From the NCBI GenBank assembly GCA_004022145.1, contig RCNU01000002.1: a DNA stretch of 64,000 bases; one strand, 5' to 3'. Within the stretch, counting starts at the first letter, position 1. Each line of letters opens with the position of its first letter. The translations under genes were made by a program, and so were the position numbers. This DNA is from Paecilomyces variotii (taxonomy: Eukaryota). Shown one piece after another: positions 1-64,000 of the stretch. The notes below the pieces were generated by a model. It did no database searches, was not told the DNA's origin, and saw only the letters and a program-made list of their open reading frames with translations.

Positions 1-451
1 AGTAAGTTACAGTACGGGGTATATCTTCCCATATGGGTCTCAATGGGGAAGGTCAATAACCCTCCGACAGGGTGTAGTCACGCCTCCTCTGATAGTATTC
101 AGGCATCTCAAGAGTCTATCGCTCGCGAAAGTGCCAAAGCTATCTGCCTAGTCCGCCCACCCAGGAATGAATCGAATAAATGGACGCCGTGCCCGAAACA
201 AGAGACCAGCGAATTAGGAATTCTATATCTTCTAACTATTCGCCTCTCTGGCCAGTGCGGTATTCCGCTGGGATGCCCCTGATCGCAACGGGTAGATATG
301 AAACAGTATCGCGGTGCGACACGGACACTTTTGTCGATCACCACGGAAAACGAAACCTCCAGGCAGTCCTCTCATGTTAGGTATATCCTCGTCAAAATCC
401 CATCATAGAATAACTCATGGCATTCATCATCGCATTGTATTGCATTTCATA

Positions 452-868
452 TCAAAAACAACCACCAAGGTTCGGTTCATGTACGTAAGTGAAGCCTCGA
501 ACTGTCTGCTCCCCTCCATGGTCGCATGTATCCATCAAGGCCTTGAGAACGCGGTAACAAGTCTTGAAATATAATCTCTGTTCGAATCTCGCATCATTTG
601 CGATCTCAAAAGTGATTCGACTCCCCTGTTTGACATTGTAGCAGACGCGTCTCACAGAGGGAGAGAAATTTGACGTTGCTGGACCATATGAGCCACCAAG
701 AGCGTAGCATGCTCGTTCTGCATAGGCCCAAGTCTTGCTTTTGGAAGCACCATCATCATCATTCCGTATGACAGAACAGCCATAGTAGCAATGACTGGCA
801 GATACTAGAGGCGAAACAACCAGTAGGAAAAGTATTATCGGTTTGATAATGTTTGTGTGGACGATCAT
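452..868 (-). CDS. Small secreted cysteine-rich protein (138 aa), possibly glycan-binding Y3-like family
   Basis: First ATG at 868 (the ORF track starts upstream at a non-ATG codon). Hydrophobic signal peptide IILFLLVVSPLVSA, 7 Cys, and C-terminal CDHGG...GFTYVHEPNLGGCF typical of fungal secreted proteins. TATA-like tatttaa upstream near 975-981 on the minus strand. Confidence 0.7.
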   Translation of the reverse strand: MIVHTNIIKPIILFLLVVSPLVSASHCYYGCSVIRNDDDGASKSKTWAYAERACYALGGSYGPATSNFSPSVRRVCYNVKQGSRITFEIANDARFEQRLYFKTCYRVLKALMDTCDHGGEQTVRGFTYVHEPNLGGCF

Positions 869-2080
869 CGTGGGAGTCGTTTCGGACCAAGATCGTACAG
901 AATTGGAAAAAGAAAAAGAAAAGCAAAACCAGATTTCCAAAGTCCTACAGAGAGATCAAGGTGCTTCGTATGGCTATTAAATAAACAGTAAGCTGCAGCC
1001 CCCATCCCTCGTGTAATTCATAAGCACTATCTGCCAATATCCATATTAGGCCCCGAAGCAGCAAATCATCATGAGAGTAGCAGTCAATATTCTTAGTCCA
1101 GGTAGCACAAGCCACTCTTTAAATAGAAACCCTGTTTCCAGACCTCCAGGCCCCAATACAGCAAGAATCCTCCGATCTATTTCGCTGTCGACGGTGTGTT
1201 TATTGGCGCTTGGCGTAAGATATGGCCCCCATGCGAGCTCTGTGTTTACTTGGCGTCTGACCTCATACTGCGATAGGCAATCTTTAGATATTAATTAGAT
1301 GCACAGAGATTGACACGTGTAATTCACTTTGCTAAGTGAATGATGTATATTTCAAATGGATGAAACCTTACGATCCATCAGACAAACGATGAGAAGATGC
1401 CATACTTTAGCGTCAGAGACAAACAAAAGGAATAACGCCATAGAATTTTTTTTATACAATAGAGATCGTCGCTAGTCCCTGAGGACTATTGGATACGATT
1501 ATCCAGAAACGTACTCAGCGAGGAAAATAGATCTAGACTCGAGAATCGCGATATAACGCCCGTTGTAGGTCTCCAGATGTTGGAGGTTACGATTTCAATC
1601 TACTCTATATGATTCTATGGGGGTCCTCCGTACAATATCAAGATGACCGGAACTCCTTTTGCATTCCCTACCTATCTAACACGAATATACACGTTAAGGA
1701 ACACGTTAGGCCGAGAACCCCTTTTTTTTTTTATGCAAACGGTGCTTGGAATAGACAATTTTGAGAAGGATGAGAAATTGCCAAACTGGGGAAGAGAATA
1801 AAGAAGCGCCGATAACATGCACATAATTTTGGGCATACAATAGAACGGATGGGAATGCCTTTCATGAGTTGTGTCTTGCCATTGATAATTCGAAGCAGTC
1901 ATAACCCCAATTTGCATATTCTAAGCTTTTTTTTTAACAACTCAATTGACTTTTTGGTCCGACATTTATCAGTCTGGACTTGATCCAAAGATATCAATCT
2001 GGAAGACGAAATTCCCAAAGGAGTATAAATATCGCACGGTCCATACAGCGTAGTATTTTAGGCCAGGCCTGACCACTGCT

Positions 2081-3946
2081 CTATTCCTTGCGCCCAAGAC
2101 GTGGGAGCCGGATGCGAAGGAGAAGGAGAAGCATGAGACCTCCGAATACGGCTGCGGAGAGAAACGTTACGTGCAGGGCGGCACCATAGGCGGTCACAAC
2201 TATTCCATATCAGTAAGACTTGAGAAAAAAAAAAAGAGAATTATTATGAACGGTCTTCTTACCTTGTTTCTGATGCACAGAATCCAAGTCTGCGATAGAC
2301 TGGACAGACTTGCGCACAAGTCGGATAATATTCTCCTTTTCTGGCCCAGTGACCAGTTTCTCGAGCCGGAAGTAAAGCATGTTCTGGAAGATCCAACTGC
2401 TGATAGCAACGCCCATGACGGATCCCAGATTCCTCCAGAGACCAAGAGTTGTGGTAGCAACTGCTTGTTCATCCTGATCACTTACGGCCAGGATGGAAAC
2501 GGTGATAGATGGGAAGGAAAGTCCCTGTCCACAACTTGATATGGAAACACAGATCATTGTCAGCCAGTCCGGAGTGGCAACATTCATTGAGCTTGCAGCT
2601 AAGCCTCCTGCGAGCAGCAATGCACTCCCGAGGATCACAGTGGGCTTAAGACGCTTGCTCCATGTAATCAAGAATCCGGTACTGACACTCGCACAGGTTA
2701 CAGTAGCCGTTGCTGCTACCAATCGCAGACCGGATTCAGTGGGCGATACGAGCTTAACCGCTCGGAAGAAAAGGGGGGCGTTGAAGATAATCGTGTTGAT
2801 GGACATGGAGCCCAAGAAATTACCGTATATCAAGCTCGCACGTGGGTCTCTCGACAGGAGTGATACAGGCATCACTGGGCGTTCAACATGGCGTTCATAT
2901 CTCACGAAGATAATAGCCAGAATGAAGAATATAATAATGGATGATACGACAAAGTAACGTCCATAGCCTAGGTTGAGGCCCATAATCAGGATGGTCACTC
3001 CTAATACTAGGATAAATGAGCCTGTTAGATCGATACGGCGGATCAATTGTCGGATAGTCGCCCTCTCGCCATCCACCTTTTTCAAACCCAGGTCGGAAGG
3101 GGTCGTCCATGCAGCTACGAGCATGTACACGAAGATGAATGGAAGTTGCACAACGAAGGCACCTCGCCAACCAACTTGGTCACAGAGAAAACCTCCGAAG
3201 GCAAGGCCAGAACATCCGCCAAGACCTAAAGCAAGATTGATATATGACTGGTAGATTCCTCTGTATTCAAGGCGGACGAGATCACTGCAGATGATCATAC
3301 CCATCGAAATGACTCCACCAGCACCCAGTCCACAGAAAGCTCTGGCTGCAATGAAGCTTTGGATGCTCTGGGCAAGGGCGCACCACGCAGTCGTCACCAG
3401 GAAGACAAAGATCGAAAAGAGATACACCGGTCTTCTGCCAAAAGTATCCGAGACGCGACCAAATAGAGGCATGAAAGCAGTCGATGTGAGTAAGAACGAC
3501 GTCGTGAGCCATGCAGCAGAGTCGGAAGCATGGAAATAAGATGTGATAACTGGATGACTCGACGCCATCAACGTCGAATCAAAGAGACTAACAATGTATC
3601 CCAATTGAATACCCCCGAATATCAACCAAAATCTGGTTGGCGTGACATTGTTAAATCTCGCTGCGTAACCAGTAGGTTCTGTCCCATCACCATTTTCTTC
3701 GGAGACTACCGGTCCTGGCAGCGACATGCCCTCGATTCCCGGTTCAGGGTCGAGTCCCTGTGGAATGGAAGGGACCTTTGCTAGGTTCAGGGGCGCGGAC
3801 TCATCGTCCGCTCCGAAGGATGATGACCCAGCCTCTGCATGGTTTTCTGAACTTGCGTATTTACGCGACTTGTCTGGTTTCAACAGAGGAGTTGACTCGT
3901 CGATACGAGGCCTGCTCGAGGGTTCCCCGTTTTTAGATGCGCTCAT
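2081..3946 (-). CDS. MFS drug:H+ antiporter (DHA2/Vba-like) transporter
   Basis: MFS motif GRVSDTFGRR, many hydrophobic helices and an N-terminal ESTPLL dileucine-type sorting motif. Intron 2200-2262 (GTAAG..AG) joins a last exon VVTAYGAALH...RLPRLGRKE*. Confidence 0.9.
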
Positions 3947-4775
3947 TATGGCGGACTATCGCGGCGGTATGGGACGAAAGCGTTAACAGGGAACAAAGTA
4001 CTGTACAATCCAGAGAAAATTGCGAGTCAAAGAACGACTTTTTCCAAATCCCCTATTTTCACCAACACCACCACACGAGATGCAGAAGTTGTACTTAACT
4101 CGATTTCCCGTCAGTCCGATAAACTGGCACTGACTGAGACTTTCGAAAAAAGTGGTGCCGGGGATAAGAGCGGCGATAGACACTAGGCTGTGGGTCTAGT
4201 TAACTACCTTAGGTAATTATTGTGATTATTAATCCTCTCAATACTCCACCGTGCTGCCACTCTTCCCGTTTATCTACCTGCAAATACGCCAGGGGCTTTT
4301 TGCTGTGAGAGGACGGTTGATTCCTCGTTGTAAATGCGGCTTACCAGATGAGTACTAAGACTCGAGACCATCCGGATGCTTGGTGGCTAATCTAAAAGAG
4401 GTTGTGGCCGATGAGCGATTGGCGGGCGGTTGCGCCGATAGATGTCGTTCCGGCTCGCTCCGTTCGTATGCACAGTCCATCGCTTAAATAGGAGTCATAT
4501 CCAATCAACATGACTGTTCACAATCGGTCCACTAGTCGAGTCGAGACTTCAAGAGTATTACGCAGAAATAGCGCAAAGAAATAATACAAAGCCAAATGTT
4601 CTTATAGTGAACTGTTTCCAAAAAATCTGATCTTGAACCAATTCCAGACTCCTTCGCTTAAAAATCCAAAAAATACTCAGTTATGGGGGAAAAGAGAAGA
4701 GAAAAAGAAAGAAAAGAAAGGAGAGAAAAAGAGAGAACGCGGCCCTGTTGCGCCACGAAAAGAAATAACCATCTG

Positions 4776-5819
4776 TTATAAGTTCTCTCTGGTCGCATTG
4801 ACACCTATCCAGAAGCCTTCCATCTCCCATCGACACCGCAGCGCATAATCAATTACCTCTTGCTGTAGCGATTTATCCCACGATTTGACATGCAGAGAAG
4901 CCACGCCTCCCTCCATATCCTGAGGGGTCACAAAGTTCATATTCCAGGTATAGCTAAGCTTTTGCCAAGGCATGTTTCCTTCTTGGCGGTGGGCATAGTT
5001 CAAGAGATTCTGTTCGGGCATCATCGGGTCGAATCTGTCTGGGATCGAGAGCACCGACATGTAATAATGCATGATTTCGTGGGAAGGCGAGTAGAGGAAG
5101 AATCCAGCGTTGAGATAATTTCCGCTTGTATCGGGCGGGAATGAATGCTCGTATGTGCCCGCTTCGGTCTTCCCTGCGAAGAGATAGCGTTCAGGAAGCG
5201 GTGGTTCGTCTGGCTTTATTTCGTCCCCGTTTTTCTGACTGTACATGAATTGGGCAGCAGGGTCATCGAAAACACCATCAATCGGTCTCGTCAGGACAGT
5301 GTCTCCGTCCATGAAGAGGACCCTTTCATACGGAACAATGTTTGGGTCGAATAATCGCAACTTCGTCCAACAGTCCTTCCATCGAGGCTCTGTCACGGTA
5401 AGGTTGGTCTGCACCTTATCGACGGGGATGACAATTGCTCCATCTTCTGTGAGCCTCTCACGGCTGGCCGCACTCACATCATCCGTTACGAGAATGAGGA
5501 ACGGGATGGAAGGGTCGAGACGCGTTCGCGGCGAGTGCCGTAGCTGATAAGTGAGCGTCCGAGTAGCGATCAGATAGTTGCCATCCTCCTGATACTTCCA
5601 GCTTTCCGATTCTCCAGTGAGGAACGTTGCGACGGCAATATCGCGCCTATACTTGGTATTTCCTCGATGCGAGTAATGACTTTGAGAATAGAGACTTGTG
5701 GCTCGTATAGATGCGGGTGTGGGTATGTGATCTGTAGGCGATAGAATGATTGATAGCCCAACGATAGTCAGTATCAAGCTTGCTGCAATTTGGACCTTTT
5801 TGCGAAGAGGTACCGCCAT
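4776..5819 (-). CDS. Glycosyltransferase family 8, type II membrane protein
   Basis: ATG at 5819, N-terminal TM helix, WTKLRLF, DxD motif (MDGDT), YLNAG, PEQNLLN and LHVK motifs. Confidence 0.9.
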   Translation of the reverse strand: MAVPLRKKVQIAASLILTIVGLSIILSPTDHIPTPASIRATSLYSQSHYSHRGNTKYRRDIAVATFLTGESESWKYQEDGNYLIATRTLTYQLRHSPRTRLDPSIPFLILVTDDVSAASRERLTEDGAIVIPVDKVQTNLTVTEPRWKDCWTKLRLFDPNIVPYERVLFMDGDTVLTRPIDGVFDDPAAQFMYSQKNGDEIKPDEPPLPERYLFAGKTEAGTYEHSFPPDTSGNYLNAGFFLYSPSHEIMHYYMSVLSIPDRFDPMMPEQNLLNYAHRQEGNMPWQKLSYTWNMNFVTPQDMEGGVASLHVKSWDKSLQQEVIDYALRCRWEMEGFWIGVNATRENL

Positions 5820-6882
5820 GTCTTTGAGCAACAACCTCCTGGAGATCAGGAGCAAGTAGCCGATCAACTGACGATGCAGAAAAGGTTTTCACTCGTAGAG
5901 TTGGGTAGGATAGATACGGAGTCCCCGGCTCTCGGAAGGGAATTCGAGTGAAGAAAAAGTGACAGCTACGCACAGGATGCCCCATGATCCAATTCACCTA
6001 ATATAAGTATCGACATCTCCTAAGTCTCCCTGAAAGGTTGGTTACATCTCTTTGTTATACGTAGTGTCTCGTATACTACTAGTACCTGCATGGTGCTAAT
6101 GAAGAGCGCTTCCGTTCTCGAAACAATGTGACATGGTAGAAAACCAATCATCGCATACTCCAGGAACAATCTTGACAGAAAACCTTGTATTAGTACAATA
6201 CTCGACTGTGATCGCAATCACCGGATCGTCATCGCAATCCAGTAAAAGAAGAATACCCCTGGGAAGAGTTCAGCGCACTGCCTATTATTAGGAGGTGCTT
6301 TCCAGGGATGCGCGCCTTTTGGAGGATATAGATCGCTACTATTGGCAAAACTTTACTTACTTAGCGCCGGGCCCCCTGCAACAATATGTACCTAGGTCCT
6401 TAGGCGCCACGCAGAAGTACTGCTTGCAGCGCTTCGTCGTGTTCCGGCGGCAAGAAATCAGGTTCATGGAGGTGCTGACAAGAAGTGCAGCTTCGAGGAT
6501 GGAGAGTGTCACATTATCCCATCGCACGTATCTCCGGATACAGGAAAAATGCCAACCGTTCAGGCTTGAACAGAAGCGGACGGCAATTTACATAGTTCAA
6601 AATGCGGCGGTTCTTCCGATAAGATCGCTGCTCCCATAAGTACTTAGGCGGTGAGAGATATACGCCAATCAGGGAACTGCGATACGACTAAAGGCGTTGG
6701 TGACTCAACAACAGCCACAGTTTGTCTTGATCTTTCAGAACGTCAGAGACAAGCCGGGCTCCAAGTTGATTGTGCGGTATCGTCCGTTTTCTGGTACCTA
6801 GATTGGTGACATCTTATTCGGAAAAGCAACAGATCTCTAAGCTCTAAGTTGTACAGCCCTACTGGATTACCCCGCTATCGAA

Positions 6883-7843
6883 ATGCGCCGCCCGCTTCGC
6901 ATCGCGATTCTCGAGACCGACACGCCCCTCGAAAGGACCAACAAGAAATATGGCGGATACGGTGGCGTCTTTGAGGCCCTCTTAAAGGCCAGTGCGAAGG
7001 CGTTAGGAGAGCCCGAGAAGTTGGATCCGGAAACAGGGCTGGAGATCACGAAGTGGGATGTTGTCCATAGAGATGATCGTTACCCGAATCTCGACGATAT
7101 AGATGCTATCCTCATGACTGGCTCTAGTATGTCTCAGTTATACACAGTATCTACCTTTCCCGAATCAGTTCATGAAGATCATACCATCCAGACCATAAGA
7201 CGTTCCACGGATCCCATGGTTCCCATAGTTGCTGACTGAGTCATACCCACAGGACACAACTCCTTCGACAACATTCCCTGGATAAATAAGCTAGTAGAGT
7301 TTGTGCAAAAGGTCCTTGCTCAAGACCGTGTCCGCATCATCGGCGTCTGTTTTGGTCATCAGATCCTCGGTCGCGCACTCGGCGCCAAGGTTGGTCGGAG
7401 TGACGATGGTTGGGAGATCTCGGTTTGCGAGATGGATTTGACGGAGAAGGGGAAGGAGTTGTTTGGACGAGATAAGCTGGTGAGGATCTGTGGACGTTAA
7501 ATTATCTCACTGTGGAAAGATTGCTAACCCTGGTCCGCCTCCTGCATTATAGCGTCTGCAACAAATGCACCGCGACATCGTCTTCAGTTATCCACCAAAT
7601 GTGATTCCTCTCGGCTCTTCTCCTCGCTGCGCCGTTCAAGGAATGTACTCACCTCGCCGCTTCATTTCCGTTCAGGGTCACCCTGAGTTCACGAAAGAAA
7701 TCATTTCTGATATCCTTGAGGCACGAGCCAAAGCTGGAATTTTTGCTGGGGAAGAATTCAAGGATGCGATGGCAAGAGTTGGAAACGAAAACGACGGCCT
7801 CGCTGTCGGTGTTGCATTCTTGAAATTTTTGCTCGAAGACTAG
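6883..7843 (+). CDS. Class I glutamine amidotransferase-like protein
   Basis: Three exons (introns 7127-7252 and 7480-7552). Nucleophile elbow GVCFGHQ and QGHPEF give the Cys-His-Glu triad. Confidence 0.92.
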
Positions 7844-8141
7844 ACGATAAATGCCTATATCCTAGAGATGTCTATAGAAATACTGTATATAAAGACTGTG
7901 CGTGGACATATTAGAGAGATGTACTGTATCTATTCTTTCGGCCATGTCCAGAAGCAGCAATGTTTTGGTAAACCCACGAGTCCATAGTCTGATATCGTTA
8001 ACTAAGAGGGTAGTCATCAAAGAGAAAATAGTCTTTTGGCAAACTCCGCACAAATATTAGTATACATGAATCATCAACCGGTGCGTAAGCAAGTAACTTC
8101 ACGCACTTGCAGCATATTTTATCACATAGGGAACCCCAACA

Positions 8142-8861
8142 TCAAGCATTGGGATCCTCTTTTTCTAAGAACGTAGGATCCATATCAATACGCCGTTCGA
8201 ATTTCGACCACCAGTCCCGGAAGGCTTTGAGAGGCACCACCTCCTCCCCCTTTTGTGGACTCGACTCCGCAAAGCTCGCCAGGAAGTTGAACGCATTCCC
8301 GATAATCCGCTGCGCAAGGACCTTCGTAGTGACTTGTTTGTTTTGTCGCTGCTGTTCAGGCGACTGTCGCACCAGCGCGGTCGAAGGAGCAGTCGGGTTT
8401 CCTCGGGCACGGAGTTCAGCCAGCTGAGCTGCAACGCTCTGAACTGGCTCGACGGAAATACCCAGTACCACCGTTCCTCCCATTGACTGTCCACCTGATA
8501 AGTTGCTCGCTCCCTCGTCCAGCATCTCGTCTTGCTCTTCTGCTTCTGACCGCCGAGGCTGGTCTGAAGGCTCACTCGACCTGACCCTGAAGATCGCTGA
8601 CGGCTTTTCGTTTGCTATCGCCCCAAGGAACTTGAACTGCGGCCCATTAGGTGTGGGATTCGACTCTGGCAGCTGGATGTAGATTGCAGCGGCTGTGTCC
8701 GGTGGTAGGACCGTGCCTGGTAGGAAGAAGACAGCGACATGAGCGAAGCGAGGATTGGAAGGGAAAGTGAAAGCGAATTTTGTGGCTTGTCCGTTCGGTT
8801 GAGGATCGATAGTGGAGATATCAGTCAGACATGGTCTGCCTGGAATGACAACGGAGAACAT
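8142..8861 (-). CDS. OPI10: OPI10/Hikeshi family (DUF775) protein
   Basis: MFSVVIPGRP start, FLGAIANEKPSAIF, LAQRIIGNAFNFLASF and WWSKFERRIDMDPTFL are characteristic of the family. Confidence 0.85.
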   Translation of the reverse strand: MFSVVIPGRPCLTDISTIDPQPNGQATKFAFTFPSNPRFAHVAVFFLPGTVLPPDTAAAIYIQLPESNPTPNGPQFKFLGAIANEKPSAIFRVRSSEPSDQPRRSEAEEQDEMLDEGASNLSGGQSMGGTVVLGISVEPVQSVAAQLAELRARGNPTAPSTALVRQSPEQQRQNKQVTTKVLAQRIIGNAFNFLASFAESSPQKGEEVVPLKAFRDWWSKFERRIDMDPTFLEKEDPNA

Positions 8862-9295
8862 GGCTGGGGCTTAGAGCTGCCTTGCGATGGGTGCTTTGTT
8901 TGCTGATGGCGGGGCACTGCGCAAGGCTCAATTGGAGTAATAGTCTAACAGACAGAGCTGAATTCGATGTTGGGTGTAACCATCAGATATCTCATGAGCT
9001 ATGTCACAAGAGATTCAATTGTTATAAAAGGGCGGACAAGTTTACCAGGAGGACAACAAAATTGTGCGAAGATCTTTTGGCGCGTCAGAGATGGAAGCGC
9101 AAAGAAAGTAAAGCTCGACCGGTGACGAAAGGCATCCATCCCCGAAGCTCAAGCATTCTTGCCCTTATCGATAAGGGCTTTTTAGGTCCTGAATCGGAAA
9201 CGCCAGCAACTGACACGAGCATCTCCGTATCGATACCATCCCCTGCCGCAAACAATTCTAGGTTGACGCCAGGGAATAAAAAGGTCGCTTTCGAA

Positions 9296-10339
9296 ATGGG
9301 GAAATCAAACCTTGACCTCATCAAGGAATGCGACAAGTATAACTCCCCTAATACAATGTTGTTGTCACTTTCGAGGCACAGGCAGACATGCTAACCGTCC
9401 CGACTGAACAGTTTCCCCTACTACGATGAGGACCCCGCGTACTACAAAGCTCACCTGAAGACTTACCATGCTTTCAAAGTATCCGGCTGTGATGCAGTTC
9501 TTGGATACATCCCTAACGATGTTGTCGAAAATTTCTACTTCCCTGAACACTGCTGGAGTGTCGACTCCACGGCTCAGACAGTCACACTTGTGACTGCTCC
9601 TGATGCGACGCCCGCGCAGCGCAGCGAACTAGTGGCTCAAACACTTGCAGAGGTGGTAAAGAGAGACACCTTCAAACTACTACACGGCTGGCGCAATGAG
9701 ATGTATGCTGTCTATGGCCCTAAGGGAGAATTCCTGTTGGAAATGGAGCGCTCTGCATCTCCGCTTTTTGGTATTGTCACGTACGGTATACACATGACTG
9801 GCTACGTGGAGGATGAGCAGGGAATTCGGATATGGGTTCCCAGACGCTCTAGAACAAAGCAGACTTACCCGTCAATGCTCGATAATACTGTCGCAGGAGG
9901 GATAAGCACTGGAGAAAAGCCATCTGAGTGCGCTATTCGGGAAGCCATGGAGGAAGCATCTCTCCCAGAGGATGTCGTGAAGAAAGGCGCAACACCGGTA
10001 GGTTGCGTGACATACTTCTACGTCCGAGATCAAAGGGCGGGTGGAGAGACAGGCCTGCTACAGCCGGAGGTCGAGTACATCTACGATCTCAAACTCGATG
10101 CCAGTATTCAACCGAAACCTTGCGATACCGAAGTCGAGAGTTTCAGCTTATGGAGTTTGGACGAGGTCAAACAGGCACTGAGAAACGGAGAATTCAAGCC
10201 AAACTGTGCAGTTGTTCTCATTGATTTCTTCATCCGACACGGCATCCTTACACCGGAGAACGAGCCTGATTATATGGAGATCATGGCGCGACTGCATCGT
10301 CGCTTAGAGTTCCCAACAGTCTCACATTTCACTGGATAG
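9296..10339 (+). CDS. NUDIX hydrolase (thiamine-pyrophosphokinase-related, yeast YJR142W-like)
   Basis: Exon 1 MGKSNLDLIKECD, intron 9337-9411, then FPYYD...GWRNE.Y, ERSASPLFGI, Nudix box GG...GE...CAIREAMEEASL and FKPNC. Confidence 0.88.
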
Positions 10340-10542
10340 GTACATAGATAGATATCATGATTAGAAAATCGACCCATGGAATCTAGCAATCCTTTTTTTG
10401 TCTCTTTATACTGATGCCCTAGTCCCTTAACAACGCCGACGCTAAATGCCAAAAAAATGCAACCCGCTTTTTGATCCTCCCGAGAAGTCAAATCAGCAGC
10501 CAACGTCTGTTGGACTCTGTGGCTAAGTTTTCGGTATAGCGC

Positions 10543-11099
10543 TTATTTCTTCAGAAGCAGGTAGATATAGTCGATCCTCAGGGGAGCGAGCTTCTTGTAT
10601 GGACCTTCAAGGTAGAGCAGGAGACCCCCGAATGACACAAACACGGCCCTACAGTGAATTTTTGTCAGAACTAGCATGATTCGTGGGCTTGGGAAAGCGG
10701 GATAATATATAGGAGCATTAAGCACATAACTATGCTCAAAATTGGAAAGATTCCTCAAAGGACTCACATGTTGCCAGCAGAAGTTCCCTCCTCAAATCGG
10801 TACACCTTTCCATGACAGACGTAGTCATAATCATTTGCCAGAGTCTGCTCTCCGATTCCAACGTCTCTCCAACCACCCTTGCCGACAGTGTCATCTTTTC
10901 CATCAAGAGACAACGTAGATGCGAGCGCAAGCGACAGGGATTCGCCAACGGCACACGGGTAAAGTTCAGTGTTGATATCGAGCGTGAAGGTAGTAAGAGA
11001 ATCCGAAGAAGTGCAGCTCAGACGAGAAACGCGGTCATACTTCTGCGAATTGATCGCGGTGATCGTGAAGGTGTCTTCGAAGAGTTGGGGATCCGACAT
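10543..11099 (-). CDS. RPB8: RNA polymerase I/II/III common subunit RPABC3
   Basis: MSDPQLFEDTF..KYDRVSR, LDINTELYP and YDYVCHGKVYRF. Intron 10649-10767, then VFVSFGGLLLYLEG. Confidence 0.96.
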
Positions 11100-11434
11100 G
11101 GTCACGGTGGAAGGATGGGTGTCAAGAGGTACAAAAAATGTTGCTGAGTCTGTTCCTTGCGAAATGGATTATGCGCCGCGAGATATCTCAGGTGAACAGC
11201 AGCGAAGACGGGGCGGTAGATCAGCAAAGAGGCTTTCTTGAGAAGCGAAATCGCGAAAGCCGACTGAATCTTTTTTTGTCGGTTTAGCGCGCTGCTTTAA
11301 CCGCCCGAGCTGCCTCACCGCCAAAGTGGGATGCCTTCCCAAAAGCGGCCAGAGGAATATCTAATTTCTTGAGCTATTCAACTACCCCTCCAAGAATTCA
11401 TACTCTACATCCTAACACTCTTCTACGTGCAATA

Positions 11435-12701
11435 ATGTCTTTTCGGAAACGAAATATAGGTCTTTCCTCTGGTAGCGATCGCTCCACTGCACCAGCTCCG
11501 GCCGTGCAGCAGCCACAAACAGCTACACCAGCCCCGGTTGCCGGAGTACGACCTTCTCCCGATGATGGACGTCCGACGACGTCTACAGGAACGCTTTCGT
11601 TGGACAACCTCTTAGCTGGACACGCTGGGATTCCACTTGGGAAAACGCTACTTATCGAGGAAAATGGAACAACAGACTTTGCAGGTGCATTGTTACGGTT
11701 CTACGCAGCGGAGGGTATAGTTCAGGACCATAGAGTGCATGTCATTGGAATGACCGATCAGTGGGGGAGATCTCTGCCAGGTTTAATCGGGGCAGCAGAT
11801 GCAGGAGAGGAGAAGGTAGACAGACGGAAAGAAGAAAAAATGAAGATCGCTTGGAGATACGAGAGGCTTGGCGAATTTGGGGCCGGGATCGCTGGATCAA
11901 GAAGTAAGAAGCTCCTCTAAGCTGCCGTGATTGCGATTCAAATTTTCAGTGATTGTGAGAGAACTATTCCACTAACGTCTTGTAGCGCGAGCACCTGCGG
12001 GAGACAAGAACCAGGGTTCGCCTGATGGAAGTACAGCGCCCAAGTCACCGACCTTCTGTCATGCTTTTGACCTCACAAAACGCTTGACACATCCATCTCT
12101 TTCTACTATCGATTATATACCCATCACACCGTCGAGAGGCTCGCCTTATACAGCCGCGTACCAAAGGCTACAAGCTGCCATTGCTTCTAGCCCTTCGAAC
12201 ACGATTCACCGCGTTGTAATACCATCGATCCTGAACCCCGGTCTATACCCGCCCGAAGCTGGTCAGCCAGAATATCTGTTGCAATTCTTCCACTCCTTGC
12301 GTGCGCTTGTAACGACATACGCTGAGCGCATCACAGTGATGATTACGCTCCCTTTGTCTCTCTATCCTCGATCGTCTGGTCTCGTGCGGTGGGCTGAGCT
12401 TCTAAGTGATGGGGTGATCGAGCTCTGTCCCTTTCCACATTCGTCGGATGCCATTGCGACGTCAGGAGCTGCAACAGCACAAGAGGAGCCACCACAAGGC
12501 ATGCTCAAAACGCATCGGCTGCCTGTCATGCATGAACGCGGCGGGGGTAGTGATCAAAATATTGGTGAAGACTGGGCTTTCACCCTTAGTCGAAGAAAAT
12601 TCGAGATCAAGCCATTCAGTCTTCCACCAGCGGAAGGTGACAATGAAGCACAACAGAGCGCTGCCGGTGGCATGCCCAAGAAAGCAGATCTCGAATTCTA
12701 A
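11435..12701 (+). CDS. ELP4: Elongator complex subunit 4 (PAXNEB)
   Basis: MSFRKRN, GVRPSP..TSTG..SLD.LL.GHAG.PLG, MKIAWRY. Intron 11904-11985, then FCHAFDLTKRL and FSLPP. Confidence 0.93.
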
Positions 12702-13611
12702 ACAGACAAGGCCTTGTTTGCTCTCGGAGAAAGACTTTATCTATCGTGCTCCTCGTCATATTCCGGTTCTCTGAGCATTTCTTCCAATTCAATTTCCTCG
12801 GACATCGCAGGGCCGCTATTTGTCATGGTACGAAGGTAGTTCCGGTCGTACGAATCTATGCGAGGCCTTATCGGAAAGCCCGCAAAGTGGGCTCGTAGAC
12901 TGTCCCCCAGGCAGGATGAAAGAGCAAGGAAAACTGCGAAGGAATTAGTTGGATGCTAGTCGACGACAGCTGACTACTACAGACCCAGGAAAATCACGAG
13001 AGGCGCGAAGAAGATCAAGACCATGAACAGCCAGAAATTCATGACGATGGTTGTTGGAGTACAAAGGGACCTTGAGAGCAATCGAATTCACGTAGCTACA
13101 GAGATGCTGGCTGTTATCGTTCGAAATCTGCGCACTGGCAAGTTGCGAATGCCGCGGAAGAGTGAGCTTCATTTGCTGTGGATGCCTCAGGTTGAAGTGG
13201 GGATCTGAGCCCAAAAGCGGAATGGCTTCGAACGGGCTTTCACTTTTTCCCACATCGCAAAATTTCGACTTCTCTCTCTCTGCATGCTTTCTTAGCAATA
13301 ACGAGCTCTGGTCTTTGCAGGCCAAAACCAGAGTATTCTCTTTCATCTCTAGCTTATGTGAATGGTAAGTTCCGCCACCTATCTGCAGTCCTCCAGTCTT
13401 TAATATGATTATACAACTACTATAATCTGTCAATCCCCTGAAGCTCATTTTTTTAATCTCATTAATATCGAGCACCTGTGATTGAGAAACGTATTGAAAA
13501 TGATTAATCCCTTCTTACATGACCTGCTCACATTGCCATTTCTTGTGCCTGGACGCTAACATTTTTGGCTTATAAGAAGGTACGAGTTTTCTGCTTTCGT
13601 CTGTCTCCGCC

Positions 13612-14553
13612 ATGAGCACCAGCAAGCAGATTCTACCGAGTCTGCCAATCCAGATTTCCTTTGTGTCTGGCCGTTATCTGCTCTTTTCTATCGATGCAGT
13701 TACATATCTACGACGTGAACACAATATCTGTGGCGTCCTCATTGGCACTCTTCCCCAAATCCCACAGCAGAATGTGTTCCTCGGTCTCCCCCTCGAGTTG
13801 ATGCCCGAAGAGGCAAGGCTCTTGGTTGACAAGGGAGTCGCTTGCATCGTGGATGAAAAGAAGGCGCACAATGATGGGATGAAAGCGCTCATGCAAGAAG
13901 ATAGAAGGCGCTATCTGCAGGACTTGGAACACGAAGGACTCCAGGCTTCACGTATACAAGCAGAGAAAAAGGAGCTGCAGAGAGGAGAAGCCCTGAAGAA
14001 CCTTGAAAAGAAAAAAAGCGCGAAGGTGAAAGTTACTGACACCGAAACTGCTACTAAAGACCCGGCCGTAGCAGAAGATGATGTGGATACAGAGCTCTTT
14101 CGTCCAGATCAACGACCCGGGAGTGCTTTGGCGTCATCACGCGCATCTATCATTCCGGATACACCGTTTGGCATTACCCCAGCAACATCCTATCCACCTC
14201 TTCAAAGCCAAGCGCAGCCTGGATTACTGCTGCCCAAACCAGATGTGCCAGCATCTTATCCGTTATACGCGCATCTCCACTCGAAAGGATATTTTCTTGC
14301 ACCCGGTCTGCGCTTTGGTTGTCAATATCTAGCCTACCCTGGTGACTCGCTAAGGTTCCATTCTCACTTCCTAGTTGTCGCGGCTGACTGGGAGGAGGAA
14401 ATTGATCTAATGGACATCATTGTCGGCGGGCGTATGGGAACTGGAGTAAAGAAAGGCTTTCTGATCGGAGGGGCTGAAAAGACGCTCCCCACATCGGAAT
14501 CTGACACTAATGACAGCGTACGCACATTTAGCATTGAGTGGGCTGGAATGTGA
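13612..14553 (+). CDS. SEN34: tRNA-splicing endonuclease catalytic subunit
   Basis: LRREHNICGVLIGTLPQ.PQQNVFLGLPL, PGLRFGCQYLAYPGD.LRFHSH and GRMGTGVKK (catalytic Y/H/K), ending SIEWAGM. Confidence 0.95.
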   Translation: MSTSKQILPSLPIQISFVSGRYLLFSIDAVTYLRREHNICGVLIGTLPQIPQQNVFLGLPLELMPEEARLLVDKGVACIVDEKKAHNDGMKALMQEDRRRYLQDLEHEGLQASRIQAEKKELQRGEALKNLEKKKSAKVKVTDTETATKDPAVAEDDVDTELFRPDQRPGSALASSRASIIPDTPFGITPATSYPPLQSQAQPGLLLPKPDVPASYPLYAHLHSKGYFLAPGLRFGCQYLAYPGDSLRFHSHFLVVAADWEEEIDLMDIIVGGRMGTGVKKGFLIGGAEKTLPTSESDTNDSVRTFSIEWAGM

Positions 14554-15801
14554 GCGATTGCTAGATCTGCTTTCTACTCACGAAGGCGGTGCTCTAAGCT
14601 GTGCCTGTCTGCAGCTCTTATTTTCTCCGTAACAGGAGTATCTGATGCAGTCGTACAACACTTCCGTGTATACGGAGTCCAGTTGTCTGGCATAGCATAA
14701 TATGCAACGGATCCACGGACAGAATATCTGCTGAAGATATCTCAGGTATCTGTTCTGGTCTCGAGAGTCCACAGGTGATATCCTGTTCTGATGACCATGT
14801 TCCGCTAAAGGATAAAGGATAAAGGACCACAAGGCATCACAGCTTACAGCGATAAGCTAGGTCGAGGCCACAGCATCTCCAGCTCACTGATGGGACTAAG
14901 GATGTCCTCGTCGATCGCGGATTGATGCTAAGGGCGACATTTCTGTCACAGCCCTATCCTCTCCGGGGGAGTACAAGTTCAGACGATATCGTCTGTTAAA
15001 CCCCGATCTTCGTATGAAAATCAGGCTTAGAACAGCATAGTGATCTTGGCCAAGCACTTCTAATTTTTGAAGAAATAGTTGACGAAGATAACGAGATAAA
15101 TGCATATTGTGTACGATATTTTGATTCCATCTACGTTAATTCCCGGCATGTGGTTGTAATAGTAGTTTTTAACTGATGCTTTTTAAAGCGTATCCACCAT
15201 ATCCTGGGTATGGTGATTCAGAATGTATCCGCGGTCTCGTTCTTGCTTCTGTACTGTACAGGTTAAACCCTTTCTGCTTCTATCCCCAGCTGCCCGCCGG
15301 AAACGCAGCCCGCAGTTCGAGCGTTTGACACAGACAGGAGGCGTCCAATAACGTTTTTCAAAGTGCATGTCCAGAATTCGAGAGGTCATGGCATCTTCAA
15401 CTGACGTGCTTAAGGAATTGTCGTGGTTGAAGGTAGCCATCAACAGATGCGGCTTGTGGCCGGAGAGCAAGTTGCGAGATCCACCGAACAGCCGCTCCCT
15501 GACGATGAGCTCTCGTCTGCAGCTTTCGGGATGCAGTGCATTGTCCACATCGAACTCACTTGGACATGAGCGCGTGGTCTTGCACGGGTCATCGATTTCC
15601 AAGAGTGCACATTGCCAGTCTTCCTGGCAAGGAAAACACACCAATATGTTGACCACAACTGCTGCACAGTATGCGGCCGAAAGCAGATGGAATATCGCTT
15701 CGCATATATGACAGCTAATCCACCGTCAAAGTCACATACTCGCGCAAATGCTGCACCGGAGATGCAGAAACCAGAGTTGTAATTGCCATAGCTGGATCAT
15801 T

Positions 15802-16624
15802 TCAGAGGTAGTCGATATTCTTCCATTTGAACTTCTTGCTCGCACGGTCGACAGGGCGGTTCTCGAACTGACTGCCATGTAGTTCGAAGACGCATTCCTT
15901 CTGCGTTTGGGTTCCCTCAGTCGCTTCTTTATCTCCCTGATTGTTGGGTAGAGGGACGGTAAAACGGAAGATAGTATGTTCCTTAGGAATCGCTGCAAAT
16001 AAATGGTAAGCAGTGTCCTTTTAAAGTAGTATGTAATGAATCAATGAACTGCGGAAACGGGGTGTGATGATTCTTGAGGGAACTTAGTCCGATGATTCGG
16101 AACGTACTCTTCATTTCATCCTTCTCTGTCACCACTACAAACGTAAATTTCGAGTCTCTCACCACGATCCCCTTGAGTCCGACTCTGCTTGGGCATTTGC
16201 TCCGCACAACCTCCATCTCCGCGCCATGGTAGTCTGCGCTCACCAGCTTACTCCCATGCGACTGCGGTGTCACCGCCGTAGTCCTACCGTCCTTTATACC
16301 TAAGATCTCCTGCATGTACTCCACCCACATTTTATGAAGGCCCTTGAAGATCTCATATTTGCACTCTTCCTTCGGCAGATCGTGGATTCCAGAGATTCGC
16401 TTCTCTCGCGCGGACAGCGGCTTCGGTTTCTGTTTGCGTAGGAAATATTCCTTCTTGCGCAGCCGTTGGAGACGTCGACGGTTCCTGTTGTCTGCCGGGG
16501 TAGGGGACGTAGGACGCAAAAATAGTGGTTTCTGCTTGATCCGTTCTGTGAAGAGCTGCTCCGCGGTGTCGGGCGAGTGAGCACGCGCGATGAGCTCGTG
16601 TGCGATGTGGTTTTGCTTGGCCAT
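15802..16624 (-). CDS. POP4: RNase P/MRP subunit p29
   Basis: LHKMWVEYM, KLVSADYHGA, VVRSKCPSRVGLKGIV. Intron 15993-16107, then exon IPKEHTIFRF...ELHGSQFENRPVDRASKKFKWKNIDYL*. Confidence 0.93.
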
Positions 16625-19600
16625 TGCCGGAATAAACGGTTATATCAATATGCTACCGGTTCTTCATGCTTGTCTCTGGAGGCGTGCACTGTTATTGTGG
16701 CAGATTGTCGAGCAATACGGCGGCGAAGCACTCGAGATAGTTATTCAAGATCAGAGCCTGCTAAGCTTTCTTCGACTCTTATTGGTTGGACTGTTATATG
16801 TCACGTGATCTATAGATTGCAGATATTCCCCCATTACCTGGTTGATTTATCAATTCCATGACATCCCAGGAAATCTAGATGTTATTATTAGAATCTTAGG
16901 CAATGGGTGATCGTTCAATACCCGGGATCACACTCCTTGTCTTTGTGTAATAACTATAACGAAGGAGTTGATAAATATATGTACGCACCCCAGCGATACC
17001 CACGTTTCACGAGCTTTTTTTTTTTTTTTTTTGATGCCTACACGGACAGCCAGGAGACGAGCTCAGGAGTCGAGTCCGCATGTATTCTTTTTATCTAAAT
17101 CATTGTTTCAGTTAGATTTTTGTATAATCTAAGGTATCGTAGATCAATCCACAACGTGTGGGTAGGTTCACTCCGGAATATCCGACTTCTTGTTTGATCT
17201 CTCAAGATGAACATTAGTTATCAGTGTTTATCAGTGTTTAGTAACTACTCCTTCGCAAATTCGACTCTAATTGTAGTCGAACACGCGTTTGCATTCCTGC
17301 TCTCTAGTTGTCCCACATTGCCGATATATTTGCATTAGTAGGTGTATGTGAAATCGTCAAAGGCGACGATCTTTTCATGTGTATATGTCGTGCACTGGTA
17401 CCTCGGATACCCCGAAAGGCTATGGAGCCCCTTTTTGCGCGTTATGCTGTCTCTGTGTAACCGGGGTCTGTCAATAGTCGTCCTCCCTGAATGCTCCATC
17501 GACCCGAGGTCAGTCGTAAAACAGAGAAATGTCGCTGGCAAAAGGAAGTCCGTTCATTTGTCAGCCTCGTCGCAAAAGAATAATGCGACCTAGAGTCAGT
17601 ATTGCCTGCAGACACAATGGCAACGGTTGACCCGAAGGTACGGAAGAAACCGTATTGACGGTTTCAGAAACATAATGTTTTGGCGACTAGCATCGGTTTC
17701 TCCGAGTCCATAGCAGGATCAAGTTCGCTGCTTTATTTAAAGTTAACCTGTAGATACGTCCATATTCGAAACATGTACTCCGTAAGTGGAAACCGGAGTT
17801 CTGTCTCCGAGGTGGTCCCATTCCTTAAGTACTCATGTCCCCATCTCACAATAGACAATAGTTAACCGCTCGATAGTCCGATCGATGGCTTTTCCCGAAC
17901 TAGGAGCTGATTTCCAGCTCTCAAGTTCGCAATTGAGCGGATTGATTGTTGGTCTGTGCTGTCGATGGAGCTGGCGAATCTGGTATGGATAATCTCTTTG
18001 CCCTGCCACTTCCAATCGTTTTCATTCCTACTGCGGTCCTGGCAGCAGCTTCATGTGAAATTGTTCTTGCAGGGTATGTATCAGTTGAACTATACTTATT
18101 CAGTTGCTCAGAGCGAAGGAAGAGAGTAGGTACTGACTTCTCTCTCTGGATTGTTACAATCTCAACATTGTCGCCAACGCTCTTCAGCCCTCCCTTACAA
18201 ATTCACTTCAGTCGATCTGAGATTGTCCTCACCGAGCAGTTCTATCGGAGTCGTCATTTCCCGGTCAATTGCTGGCCCAGTAACGGACTGGCTGGCTTTC
18301 GCGCTAAATAGATGCGTAAGCGGAATGAAGACGTTCACAAACCCGAACACCATCTTCCTGCCCTTCTATTCCTGTTCTTCGTCGGCCCGACTGGTCTCAT
18401 AGTTTTTGGATATGCCGTCTCTCTGCAACGGTAGATTGTCCAGCCCCCAGCCGGGACCGTGATGGTAGCAGCATCATTGACTCTAGTCCCATCGGCCATG
18501 CTCACATATGTTGCTGTTGTCCATCCAGGGATAAGTGGCGAAGCGTTGGTTCTCATCAACAACAAAAAATTGTTACCTTTGCTCTTGCGACGAATGGAGA
18601 CGTAAGTATGGCTTGCTATATCCGGTGTAGCAAGTCTGTTCTATGATATGACGGCATGCCAATAGGGCGTTTTGGCTTTGGAAATCCCTCTTTATTTTTC
18701 TGGTGAATGGATGACAAGGAAGGACGAGCCGTCTCTAATCTTCTTTTTTTATATCAGGGATGGCGTTCGGAGAGTTTAATTACCTTGCAATTTGAATTTG
18801 GAAGGCTTATAGATTCTCATGCATCGTAATATATATTGACCTAGCTCCCGGTTAAGCTCGGACTAGATCAGTTCACATACAAACGTACGACTTTTTTCTG
18901 ACTGCAGAATAAACTACTATTGAACTGCAAATCAGATACTTAGACGATAGATTTCGGTATTCTCCTAGTAGTCAAGCAATCCAGATTATTTCCCCCTCAA
19001 TTGATCAGCTTCCAAACCTGCTTCCGTGATCCTAGGATTCGACAAGATATCATCAGATCATCACTACACTTGCCGTATCTTTCTTTCTTATTTTACACAA
19101 TTGAATGAACGCTCACACTCGCTGCTCCAGAGCTTTCCAAATCCTTAACGTGAGGGGGAAATAGTAGACCGTTTATCGTTATCGAATGATGAATGCCAAG
19201 CCAACCTCATACGACGCATCACATACCATAGAGAAGAATAGCAGGGAAAAAAAAAAGTGGCGCAGGCAAGCCGTTTCTCGGAGAAATATCCATAACGATC
19301 AATAAATCGGGGTCCCCCGGGGGGTAGGGAAACGTGATGGATCCAATGGCATAGCCAACTTTTTTCTTTCCAAGTCAACGGATTTGTCCCGCTTTCTGTC
19401 ATCAGTCATCGTCACCCATCACCTACGAATAGTTACTCTATTTCCTCTAGATAGATAGACCACCCAACACGATAACCTTTCCCTTTTGGATAGTTAATGC
19501 AGGGACGATATCTTAACCAAACCCAATCACACGGGGAACGAACATGCCAGTTCCCGCCCGTGACAAGGAACAAGGGAGAACTGGGAGGAGGGGGCTTTCA

Positions 19601-22600
19601 CCACTACGAGGTATCTGATAGGGCCTCGAGAACTTCTCGTTTCGCAGAAAAAAAAGAGGCTAGGAAATAGGCTTTCAACGGCTTTAACGGCTTTTCGGAT
19701 GTTGATCTCCTTGAGACTGAGTGAACTTCGGCTTTTTCTTTTTTTCTTTTTTTTTTCTTCTTTTTCCCCTATCTTTTCTTTCCGACCTCGGTTCGGCTTA
19801 GCTGTGCCCTAATCAAATCAGCACGTTGTCTTGGTCGGAATTATAGGTGATCTAGCAGCGTCGCAAGAGCGGCGCAGACATGCGCGAGGACGTGAAAGGA
19901 GATGAATGCGGGGATGGGGGGCGCTTTAGGGTCTAGTGTGCAGCCGGATCGGACGTCCCGTATGTAGTAGTGTAGAGAACAAGATCTGGGTTCTAGGGTG
20001 CATGGGGGAGCATAAGTTTGTATTCTAGATGGGATAAGTTACCAGGTTTCGTTGATTTTGATGTTGACCGGGCGGGGTACCTCTCTCGGCTGTTAGTACT
20101 ATATTGTCCTTCTCGTCTAGAATGTTGTTTTTGGTGGCGACGTGCTGCGGCCTTCCAACGGGAGGCGAGCGTGTGCTATGGCTATGGCTATGGACATGGA
20201 CATGGACATGTTCTCGTTTCTATGCAAGGGAAGAAATTGGAGTTGGAGTTGGTAACTTCTAGCGAACACAGGATCCACGTACTGCCTCATCACAATCTAG
20301 ACTGTTTAAGCGCTGCAAAGCTGTCGAGTGCGAAGCAGAGACTAGCTCTAGAACGCTGCCTAACTACGGGTGCTGCCGTAGTGTGTTCGTTCACCGCGGT
20401 ATGGATTTCGTCTCCTGATGGTTCCATCGGCCTTTGCACAGTACTTTGCGTAGGCATGATTATTGATCCCGTATTTGAGGAAGGTTGCCTCGATGATGCT
20501 GCTGATTATGATGCATTGCCCGTCAGCAACCGGTTAGTTATACAAAAGTAAGGCGGACGCCTTGTACTTATGTAGCATTATCACAAAATAGTAGGACAAT
20601 ACTCATGAACGAACGCGGCGTACTGCATCTTTTAGAAGATGCTGAATAATGAGATTGTCCGACTGATTGGCGAACGCGATAGCCAGCATATCCGCTGCAA
20701 ACCAGCATGTACCTAACATAGTAGCTGGACCCAATCACAGCAGAGATAGTCACCCAATTCTGATACCAGAGGGAGAATTCTCCGATGAAGACGTAAGACA
20801 CGGCCTGTAGCCCATTCCAAGAGAATGCGCTGTCTTGGACTTCTGGAGCGAGATCTGCTGTGTAATGTAGCACGACCGTCATGCTGGCTAGACTGGGTTA
20901 TCATCACACATATTCGCATCTAGTGTATACATACTATAAACGTAAATAGCTTCTGGAACCGTCGAGATGTAGCTGAGAAGCATGGCTATCGTCGAGTTGA
21001 AGAAGATCTCCGCTTCCCGTCATGCGATCATCCTGGAGATGCGATAATAGTTTTCATCACTGTGCCGCCTGGAGCGAACCTGATGGTGCTGGGGCTCTGC
21101 TAGCGGCAAGGACAAGACGATCACCGCTGGGACCAAATCCTGGAATTATTGTTTCCAAGACATGGCCCTATAGAAGCAGTAATGGTACTCCGTAGTCGTC
21201 ATCAATCTGTGGGTGTCTGTATCAGTGTATATGTGATTCTTTTTGCCCGTGGTGGCTGGGTCTTCGGGTAGTTGGCTTCTAAATCGATAAGGGTCATCAT
21301 TGTCCATAAATTTTCACCGGCTGTCAACACTATTAGATAGTCAGTTAAGAGGACTGTGACTGTCAGTGTTGACAGGTTTTTTAGCAACCCTTTAGGCTCG
21401 GGTACCAGTACTAATGATCAGAAGCCGTGCTGCTAGCTAGTACTGACTGCTGTATTATTGATTGATGCCATGAAAGGAACAAGACAATTAGCGGAAACGA
21501 AAATAACTTACGGATACGGCGCAGTGGGGTGTTTCGGACGGGTACGGGGCCTATACGGGGTGATCCCTCCGGACGGTACTCCCGCGCGTCAGGGACCATG
21601 AAACCAGTTATTATTATTTAAATTGTTCACGGACGGACTCCAGAGCATCCAGTGGAGAAACCAGAGAACGGGGAGATGGCTCAATCATAATTGCCGCTCC
21701 ACGTCGAGCGTACACTACATCTATCTAAATTCTAACCGGTAGAGCATTGAATCGTGTAGTCTCTCTCAGTCGTACCAGAATGACTCGTGTAGGCTAGGTG
21801 CGGATACTCTCCGGCTTCCCGTTCCCGCGCCATGGTCCAACTTTAAGGGCGTGTTGCTAAAGTATCTTTGCGTGCTGCGAGGCTGCCTTTGGATGCACGC
21901 TGCGATGTACAGAAAAGACATAATAATACGGCGTCGACGGACGAGACAGATCCCTCACTGCTTGGTACCATGATGTGGTTCAAGGCTGCTGCATGCACTG
22001 TTCTTTGTCGGGACAACTGATGCTGCCACCCGCTCGATCTACGGGAAACCCTTGATCTTCTCTCTTCCTCCAGTGCGAGTATTTCCCCCTCTGGGACAGA
22101 CGACTCCTGAACCGACCGAAAAGAATGGCAGGGAGAGATGGGATATATCATCATCGTCATGGTCTCAACGCCGTTGGAAAGGAGGGTCCATTAAGACAAC
22201 GCCCCTGCGGAGGATCCTTGAACTGCGACAGCGTTAGTGAAGAACCCAGCGGGAGTCGAATAATAATGGCGGTTGATGGCCCGAGAGAATCATGCTTAGT
22301 AGTATCACCTTATACCCAGTCCGGAGTAGCCGTCGCAACCGGGTTGTGTCTGTCTGTCTGTCTCTTCGCCCTCTGGCCTCCAACTAGTTAACTAATTAAC
22401 TAGTTTATCAGTCTCTTTCCTCTCTCCACCAGGTGGGCCCGCGTTCGTTCCCCTCGGCTGTGGCTCTCAGACCTCCGCTAGAGAAGCATCGCGCTCTGGT
22501 CGGTGGTCTGCAGACAGGTGTTCGTTCCGTGACGGTAGCCGGACTGGGTAGGTGGCTTCAGCGTAGATGCAGTCCAGCCAAGCAGGAGCAGCGTTCAGGT

Positions 22601-23395
22601 AACTAGTTATCGGTTAAACTCCCCATCTGAAGTCCCGGCTGGAGTGTAGCAGTAGTATTATTATTATTATTCGGACGCACCCGTCCTGTCTCGTCGAATT
22701 CCCTCTTTTGCCTGCCTCGTATCGCGCGTCGCATCCGTATTATTCCTCCACGCAGTGCTGGGCGAGACTGAGAAAACTGCAGCAGCAAAGAGAAAGGAGA
22801 AAAAAACCGATTCTCTTTTCTTCTTTTCCTCATCGTCCATCTTGTCAATAATCCGCGTCGACATTTAATAATACAATACTAATTTGTATTATCAACCCAT
22901 CCAGCCCACTGCCCGCTGGTTCCCCCCGGGCCCAGTGAGCCGTGTCCCTGCTGTCCCACACAGATCCTGTGCCCCGGAGCGTCCATTCACCATACATAAT
23001 AATCGCCTCGCCCGCCCGCGTGGTTCGCCATCCGCCTGGGAGTCCCAGGGACTTGGTCTTGGGGGCTTTTTCAATGCACCATCCAGAACGCATTCTCACC
23101 GCTTCCTGTCGTTCGTCACTCGTGCAGCATCCAGAGCCGTCTGGTCGGGCGGTTTAAATAGGAGGTTCTTCAGTGACTCTTGGTCGGGCAGTCAAATCAA
23201 CTGTGGGTGAAATTGGGTCGACTTCGGACGACGGACGATCACCGACGGGAAACGTCTATAGCAAATATTTATCTGCACCGTCGATACTCACGAACCAGCG
23301 TGCATCCTTCTACGATAGCCATCTGATGGTTGTGACATTTATCCGATTTATCTTAACTGAGCAAATCCAAAAAAGAGAAACCCCCTATCGCGACC

Positions 23396-24574
23396 ATGTC
23401 GAGTCCTCGTCCCAGTGAGGAGAAGCCCGAGGGCCTCTCCAAGTACATCCAGAGGATGAGAACGGTGCTGCGCAGAGGCTCCAGCTCGAAGCGGGCCTCT
23501 GTTTCCAGTATCGGCGAAGTCCTCGGAGGCGAATCGAGCAAGTCTGCAGCGTAAGAAGCAATGCGAAATCGTGTATCGTCTGAGGAATGTCTATACTAAC
23601 CTGTCGAACAGTGCCAAGACAGCTGCCCCCGCCCAGCAGAAGAATACGACTCCTGCTGAGAAGACTACTGCGCCGGGCCATTGGAGCTCCATGCAACAGG
23701 AGAAGGCGCGCGCTCTGTTCGCCAAGTATGGACTCACCCTGGAGCCCGAAGAGTGGATATCGTCTCGCAACTTGAACGTCGAACGCGTCGAGAAACCGAT
23801 TCGCATGAGGGTTCGTCGCACCTGTCACCGCTGCCAGACCACTTTTGGCCCCGACAAGGTCTGTGTCAACTGCCAGCATGTGCGCTGCAAGAAGTGCGCT
23901 CGTTATCCTCCCGCCAAGTCCAAAGAACAGAAGGAGCAGAAGGAGGCGAAGACGAAGGTCGCAGCCGCCGCTGCAGCGAAACAGGAGGCTCGTCCGAAGC
24001 AGCAGAAGACCAAGCTGCCTGTGCTTACGATTCCCTCCCGCACCGGTGGTCAGGATCTGGTCCGCAAACCGATCAAGCAGAGGGTCCGCCGTTACTGTCA
24101 CAGGTGCAACAATCTCTTCATTGGAGGAGCAACGGAGTGTACCCAGTGCAAGCATATTCGTTGCAAGAAGTGTCCTCGCGATCCGTATGTGCTTAAAGAA
24201 GAGTTTTTTATGTCGAGCACTGTTACTGACTTTATACTAGGCCTAAACTTAAGAAATACCCAGACGGATATCCGGGTGACGCGGAACCTCCGTTCGAACC
24301 ACAGCCACGCGTTTGGAAGAAACCCAGACGCAGGGTTAAATGGCACTGCGGCAAATGTTCGACAGTATACCAGCATGGCCAAAGTGTTTGTTTGAACTGT
24401 GGCAATGAGAAAGGACCCGACACTATAAGGGAACCGTATGTTAAGCCCCATCCGCATATACCACACGTCCATTCTAACTGATTACACAGGCCGAAGAAAA
24501 TTAAACCGGAACCAGACCCTGAAGTGGTGAGGCGTGTCGAAGAGAGGCTAGCGCAACTGAGTCTCAAGACTTGA
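23396..24574 (+). CDS. Hypothetical protein with three Cys-rich zinc-ribbon-like modules
   Basis: Four exons (introns 23551-23611, 24185-24240 and 24436-24489, all GT..AG and frame-consistent). Modules RRTCHRC..C..C.H.RCKKC (twice) and WHCGKC..CLNC. Confidence 0.85.
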
Positions 24575-25346
24575 CAAGATATCCGGATGGTTTTGTTGGT
24601 AGATGTCGAGCTTAGATACCGATCATTGGCAATCATTCGCACATCTCCTGGCGCGTTCCAGTGCTTTACAATCCTTTCTCAACCAAGACTCTCCTGTTAA
24701 CGATTCTTACGATGACGAGCGAAACAACCTTGGGTCCTCCCAAGGCAAAGATGAACCACAACTCTAGTAGCATTCTGCTGCGTCAACACCCCCTTATCAC
24801 TGCCTGGGTTTTGATGCCAAAGTCATCCATCCATATGGCTTTGGTTAGCGTGTGATATCTTTTACTGCTCTGTGTGCTCTTCTCTCGCTGCTTTCACTTT
24901 ATTGCGATTGATACCTATACTTGGCAGGAAAATGATTCGACTTTGCTTCCTGCAATTCCCATAATGATATCCCTCATCGCTTTCTTTACACTGCCTCCCC
25001 CGTCCTTCATTCAACACACTATCAGTACAGACGATGCGCCTTGCATATCGATAGCAACCACAATATACGCCTTGACAGAGTCAATTCTAAATCTGCACGA
25101 ACACGAATGACGTAGCACGATCTGTCTGTCTGCCCTTGCCTTCGTGCCATTTCACCTACCTGATTACATTATTTCCCTCTTCCCGTTCCACAGAGGTCCG
25201 TGTCCCGATTAACCGACCTTGTTCCCAGTAGTAGCAAATTATAATCAATACGAGTAGAAGAAACTGAAACGATCTTGCTATGGCAGAGGAGCAATGAGGT
25301 GTAGGATGCCAAAAGCGGGCGTTTAGTCAGCTACCCTTGTGTAGTC

Positions 25347-25757
25347 ACGTAATTCACCCCCGAGTGGCTCAAACCCCCGACTGGATCAGCGCCGTATTGC
25401 ATACAAATCAGCCAGATTAGCAGCGCAATATCTCAACCACACAACAAATAAAGAGGATTAATCTTTTGAATATATAAGCATATACCTTATAGAGTATATA
25501 TCTTCATTTTTAAAGATATTATTTCGAATTTGGTTCTAGATAAAAAATGAAACACGAAAATTACAATAGCATTTCATATTGTCCAAGGAATTATAGATTT
25601 TTCGAATCAATCCGTTAAATCTGTATTGATCATATGTTAGTATATTATAAATACTAAGGACTAGTCCTTTTCATTTGCTATATGGTTGAGAAATTGCGCT
25701 GCTAATCTAGCTGATTTGTATGCAATACGGCACCGATCCATTCGGGGTGAATTACGT
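25347..25757. mobile_element. MITE / non-autonomous TIR element (pogo/Fot1-like termini)
   Basis: Inverted repeats 25347-25439 and 25683-25757 (ACGTAATTCACCCC...GCCGTATTGCATACAAATCAGC.AGATTAGCAGCGCAAT.TCTCAACCA), weakly extending ~40 bp further inward. AT-rich non-coding core. ACGT termini. Confidence 0.8.
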
Positions 25758-26227
25758 ATTTACCTACAGCTTCTTCCCCTCCAGATTCCCATCAGGACCT
25801 TGCGTCCCTGTCAAAATTGTATCATGTTCACCATCAATTCGGGAATCCTCCAACAAGTAAGACCATGATAAACCATCATTCCTGTTAGCAAAGGGCTTCA
25901 AATCTTCGTCTTGTCGTTTTCAGATTCGTGGGTTCTCATCACTTTCCATCATCCCTCCTATCACTGCATCGTTTTCGTGTCATTTGCCATCAAGAGTCGT
26001 CGTTTGATTCGTCGTTGCCATCGAAAAAGCACTATCGTTGCATGATTTCGTGCTGTTACCATCAAAGTCATCGTTGCTTGGCCGTTGCATCAAAAGCTCG
26101 TAAAAACCCATCACTGCGTCCCTGTCAGAAACCGTTGACAACTCCAAGGAGCATCCACAGTCTCTGCGGTTGCCCTCTTCGTTTTGGTCAGCATTCCGTC
26201 CTCACTTTTGCTTCCTTCATTTCGACC

Positions 26228-27240
26228 ATGTCTGTGGTTCCGAATGGTAATCCCCTGCGCTCAGCCAATCATCCGATCTCACATCATGAGATCTTAAACA
26301 AACTGCACCGTGAGCTCAGCCAGGGAGAGGGAGAGCAGTCGTTGGAGTGGGAGCTGGTGGACATTGCCGTCGCTGAACGGATTGGGCAAAAGCTTGATCG
26401 TACATTGGAGAACCGGAACATTAGGTAAGGACTTCAATTGGCAAATAAACAGGCTTAAGTTGACCATGCTCTGAACTCTGTTAGATTCACGTTTGACGCC
26501 TGTACCAAGACCTTGCGCCTGGTGACCATGGTCTCAGATATACATGAGTGCCATATCCCTTGGCTCTCTTTCTCGTTTGGGGAACTTCGGGCCAACGGCC
26601 TTCTTACGACGCCTGAATTTCGATCGATCTCTATCCATGTATGTACGAGTAGGTGATTTCCATCAAATCCAGTCTATCGACCGGCCTAACCTAAAGTTAA
26701 TAGGATTCACTGGCTTTCTTGGCCAGTACACCTCGTCACGCAAGGAGCCCGATGCGCATATCATACCACTCTCACTCGATATGCCCACGGTTGTCGTTGA
26801 AAGTGGTTGGAGCGAGAGTCGGGCACAGCTTCAGAGAGATCGTGACTTGTGGCTGATCGGCGGACGTGTCAATGTCGTGATTGTTATCAAATGGGTAAAG
26901 AACAGTTCCAACGAAGTAGCTGGAGACATTGCTGTATTTGACCTCGACTCCCAAGGTGCTGTGCGCTGCCTTCAACAACAGGTAACTATATTCAAATCTT
27001 ATGTCTATCTTTGTAAGTATGTACATCCAGCTAACATTAGTTATAATCATAGATAATTTTCCCAGAGCCGCCGCCAAGCATCGCCGATGCGCAGCAGATC
27101 CGCCTCACTCGTGGCCAAATCTTCGGATCTTCCCTCCCCCCTGGGCAAAATGCCGCGCAGATCCTACCCTTGGAGCTCAGCGAGCTTCGATACCAGGCAA
27201 GAGCCTCTCTGCGTCGAATGGGCCTCACCCCACAAGGTAA
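26228..27240 (+). CDS. Putative PD-(D/E)xK restriction-endonuclease-fold protein
   Basis: Four exons (introns 26425-26484, 26649-26703 and 26982-27052) give one uninterrupted frame. Motifs IHE, KEPDA, PTVVVESGWSES and D.DLWL.G. Confidence 0.75.
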
Positions 27241-30200
27241 TGTAGGGCGAGAAGAATGAAAAACAAAATTTCGAAAAATACCTAGGTATGCATAAGTATC
27301 CCGTGTGCGAGAAGTTTATTGTGTAGTACTGTACATGTAAGAATACTCCGAATGTAGAGCGCGAAAGCCGCCAAAGTTGTGGTTTGTTGCAGACAAAATA
27401 ATGTAGATACGCCCGAGAGGCCTGAAGAAACCACCACGAGTAAGGAGTGACACCTAGTCGGGACCAGTGGCTGATATACTTACCCAAACCAGAAAGTACT
27501 CTACTCTATTTTTTCAAGGGCCTAGAAGTCTGTGCGGAGTCGAACCGAAATAGTTAATTCAGATGGGGACAACTCCTCCGGGTAGTATTATTATTGTGGA
27601 CCTGTGCCCCGTCCTTGGAATTCGCATTTATAATAATAGAAGCCCTGTCCATCTGCGTCTCAGATGAGATTCGTCAGGATCTCCCCCTGGGCCTGTCATA
27701 TAACGGTTACCAACGGGGCGCCGTTGAAGAACCTTGTCGCTGTCACCTGTCAAGAAGTCGATAGTGGCCGATTAATTTGATGATCACAAGTCCCTTGCCT
27801 TGGCCTTTCTCCACTTTGGCTCTCTTCCCGTTGCCCCTTTCGCGTGGTATCCATGTGATGGCAAATAATAATACTACGTAGACGATTAGTTTTGGCAGCG
27901 CCACGATCAAATTCAGGTCCGCCCAGTAGGGAACGGGGTAGATAGATAGGGCACAGAATGCCGTAGTTATGGTATAACTCTGCTGCGTAAGCTATGTAGT
28001 CGTTGTCTCACAACATTCCGCCACACATTCCCGAAGCCACAGCAGAAAATCTGCATTTTGCTCTAGATAATAAGCGTGACAACGAAAGTACTTACACAGT
28101 AACATATTCAAAGATAGCAGTCAATAATATATGAGCAATGCATCGTCTTCTAGGTTCAGACTATGTGTGCAGATCGTAAAAATTCTGCAGTCTTGCTGAT
28201 GATACTTCGTCAAAGAAGATCAATTCCAGAGAGAGCTGCGGAAAGCTCAGTTGAATAATGCCGAGTTCAGTAGTGATTCCCTAGGATCCGGGGAAATAGG
28301 GTCCCCTGGCTGCCGCGGTTCCAAGCGCTATGTACTCCGTAGTTCGACTGAACGATGCGAAGCTTTGGAACCTGCTTTGGAACTTGTAGATGCCCCGATC
28401 TACCACAGCAAGACCTCAGTAGGGAAGAATATCTCTTGCTTCTCCACGGATTCGCGTTGTTCTTCCAGCGTATCTACCTGATAGTCTGAAATACATAGGG
28501 AGTCTGGAGTCGAGACCAGCAGGCCCAACAGCCGGTGGCCAGACCATCGGGATTTGATGCAGCCATACGTATTAGTTACCCGAGTGACAGACGATCCTGG
28601 TGTTTAAAAGGGTGATCTTAAAACCGTCAAGAGCTCACGGGCCAAGATGGATGTAAGGTTTTGGCGCGACATGCGCCGATTTTCTCGAACATTTGCCGTA
28701 GATAGTACGTACTCCGTACTCCGTACTCCGTAGATGTAGTTTGGCAATAGCCTCCCTGTCAGCAGCTGTCAGAGCCCGGCTATGTGATGTAAGGGGGATA
28801 GTTAAATAACTTAACTAGTGGCGTGTTGGGTGCAAATTACTCCGCATATACTGTACTAGCATAATCCGCCCTGTAACTAGCTACTGCCTTTATTATATGA
28901 GAAATATCCTTCGGAACAGAGGTATGTGCAGATGACGAGTACAGCTGGTAGTAGAGTCTTTTGAGATGACAATCTTCAGGAGGAATAGCCTGTGCTGACT
29001 GTTTGGTCCTGTTTTCTGCTTCACCACAAGACCCCTGAACGAGGGTATCTACCGGCATTTGGATTCAGCTGCACAACCTCGATAGCAAGCAAGGAGCAAC
29101 TATTGCTTTTTTCTCTTTGAGTCTCTGTTCTATCATCTTAATAGCTCTCTCGTATTCTCTATCAATTCAATTGATCTTTCAAAGATACCCACTGGTCATC
29201 TCCACACTCCGCGGACCGTACCGCAGCCCACCTCTTGTCCGCGGACCCATCACGGCATTGAGTTAATTGATGTGGGTAGAGTTCTAACTTCTGTCACGGA
29301 TAGTCTAGATACCTGTGATACACGCCACCTTGCCGTTGTCTTCCCAAGGACATGGTTCCCGGAAGGCAGCAATCTGCGTTACCTGTTGTACTTGGTTGAG
29401 GGGCCGGTTGACTTGTCAGAACCTTATTATTATCTGGAGTATATGACTTGTCTCGTGCATTCAGCGTTTGGCACCATCTCAATATTGGGATATCTCAAGG
29501 CTACGGCACGATTTATGGACGGTGTACTTTTTCACGTAGCTGGCAGCCATCTTGCCTCCGTGATCCAGGCAGCCTTGCTGGAAATGCACTCGCCATCCGG
29601 GGCACGAGGCTGACAAGGCAAACTAGGACCTGTCGAATGCATCCTATAGTCGAATGCATCCTATAGTCAGATTCTCGTTGCAAGAACGCTTGAACTAGTT
29701 ATTTGCTCCGGTCTTAAGATGCGCGGCTTAAAAGCGGTGTACGGAGTAAATCCCCATGATTATCTGCTCTGATCATGTGGGAGCTAGTCGAGTCTATTTG
29801 TTGCCATGTACCGTAGCCATGTACCGTACTTTGGACAGCAGGTAGAAGGAAAAATTGCTTAGTGTAAGTAGAGTACGAACGGGGTTTGCCTTCATGCTCA
29901 AACTCAACTAACTGTACGGTATAGACGCCGGTCCTGGGCATGATGCCTTCCCGAGGACTATGTTCCCCAGGTTCTTCATACCTCGGGATTCAATAAGGAA
30001 AGCAACGCCACATCGGGCTCTGTTTCACCTTCGCCATCAAGCCCTGTTCCCTACCATTCTGCAGAGAAGACGACAGTAATGCCGTGATTGTCGGAGAGGG
30101 GTAGCAGCCCCTACCGCTAGGTGGTGGATGATTAACGGATCAACAGAGATAGAATTAAGCGAAATGGGCGCTTGCTGGACTAGTTATCTTCCCATTCCAG

Positions 30201-30857
30201 TACCGAGATGGTGTTTCATTACCGCAACGCACAGGCTTCGGAGACCAGTCATGGGGGAAAAACCGCCACGCCGCTTTGGAACGGTCGAGGTTCACAACTT
30301 GAGCGACTCAAGCAAAACGCTGGCACTGCCAATCGTCCCGAAGAAGTGATCCCTTCATCACCAAGCTGGCATCTGCCAATTGTAACCTCCCACGCTTCTT
30401 CCAGCTATCTAGGGTATGCGGATGCATGCAGGCAAACTATTATCGCAAGAAGCCACAGGGAGAAATCCCAATAATCATAATTAATAGTCGACGATTTCCA
30501 TCTCGCCGACTCCAGATCCCGACGGGCTGGAAACTAATAGGATCGCCGTCCGAGAATCCGGCAAAAAACGGCCTGACAAGCGATCCAAGCGGTTTTCCTG
30601 CAACACAATTCCCACCTAGATCACTTAGCGAGACGCTCAGGCCGCTCGTTCTCAGTGGTATCGCCAGCTGTTGGCTGGAACCAGACCAGGAAATGCGCGC
30701 TACCGCAAAACAAACTGCGCGTTGGACAGGGGGTTTTTCATCCTAACAATGCGCTTCTCTGAGAGTATCATCGTGCTCCTGGTATTGCCCATGTACGCGT
30801 TGTGTATGCTGGGCGTATGCAGTTTAGCTTTCTTTACCCATACTAGACCGGTGGGTT

Positions 30858-31213
30858 GGTCGCGAGGTCGCGAGGCGGCGTCTCGCGAGGTGGCGAGGTT
30901 TTTGTTACCAGTAGATTACTAGTAAATTACTATTTTATATTAAAATTATACTAATATATATTAATAAAGATTAAAATCTAAAATTTTTAAATCTCGCGGG
31001 GTGGTAAGTATAGGTAAATCTTATCTTGCGGGGTGGTAAGATTGTAATTGCTGTATTTTATACTAAATATTATTAGTTTTATTAGTAAAGTTTAATTACT
31101 ATTAAAACAGCTTAGTTGTAAATTATCATTATACTGCCCCGCGAGACTGTGTAAATAACTGTTAGATCTGTATTAAAATTAAGCAAATACAGGCTATTAA
31201 TTTTAGCTGATCT
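30858..31213 (+). repeat. Left TIR of MULE-like element
   Basis: Reverse complement of 39625-39980 with about 17 mismatches by manual alignment, all transitions. Confidence 0.95.
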
Positions 31214-31799
31214 ACTAATATATACTGGTAGATTTCAAAATCTACAGATACAAAAGACTAAGTATTATTAAAGGCAGAAGATAAAAGGGAGTTAGTAAGT
31301 AATATCTCCTAGAATATACTAGGTATTACTAGTTACTAACCATAATAACTAATTAGAAATATTTAAGATAAATTATAAACTTTTAAAATTATAATTATAT
31401 ATATATATATATTAAATATTCTATTTTAATTTATTTTAATATAAACTAAATATTACTAATATAACTATTAACTAATATATTTATATAGCTTAATCATTTT
31501 TTAGAGATATTATAATTTACTGAAATATAGTAGTTATTACTATAATCTAGTAGTTAGGACTAATAATTACTATAGTAAGCTCACAGGAAATAATTGGCCT
31601 GATAGGAGAGTTCCTATACTAAGCTTAATAAGCTAAGGATTTATATAAACAATATAAATATTTTAGCAAGTAAAAAGTTTAAATATATTAAAAAAACTTT
31701 TAAAACCTTTTTATTTTTAGATATTACTTTTCTTTAGCTATTAATAGTCTTATTAAGATTATTATGGCTTTAGATCTATCTTAAAGACTCCTAGGAGTT

Positions 31800-34700
31800 A
31801 TAAAATCTAATAATATTTCTAATTAGAATTAAAAAAATGATTATTTAGTTTATTTTATTAAAACTCCTAATATCTTAGAGATATTAAATGAATTTAAGCG
31901 GGAGCCTTAGGATAAAGACTCTAATAATAAAGATCTTTTGAATATAGTATGTTAATTACTATTATATACTAATCTTTATTATGATAATATTTATATTACT
32001 AATACTATATTATAATATTAGATTAATAACCAACTTATTACTAATATATTTAGTAGGGAATCTAGTAACTAATTATTAGATCTAGAGGAGTTATATCTAA
32101 TCTTTATTAATAGTTTATTAGAGATATTACTTTTTTCTAGATTAACTAGTGTTAAACTAGGTATAAAACTGCTTTTTAGTATTTTTAGTTAAGCTAAATA
32201 CCTTTAATATTCTCAGATAATACTAGAATACCCTAGTATTTATTTTAAAGGTATTGCTTATTATATAAATATTAATAATCTAATATAATCTACAATTAAT
32301 AACTATTATAGTTAGGTAAATATTAATTTATATTAGTAGCAGTTATAAGAGTACTAATATATATTAGATTTAATATAGTAAAGGTTTAAGAATAACTAGC
32401 AGTAGTAAAACAAAAGTAACTATATATATACTATTTCTTAATAATACTAAATATATTGTTAAGAAATAGCAATGTTCTGGTATTTGTTATTATCTATATA
32501 TACCAGAACATATTTAGACTCTTAATTATACTAAAGCTTCTAAAAGTATTTAGTTATAACTAATACTTAATTAATATAACTAAGAAAATATTACTAATAA
32601 CCAAATAGATTAGTAATAACTAAAAGAAACTAGCAATTAACTTTATAATTCTAGGATTTATTAATAAGACTATAGATGTCTTAATTCCTGCCATAATAGA
32701 GGCTTAAAACTTAAATATAATCACATAAAGATAAGTATTAATTCTAATTAATATAATCTAATATATTAATAATATAATTACTACTAGGACTTAATATTAA
32801 TAATAAATCTTATTAAGATCTATACTGGCTTAGGTATAACTAATAGTTTCTATCTAATAGTATACAGCATTATTTCCAGTATCTTTTAAGAATACTAAAC
32901 TTTAACTACACTTACTTATATGAGTTATATAACTCGCAAGCTAGTAATTCTAATCCTACTAGTACTATTAGTTATACTAATATCTCTACTAATATTACTT
33001 CAATAATAAACCCATAAATCTATAGTTTAGTTAAATTAATACGAGCTTGCAGTAAATATTATAATAAAAAAAATTTTTAATCCTTACTAAAATTAACTGG
33101 ATATAACTGCTAATACTAAATACTATTATATTACTAGCTTATCATAGTATATTTAATCCGATTCAAACAGTTCTATATAATATTCAATTTTTATATATTA
33201 TACCTAAAGACTATTAGCAAGTATTATTTATACTATTTATTAGTTTTAGAACCTATTGATATCTACTACCTCCTACAGTAAAGGTACCCCATAATATCTA
33301 GAATGATATTACTAAAATCATTTAAAAAACCGATATTTAGGGGCTTATTATTAGTATGTTTTAAGATATATTAATAACCCCTAATAATTACTAATAAAAT
33401 ACACTATATACTAACAACTATTAATACTAGGTTAATTTATATAGAATAGTAATCTCTAATAATACCTAAAAGAGAATAATATAATTAGGCTTTCTTAGAT
33501 TTATCCAGCTTTGAACAATTAGGATATTATACGCTAAATAATATATAAAGAAAAACTATTAAGGAATCTATTTAGTGAGAGCTATAATAGTAAGTATAAG
33601 CTATAATTATTAATATATATTAGTAGATATTAATATATCCTATAATACAGCGGTTCTCTTCCAATTCCTAATAAAAACCTAAAATTTATAAAGTTATAAA
33701 TATATTTGTAATATATACAATAATAGGGTAAATATTTATATTATTTGCTTTTCTTAAGAATAATTAATTGCTTTTAATAAATAATATTCTTTTTAAGTCA
33801 ATATAACTTATAAATGCACTAATAATAGCTTTAACAAAGTTATTTTTATAATTATGCTAGAAATAGTTAGTAATAGTATATATTACTATATACTAATTAT
33901 TATTAAGTATACTTAATATTAATTAAGCCTATTTACTACTTTAATAGTTATCCTTACTTAAGTTTTTATAAATAAAGACTTAATAATAATGTATATAAAG
34001 CTATTTAAAAAGATTTTCTCTCTTTTAGCTGTTATTAGTAATAGTAGCAGCTATTAATTTAACTAATAACATATTAATAGCTCCGGGATATAAACAGTAA
34101 TTACTAATATATGTTATAAATAAGCTACTAGTAAGTATTATAATAATCAGTTTTAGTAATATATATACTAGTATAGTACTAATATTTACTAGGCCTTAGT
34201 TAATACTTATATAATATTGATAATACCCGATCTTAGCAGGAGTATATAATATATATTATTATATTTTATTTAATTTATTATTTTTAAGGTATATATCGGA
34301 AATATTAGAGCTTTAATATATATCAGCTTATATATTAGTTAGTTTTAGAAATAACTAAAAGCAACTGTAATTAAATCTTATAGACTTTATATAATTATAA
34401 TAATTAGGATATCTAAATATAGGTTAAATATAAGGAGATTCTTTAGATCCTATCTGGTCTAAATGCTAATTACTCTTAGATGCCTTTAATTATATTTAAT
34501 ACCTATTAGAGGAATTTAAATATAGTTAAAGCAATATATTATTAGGACTAAGTCTTAACTAATATTAAAATTTTATTACTTAGTGCTATTATCTAGTAGG
34601 TAATATAACTTATTAGATAAAACTATTACTAACTAGATCTATAGAGCATAAGATATTAATAACTAAGCTGTTCATAAAATTAACTAGTATCTTAAAACTA

Positions 34701-35500
34701 ATATAAGACTTACTTTAAATTTGTCTATACCTCTAAGGTATATTCAGAATTAACCAGTATAAGCTATACCGCTAATATTAACTGGTAAGTAATAAAACCT
34801 ATTATATGGTTAATTATACAGAGACTATTATTATATATAAAATACTAATAAAGTATAGTTATATCTAGTATTACTAGCCCAATTAATCTTATAGATAGCC
34901 CAGACTCTCTAATAGTAACTTAGGCTATTTAATCTATATTAGATAGATTTAACTCTAATAGTATTATTAGTAAAAGAAAGCGAACTTAGCAGGCTATAAC
35001 TATAGATCCTATTATATCGCCTATATTTAACTAAAAAAGATCCAGAAAATCAGTAAATAAGAACCTAATACTGACAGTAATTAGAACTACTAGACCTATT
35101 AATATATCTAGCTTTAAGAGGTTACCCTCTTTAGAGACTAGTAGTCAGTTAAGAAATACTAGGATACCTAATAATATTATGGCTTATACTAATAAACTAG
35201 CTGCTATTAATAATATTAATATAATTAATAATAATAATTTAGTATTTAATAAAGAGCTTACTGCTCTCTAAGATAATATTAATTATTAGATATTAGAACT
35301 TCAAAAGAAGTATAATAAGATATAAGTAAGGATAATAGGTTTTGGTTTTAAGTTTTATCATTTAGTATTACTAGAAGATGTTAGTGAGTTAAATATTATT
35401 AGTTAATACTAATATATTAGTCTATTAAAAAGAGATATATTATAAAATTAGTTTATTAAACTAGAACTACTAGTATAAACTATACTAGATTACTAGTTAC
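31800..35500 (+). pseudogene. RIP-degraded MULE-type DDE transposase (boundaries approximate)
   Basis: Reversing C>T/G>A recovers CSGIC (~32473), GTH.HPPPP..K.P (~33250), IHPALNN.D (~33500), FQVDMTYKR (~33792), HIDGSGI....DMC.KQA|GLG (~34070-34200, intron gtaag at 34131) and W.EH..HII.FC.IHY (~34235-34285, CxxH signature). Confidence 0.7.
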
Positions 35501-35542
35501 TAGAAAACTAGATAGTATTAAATTCTAAGTCTGAATTACAAC

Positions 35543-37721
35543 TACTAGACCTAATTATCTAATATATAGTCCTACCTAATATATAATTTTTCTTAAGGAA
35601 TTTAAAATTTTAAAATATAAATATCTTTATAATTAGTAGATTAAATATTTAAATATTTAAATAAGATATTCTAAACCCTTAAAAATATAATATATATAAT
35701 TTTTATAAAAAATATTAATATTAAAATAATTAAATCTATTATTATATATAATAATATTTAAAAATTATTTATTTATTTTAATCTTTAATAAATTAATTAT
35801 TTTTATTTTATTTTATTAATTAAATATATTTAAATAATTTTTAAACTTAGTTATTTAATATATAATTTTATTTAAACTTTTACTAAAATTTTAAAAAATT
35901 TAAAATATAAATATTTATTAATAAATAAATTAAATTATTAAATATTTAAATAAAATAAAATTATTAGTTTTATCTTTAAATAGCTTTATATAAAATAGAA
36001 TTATTTTATTAGATATAATAATATTTTAATATTTAAATTTATATATCTTTTTATAATTAAAATAAAAAAAATATTAATTTTAATTAGATTAATATATTAA
36101 TTAAAAGAAATTATTAATACATTTTTTAAATATTTAGAGATATTCTATTATTTTAAGATATTTATATAATATTATAAATAATTATAGATTAAAAATAAAT
36201 ATTAGAAAATTTATATTTTTAAATTATTATAAATTATTATAATATATTATTAAAAAATTATAAATATAGGATTTTAAATAATAACAAAAAATTCTAAATC
36301 TCTATACTTTATATAATTAAAATAAATAATAAATAAAATATTAAAAGTAAGCTTAAAATTAAATTAAAATTAATTTTTTAAATAATAATATTGAAACTTA
36401 AAATAAAGAAAAATAATATAAATTTTAACTTTATTAAATCTATATAATAATTAATTATAATCTTCTTTATAAATTAAAAACTTAAAAGAAATTAATTATA
36501 ATTATTCAAATAATAAGAATATTAAATAATCGTTTTAAATTAAATTACAAAGGAATATATTAAAGAATTATTGTTAATATAAATTACATCTATTAAATCT
36601 CTTCTAAAAATAGTTTTAATAAGTTAAATTTAAATATTATATTATTTTAAGTTTATTCTAATTATGTTTTATTATTTATATTTAAATATATTATATTATT
36701 TAGAAAAATTTATTTATTTTTTTAAAAAATTTTAAAATATTAAATTAAACCTTTATTATAATAAGTTTATTTAAGAATTTAATTAAAATAAATTAATTAT
36801 TTTAATAATAATTAATATAAGATTAAAATCTTTAATTTATTTATTAATTTAAAATATATAACTTTTAATTTAATTATTAATAAAAAATAGAATTTATTTT
36901 TAAAATTTAAAAATATTTTAATTATTCTTAATAATAGACTTTATAAAAAATATTATTAATTTAAGAATTAATAAATATATTTAATATTATTTTATAAAAC
37001 TATTTATTAATAATTTTTAATATTATTAATTTAAAAGTTATTTTTATATATTAATTTATAATATTAATACTTTTAATATAATATAATATATATTTTTCTT
37101 ATTTAATTATAATAATATTTAAATTATTTTAAAAACTATAATAAATTATAATATTAATATTTAAATTTTAAAATATTAATAATATTATAAAATATAATAT
37201 TATTATATTTTAAAGTTTAAAGATAAAAAAAGAAGTTTTTCTTATAATTATTTTATATTTTTTCTTATATATAAATTATTTTATAAGTTAAAAATATTAA
37301 AAATTACTTTAAATTTAAGCTAAAAAAATAAATTAAAAATTTTATTAAAAAACTTAATTAAATAATAAAAGAATTAAGAATTAAATAATTTTAAAATAAT
37401 ATTAAATAAGTTTATTAAAATTATAAAAAGATTTATAAATATTTTATTTATTTAAAAATTATAAAAATATTAATTTATTAAAAATTAAAATAAAAAAAAT
37501 TTAAATATTATTAAATATAATAATAGATTTAATTATTTTAATATTATTATTATTCTATAAAAATTATATATATTCTTATTTTTAGAGATTTAGAATACTC
37601 TACTTAAATATCTAATTATTTACTCTACTAATTATTAAGATATTTATATTTTAAAGTTTTTAATTCCTTAGGGAAAATTATATATTAGGTAGGACTATAT
37701 ACTAGATAATTAGGTCTAGTA
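35543..37721. mobile_element. Nested ~2.2 kb TIR element (probably Tc1/mariner-pogo), extremely RIP-degraded
   Basis: ~116 bp imperfect inverted repeats: TACTAGACCTAATTATCTA.TATATAGTCCTACCTAATATATAATTTT... from 35543 and its complement ending at 37721. Outermost bases are TA on both sides. The interior is almost devoid of C/G. Superfamily inferred from size and TA ends only. Confidence 0.75.
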
Positions 37722-37779
37722 ATAATAGAGATATTTTAAGTAGTATACTAATAAATTTACTAGCTACTAAAAGGAACTA

Positions 37780-39058
37780 ATATTAATCTATTATAGTCTA
37801 TCTAACTGCCTTTATAAGAAACCAGCACTAACTAATACTAACTAATACTAAGCAGCACTAACCTATTGCCCAATTACAATTAGTTACTTATATCTTTACT
37901 TTTCCTTTATTTTTACCTTTAGCACTGCTAGCCCCATTAGTAATATTAATAGTACTACTCTTATTAGTAGTAATAGGATTATTTCAAGTCTTATAAGGTA
38001 GGTAGTAGCTATTAATAAGGTTAGTAATAATTAATATATCTTAGAATATTAATATTTATTGGGAATAACTGTAATTAATCCTATTACAGGCTTTATACTT
38101 CTTATTTATATATAATTTACAAAGACTAGTTATATTAATAAATACCAATACTAACTAAGGAAATAATATATACTAGTAGAACTATTATATATCTAATAGT
38201 TATCTTAGGGGATTTTAATCTAGTAGAGTTATTAGAGAAGTCCTCCCCTTCAGAATTAGTTTTTGCCACTTTAAGTTTATTACTACTATTAGATACTAGT
38301 ATTATAAAGTATATTTTAGTAACTATACTTACTAATCGCCTTTACCCTTTCCCCTATTTAAAATCCTTAGGCCCTTAAAGAGATTAATATATTTAAATCC
38401 CTATTAATACTACTAGTTAATATTAATAGAGAATTAACTAAATAAGTATACTTATAATATAAGATATCTTAATATATTTATAAATAATAGAACCTAAACT
38501 CTAAGTTAACTAATTTACTTTAATAGGACCAGTTAGTACTAATACTAACTAGGCAATTATATAACTAATTAATATATACAGCTTATAGACGCAATATAGA
38601 TAGTATTTTATATACTTTAATATCTCTTAATAGCTATTAGTATTCTTAAATATAACTAATAAGGATTAGATATAAATACTTACAATCTTGTCTTTATATA
38701 GCTACTTCTTCTTCTTATAATAGATATAATTGCAAATTTTTTTCTTTCTATAACTAATTAGAATAATACTACTAATAAATACTAATATATAATAGATATA
38801 CATAATTTTACTACTCTTAGATAGGGTAGCCTTCTAGGCGTTAGAATTACTAGTTAAACTAGTAGTATTAGTAGTATAACTGCCGCCAGTAGGGCTGGTA
38901 GGAGCAGTATAATTAATTATATTAATAGGATTAGTAGTAATAGTAATAATGCTAGTAGTATTATTATTAGCATTGGTAATAATATTACTAATCAGATTGG
39001 TAAAGGTTACTATTATACTAGTTAGTAGACTATACTTACCTAATCTACTAATTGCCAT
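37780..39058 (-). pseudogene. Possible second (cargo/accessory) gene relic of the MULE-like element
   Basis: ATG at 39058 with a 74-codon residual ORF. Downstream minus-strand sequence is codon-like (KEKKFAI..RRRS..IKTR) followed by a gtaagt donor-like site. Heavily mutated; end is approximate. Confidence 0.4.
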
Positions 39059-39454
39059 CTATTAGTAATTAGTATTTACTAAATATAACTAATATAACTA
39101 GAAATGTATAAAAAGTGGTAAGAAATAAGAGTAACTAGTATTAGTTTTTAAGCCTAATTATTAGTCGCAATCGCAACTACTAAATCTGACTATTACTTTC
39201 TTATTCCCTATAAGCTTAAACTAGAGGATATAAGATTTAAAAAAGATAGAATTAGAATAATAATAAACTTAGTGTATCTAGACACTTTTATTAGGGATTA
39301 AAAATAAGATTAATTAGGACTTACCTATCTGAAGATAGTTAATAAAGGGAAGAAATTAAAAAGGATTAATTAAATATGATTTTTTTTTTATAGGCTAAAT
39401 AAATAATATACTAGCCTAATTTAGAAATATAAACATCTACTAGAATAAATTTAA

Positions 39455-39585
39455 TATTGCCTAGTCTATTAGTTAGATATAGCCTATGAGTATATTAGTT
39501 ATATATAGCCTGCCACTAATATACTAGTTAGATATAGCCCACTACTAAAGTATAAGTCGGATATTGCCTAGTATACTAGCCGCAA
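39455..39585. repeat. Subterminal degenerate tandem repeats (~25-29 bp unit)
   Basis: Recurring tagttagatatagcc / tagttatatatagcc / aagtcggatattgcc units just inside the right TIR. Confidence 0.6.
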
Positions 39586-39624
39586 CTACTTTGTATTAAT
39601 ATATTTTAATAGACTAGTTTACTA

Positions 39625-39980
39625 AGATTAATTAAAATTAATAGCCTGTATTTGCTTAATTTTAATATAGATCTAATAGTTATTTATATAGTCTCGCGGG
39701 GCGGTATAATAGTAATTTATAACTAAGCTATTTTAATAGTAATTAAACTTTATTAATAAAACTAATAATATTTAGTATAAAATACAGCAATTACAATCTT
39801 ACCACCCTGCAAGATAAGATTTACCTGTACTTACCACCCCGCGAGATTTAAAAATTTTAGATTTTAATCTTTATTAGTATATATTAGTATAATTTTAATA
39901 TAAAATAGTAATTTACTAGTAATCTACTGGTAACAAAAACCTCGCCACCTCGCGAGACGCCACCTCGCGACCTCGCGACC
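39625..39980 (-). repeat. Right TIR of MULE-like element
   Basis: Inverted copy of 30858-31213. Confidence 0.95.
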
Positions 39981-42081
39981 CATATAACCATACTAGACTG
40001 TAACGCCAGCCGTACGGCTCCGTGACGAAGCCATACATACACTACACCCTTGTCCCCTCTTCGCACACCAGACGCATATCTATGGATAGGAGGTTGGGGG
40101 ATTTTGATGCAGAGACATAGTTACATCTTGTCACTATTTCGTTTAGCAAGTTTTCTGCTCACATTATTCAAACTGATATCCTAGAGGCCATTTGAAGAGT
40201 CTATCCTTAGATTTAGTGTCGTGTCGTTTAAATAACCATACTATTTCCTTGCGTTGCAACCTGTGTAGCTGATCGTCCGGGATTCAACAATTATTGATTG
40301 TCTATTCTCCTGTAGGATTTACTAGCTATCTAGAAATTGGTCCGAAGTATATTAATGACAGTCAGGTTTATTACCATTATCTGAAACCCTATATTGGAAT
40401 ATTATCCCCATAAACCAAACCAAGCCTGTGTCCTCTCTAATCTACCCTTGACTATATAGGAGCTCTTGCAGTGTTCATTTAACTACCATTGGCTAATTGG
40501 TTTCTGTTTCCAGAGAATATGTAGGTCTCACTGACCTAGCTCAGCCTACCGGATCTGAGGCTCGAAATAGGATCTACTGTTATTGTTCCTATAGAGTTTT
40601 ATTATCTTTACCTGAGACGTTTTTATTGTACACGTAAGCAGTAATATTGTACATATGGAAGTATGTAAAATCCCAATACGAATCATGCCGAACTGTTTGC
40701 GGTGTCATGTCAGCGGAACATCGAAAGACTGTGTAAAGCTACTGAGCGAGAAAATATCGAGATACAGGATAGTACGCAGTGCCGGAGGTGGAAGACGAGC
40801 TAGGTCGAGGATATACCATGTCTATTTCGTATCATCTAAATCGTAGAAGTGCTCTCTGGAAGAATTATTTAATTGTCCTTGAATTATTGTGCCCTATTAG
40901 AGCTCTTAAATGCAGTCTCCTATTTGCTCACGTGTTTTCCATACTCTTGCTATCCCAGTACAGTGCTTGAATTATCTTTATTCCTACTTGTGGGATCGAG
41001 CTGGTTTATGATATCCCACAAGGGACGCGGTCATGGCCTGAGAAATCTTTTCCAATTGATTTGAAAAATGGTTTAGATTTAAAGTAAACAGCACCTGGGT
41101 AGTAAGACACAGATACAGTTGAGTCTGCAAACATATGTAACCCCAATAGATTGTATTGAATGAAAGATGCATAATAGCAGAAATCCCCACGGCGATAGCA
41201 CATAAAGTGCAAGAACAAAGGTAACTATTGCAGACCCCTGTTTCAGAATAACAACAATACACTCCCAATAACCCAGCCACCCTCCTTTCAGTGAATAAGG
41301 GTCTACAGATGCACTTAGATTTTTTCACTGAAGACAGTATATGTTATACATGAGAGAAATCTACACATCTGCACTCTGAGAAACTATAGCAGTAGAGCAG
41401 CATTGTATAGCATATGGTGGTATATAGAGTTCCCCCAGCTAGTAAAAGTGATATAGCTTTATATTCGCACGCTTTTCTGGCAAGATACGCCCAGATCTAT
41501 CTATTTGAGTTGAACAGACCTGCAGGTCTCTATAGATATTAAAACTAAGATATTTCCCGAGATGAAATAGTATAAGCACAACAAATCTGTTTCGTATTGT
41601 ACGCGGACATAATATGACAGCAGTCCGCTAGATGAAGACACTGTCAGAATCATAAGACAGTTCTCCAGAGCCCTTTTTTAAACTTCATCAGAGGTGGCTG
41701 GGCCCATTGATATGGTCAATTGGAGTGGCGATTTGCCATTGATGAGCTCCCAGCCCCAAAACCCGTCTTGCAGAGCAGGTACTTGGAGGACGCCCGGTCG
41801 AATTCACTAACCTCACGAACCTCACAGTATGACCTGGCCTGCTTTGCTGAACTCATTACCTCGAGACATCATTTGAATCAAGTTCTCTTCCTTTTTCTGT
41901 CTGCACTTTCTCTTCTATCTCCTTGTCAGCAAACCTGAAAGAGCAATCTCCGCGGCAAAAGTAGGTCCCCAAGCCCCTTTTACACTTTGTATCGTGCCAT
42001 TGACGTACCGGAAGATAAGATTCCAGTCTCAATTCCAATCTAAATCGAGAATACAGAGCCGCAATTCAAAAGCAAATCAAC

Positions 42082-42708
42082 ATGCAGATCAACCAGCGTC
42101 TCCTAGCTAGCCGCCTTGGTCAAGGCTGGGGTCTGTCCGAGGCCGAAAAGTATCGCAGCGACCTCGGCCCATTCGTCATTCCTTTCCCAAAGGACACCAC
42201 TGCGATGGAGCGCCCCTTTGGCATAACCCTAACCGGACATCGTGCCCTCGACTTCCAGCGTGTCCATATCAGAATCGCAGCAGTCCAGGCCGGTCTTGCT
42301 GTAGACGTCAAAAACGGAGGGATTATCATATCTTCAAGACCTCCTCTCACAGGCCTTCAGTTTGGGATCATGCGGTTCGCGAATAAGCTGGAGGCCTTCG
42401 GGTATAGAATGCGGTCCGAAGAGGGAATGAAACTTTGTCCCTTGTACACGCCATGGGGTTTTCGCAAAGACGACTGGTCGCATGCGCTTAGGATTCAGGA
42501 ATTGATCGACAGGACTGCTACGAAGGGAACAGAGGCAGATACTACTACAGAAGGTGATGGAAAAGGCATCTCTAAGAAGCAGCAGAAACGAGATGCCGAT
42601 GATATAGAAGAGCTCGTTAACTTCAGTGACTGGCTTGAAGATTGGGTTCTTGAGAGTGACTTGATGGAGGACTCCTACTATGAAGAGACTACGGAATCAG
42701 AGATCTGA
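42082..42708 (+). CDS. Hypothetical protein (possibly the last exon of a larger or damaged gene)
   Basis: 208-codon ATG ORF with plausible composition and an acidic tail. The frame stays open back to an AG at 42018-42019. No family recognised. Confidence 0.45.
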   Translation: MQINQRLLASRLGQGWGLSEAEKYRSDLGPFVIPFPKDTTAMERPFGITLTGHRALDFQRVHIRIAAVQAGLAVDVKNGGIIISSRPPLTGLQFGIMRFANKLEAFGYRMRSEEGMKLCPLYTPWGFRKDDWSHALRIQELIDRTATKGTEADTTTEGDGKGISKKQQKRDADDIEELVNFSDWLEDWVLESDLMEDSYYEETTESEI

Positions 42709-42892
42709 ATATGATCACAGTGATGGCTGGTTCATTGGAGTTCAGGGATGTCACTCAGGCGTTTGTCGGTTGGTTGTTAGCGGGAAGATACCCCCTTGGG
42801 TTACAATATGCTAGGAAGGATGAATCCTACCATTTGACATGGTGATGATAGCATGCTTTGGTTCATTATCACAATCAACGTTTTTTAACAAA

Positions 42893-44025
42893 TTATACTT
42901 TGATCCTGCGGCTTATCTGTTCTGTTCCTGCAGACTTGTCAAAATCAACACTACTATATAGTGCTACTCTCCGTCCCAGCGCTCGTCGGATGATCCAATC
43001 CTTGCTGTTTATATCTTCCTCCACTACATCAGAAGGGAGAGGAGGAATACGATCGCTGCCATTTAGTCGTTTGAGAGGTACATTATCTTCAGGTCGTGCG
43101 AAATAGACAAGACTGTATCTGGTTATATCCGCCTGCTGTCCAGGTGGAGCGACCACGCGATGGATATTGGAGCGGAGGAGCCCATTTGTGAACTTGACCA
43201 TAGCATCTCCAAGGTTTATGATTGCGTGCCCGGGAAGAGGCCGCACGTAGCACCACTCCGCATCTTCCCCAGGCGGGAGAATCTGGAGCCCACCAAGACG
43301 GTTGAACAGCACGGTGACGCTTCCAAAGTCGGTATGTTCTCCCAGGGCTGTGCGCCTGTCATCCATGGGCTGTGGAGGGGCCTTTATGAAACGAACTTGG
43401 TCACCACTGACACCGGTGAGACGATGCAGATTGGACAAGGTCGATGGTGGCAGTCCGAGATGTTCATTGAGAAGGTCCAGAACCAGGGTCACTATTGAAT
43501 GGGCGTTCTCCATAAACGACTTGATAGGATCACGGTTCTCCCGCAATATTTCAGGTGCTGGAAGCGGTTTTGAGACCCCCATAATGTCATCCTTCGAGAC
43601 CTGTGGCTATCATTAGAAAAGATCGAACAAGCAGTCTAAAACGAAGTAGATCAACTCACATTGTAGAATTCATTTCTGTCCACATTTCCTTGTCGGTCGA
43701 CAACAGCAGCTCCTTGTCCCTTATATCCAAAGTAGGAATTTTCCTTGCTGAAGTCATACTTCTGTTTTTCCTCCAGGTCTAGCTCGAACAATTGTTCGCC
43801 GACCTTGAACAGCCTATCGGCATCCTGTAGGATACTTTCCCCACGCTGCGAATCTCGAAAGTCCAGATAGAAGAAACCTATTTCCTCACAAGCCTCGCTG
43901 AAGCGCTTGATTTCTCCACTGTCACGCTGTAGCAGCTTTTCTAGTGATAGACGAAGAAGAGGAGCAGTTGGCACGTCGTCGGGAAATGGAGGCAACCCAT
44001 CAAATTTCTCTGCAGAAGCCATCAT
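42893..44025 (-). CDS. 2-oxoglutarate/Fe(II)-dependent dioxygenase
   Basis: DIOX_N region ACEEIGFFYL. Intron 43601-43659. HTD...H facial triad (EHTDFG, SNIHRV) and RYS 2OG-binding motif. Confidence 0.93.
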
Positions 44026-45403
44026 GTACAATTATAGAAGGTAGAATACTTTCATTCGAGGTCAGTCGCTAACACTATGAATTAGACTAAGATTCCTGAA
44101 TGTAGCTTACTTGATATACTTCATGCGGGGTCGGTGTTCGGACCGAGGGGGAATGACCACATATCCCGGGGAACTTGGGGTAATACGACGGAATTTTACC
44201 CGGTTGCGCAGGCTCTCTGTATGCGTCTTCTTATTTCGATCTCCGCATTACGTTTCGCCTCTCTTGTTCATTCAAAGTTCGGTGTTCTCCCCGATCAATC
44301 TTCTGACGTGCCTCTATAGGCACTGTACAAGAGTTCTTACGATGATCTAAGCGCCAGAACACCATTGGTGGCGGTTGAGTACGACCATGAGTGTCCAATT
44401 TACCACGACGTGGATGATCAATTGAGAAATAACGCTTTAAGAGATGTCGGGAGCCGACATCGAGTGGAAATATCTGGAGACACTGGCAGAGAACAAGTAA
44501 CAATATCTGCTTTCTCATCAGACCTCAGTAGGATATTGAAATAGCTCAAATTAAACGGCATTGGAGAGCGTGTTATGGTATGGTATTCACGGGGAGGATT
44601 AAGTGTGGCTTATGCTACTTTCATACTTTAGAAAATAATTCTCGAATATCCCTGTCGTGACTGACTGCAGAATCATCCTTCTCGTCGTCTTGCAGCTCGT
44701 TCAGTTCTACCGCCGCACGCATACTCCGTTATAAAGGGTAGATTATACTACAGTGTTGATGCAAATGGTTGGATGTATTCGATAGTCACTCAGTTCAAGA
44801 AAAACATCACGCATATAGTGTCCAATTGAAGATGCAGACCCCAATAAAAGGTTCATTTCAGGATTTATGATATTTCCCCCATGTGTAGGATATGCAATTG
44901 AGGAGGCTATTGGCAGTGGCATTCATTATAAATGTGCTCATCTGCCAGATCCTTATTTGTTAAATGTCCTCGCAGGTCTACAAATATAGTATTCACATAG
45001 CGAATCCAACATTTCAGCTTTTATGCTGGAATAGTGGACCAAAGCCAAATTTAAGTTTCGAGTCGATATGAGAGTCACCAATTATACTGTGTCAGATACT
45101 CTCCCAATATTGTTTCTCCCCTATATGTCTTCATTTTGCCTTGTTATCGTGTTGCGCTCTAACACGAGCCAAATCCAGCAGATTTACCGTCGCAAGAAAA
45201 CCTTGCATACTTATAGAGAGTTTAGTCTATGACGAAACCAAACTTCAATTATTACACGTAAGCAACCTTATGTTTTAGAAATCATACCTCGCAGACACTC
45301 AACAAAAGACCCCCGAAGATATACCAATACACTCATGCTGAAACTAAACAATCCGATTGAGCAAATCCAAGAATTCAAAAAATTCGCCACTAAGGCCAAC
45401 AAT

Positions 45404-45475
45404 GCCCGCATAACTCAGTGGTAGAGTGCTTCACTCGTAATGAAGAAGTCGACGGTTCGATCCCGTCTGTGGGCA
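45404..45475 (+). tRNA. tRNA-Thr(CGT), intronless
   Basis: Acceptor stem GCCCGCA/TGTGGGC, D arm ACTC/GAGT, anticodon arm CTTCA-CT CGT AA-TGAAG, T arm GACGG-TTCGATC-CCGTC. Confidence 0.96.
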
Positions 45476-45481
45476 TTTTTT
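45476..45481 (+). terminator. Pol III oligo-T terminator
   Basis: T6 directly after the tRNA discriminator base. Confidence 0.85.
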
Positions 45482-46274
45482 GCCATCTGAGATGTCTGAA
45501 TCAAGTGGAGATTCATTTTGGTGGCTGGACGCCAAACTTGAAGCTCTTTTTTTTAAGCGGGAATTATCGATCACGTGGTGTGGCTAGAGTAGAGGCCCTT
45601 TCCAGAAGAAGTCGAGTATGTAGATAATTACTTATCGACCAGATTTTGTATATAGTGAATATGGACTCTTAGAGTGACCCATCACCTTTTACATTTAGTT
45701 GATTATTGTGAATATACTATGCTCTTTTATCCAGCAAGGAAAGCAAACAAAGGCGCTCTGGAACGGTATATAGTAACCACAGCAGCAATAATAGTGGGCT
45801 AGGAAGCGCATTTATTCCTCTGTTCAGGTGAGCTACTTTTTAATCGTATTTAGTTATTGTTCCAAGATTCACAAGGCACAATTCGTCGTTGTATAAACAG
45901 CATGCGGTGAACATTGTACAAGAGATACTGTTGCCGTACACAACTTACATCCATGTGGACATCCCCAGTAATGTGATCTCCTGTGGTGACAGTGACTTGG
46001 CAAATTCTGCGGAGAATTGAAGTCCTCTATATGCCAGTTAATGGACAAGCTGCTGGAGTTTCCTCCATAGAGTGGAAGTACTCGAAACGTTCCTGCGCGA
46101 TTAGACCAGAGACGGTTGAGATTCTAATGCCATTGCTCATTTGCAGTGCTTCGCACTTCGGCATATTATGGGACCTAGCTCGTCGTACATCGTTGATGCG
46201 CCCGCTTGCCCATTTCGTAAGGATAACTGAACACGTATGATAATGAACACCAAGATGAAGGTATATTATATCTT

Positions 46275-46969
46275 CTAGTCGGATCCAGCCAACTTAGACT
46301 CGATTGCGATAATGTCGGATTCACTTTCGATCTCGATAACCCTGTTGACTTCGGCAGTGTTGCGCATCAGTTCGACAGCGCCGGCGTACATCATTCGCTG
46401 TGATGGGTTGCAGTTTTCGGGGAGATAGTAGAGGAGAACGTAGGGGACGGTGAGACGGCCGGAAGCCTAGATGGGTCGTTAGTGGCTTTTACTGATCGAT
46501 CCTGGGGAGGTTAGGAATACTGACCAGAGTTAGAGGATAGCTGAGGAGGATAAAACGCGGGGACGAGTCGGGGACCTCATCCGCCAAATCCTCCATCTTA
46601 TTGTAAACCTGGCCATCTTCAGGTCGAATCTCCTGGCTCTTCGTATCGATCAGATCTATAGTGGGAGATTAACCGTTGACTCTGGTTATCATTCTGTTCG
46701 CTGAGGAAGTGCGCTGTCTACCAGCGGTGTGCGGGGTCGTGCTGCTGAAACACAGCGTAGACAGACAGGCTGAAACGAAACGGAAGGAAAGGAAGAGGAA
46801 GTACAGATGATGGCCTGAGGGTCCTTTGCTCTTGAAGTGCCCAGGCGAAACTTGCGCAGCTTCTCCTTCGTCTCCGGGGAGAACGAGTACAGTCGTGAAT
46901 CGGACTGGCGGGTTAATGTTAGCCTCCCCTCACATCAGGCTAGACCTCAGGTAGAACCTCGCTCACCAT
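46275..46969 (-). CDS. GMF: Glia maturation factor (ADF-H family, yeast Aim7-like)
   Basis: Not in the ORF track. Exon 1 is the ATG only; introns 46905-46966, 46656-46804 and 46467-46524. Spliced protein MSDSRLYSFSPETKEKLRKFRLGTSRAKDPQAIIY...LADEVPDSSPRFILLSYPLTL.SGRLTVPYVLLYYLP...RMMYAGAVELMR. Confidence 0.92.
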
Positions 46970-47242
46970 GTTTGGAATAGAAAAAAAGAAATTTCTCAAG
47001 CAAATAGTGAGACTACGAAAGGTACTGGGTATCAAGAAAAACAGAGCGTGTTGCGTATAGAGAAACCACCGGAGTCCAAAAAGTCGTTGTCTGCCTTGGC
47101 CCCTCTGACGGTCGTCTGCTCTGCTACGCTGTTCGTCTCTGCCCACCCCACTCGCTCTTAGAGTAATTTCCAACAGACTTCATTTCCCCCGCTGCGCTCT
47201 CTACCCCGACATCTTCCTACAGATCATCCATCCACCGTGTCC

Positions 47243-48522
47243 ATGTTTGGCCGCGTAAATCAGCTACTCCGACACCTCTCGCGTCCCTTGCCAAATTACG
47301 CCCATACTTCTGCTGGCTCGTCCGTCCTGAGCAGGAACCAGAGCCCTTACGCGATGACATCATCCGTCGTTCCTCTCAAACCAAAGCCGATACACACGGC
47401 AGCATGTCTGATTATCGGTGATGAAGTGCTGGGTGGTAAGGTGTGCAACCATTTCAACGGAGAAATCCGCCAGTCCCTTCCAATGCTCTCAATGCTTTTT
47501 GCATGCGGCTATCACCGGGAATGTCCCCATGTTCGGAACGCGGCCTTCGACGGAGAGAGCTTTCATTGAATGTGGCCATGCTAATGGGCTTCTTTAGACT
47601 GTTGACACGAACTCTCCCTACTTTGCCAAGTTCTGCTTCTCTCTTGGTATACAATTGAAGCGAGTGGAGGTCATCGCGGACGATGAGGACGAGATCATAG
47701 AAGCCGTCCGACGCATGAGTGACCGTTACGACTTTGTCGTGACTAGCGGAGGAATTGGCCCAACGTCAGTGCCAGTAGCTTCCATTATTCTTGACACCCC
47801 AGATTATCTTCATATTCACTCTAAAAATAAAACCACTTCTTGCTCCCCTGCGTCGACGTCGAGGATGATAGCTAATCTACGTTGAGATCAAAAGGCACGA
47901 TGACATTACATATCAATCGATAGCCAAGGCATTCGGGCTCAAGCTGAAGCTGCACAAAGAGGCCTTCGAGCGGATGAAGAGACTATCCAAGCCGCATCCC
48001 CTGCAGCCCAACTTCGACTGGGAGACGCCATCCCCGGGTTTGACAGCCAAGCTCCGCATGGTCGAGCTCCCTCACGATGAGAACCGACCAGAGCAGGACC
48101 AGGCCGTGTTCGTCGCGGAGGACACGTGGGTGCCAATTGCCGTTGTCAATGGTAACGTGCACATTCTTCCCGGTATCCCTAGGATCTTTGAACGACTGCT
48201 GGAGCACCTGAAGCCCCTGCTTCTGCCCAGGTTGACAAACCCAGAAGGGGAGGGAATCTACCGCTACCTGTTCAGCACGCCTCTTCCAGAGAGCGCCGTG
48301 GCGCCGTATCTGACAGATCTTGCAACACGAGCATTGCCGCACGGTGTCAAGGTCGGCAGTTACCCGCGGTGGGGTAAGAAGCGCAACACTGTCACTCTGG
48401 TAGGAACCGACAAGGCGTATATGGATTCTCTGATCCGCGAGGTAGAGGAGAATGTCAAGGGCCGCAAAGTCGACAGAGAAGACGAGGATGACCCACCATC
48501 AGACACTGAGGAGAGCAAATAA
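47243..48522 (+). CDS. Molybdopterin-binding (MoCF/CinA-like) domain protein, yeast YMR178W/FAD diphosphatase-like
   Basis: TAACLIIGDEVLGGK|TVDTNS, VTSGGIGPT|HDDITY, ILPGIP and VKVGSYP. Introns 47441-47597 and ~47766-47895. Confidence 0.88.
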
Positions 48523-50094
48523 GTATCTTCTTGCTATTGCCATTGCCTAAATACCCAGATGGATATACCATAGCAAGAGTTGTTATGTACATCAGAAAAA
48601 GACCGGAGAACAATAACTATATATAAAGCATAAACCAATCGTATTCCTCGGTCCGAATACGCAGTATAACGCCAGACTAGGCTACGATCTCATACTAATA
48701 GCATAACCTTCTTTTCTAGATTCTCTTCCCTTCGCCGTCCCCACGCCGTCCTTACACGGAATGAAAAAAAGAAAAAGCACAAGAGAGCAAGGGGGGCTTC
48801 ATATTATGAGTAGTCAAAATATTCATCAACGGACAATGCAAGTGCTGGACAATGCAAGGAACAAACATTTCCGTCTGGCAGGCAGGCAGGCAGAGGTTCT
48901 GCCTCTTGACTGGTATTGGCCGCGGGGCCAGTTTCCGTATCACATTCCACAGCTGCGGATCGTAAAGAAAAACACCATAAGCCATTTGATCGACAGTGAG
49001 AGAGGAGAGGGAGAAGAAAAGACGTAGAGTAAACAAAGTTTTCTCTTTTTACTTTTTCTTGGATTTTAGTGTCGTGACGTGTGGTAATAATCAAACGAGG
49101 AAGTAGAAATTAACTAGCTGAAGTAGAGTATACTCTAGCTCTCATGCTGTGGTTGTGGATGCATATTACCATGTAATCACATGAGGGACCTACTTTCGGA
49201 TCGTCGCTAGATGCTATACTTCTTCATCCCGTTGGATACGCTAATATGTACGTACTATGCTCCAGTGTGGTTGATTGGCAGATCACCGGTCTATCTACAT
49301 GCAGAGCTTGCGCTGGAAACCTGCCATCCTGGGGGCTTTCAACAAGGGAATGGATACATGGTACCTATCACAAGAATGGAAGACATAACGAGAAATTCAA
49401 CAATTATACCGCTTTGACCGGCTAAACCATAGGGTGGCTATTCTTCGTACAAATCTGGCTATCTGCCTTCAAATCAAATTTCCCTAAACTACCCGTATGC
49501 ATGGATGGATCTCATTGGAAACAAGGAGAGCGCAGAGAGAAGAAAAGAAAAGAAAAGAAAAGGACAGGTGAGAAGCGAAATCTGAACCACGGAGAATAAA
49601 GTAAGGAAAGCGCGGGGGGATATCGGAGTTGTAATAACAAGGAGATCGGTCGATGTACGCAATAGGGTGACAGGCATGATAAACAAAATGTGATAAAAAA
49701 AATATGTAGTTCGAGGAGGAAAAAGGGATGTTAGATGGCCGGCGAAAATCTCAGCAAGTGTCAACCAATATCACAGATAGGTGCGGTGCGGCCGCGTAGA
49801 CATCCCAATCCTCGCTCTTCAAGAAGGGAAAATCAATTCCACACGGAGCTCTTTTCGGTGCAACCGGAGGAATGAAAGGTGAATAGAACATTCGTGCGGA
49901 CGATGACAGCATTAAAAGACCAGCAGACATCATCCCAAAGACAGCCTCATGTCTCAAATGTCCAGCCAAATGCACCGACCGGCCATTAGTTTTGTAATAC
50001 CCAGGTAATCGCATATTCCTGGTCCCGGTCCTGGTTTTCTTTTTTTCTTTCTCGAATTGCGCTCTTTGTAAACCGAACCCAACGCCCACGCAAT

Positions 50095-50973
50095 TTACAT
50101 AATAATGCACTTTCCACAGCAACCGGCGCTCTCGCCGGGCTCGTTCATGTCCATCTTGCCCTCGGGGGCACGAGCACCGGCACCGGCACCACCACCGGAG
50201 TAAGAAGACATCTCTTTGTTGTAGCGGCGAATCTCACGGACAAGGTCATAGAACGCATTCTCGACGTTAATGCGTGACTTGGCTGACGTCTCGATGAACT
50301 TGCAACCGAATTGGTTTGCAAGAGCCTCACCCTCTGTTTGTGAGCGATGTTGATTAGCAGAGGTTCAACGAGTCGAGCCTGGGTCTCACTGGAGGCTAGG
50401 AACATACCTTGTTGCGTGACCACTCTATCCTTCTCCAGATCGCACTTGTTACCCACAACGATGATGGGGAAGTAGTCCTTGTCCTTGACCCGCAGAATCT
50501 GTTGCTGGAAGGTCATGATCTCCTCAAACGACTGGCGCGAGGTGATGGAATAGATGAGAAGGAAACCCTCGCCCGTCCGCATGTACTGTTCTCGCATTGC
50601 CGAGTATTCCTCCTGTCCGGCCGTATCCAGAACATCCAACAGGGCGACCTCATCGTCAACGACGCACTGCTTGCGGTAGGAGTCTGCCAGAGAAAGTCTG
50701 ATGAGTCAAAGGATCTAACGTCGCTCGCGGTCGGGTCTTTCCCACCTTCAATTGTCGGATCATATTCATCGACGAAATGACTCTGGATTAATTGGATTGT
50801 CAAGCATGACTTTCCGACACCACCTCCACCGACAACAACCAATTTGTATTCTCGTAAAAACTAGAGTCGGGCAAAAGTAGGATGTCAGTGATGCGAGTCC
50901 CATTTGCCGGGAAGGACCAGGGCATTCCGCCCCCAAGGGATTGGATAGGCCATCGACGTACCTTCGAAGCCAT
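50095..50973 (-). CDS. rasA: Ras small GTPase (RasA/Ras1 type)
   Basis: [48 protein letters not shown] and C-terminal CCGKCIIM (palmitoylation Cys plus CAAX). Multiple introns. Confidence 0.96.
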
Positions 50974-53338
50974 GTCGGCGGATTCTATCTGCGTCGGGCG
51001 TCAAGGGCCGTGATCAAGCTATGCCAGCAGCAGGGACGGCGGTTGAGGTCGCAACAGTTTTCTTCAGAAGGAGGATCGAGGTCGGGACCCAGAATGTCGG
51101 GGGCTTCTGGCGGAAGACAGGCGCCAAACAGCAGTCCACCGTACCCGCCAGTCTAGTGAACTAGCCCAAGCTTAACGAGTTAGATCGGGATCAGGGGTGC
51201 AGACGCAGAACAGCGGAATAATTGGAGGCGAGGGGTTCTGGCTCAGAGACCGGTTGGTCCTTTCTGCGCAAGCCAGCGGGGGTCGACGGGGGAAACTATT
51301 TGGGCCAGTCCAGGGAACAGGGAGTGAACGGGAAGGGGGATAAGTTTAAGGGAGGCTTAGGGAGCAACCAAAGGGTGGGGATGAGAGTTGATCGGGTTGA
51401 GTTGGCGATGGAGAGGGAGAGAGGATCTGGAGCGGAGGAACGGAGAGCGTGTGTGTTATGTGGCAGTTGGAGGAGAAGCTCGACTTACAGAGAGAGATCT
51501 TTTTCTTTTTCGCTTTTTAGACTCTTGAGTCTCTTGTCTGGAAAAAGAAGATGAGATAGATAGATAGTTAGTTAGATGCAACAGAAGCAGAATGGACGGT
51601 TTCTGGCCTGTGATGGACCTGAGCTAAAGGAGAGCGCCGCTTGGCGGGAAAAAAGGAGAACGGTTGTCGGTTTGACCAACCAACCCCTCGTCTCTCTCTC
51701 TTCTCTCTCCCTCTCCCTCTCTAACCACCAGCCATCCATGGTTCTCTCGCCTTTCCAAGGATCCGCTGAAGCGCCAGTGATGGTCAATGCTAAATCGCCC
51801 AGTCCACCCAGTCTAACGAACGAACAGTCCAACCAGCTTGCCCATCACCATCTTTCCGCCCACCGCTCTCGTTGGTCCTCCGTCTTTTGAACCCTTGGCG
51901 CCAGTAATTATTGTTCTTGATCGAATGGTATGATCAAGAGAGAGCAACAAGAGACAGATCAAGCGATTGATAGCGGCCGCTTCGCTTTTACGGGCTGTTG
52001 GACGTTGCGCGTAGCCGCCAACTCTTTCCCCCACGGTCAGGCGACCACCTACTACTGTTATCATTATTTCAAGTCTCGTTGGCCTGCTAAGTGGATAGGT
52101 TCAAAAGTCTGATCTTCATCGTCGTCACCGTATCGCTTGACGCGGATCCTATCTACTCTTTCTTTTTTCGACATCTACAGCGGGCGGTCTCCTCGGGTCA
52201 AGAATGAGAACCAGAGAAGTTAGAACAGATCAGAGGACGATCGATCCCTTGCCAATAATATGATTATCTGCCGTTTAAGGTGCGGAGGCGATCCACTCGA
52301 CGCCAAAGATGTCCGCGAGACTGTGATGTATAAAAAGGCCGTCGTCCAACGGTTGTGAGCTCCTGCATTTTACGAGACGTCTCACAAGTCTTCCATCAAC
52401 TCTAATATCTAGCAGATTTCTCACATCCTGTGATTCCGTCCTGGTCGAAACTACATACAATACATGCAGATCCTCAGGCTGCTGATACAGCAGGGTACCA
52501 GGAAAGTCTCACTCTGAGAGCAGCCGCGTCTCATAAAACCCGGTCCGTAAGCAGTCGATGGCTTGCAACCTTGCATAGAGTTGCATCATGCATTACTCCA
52601 CACAATGTTGCTTATCTGCCTGGCCTTGACACCTGGAGCTTCCCCAGTAAATAATAATAATGCCTAGAGGTCCCCTCCAGAGTCCGGATCCCCGAAATTC
52701 CTCCAAATGGCAGGTCATAGAGAAGAGAGCACAGACCAGATGCCATCAGTCACCAGTTTGGAAAGGCGCTATGACCGTTAGGGCTCTGGTGACGACGTGA
52801 AACAGAGCCAGTCTTGCATACGGAGTAGTCTGTTACAACTGTACACATCGCACATGCTAAAAGTTCTTCCAAATGCTGTTGTACTTTAAGCGAATTTTGT
52901 GACCACATTACAAAGTAAATGTAGGTGATGGTAGAATAATTACAGTTGTGCGTTTTAGGCTTTAAATTCGTGGTCTTTCCGCCTTGTTAATATACTTAGC
53001 TGAATACAAACTCTCTTGGCTAATTGTCACAGAACAGCATCTTCAAGTGAAGCAATTATTAGTTGGCGCGGGAAAAAACCAAGTTGATCAGTAAGCAAGT
53101 GTGCGAATTTAGGAATTAACAACATTCACTAGTTATGAAAGTAACAACTAAGCGTACTGTCTGAAGGTAAAAGCCTATCTAAGAGACATTGCCGATCGCT
53201 AAGCATATGCCTAGTTCATCAAGACTTATAAAGCGATAGGAAAAATCTGTACTAAGGGTGTATGTAAACTGTAAATGAGGTCCTCGAAAAGACTTGAGTG
53301 TAATAGTTGTTAACTCATCCACGGGCTTCTCTTCGGAA

Positions 53339-54422
53339 TCAGTTCGGATAAGCCAGGCGCTGATATAAATATAAGCCGGTCTTCTCTGACGAGTATAGCT
53401 AAATGACCCTGTTGGCGGTGCTATCAGGGCCTAAGACCTATGATGCATTTGTTCTCTTTTAGCCGCCGGATGGCGCATTTGCAAATATACTAGCGTCATT
53501 CAGCATCTTTTTATCTTTCATTTTCTTCGCTGCTTGGCCAGATTCCTCTTGTTCTTTTATATGAGACTGTTTGCCGGCTGCGACAGGATCTTTCCGATAG
53601 ATATTACAGAGTATATTGTTGGCCGGGTTTAGTAAAGTCTCCTCGAAATAGAGATAACACAATTTGTCGAGCTGCTTTCGGGTCTCTGGATCCATGATGT
53701 ATATATATAGACTTCCGAGGATTGCGAAAGCCCGTCGCAGAGATGTTAACGGGTTTCTGTGCCATTGTTTGTTGGTGGATATGGTTTGCAATATTTCCTC
53801 GGGCAGGAGTCCGTTCTATAAATCCTTCAAAAAACTCCGCATCTAGAGGCCCCTAATTGCGTTGGGGGGTATGGCTTTGGATGAAATTTGGTAGTTTCGA
53901 TAGGCCACACAGCATTGGGTATTTGTAGGGTATTGGTGTTTTCTCGCTGGCGCTTATCTCTCAGCTTGAATTTAATAAAGAAGTTTAAGTCCGACGGAAA
54001 GAAAATGAAACCCGGGTCTTCTGCCTTGTCGAATTGATAATGACAAGTGGGATATAGAGGAATTGCGTTTGCCACAGACTTGAAGTTAAATTCAGGGGAA
54101 AATAAGCTAGCGTCATGCTAGGATGGTATCTATATAGATGCTAATGAGTCTGAGCTTTCAATAGTCAGAGAAGGGAAATTATATCTGACTGTCTGCTTTT
54201 GCAACCATATGGGCGATTTGGGGATCTATTGCACCACAGACCCAATAATCTTTACCCGTGAGTCTTTTGATCTCAAGCTCGGTTGGTTTGGAAAATAAGC
54301 CCGATGAATCAAAAGATGGGCCTTGGATTGAAGATATAGGGCGAGCACGCGTGGTGGAGACGGATCGTGATCGAGTGACAGATGGCGGGGACGATGATGG
54401 GGAGCTCCCTGTCTGATGCCAT
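53339..54422 (-). pseudogene. HNH endonuclease-domain pseudogene
   Basis: Fragments (C>Y)WVCG...IAH, NAIPL(C>Y)PTCH.QFD..EDPGFIFFP.DL.FFI, WH..PL.SLRRAFAILGS and (W>*)VLGP. Premature TAG stops, frameshifts and an apparent GT>AT splice-donor loss. Confidence 0.75.
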
Positions 54423-55511
54423 TTTGTCAGTTCAAGTTGCAACGATCCACGAAAGATGAATTGGAGGGACACTCACAAGTTCGAAACAAAATACGGCCTT
54501 CGATCACGGGTTCGCGCGGCGAGTTGTTACGGCTGGGAAGGTGCAGGCCAGGAATGCGCAATCTCAGATGTAGGCGCTGGACTATGAATCTACGGTAACT
54601 ATACCGGTCTTTTATTACCAAACGTCATGTGAGGAGGTAGAAATATAACATTGCGATTGACGCAAAAATCTGAAGACCCGTGATGGAAAGAATCAAAGAA
54701 TATTTCTATTATTGTGAAAGGGGAATCCCAAGCTTTGAGTAAGTAGGGTTGGAGTTGACTGTCATTGGAAAGATTGACTGTGGTGTTGTGAAAGAATCCA
54801 AGCTTCTTCCTCTAGTTGGAATACCTACCTAGGTACTATATGGTACACTAAGTCTAAGGCGGTATAGTACTGCCGCTGCTCTGCACCTCCGTGCCCCTCT
54901 ATGGTAATAGCACTACTCCGTACTTGCACTGGAGACTTCGTTAATTACGCTGTTAGTGGTTGAGAACCGCGGTTATTATTATTATTATTTGGTCTATCAG
55001 CGCCCGAGCCAACGACTCTACTGGATCGCACCGGTTCTCGCAACCGAGAGCTCATTCGTGGCCCCCCCGATATTTACCCCTTTTCAACTTGAGAGAAGAC
55101 GATTGGGGAGATCATCCAGAATATTCATTGACGTTTCTATGCAACCGTTTGCCCCTGTCCGCCCGATAGTTAACTAGTTACGGTGATCACTAAGACTGAT
55201 ATGCTCCACAGTGGAACGACTCGAAGGATGACACCACTGCTGCTCTGCGTCGGAGTTACCGGCACTACTGGCGCGATTGGGTAATATAGAATATCCTCTC
55301 TTATCAGGTTGCGGTTCGAGTTGTACATATATCAAGGATATCGGCTCAAATGGTGCTAGGAAACAATATATATTTAATTTCACGTGATTTATACTCCTGG
55401 CATGCACTTTGTATAGCTATCCGACACTCTTTATCCAGCTTTAAGTCACAACAATATAGTTAAGTTAAGTACTGGATGCTAAATCTATGTTGTGGTATCT
55501 TGGCTCCTTTC

Positions 55512-56745
55512 TTATGTCTTTTTGTGAACAGCGGAGGGAGAAGCCTATGAAAATCTGTCAGCAGGTCTTGTTTTGCAAATACCAGCATTGGCTAGTATAT
55601 TCTCTCCGGTATATTCTGGCAGAAACATGCCAAAGGACTTACCTGGTGACTAGGAAAGATCAGCGTGTCGGCAATAACGACGTTCTCCCTCCGGCCAGCA
55701 GCGAAGACGATGACCTCAGCGATATCATCTGGCGTTAACGGCTCACAGCCCCTATAGCAAAAGGTCAGCTTCAGTCGGAAAATTCCCCCGAAAAGGGATT
55801 GGCCTACTCATAAACAGCATCTGCCTTCTTCTTGTCGCCATAGAATCGCACGACGGAGAATTCCTATTGCGGAGGATATAGTTGTCAGTAAAGTGACGAA
55901 TATATTCGGCCGGAAAAAGCACTCTCATACCGTCTCAACCTGACCGGGGTCGATCTCGATCACTCGGATTCTGGTCGCGATGAGCTCCTTCCTCAGAGCG
56001 TCCGTAAAGCTGCGGATAGCGGCCTTGGTGGCACAGTAGATGCTACCACCAGGGTATGGTTCACGGCCTGCAATGCTGCCAATGTTGATAATGTCTCCTC
56101 TGCCGCCCTCGTCTCTTTTCTTGAAAATGGGCAGGATTGCCTGGGTCATGTTGATCAAACCGGTAACGTTGGTCGCGAACATAACGTTCATGTCCTCCGC
56201 GGCAATTTCTGGAGCTCTTGCAACACCCTTAACAAGACCACTGGTTCCGTTAGCATGACTTTCACTCGAGTCCTCGAAGAGCCGTATCCTTACGCATTGT
56301 TCACAAGCACGTTGATGTCCTTGAACTCATCCGGCAGAGATGGCACGAAATTCTTCACCTCCTCGGGGTTGCTGACGTCCAGCTTGACTGGCAGGACCTT
56401 GACGCCATCTCCCACCTCATCCTTAATCTCCTGGGCAAGCTGCTTGAGGCTGTCCAACCGTCTGGCGGTAACGATGAGCTTCAAGTTTTTAGGTGCGGTA
56501 CGGGCGAACTCCTTGGCCGTGCTCTTGCCAATGCCGGAGGAGGCACCGGTAATGACAATCGTCTTGCCTTCGAGGCGCTTTGCCTGTGCGGTGGCCATTG
56601 CGCGTCTGAGAAAGACCTGTTGAGCTTTGGGCCCAAACGTAGAGTTGCTTAGGACTGATGAGGGGTGAAGCGCGGGGAGAGTTCTGGGCGTTCCAAGCTG
56701 CGCGAGGTGTCTGATTGAATTCGTGCAGGTGCGCAAATAGTTCAT
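55512..56745 (-). CDS. NADP-dependent short-chain dehydrogenase (YdfG/YMR226C-like 3-hydroxy acid dehydrogenase)
   Basis: [37 protein letters not shown] and PLTPDDIAE. Several introns; last exon [10 protein letters not shown]. Alternative ATG at 56598. Confidence 0.92.
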
Positions 56746-58419
56746 GAGATGTCCGGTCGCGAAAGATAACCTCGTATAGCTCGTTGAGAATGGACAAGTG
56801 TTTATCTACTGGGAGGGGCGGCGATGTCGTGATTTACCTTCGGTATCGGAGGGCGTGCGGGGAATGTCTCTGGCATCTCCGCCCGTCTACCCGACGGAAA
56901 GCCGTCGGACTTCGTCCCGATCAATATCAATGCCTTTACGTCTATAATTACTTCTGGTACAGTATTTACCATCGTCTAGATATATATTGGTGCCTCTAAT
57001 ATAAATACCGTAGACATCGAGGAAAGGGCCAGTATTTGCTTTTGTATATGCACACTTTACACTGCGATTCTACCCCGCGGCGAGGTCCTCGTGCTATCAC
57101 TATCGGTAGATATATTTTCCTGCCTATCAACACCAACTGTTATCATAACTATCAGATAGGCTTCATGATATCACTTTTGTTCATTGTATTATGCCTAACC
57201 TATACCACACGACCATCGATAACATAAGAGTCATTTGAGCCTCGAACGAGTGAATGACGCTCATTATCTGAGCTATGCTCGACTGAGATAAGAACAAGTA
57301 GCATAATGATTGCTGAATTGTATAATTGTCCTTGATTGTATGAAAAATAACTTTATGTTGCCGCGACAAATAATTTGCCATCTATATCATCAAACCAGTG
57401 TTGCTTCCACTCAAAGGCTACTAGATAACACTGACTGGCATGATTGCAATTTACTCATGGCATTATTTCTATTGCTAAGTTCCCATCAAGAGAAATATAT
57501 ATATAGCGACCATCCTCTAGCACTCCCCTTCAACTCTAGAGACAACACATCATTCTAGGTCCCTTGACTCTGAATGGGTATCATATGTATGTACAGTCAC
57601 AATAAAAGAGCGGAACCAACTGCCTGATTATGCGTGGTTGTTTGTCTTTTGTTGGAAAAGACAGAGAGGCTGACATGTCGCTTAACTACTCATGAAGATT
57701 GGGAATATTCTTTCCAGGAAGTCTTATAGAACATTGAATTTTTCCATAATTAACATATTTTCCGTTACTCTACTGTGTTTGTATCTTTATACTGTTATTG
57801 ATAAGACCATATACCTTATGAGTATAATAACTCCCTCAGCGGTTTGCCAACATTAAGCCTCAGCGTTATACGGGCTATTGGAATATGTCATATCACCAAG
57901 AAAGGAGTCCAATTCGATATACCATATTATAAGGCTGCAGCTGGGCTTCTTTACTGTCAAGAGCATTGTTTGTGCAGTATATACCTTTGATTTGAATATC
58001 TTTGTCATTCCTGTCTTTGTTTGCATAGCCGCGCAAACTAATATATATGGTATGACCCATCCGTTATTCATGATTCTGAAGGAACCCCCCTCGTTATACT
58101 ATGACTTTATTGTCCAATTTCCTTTCACTTTGTTTCTTTCATTCACCGTATAAATGGATACAACACAGATTTAGTCATGGGATTTGCTACTCCAGTATTC
58201 CTCAGCTTATATGGACTTAACCTTCCTGCATTCCTTATCTACCTACATGTCTTGCTTTCCTATAACCTGCTGGTCTGGTTATTGAACCGCAATAAAAATA
58301 TCCGCTATCTTTTTTTTCTGAAATAGAGGATATACTTTCGCGTAAAGCCCTTGGTGGCTTTACATTTATTCTGTACCTCCATTCTACACTTTATTTATTT
58401 ATCAATCTCCTTCATTCCC

Positions 58420-60930
58420 ATGGATCCGAGCATGACATCCCACAGTGTCTGTAGGGCATGGGCCCCAGTATTCTCTTCGATCCTTCACCGACAAGATATA
58501 TGCCAGAAGGAAGCTGCGACAGGCACACATTGCCATGTTGACGATCCTGTGAAGGTGAAAGACGGTGGGATAACCAGCCATATATACGCCTATCTGCGAG
58601 CAATGGAGCGTGAAGGGACATGGTATGCTGTTGACGCATGGATCACGGATCTTTCGGGCCGCGAGAGACTCGCAGAATCCACTTTCCTTGTTCCTGCCAT
58701 GGAGCCCGAACTTGACATTGAGAATTATACATGGGAGTGGGATATGCTCCTGAGGATGTTCGTTGTTTGCTGTGTCCAACCTGAAGCGGCGTCGAATGTC
58801 GCAATCATTGGAACAGTCAATGAAGAGCATGAGCGGGACTCTGGCAGCGGTGGGCAAACAGTGGAGGGCAGTGGTAATGGGGAAGACCATTATAGGAATG
58901 CAGACATCTTGATTGACAGGGAATCTCGTGCCAGCCAACAAGAACCTGCCATGGACCGCGAGCGTATCGACGCTCTTCTGAAACCCGAAAACTTCAACTG
59001 GGCAGATGAGGACGATGATGAAGTCTCTGAAGAGACTCTGCATTCGCAATCTCAAGTGGAAACAGATGCAGAACCTATCCGCGTCAATATCCCAGGGGGG
59101 CCTCTCATTGTTGACTCATCCCAGATTCGCTGCCAGACACCTGAACCGGGGCAAGAATCGCAAACTCGCGAAGACGAAGACCCCTTTCCTGTCTCGCATG
59201 TAGAGGAGTCAGAGGACCAGATGCTCCGAGCGAACGTTGAAGCCGAATTCAGTTACCGCGACCAAATGACCGCATGGGCATCGACGACGGGATGGAATAT
59301 CCATCATTTTAACTGGTTCGGCGAGGCAGTGTACGAGTACAGTGATACGCCGCCAGCAGTATCACTCTGGTACATCGTGTCTGAGCCAAAGGTGTCACGA
59401 CTCTATGATGAGATGAGGGTGCAAGCGATTCTGACCAGAGCCCTGAAGTTCATCGATCCAGTGGTATATTATGGGCGAGATTGGCGAGATCTGCGCCGTC
59501 GGGGCCAGGACTTTATCCGGACAGTGACAGGAAATGTCTTCAAGTGCTATACGCTGCATGGAATGTGGAGGGAAGATCAGAATCACTTTGATGAGGGAAC
59601 GCGGATGGACGAAGGAATCATGGAGAGTTATGGAACTGAGGAGTATGTGATCGCCAACGGTTTCACTGTGCACCCAGCAGTAATGAATAGGGCCGAGCGA
59701 GCGAATGCTCAGAAATCACTTTTTGAACGGCAGAGAAGTATCGACCCGTGGCGACATAGTAGCATCGTGAGGCAAAGTCGAATATATGCTCTCTCACCCT
59801 TGAGGTCTTGCACGAGTGTGGACGAGAAGTGGGACGATGAGGATGAGATCGTGAACAACACTCCTGCCATCGACAATGGACTATATACCATCACAGAGGA
59901 GCTTGGAGAAAGGAATGGCACTGCGGTTTCGTCTGCCCGGGGAATTGTTGCTCACACTGAGCGTCCATATCTTCAAGTAGAAAACATATCGGGCTCAACT
60001 TCAGCAGGAGACCTAGAAAATAATCAAGTCCTCAACAATTACCTGTCTTCATCTCTGCAAGTCGTTCCTGGTGATCACAAATGTCCTCCAGATCCCCACA
60101 ACGTCCCCCGGGGCAGGGTACGTTCGAAGTTCCACAGTCTGCCTAAGCTCGTTACACCATTTTCGTCTGTTGCTGCGTCACTAGACTCCAGCGAAGAGAA
60201 AATGGTTCGACAGGAGAATTCTGATGTCGACCCTGATAATGACGCCGATGCTCGAGGCGTTTCAAAACAGGTCATGGTTGAAAAGCAGAACCCCGTCAGC
60301 GGAGTGTTACAAGCAAAGAAGCTCGAGAGTCCTCCAGATCCTCACAACATCCCCCGAGTCAGGGAACGTTTGAAGTGCCACAATCTGCCTAAGCTCATTA
60401 CACCGCTTTCGTTTTTGCCTGCCGTTGTGTCACCAGCCGTTGTGTCACCAGCCATTGTGTCACCAGCCATTGATCCAAAGGATGTGCACAGCCATGACCA
60501 GGGCGGACACGACAATCTAGCCGAAGTTCCTGGTCTCGTTTCACCTCAGCGCGAATGTAAACCAGTACTGTCCTCCTCAACTGGCACCGTTAATGACACT
60601 GAGTTAGTTGGGTCGACATCTGAAAATCCTGTCCAGACAGAAGGGGGTCAGCCAATAACAAAGTGGTCGGGAGACGGTCTTGAGGAAGATGTCAAATCAA
60701 CACAGAGTCGGCAACACAAGCCACGCTTGAGCTGGAAACGCTTCGCTGGCCACATAGGTAGGGTGTTCGGCACCGAAACATCAGCCGAAGCAGCAAAGGT
60801 ACGACCAGGACAAAAGTTGCAGAACACGCCGTCCACCCCTGGAGCAAAATCACCATCAAAAAGCAAGCCACATCACTACATACGAAGAGCGGTCGATTCC
60901 ATTCTGGAAAGATTGTTCGTATCCTGTTGA
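58420..60930 (+). CDS. Large hypothetical protein (~836 aa), acidic, with internal repeats
   Basis: 2.5 kb uninterrupted ORF, first ATG at 58420. Globular-looking middle (IHHFNWFG..VYEY..TPPAVSLW) and a low-complexity C-terminus. Confidence 0.8.
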   Translation: MDPSMTSHSVCRAWAPVFSSILHRQDICQKEAATGTHCHVDDPVKVKDGGITSHIYAYLRAMEREGTWYAVDAWITDLSGRERLAESTFLVPAMEPELDIENYTWEWDMLLRMFVVCCVQPEAASNVAIIGTVNEEHERDSGSGGQTVEGSGNGEDHYRNADILIDRESRASQQEPAMDRERIDALLKPENFNWADEDDDEVSEETLHSQSQVETDAEPIRVNIPGGPLIVDSSQIRCQTPEPGQESQTREDEDPFPVSHVEESEDQMLRANVEAEFSYRDQMTAWASTTGWNIHHFNWFGEAVYEYSDTPPAVSLWYIVSEPKVSRLYDEMRVQAILTRALKFIDPVVYYGRDWRDLRRRGQDFIRTVTGNVFKCYTLHGMWREDQNHFDEGTRMDEGIMESYGTEEYVIANGFTVHPAVMNRAERANAQKSLFERQRSIDPWRHSSIVRQSRIYALSPLRSCTSVDEKWDDEDEIVNNTPAIDNGLYTITEELGERNGTAVSSARGIVAHTERPYLQVENISGSTSAGDLENNQVLNNYLSSSLQVVPGDHKCPPDPHNVPRGRVRSKFHSLPKLVTPFSSVAASLDSSEEKMVRQENSDVDPDNDADARGVSKQVMVEKQNPVSGVLQAKKLESPPDPHNIPRVRERLKCHNLPKLITPLSFLPAVVSPAVVSPAIVSPAIDPKDVHSHDQGGHDNLAEVPGLVSPQRECKPVLSSSTGTVNDTELVGSTSENPVQTEGGQPITKWSGDGLEEDVKSTQSRQHKPRLSWKRFAGHIGRVFGTETSAEAAKVRPGQKLQNTPSTPGAKSPSKSKPHHYIRRAVDSILERLFVSC

Positions 60931-61970
60931 AATCATCTCCTGAGTTCTTTGTCACGTCCGATGGCTCCTTGGTTCGTTAATGCGGCGTCATGACATGGAT
61001 CATGGGTACTGTTTATGCATTGATGTCGAGTTATAATTAAGTGTTCCTTCATGGTCTTTGATGTTTTTCAGCCATGCACATTGTACATTACTGGGGTGAA
61101 TAATTAATTGCTAATGACGACTTGAACGGTTCAGTATTGTTCCCGGGCAGGAGCGCCACATGTATTGAACTCTTGCTTCCCCTGCGAGATAACTTGCAAT
61201 GAAATCGCAGGAAGCATGAATACCGAACCGAATACCAAGGCTTCGAAACAATCACCTGGAAGGTTCGGGAACATGGACAGCCGATGTCAAGATTTGTTAG
61301 ATTGTACAGTACATTAAAGAATACAAACCGGCCTAGCTGATAAGTACCAGTAGATATAGCGCATTATGATACTTGGGAATACGCCAATAGAAGAGAAAGC
61401 TCACTGTCATTAAGTATGGTAGGAGTTTATATTAGTGGTTCCCATTTCCTGCTCCTTGCACCCAGCCACACGATTTATATTTAACTAATCCGAGAAAACT
61501 TGCAGTCTGAGACTCATTCCAAGTTGCACAGACAATCCAGAGTAGGTTTACAAGTCATTTGGTTTAGGCTGAGGAATACTCTTGTAAAGGTGAATCGTAA
61601 ATCTAGTTGTCATATAAGATCCCGAATGGCCACGCAAAGAGGAGTACAGAGTAGAATAGTTTATTCTGCACTATAGAGATGCCACACTATAAATACTAGT
61701 GCTTCGGCGCTTCTGATGTCAAATGCAAGTAACTTTAATATCGGGAGACCATCAGGGGACTATTTCGGACCAACGATCGGCCCGCGTTTGGGTGTCGTTA
61801 AACCCAGGTTCGCGATGTATTAAATAACGATCAATTCTCGTTAAACCATGGTTGCTGTGTAGTGTGCCATTCAACAATGACATTTCCTTTTAAAAGCGCT
61901 CTTCACTTGACTGATCGTCCACCATTTATCAACAGTACTTGGACAGCCCAGTCTTCAAGGGACCTTTTCG

Positions 61971-63517
61971 ATGCACCGTAGACTAAGAATGCTCTTACGG
62001 TGGTCTACCGTCATGTCTTCAGTGAAAGCTTTCGCAACCAAGTTACAGGACAGAAAAGTGATGCAAACCGCCATGGAGAAACGCAGAGTGTTTCCAATAA
62101 GTGGATTTAAGACCGTTGAGCCGGACCACCTAGTGGAAGAAGAGGAGTTGCCTGATTACCGAGCTGATCGATTCTATCCCGTACAACTAGGTGAAGTGTT
62201 CAAGGACCGCTATCAGGTGCTTACGAAGCTTGGATTTGGCACTTCATCAACCGCTTGGCTAGCCCGGGATTTGAAGTAAGTAGGCGTGGGGTCCAGTGTT
62301 GGGAATTTCTAACTAATCCTTTCAGAGCTCGCCAGTATGTCGCGCTCAAGGTGTATGTGCGCACGTCGTTGGTTCATCGCGAGCTGCCATTCTATCATCA
62401 TATCGCTAGACATATCACCGAGAGCTCACATGTAGGGCGAGGTAACATCCGTAGGCTACTGGACTTCTTCGAAGCCGCAGGTCCAGACGGCCGCCATGTT
62501 GTCCTCGTTTTTGAAGCTGCGCAAATGAGTCTGCGTGATATGAAGACAGTCTTTTGGCCGGATGGGTTTGAAGAAAATTTCGTCAAGGGTGCCATTATCG
62601 AGCTTCTAAAGGCTTTAGATTTTCTCCACACCCAAGGAGAAACTGTCCATACTGGTATCTACCCTCCCACTGCCCTTCTTCGACTCAAATATCTCATTTA
62701 GTTTGTCACTGATAAATTGTAGATGTGCACCCTGGCAACATGCTCCTTGGCGTTTATAACAATGATCTTCTACGAACCCTTGAAGAATGGGAGTTCACTC
62801 ATCCCGTTCTGCGTAAGATAGTGTCGTCCACTCGAACTATCTTCCACTCTCGGTTAATGAAGCCCAAGGAGGGCCCAATGCTCCTTTCTGATTTTGGTGA
62901 AGCCAGAATTGGTCCTGGACCGCACGGAGGTGATATAATGCCCTTGGAGTACCGGGCTCCCGAAATATTGCTTTATGTAGGATGGAGCTATCCCGTTGAT
63001 GTGTGGAGTGTCGGCCTAACGGTGTGTTGATTCAAATCCCCATCCTTGACATAGGCATATACGCTGACCCCGTTCTGAGGAAAGGCCTGGCAACTCCTTG
63101 AACCAAAGATATTGTTCACCGCACGTGATGAGGACGGAGATCTTTACGATGCTGCTCATCTTGCCCAACTTATTGCCGCTTTGGGTCCACCTCCACCTGG
63201 ATTTCTGGCCAAGAATCCAGAGCGGAGATCTATATTTTGGGACGATCAAGGTATGTTGGCTACCTGAGAATAGTAGACACCTAGAAAGACAAACCGCAAT
63301 GTGTCGCTTTTCCGTATCATGACTTCTGACCCCTCCCATTATAGGTCAATGGCTAGGCCTTGCGCCCATACCGCGTGGCCGTACCTTGGAGGCCCTTGAA
63401 ACTCGACTAGAGGATAAATGTGGCTTCCTCAGGTTCATACGAAGAGCATTGACCTGGATGCCTGAAGAGAGACCCACGGCTAAAGAGCTTCTACAGGATC
63501 CTTGGCTGGTAGGCTAG
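61971..63517 (+). CDS. SRPK-like Ser/Thr protein kinase
   Basis: EEELPDY...FYPV.LGEVF..RYQVL.KLGFG..ST.WLARD, VALK, HTDVHPGN, DFGEA, YRAPE, VDVWS and W.PEERPTA..LL.DPWL. Four GT-AG introns (first 62276-62325). Start codon uncertain. Confidence 0.9.
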
Positions 63518-64000
63518 AAAATGTGACACCACGCCCGGTTTTACCAGTTTGTTCTATTCGCAAGAGTCAATTGTAAATCTAGCACGCTAGGTATAGTTGT
63601 GTCACCATTACAGTCCCTTCTGGCTGGTACCCAAGCAATTATAAACCAAGTTACTCCAATTGATGCTTGTAGTTCAATAGTGGCGGGAACGATCTTCTGC
63701 TATGACAGACGATGATGACACTTTCAGAGTCTTTGAAAAGTCGAGAGCAAGAAAGTCTATTACAGTTTATGCAACACATAACAAAGAAAATAGAAAAGTC
63801 AATGTTGTATTGTAACCCGCAGCCTAGTTGTCGAGATCGGATGGGAAACTCCGCGACGGTAACGTGCAGAGGGACAGATAGCGCGAAGTGGGTTATATAT
63901 ATGCAGAGATAGTTATCCCTCATATTGGCGCTGTCCGGTGTAATAAAAGAGCAACGACTTTCTCTTAGCGCGAAAATGTCAGCTAAGTATATTTTCCGTC

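What the first reader, a model, noticed from the sequence alone, without database searches (positions are those of the whole stretch)
30849..39989. Complete 9.1 kb Mutator-like transposon hidden under RIP
Seen: an ORF-free AT-rich block bounded by ~356 bp TIRs and a perfect 9-bp TSD (ATACTAGAC), with 9 mismatched terminal bases on each side. Reversing transitions recovers a multi-exon protein with D (VDMTYKR), D (ADMC.KQ) and CxxH motifs, plus an N-terminal CSG.C...H.HPPP region. Established: long TIRs, a 9-bp TSD and CxxH indicate the Mutator superfamily. Inference: this ties a fungal protein family I associate with 'hypothetical' annotations to a defined mobile element with mapped ends, possibly an undescribed MULE lineage.
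Basis: partly seen in the sequence, partly recalled or inferred. Interest (0 to 1): 0.75.

Follow-up and report, generated by a model that had tools for sequence, protein, structure and literature searches.

The report
RIP-killed two-gene fungal Mutator transposon
This AT-rich block is a mutation-killed copy of a fungal cut-and-paste transposon whose intact sister copy shows that it carries a second, zinc-finger-like gene and a short DNA word repeated along its length, a layout worth testing as a built-in control or counter-silencing system.

Summary
Ends confirmed: 356-bp inverted repeats, fixed asymmetric 9-bp termini, 9-bp TSD. Seven of eight insertions in this genome have exact 9-10-bp TSDs. 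The window copy is dead (76 stops; D, D, E all mutated), but no deRIP is needed: a sister copy (L022) is intact. It encodes a 960-aa, 11-exon DDE/CxxH transposase (best fold match ISCth4, IS256/Mutator) with a weakly supported GCM-like N-terminus. Mutator membership is supported. 'Undescribed lineage' is doubtful: the transposase fits the briefly described fungal MuDRF branch, though I could not compare sequences. The two-gene layout plus motif is the new part; its function is untested. No empty site or expression could be shown. The scan noted a similar intron-rich Mutator-like wreck on other DNA of this genome.

The parts
30840..30848 (+). Left target-site duplication ATACTAGAC
30849..30857 (+). 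Left-specific 9-bp terminus CGGTGGGTT, unpaired with the right end, identical in 7 left ends of the genome
30858..31213 (+). Left TIR, 356 bp; holds 8 matches to a GC-rich TCGCG(A/G)G-like motif (30860-31144), candidate transposase-binding sites
   Evidence: binding is inference
31764..35325 (+). Gene A, RIP-destroyed transposase, 11 exons: 31764-31946, 32022-32315, 32368-32730, 32817-33063, 33138-33353, 33431-33589, 33651-33875, 33945-34130, 34193-34595, 34645-34784, 34859-35325. 76 stops in 960 codons; 4 of 20 splice sites lost. Intact (960 aa) in L022
32473..33262 (+). Cys/His-rich, GCM-like DNA-binding region (C195, C201 ... C376, H402, H404 of the 960-aa model)
   Evidence: positions; conservation in 28-32 of 36 aligned proteins; fold of homolog P0052 vs 1odh Z 5.6
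33800..34530 (+). Catalytic core: D538 (33800), D617 (34106), C650xxH653 (34267-34278), W701 (34420), E737 (34528); all six changed in the window copy
35543..37721 (.). Nested non-coding insert, 4-8% GC, TA at both ends, about 300-bp inverted repeats whose first 150 bp resemble an end of stand-alone pogo/Fot1-like elements (L040, L041); present at the same place in all 3 long copies
37888..39013 (-). Gene B, RIP-destroyed second gene, 8 exons: 39013-38802, 38753-38684, 38626-38580, 38519-38456, 38400-38333, 38279-38193, 38125-38060, 38008-37888; 5 stops and start codon lost. Intact (244 aa) in L022; CxC, CPYC...HxxxxH and CxxC-x6-C-x6-C motifs
30849..39989 (.). Dispersed palindrome ACYRGT (consensus TACYRGTA): 27 remaining in the window copy vs 8.7 expected; 58 vs 9.8 in the intact copy; none in the nested insert of L022
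39625..39980 (-). Right TIR, 356 bp
39981..39989 (-). Right-specific 9-bp terminus (GGTTATATG read inwards)
39990..39998 (+). Right target-site duplication ATACTAGAC

Best explanation
The block is a RIP-inactivated copy of a recently mobile Mutator-superfamily (MuDRF-like) cut-and-paste transposon of an ascomycete. The native element is about 7 kb and has two convergent, intron-rich genes read inwards from the two ends. Gene A is the transposase: a GCM-like zinc domain (inferred to bind the TCGCG(A/G)G repeats in the TIRs), a helical linker, and an RNase H DDE core with CxxH and W, which inserts the element with a 9-10-bp stagger. Gene B is an accessory zinc-finger-like protein, most likely a DNA-binding regulator of the element; the dispersed ACYRGT word is its candidate site. 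An ancestor picked up a pogo-derived insert between the two 3' ends, the one place that breaks neither gene; that insert was already RIP-saturated before the three long copies arose. The window copy and its twin L021 were then hit by RIP, while L022 stayed intact. Because the extreme ends are spared by RIP, dead and short copies can still be moved in trans. Shown: ends, TSDs, copies, gene structures, RIP pattern, fold class, motif excess. Inferred: binding sites, role of gene B, order of events, present activity.
For: Exact 9-10-bp TSDs, all of different sequence, at 7 of 8 two-ended insertions. L022 gives a stop-free 960-aa product over 10 GT-AG introns and a stop-free 244-aa product over 7 introns; independent annotations P0001/P0002 and P0161 from Paecilomyces variotii use most of the same junctions. 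D, D, C, H, W, E conserved in 80-83 of 84 core-spanning homologs. All 5 Foldseek matches with E<=0.001 are ISCth4 chains (best 1.8e-6); VIA best 6xg8, Z 11.1, rmsd 5.4, 255 aligned. Atlas ranks 2-3 are MULE clusters at 0.95 and 0.94. N-terminal model of homolog P0052 matches GCM 1odh, Z 5.6, rmsd 3.8, 101 aligned, the only listed row lying in the Cys/His region. Gene B matches the N-terminal extension of P0006, upstream of its transposase part (E 5e-11, 32/80 identical). Window vs L021: 1 transversion in 6952 sites; vs L022: 8 in 6953. C/G sites mutated: 6 of 92 in the outer 120 bp vs 957 of 2302 in the body. ACYRGT 28 in 3000 non-coding bases vs 5.3 and 12.4 in 2- and 3-letter shuffles; top of 32 comparable word classes; excess also after synonymous-codon shuffles.
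Against: No Pfam MULE hit at cut-off: 0 families for P0001, none of 42 aligned members at E<=0.01, 2 of 36 at E<=1, best 0.047; Pfam GCM never listed. Hermes (hAT), P element and RAG follow ISCth4 within 2-2.5 Z units, and CxxH and W are shared with hAT (PMC5225508). The GCM match is below Z 8, made on a homolog, and Foldseek found nothing with E<=0.001 for that model. Gene B has only one non-Paecilomyces relative among the 160 proteins held, seen as a fused gene model, not as DNA. With 4-letter shuffles the ACYRGT excess shrinks (28 vs 20.6, maximum 28). The motif did not shield the dead copies from RIP (CpA/TpG sites mutated: 94 of 116 near the motif, 384 of 503 elsewhere). No empty site, transcript or transposition was shown. 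No copy without the central insert was seen.
Confidence: 0.85

Rival explanations
1. Gene B is a VANC-like counter-silencing or activating factor: it binds the dispersed ACYRGT words and keeps the element transcribed or free of heterochromatin; protein and word co-evolve. (A stronger version of the best explanation.)
For: Motif excess specific to this element and absent from the nested insert, host flanks and three other RIP blocks; present in 6 of 7 gene-B introns, TIRs and UTRs; 6 copies in a 380-bp fragment of an 84%-identical sister family. Gene B has a C2H2-like motif. In Arabidopsis VANDAL Mutator elements the accessory VANC protein binds a short motif accumulated in non-coding parts (PMC5735166, passages).
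Against: No sequence link to VANC tested; the motif is not in tandem repeats and is also in exons; no protection from RIP in two dead copies; no binding data.
Confidence: 0.2
2. Gene B is a passenger or a simple helper (like mudrB or mutB), and ACYRGT is a by-product: Thr-Gly/Thr-Ser codons in Thr-rich low-complexity segments, TACTAG/ACTAAT-like splice signals and an old RIP-shaped composition.
For: 19 of 26 exonic copies are in frame 0 as Thr-Gly/Thr-Ser/Thr-Ser codon pairs; TACTAG is the top 6-mer and ends several introns; 4-letter shuffles nearly absorb the excess.
Against: Excess persists in non-coding DNA alone and after synonymous shuffles (A 17 vs 7.4, 0 of 500 reach it; B 8 vs 3.5, 2 of 500). 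ACTGGT/ACCAGT contain RIP substrates and are readily mutated in the dead copies, so RIP survival does not explain them.
Confidence: 0.4
3. The element belongs to another DDE superfamily with an inserted helical domain (hAT, P, Kolobok or a separate branch), not Mutator.
For: No Pfam MULE hit at cut-off; Hermes and P element score Z 9.4 and 9.3.
Against: TSD 9-10 bp rather than 8; 356-bp TIRs; best fold match and all significant Foldseek hits are the IS256/Mutator transposase; Atlas neighbours are MULE clusters.
Confidence: 0.07
4. The central 2.18 kb is an integral spacer or hairpin of the element, not a nested transposon remnant.
For: All 3 long copies carry it; its middle 1.5 kb does not align with the pogo transposase region even in purine/pyrimidine terms.
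Against: TA at both ends; its arms begin with the same terminal sequence as two stand-alone elements that encode a DDE_1 transposase; far more RIP-saturated than the rest, equally in the intact copy; no ACYRGT words. Arms pair only over about 300 bp (82-85% vs 63-64% null).
Confidence: 0.1

Closest known systems
MuDRF, fungal branch of the MuDR superfamily (Cantu et al. 2011, PMC3164196; passages and the text of the Figure S2 file seen, the alignment picture not)
   Same: Fungal; 9-bp TSD; transposase with a GCM-like domain in front of a DDE domain; distant from ordinary MuDR (they needed four PSI-BLAST rounds; here Pfam MULE is below cut-off); homologs of our protein reach Basidiomycota.
   Different: MuDRF was reported from Basidiomycota and Naegleria as encoding one protein. 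This element is from an ascomycete, has a second convergent gene, 10 + 7 introns, 9-10-bp TSDs and a dispersed motif. No sequence comparison with Repbase MuDRF was possible.
Maize MuDR (mudrA/mudrB) and Yarrowia Mutyl (mutA/mutB) (PMC6446971, passages; convergent transcription of MuDR is recalled)
   Same: Mutator superfamily, long TIRs (MuDR), TSD 9-10 bp (Mutyl), two genes; Mutyl's second ORF is listed with a C2H2 finger and a DNA-binding role.
   Different: Mutyl has 22-bp TIRs and sits in the Hop group, which Pfam MULE-type searches recover; no homology of gene B to mudrB or mutB was tested.
VANDAL21/VANC21 of Arabidopsis (Hosaka et al. 2017, PMC5735166, passages)
   Same: Mutator-type element with an accessory protein and a short motif enriched in introns and intergenic parts.
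   Different: Plant; motif YAGTATTAY amplified as tandem repeats; binding and demethylation shown there, nothing shown here; our motif is a palindrome, scattered, and also in exons.
MATE elements of Aspergillus nidulans (Clutterbuck 2004; recalled from memory, only its citation seen)
   Same: As recalled: about 6 kb, 9-10-bp TSD, RIP-mutated and intact copies, dozens of short ACTAGT-like 'Spe' motifs along the element, no long ORF.
   Different: The recalled motif RWCTAGWY itself is not enriched here (3-5 copies). Homology untested: no AMA1/MATE sequence was on hand (no match in the plasmid collection).
ISCth4 transposase, IS256/Mutator family (PDB 6xg8, 6xgx)
   Same: Best structural match to the catalytic part.
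   Different: Bacterial, 8-10% identity, no GCM-like region.

Membership tests
Mutator/MULE superfamily | TSD of 8-11 bp (PMC6446971) | tested here: met
   Exact 9 bp at 5 and 10 bp at 2 of 8 two-ended insertions; the eighth (L025) fails the exact test in an error-ridden arm. Two of the seven pair ends by inference (across a contig gap; 30 kb apart).
Mutator/MULE superfamily | Long TIRs (commonly hundreds of bp) | tested here: met
   356 bp, 95%; about 800 bp in the short derivative L023.
Mutator/MULE superfamily | RNase H-fold DDE transposase related to IS256 | tested here: met
   ISCth4 best in both searches: E 1.8e-6; Z 11.1, rmsd 5.4, 255 aligned. D/D/E in 81, 80, 83 of 84 homologs.
Mutator/MULE superfamily | CxxH after the second D and conserved W before the E (PMC5225508; shared with hAT) | tested here: met
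   C 81, H 81, W 82 of 84.
Mutator/MULE superfamily | Pfam MULE domain PF10551 above cut-off (a marker, not a definition) | tested here: inconclusive
   Not reached: 0 hits for P0001; 13.4 bits vs cut-off 27.6 for P0005; 2 of 36 at E<=1. Atlas neighbours carry it at 65-91% of members.
Mutator/MULE superfamily | Transposition catalysed by the encoded protein | not testable with these tools
   Only indirect: multiple near-identical insertions with different TSDs.
MuDRF | GCM DNA-binding domain in the transposase | tested here: inconclusive
   Leans positive: homolog P0052 model vs 1odh Z 5.6, rmsd 3.8, 101 of 157 residues, the only listed row in the Cys/His region, and predicted beforehand; conserved CxGxxxC and HxH. 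But Z<8, no Foldseek hit, no sequence hit to PDB or Pfam GCM.
MuDRF | 9-bp TSD | tested here: met
   5 of 7 exact TSDs are 9 bp, 2 are 10 bp.
MuDRF | Encodes one protein | tested here: not met
   Two intact genes in L022. Hence 'MuDRF-like', not filed as a member.
MuDRF | Sequence homology to Repbase MuDRF transposases | not testable with these tools
   Repbase not available; Figure S2 gave only its legend.
VANDAL/VANC-type anti-silencing system | Short motif enriched in non-coding parts of the element | tested here: met
   28 in 3000 non-coding bases vs 5.3 / 12.4 / 20.6 under 2-, 3-, 4-letter shuffles.
VANDAL/VANC-type anti-silencing system | Accessory protein binds the motif and lifts silencing | not testable with these tools
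   No binding or chromatin data; no local RIP protection in dead copies.
pogo/Fot1 (Tc1-mariner) for the nested insert | TA TSD and terminal sequence of a DDE_1 element | tested here: met
   TA at both ends; ends align with L040/L041, and L041 gives DDE_1 at 45.6 bits, cut-off 22. The name pogo/Fot1 for DDE_1 fungal elements is recalled.
pogo/Fot1 (Tc1-mariner) for the nested insert | Transposase gene inside | tested here: inconclusive
   Middle part does not align with L040/L041 above null; it is 4-8% GC and partly mis-assembled. Read as a non-autonomous derivative.
Pack-MULE (short copies L024, L025) | Captured host DNA between TIRs | tested here: not met
   The 50%-GC interiors are 90% purine; 205 T-to-G differences against the other arm: assembly artefact.

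The most novel reading that the evidence does not exclude
A fungal Mutator lineage has evolved its own protein-plus-motif control system: gene B encodes a zinc-finger protein that reads the roughly 58 ACYRGT words spread through the element and counters host silencing, an independent parallel to plant VANC. The lineage (and perhaps the MATE/AMA1 elements of Aspergillus, recalled as having similar TSDs and scattered motifs) persists in a RIP-active fungus, and an intact copy is on hand to test it.
Probability: 0.2. Interest if true: 0.8.

Novelty: new variant of a known kind. Interest (0 to 1): 0.45.

Why it matters
A RIP-killed Mutator copy is ordinary. The value lies in the intact sister. It ties a family of at least 675 unannotated proteins (named members from Asco-, Basidio- and Chytridiomycota) that Pfam misses to an element with mapped ends. 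It gives a complete, probably functional element of a branch that appears in one relevant paper of the searched library. It shows dead and short copies keeping their terminal motifs under RIP. And it makes a concrete question testable in a tractable mould: do fungal transposons carry accessory proteins that read element-specific words, as plant VANDALs do?

Tried and rejected
Pack-MULE reading of L024/L025: rejected as a T-to-G assembly artefact in one arm of a foldback element. Whole 2.2-kb centre as one palindrome: rejected, pairing falls to null after about 300 bp. High-copy nested family: its ends occur only in the 3 long copies plus 2 diverged stand-alone elements. Shared RIP history of the window copy and L021: 683 shared changes vs 625 expected from 4-letter context strata, not decisive. 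Motif as RIP shield: not supported. Recalled MATE motif RWCTAGWY: not enriched. Pfam on 13 exon pieces, on P0001, P0161 and two alignments: nothing at cut-off. Sequence searches of PDB: no relevant hit. Foldseek on the N-terminal model: none at E<=0.001, GCM not among the rows shown. Atlas for gene B: best 0.90, unnamed ascomycete cluster, no family. Plasmid collection: no match. Sequencing runs: 20 of 24 listed hold part of L022, 16 half or more, 10 studies, 2 on record as RNA (0.52, 0.39); none could be laid, so this shows neither expression nor empty sites, and the best holder may be the source sample. One search gave wrong stop counts for gene A through an alignment-gap bug; one search is the corrected count. 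Joining the window flanks restores no long ORF. No deRIP consensus was needed. Literature: 10 searches found no description of this element or of a two-gene GCM-type fungal MULE; the library lacks most subscription papers and Repbase Reports, so this is weak evidence of absence.
Full report
Observation. The block 30849-39989 is as described at its ends. Inverted repeats of 356 nt, 95% complementary, lie at 30858-31213 and 39625-39980; ATACTAGAC flanks both sides; none of the 50 frames of 120 aa or more in the window falls inside; GC is 6-26% per kb against 38-56% outside. The 9 unpaired terminal bases are not decay: 7 left ends in the genome are exactly CGGTGGGTT and 7 right ends exactly GGTTATATG, with 2 more at 1-2 mismatches and no hits for reversed controls.

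Copies. A search of the own genome found two more long copies (L021, 9125 bp, same contig; L022, 9104 bp) and several short ones. Of 8 insertions with both ends, 7 have an exact duplication, 9 bp in five and 10 bp in two, all of different sequence; L025 fails the exact test in an error-ridden arm. Two of the seven are paired by inference (L026/L030 across two contig ends, L027/L028 30 kb apart). The short copies (about 1.9-2.0 kb) are foldbacks with about 800-bp arms. Two seem to hold 50%-GC cargo, but that DNA is 90% purine and differs from the opposite arm mainly by T-to-G (205 sites in L024), so it is an assembly artefact.

An intact sister makes deRIP unnecessary. In L022, 11 exons joined over 10 GT-AG introns of 49-86 nt give 960 aa without a stop. 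Its exon 9 is 100% identical to P0001, a Paecilomyces variotii hypothetical protein, and a second cluster member with two accessions exists; these models keep most of my junctions but skip part of the N-terminal coding sequence, including the CSGVRCC motif that homologs retain. The window copy differs from L022 at 522 of 2883 coding bases, 520 of them C-to-T or G-to-A, and has 76 stops; D538, D617, C650, H653, W701 and E737 are all changed and 4 of 20 splice sites are lost. Outside the central insert the window copy and L021 differ by 1 transversion in 6952 sites and from L022 by 8 and 9; 989 sites are A/T in the window and G/C in L022, 5 the reverse. CpA sites are hit most (75%), then CpG (62%). 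RIP with CpA bias is shown experimentally in P. variotii (PMC6300479, passages; 'Mutator' and 'inverted repeat' do not occur in its main text). I infer that the window copy and L021 are twins that were RIP-mutated, and that L022 is a slightly different lineage that escaped or arrived later. L022 itself has an older imprint: introns 20% GC with TpA/ApT 1.44, third codon positions 31% GC. The outer 120 bp are nearly spared (6 of 92 C/G sites vs 957 of 2302) and hold a TCGCG(A/G)G-like repeat at matching positions in long and short copies, absent from the body.

The transposase. P0001 has 675 relatives at E<=0.001. Of 20 looked up plus 3 named directly, the named ones are hypothetical or uncharacterised proteins of Eurotiales, Onygenales, Dothideomycetes, Xylariales, Agaricomycetes and a chytrid (the higher-taxon labels are recalled). 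In 84 core-spanning sequences (of 151 with a hit) D, D, C, H, W, N and E are kept in 80-83. Pfam does not recognise the family at cut-off. The AlphaFold model (mean pLDDT 73.9, core above 90) matches ISCth4, the IS256/Mutator transposase, best in both searches (E 1.8e-6; Z 11.1, rmsd 5.4, 255 aligned), with Hermes, P element and RAG at Z 8.4-9.4. Atlas neighbours are an unnamed mostly basidiomycete cluster (0.96) and MULE clusters (0.95, 0.94). With the TSD and TIR length (criteria from PMC6446971, passages) this supports the Mutator superfamily.

Is the lineage undescribed? Probably not. From memory I suspected MuDRF; PMC3164196 (passages, and the legend text of Figure S2; the alignment picture was not readable) describes it as a distant fungal MuDR branch with a GCM domain, a DDE domain, one protein and 9-bp TSDs. 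It is the only relevant paper of the library with that word and is not named in the 2019 MULE survey. To test the GCM prediction I folded a natural N-terminal homolog, P0052. Among 48,161 chains the only listed row lying in the Cys/His region is the GCM domain 1odh (Z 5.6, rmsd 3.8, 101 aligned). That is a predicted but modest match; Foldseek and sequence searches did not find it. I call the element MuDRF-like and do not file it as a member, because it has two genes and Repbase sequences could not be compared.

On the minus strand of L022, 8 exons give 244 aa without a stop; P0161 from P. variotii is the same model within 2 residues of length. It faces gene A. It has Thr-rich ends, a CxC and CPYC...HxxxxH segment and a CxxC-x6-C-x6-C segment. 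No Pfam or Atlas family. The CxC/CPYC segment matches the N-terminal extension of the Penicillium protein P0006, in front of its transposase part (E 5e-11), the only such hit among 160 proteins held. So a gene-B relative travels with this transposase in at least one other genus, there in tandem; I saw only the fused protein model, not the DNA.

Missed, 2: a nested insert. 35543-37721 is 4-8% GC, has TA at both ends and about 300-bp inverted arms (82-85% vs 63-64% null). Its ends match two stand-alone 2.16-kb elements (L040, L041), one of which scores DDE_1 above cut-off. Its middle does not align with their transposase region and is partly mis-assembled. It sits between the two stop codons in all three long copies and is equally AT-saturated in the intact one, so it was inserted and RIP-mutated before the copies arose. 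The Mutator element proper is about 6.96 kb. No insert-free copy was seen.

Missed, 3: a dispersed word. Prompted by an earlier scan note on a two-gene hAT element (e1-7239544, unchecked), I looked for enriched words. ACYRGT occurs 58 times in the 6985 bases of L022 outside the insert (shuffles: mean 9.8, maximum 15 of 30), 27 times in the window copy (8.7, maximum 18), and near chance level in host flanks (31 vs 20.8; 20 vs 18.3), three other RIP blocks and the two pogo-like elements (4 vs 1.3, maximum 3; 2 vs 0.7); 0 in the insert. In non-coding DNA alone it is 28 vs 5.3 and 12.4 (2- and 3-letter shuffles) but 20.6 with maximum 28 under 4-letter shuffles; it is first among 32 comparable word classes and survives synonymous-codon shuffles. 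It gave no local RIP protection. The parallel is VANC/VANDAL (PMC5735166, passages); a compositional by-product remains about twice as likely as a VANC-like role.

Mechanism. Shown: structure, copies, TSDs, gene models, RIP, fold class, motif excess. Inferred: the GCM-like domain binds the TIR repeats; the DDE core cuts and pastes with a 9-10-bp stagger, as for Muta1 (PMC5225508, passages); gene B is a DNA-binding helper; dead and short copies move in trans. Not shown: empty sites, transcripts, present activity. Twenty of 24 listed runs from 10 studies hold words of L022, but none could be laid.

Papers seen: passages of PMC13004909, PMC6300479, PMC6446971, PMC1702500, PMC5751038, PMC3164196 (plus supplement list and one legend), PMC5735166, PMC5225508; citation lines only from PMC11401059, PMC5496416; PMC3422177 was irrelevant; others as search listings. 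MATE features are recalled. Supplements of PMC6446971 (sequence sets) were not read and could hold members of this family.

Verdict. Observation confirmed, interpretation partly supported. A real, dead copy of a MuDRF-like Mutator element; new variant of a known kind through its second gene and dispersed word; interest 0.45.

Noticed in passing
L022:399-9502 (G000:C1:2695248-2704351): Intact copy of the family: both genes open, TSD CGCACGTGG; introns and TIRs carry an old RIP-like composition while exons are stop-free.
   Followed up: yes
L023:501-2416, L024:625-2616, L025:584-2499: Short 1.9-2.0-kb foldback derivatives with about 800-bp arms, AT-saturated interiors and intact termini; two have one arm garbled to purines by the assembly.
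   Followed up: yes
L026:3229 and L030:4631: A left end near the end of contig C1 and a right end near the end of contig C7 share the 9-mer GAGGTTCTT: probably one insertion, which would join the two contigs across a repeat-filled gap.
   Followed up: partly
L027:600 to L028:9337 (G000:C9:42999-72936): Ends with a shared 9-bp TSD 30 kb apart; the interior is filled with other AT-rich DNA, presumably nested elements.
   Followed up: partly
L035:6392-6759 (G000:C5): 368-bp remnant: the right-end terminal 17 bp joined to an 84%-identical, un-RIPped piece of gene B, between 10-bp direct repeats GGTAGGCTAA; sign of a sister family.
   Followed up: partly
L033:7038-7329 (G000:C23): About 290-bp un-RIPped fragment of a related transposase gene (73% DNA identity, same intron position), no ends found.
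   Followed up: partly
L040:5191-7346, L041:5019-7175: Two RIP-mutated 2.16-kb DDE_1 (pogo/Fot1-like) elements with 51-52-bp TIRs and TA ends; likely source family of the nested insert.
   Followed up: yes
L029:4813-5157 (G000:C67): Lone, more degraded left end at the edge of an AT-rich block; partner end not found.
   Followed up: no
L022 introns of genes A and B: Seven or more of the 17 introns end in (T/A/C)ACTAG or contain TACTAAT; the dispersed word ACYRGT is one or two changes from splice-acceptor and branch-site words, which may relate to the intron richness. Speculation.
   Followed up: no
window:58327-60930: 867-codon intronless stop-to-stop frame with acidic and low-complexity stretches; not examined.
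   Followed up: no
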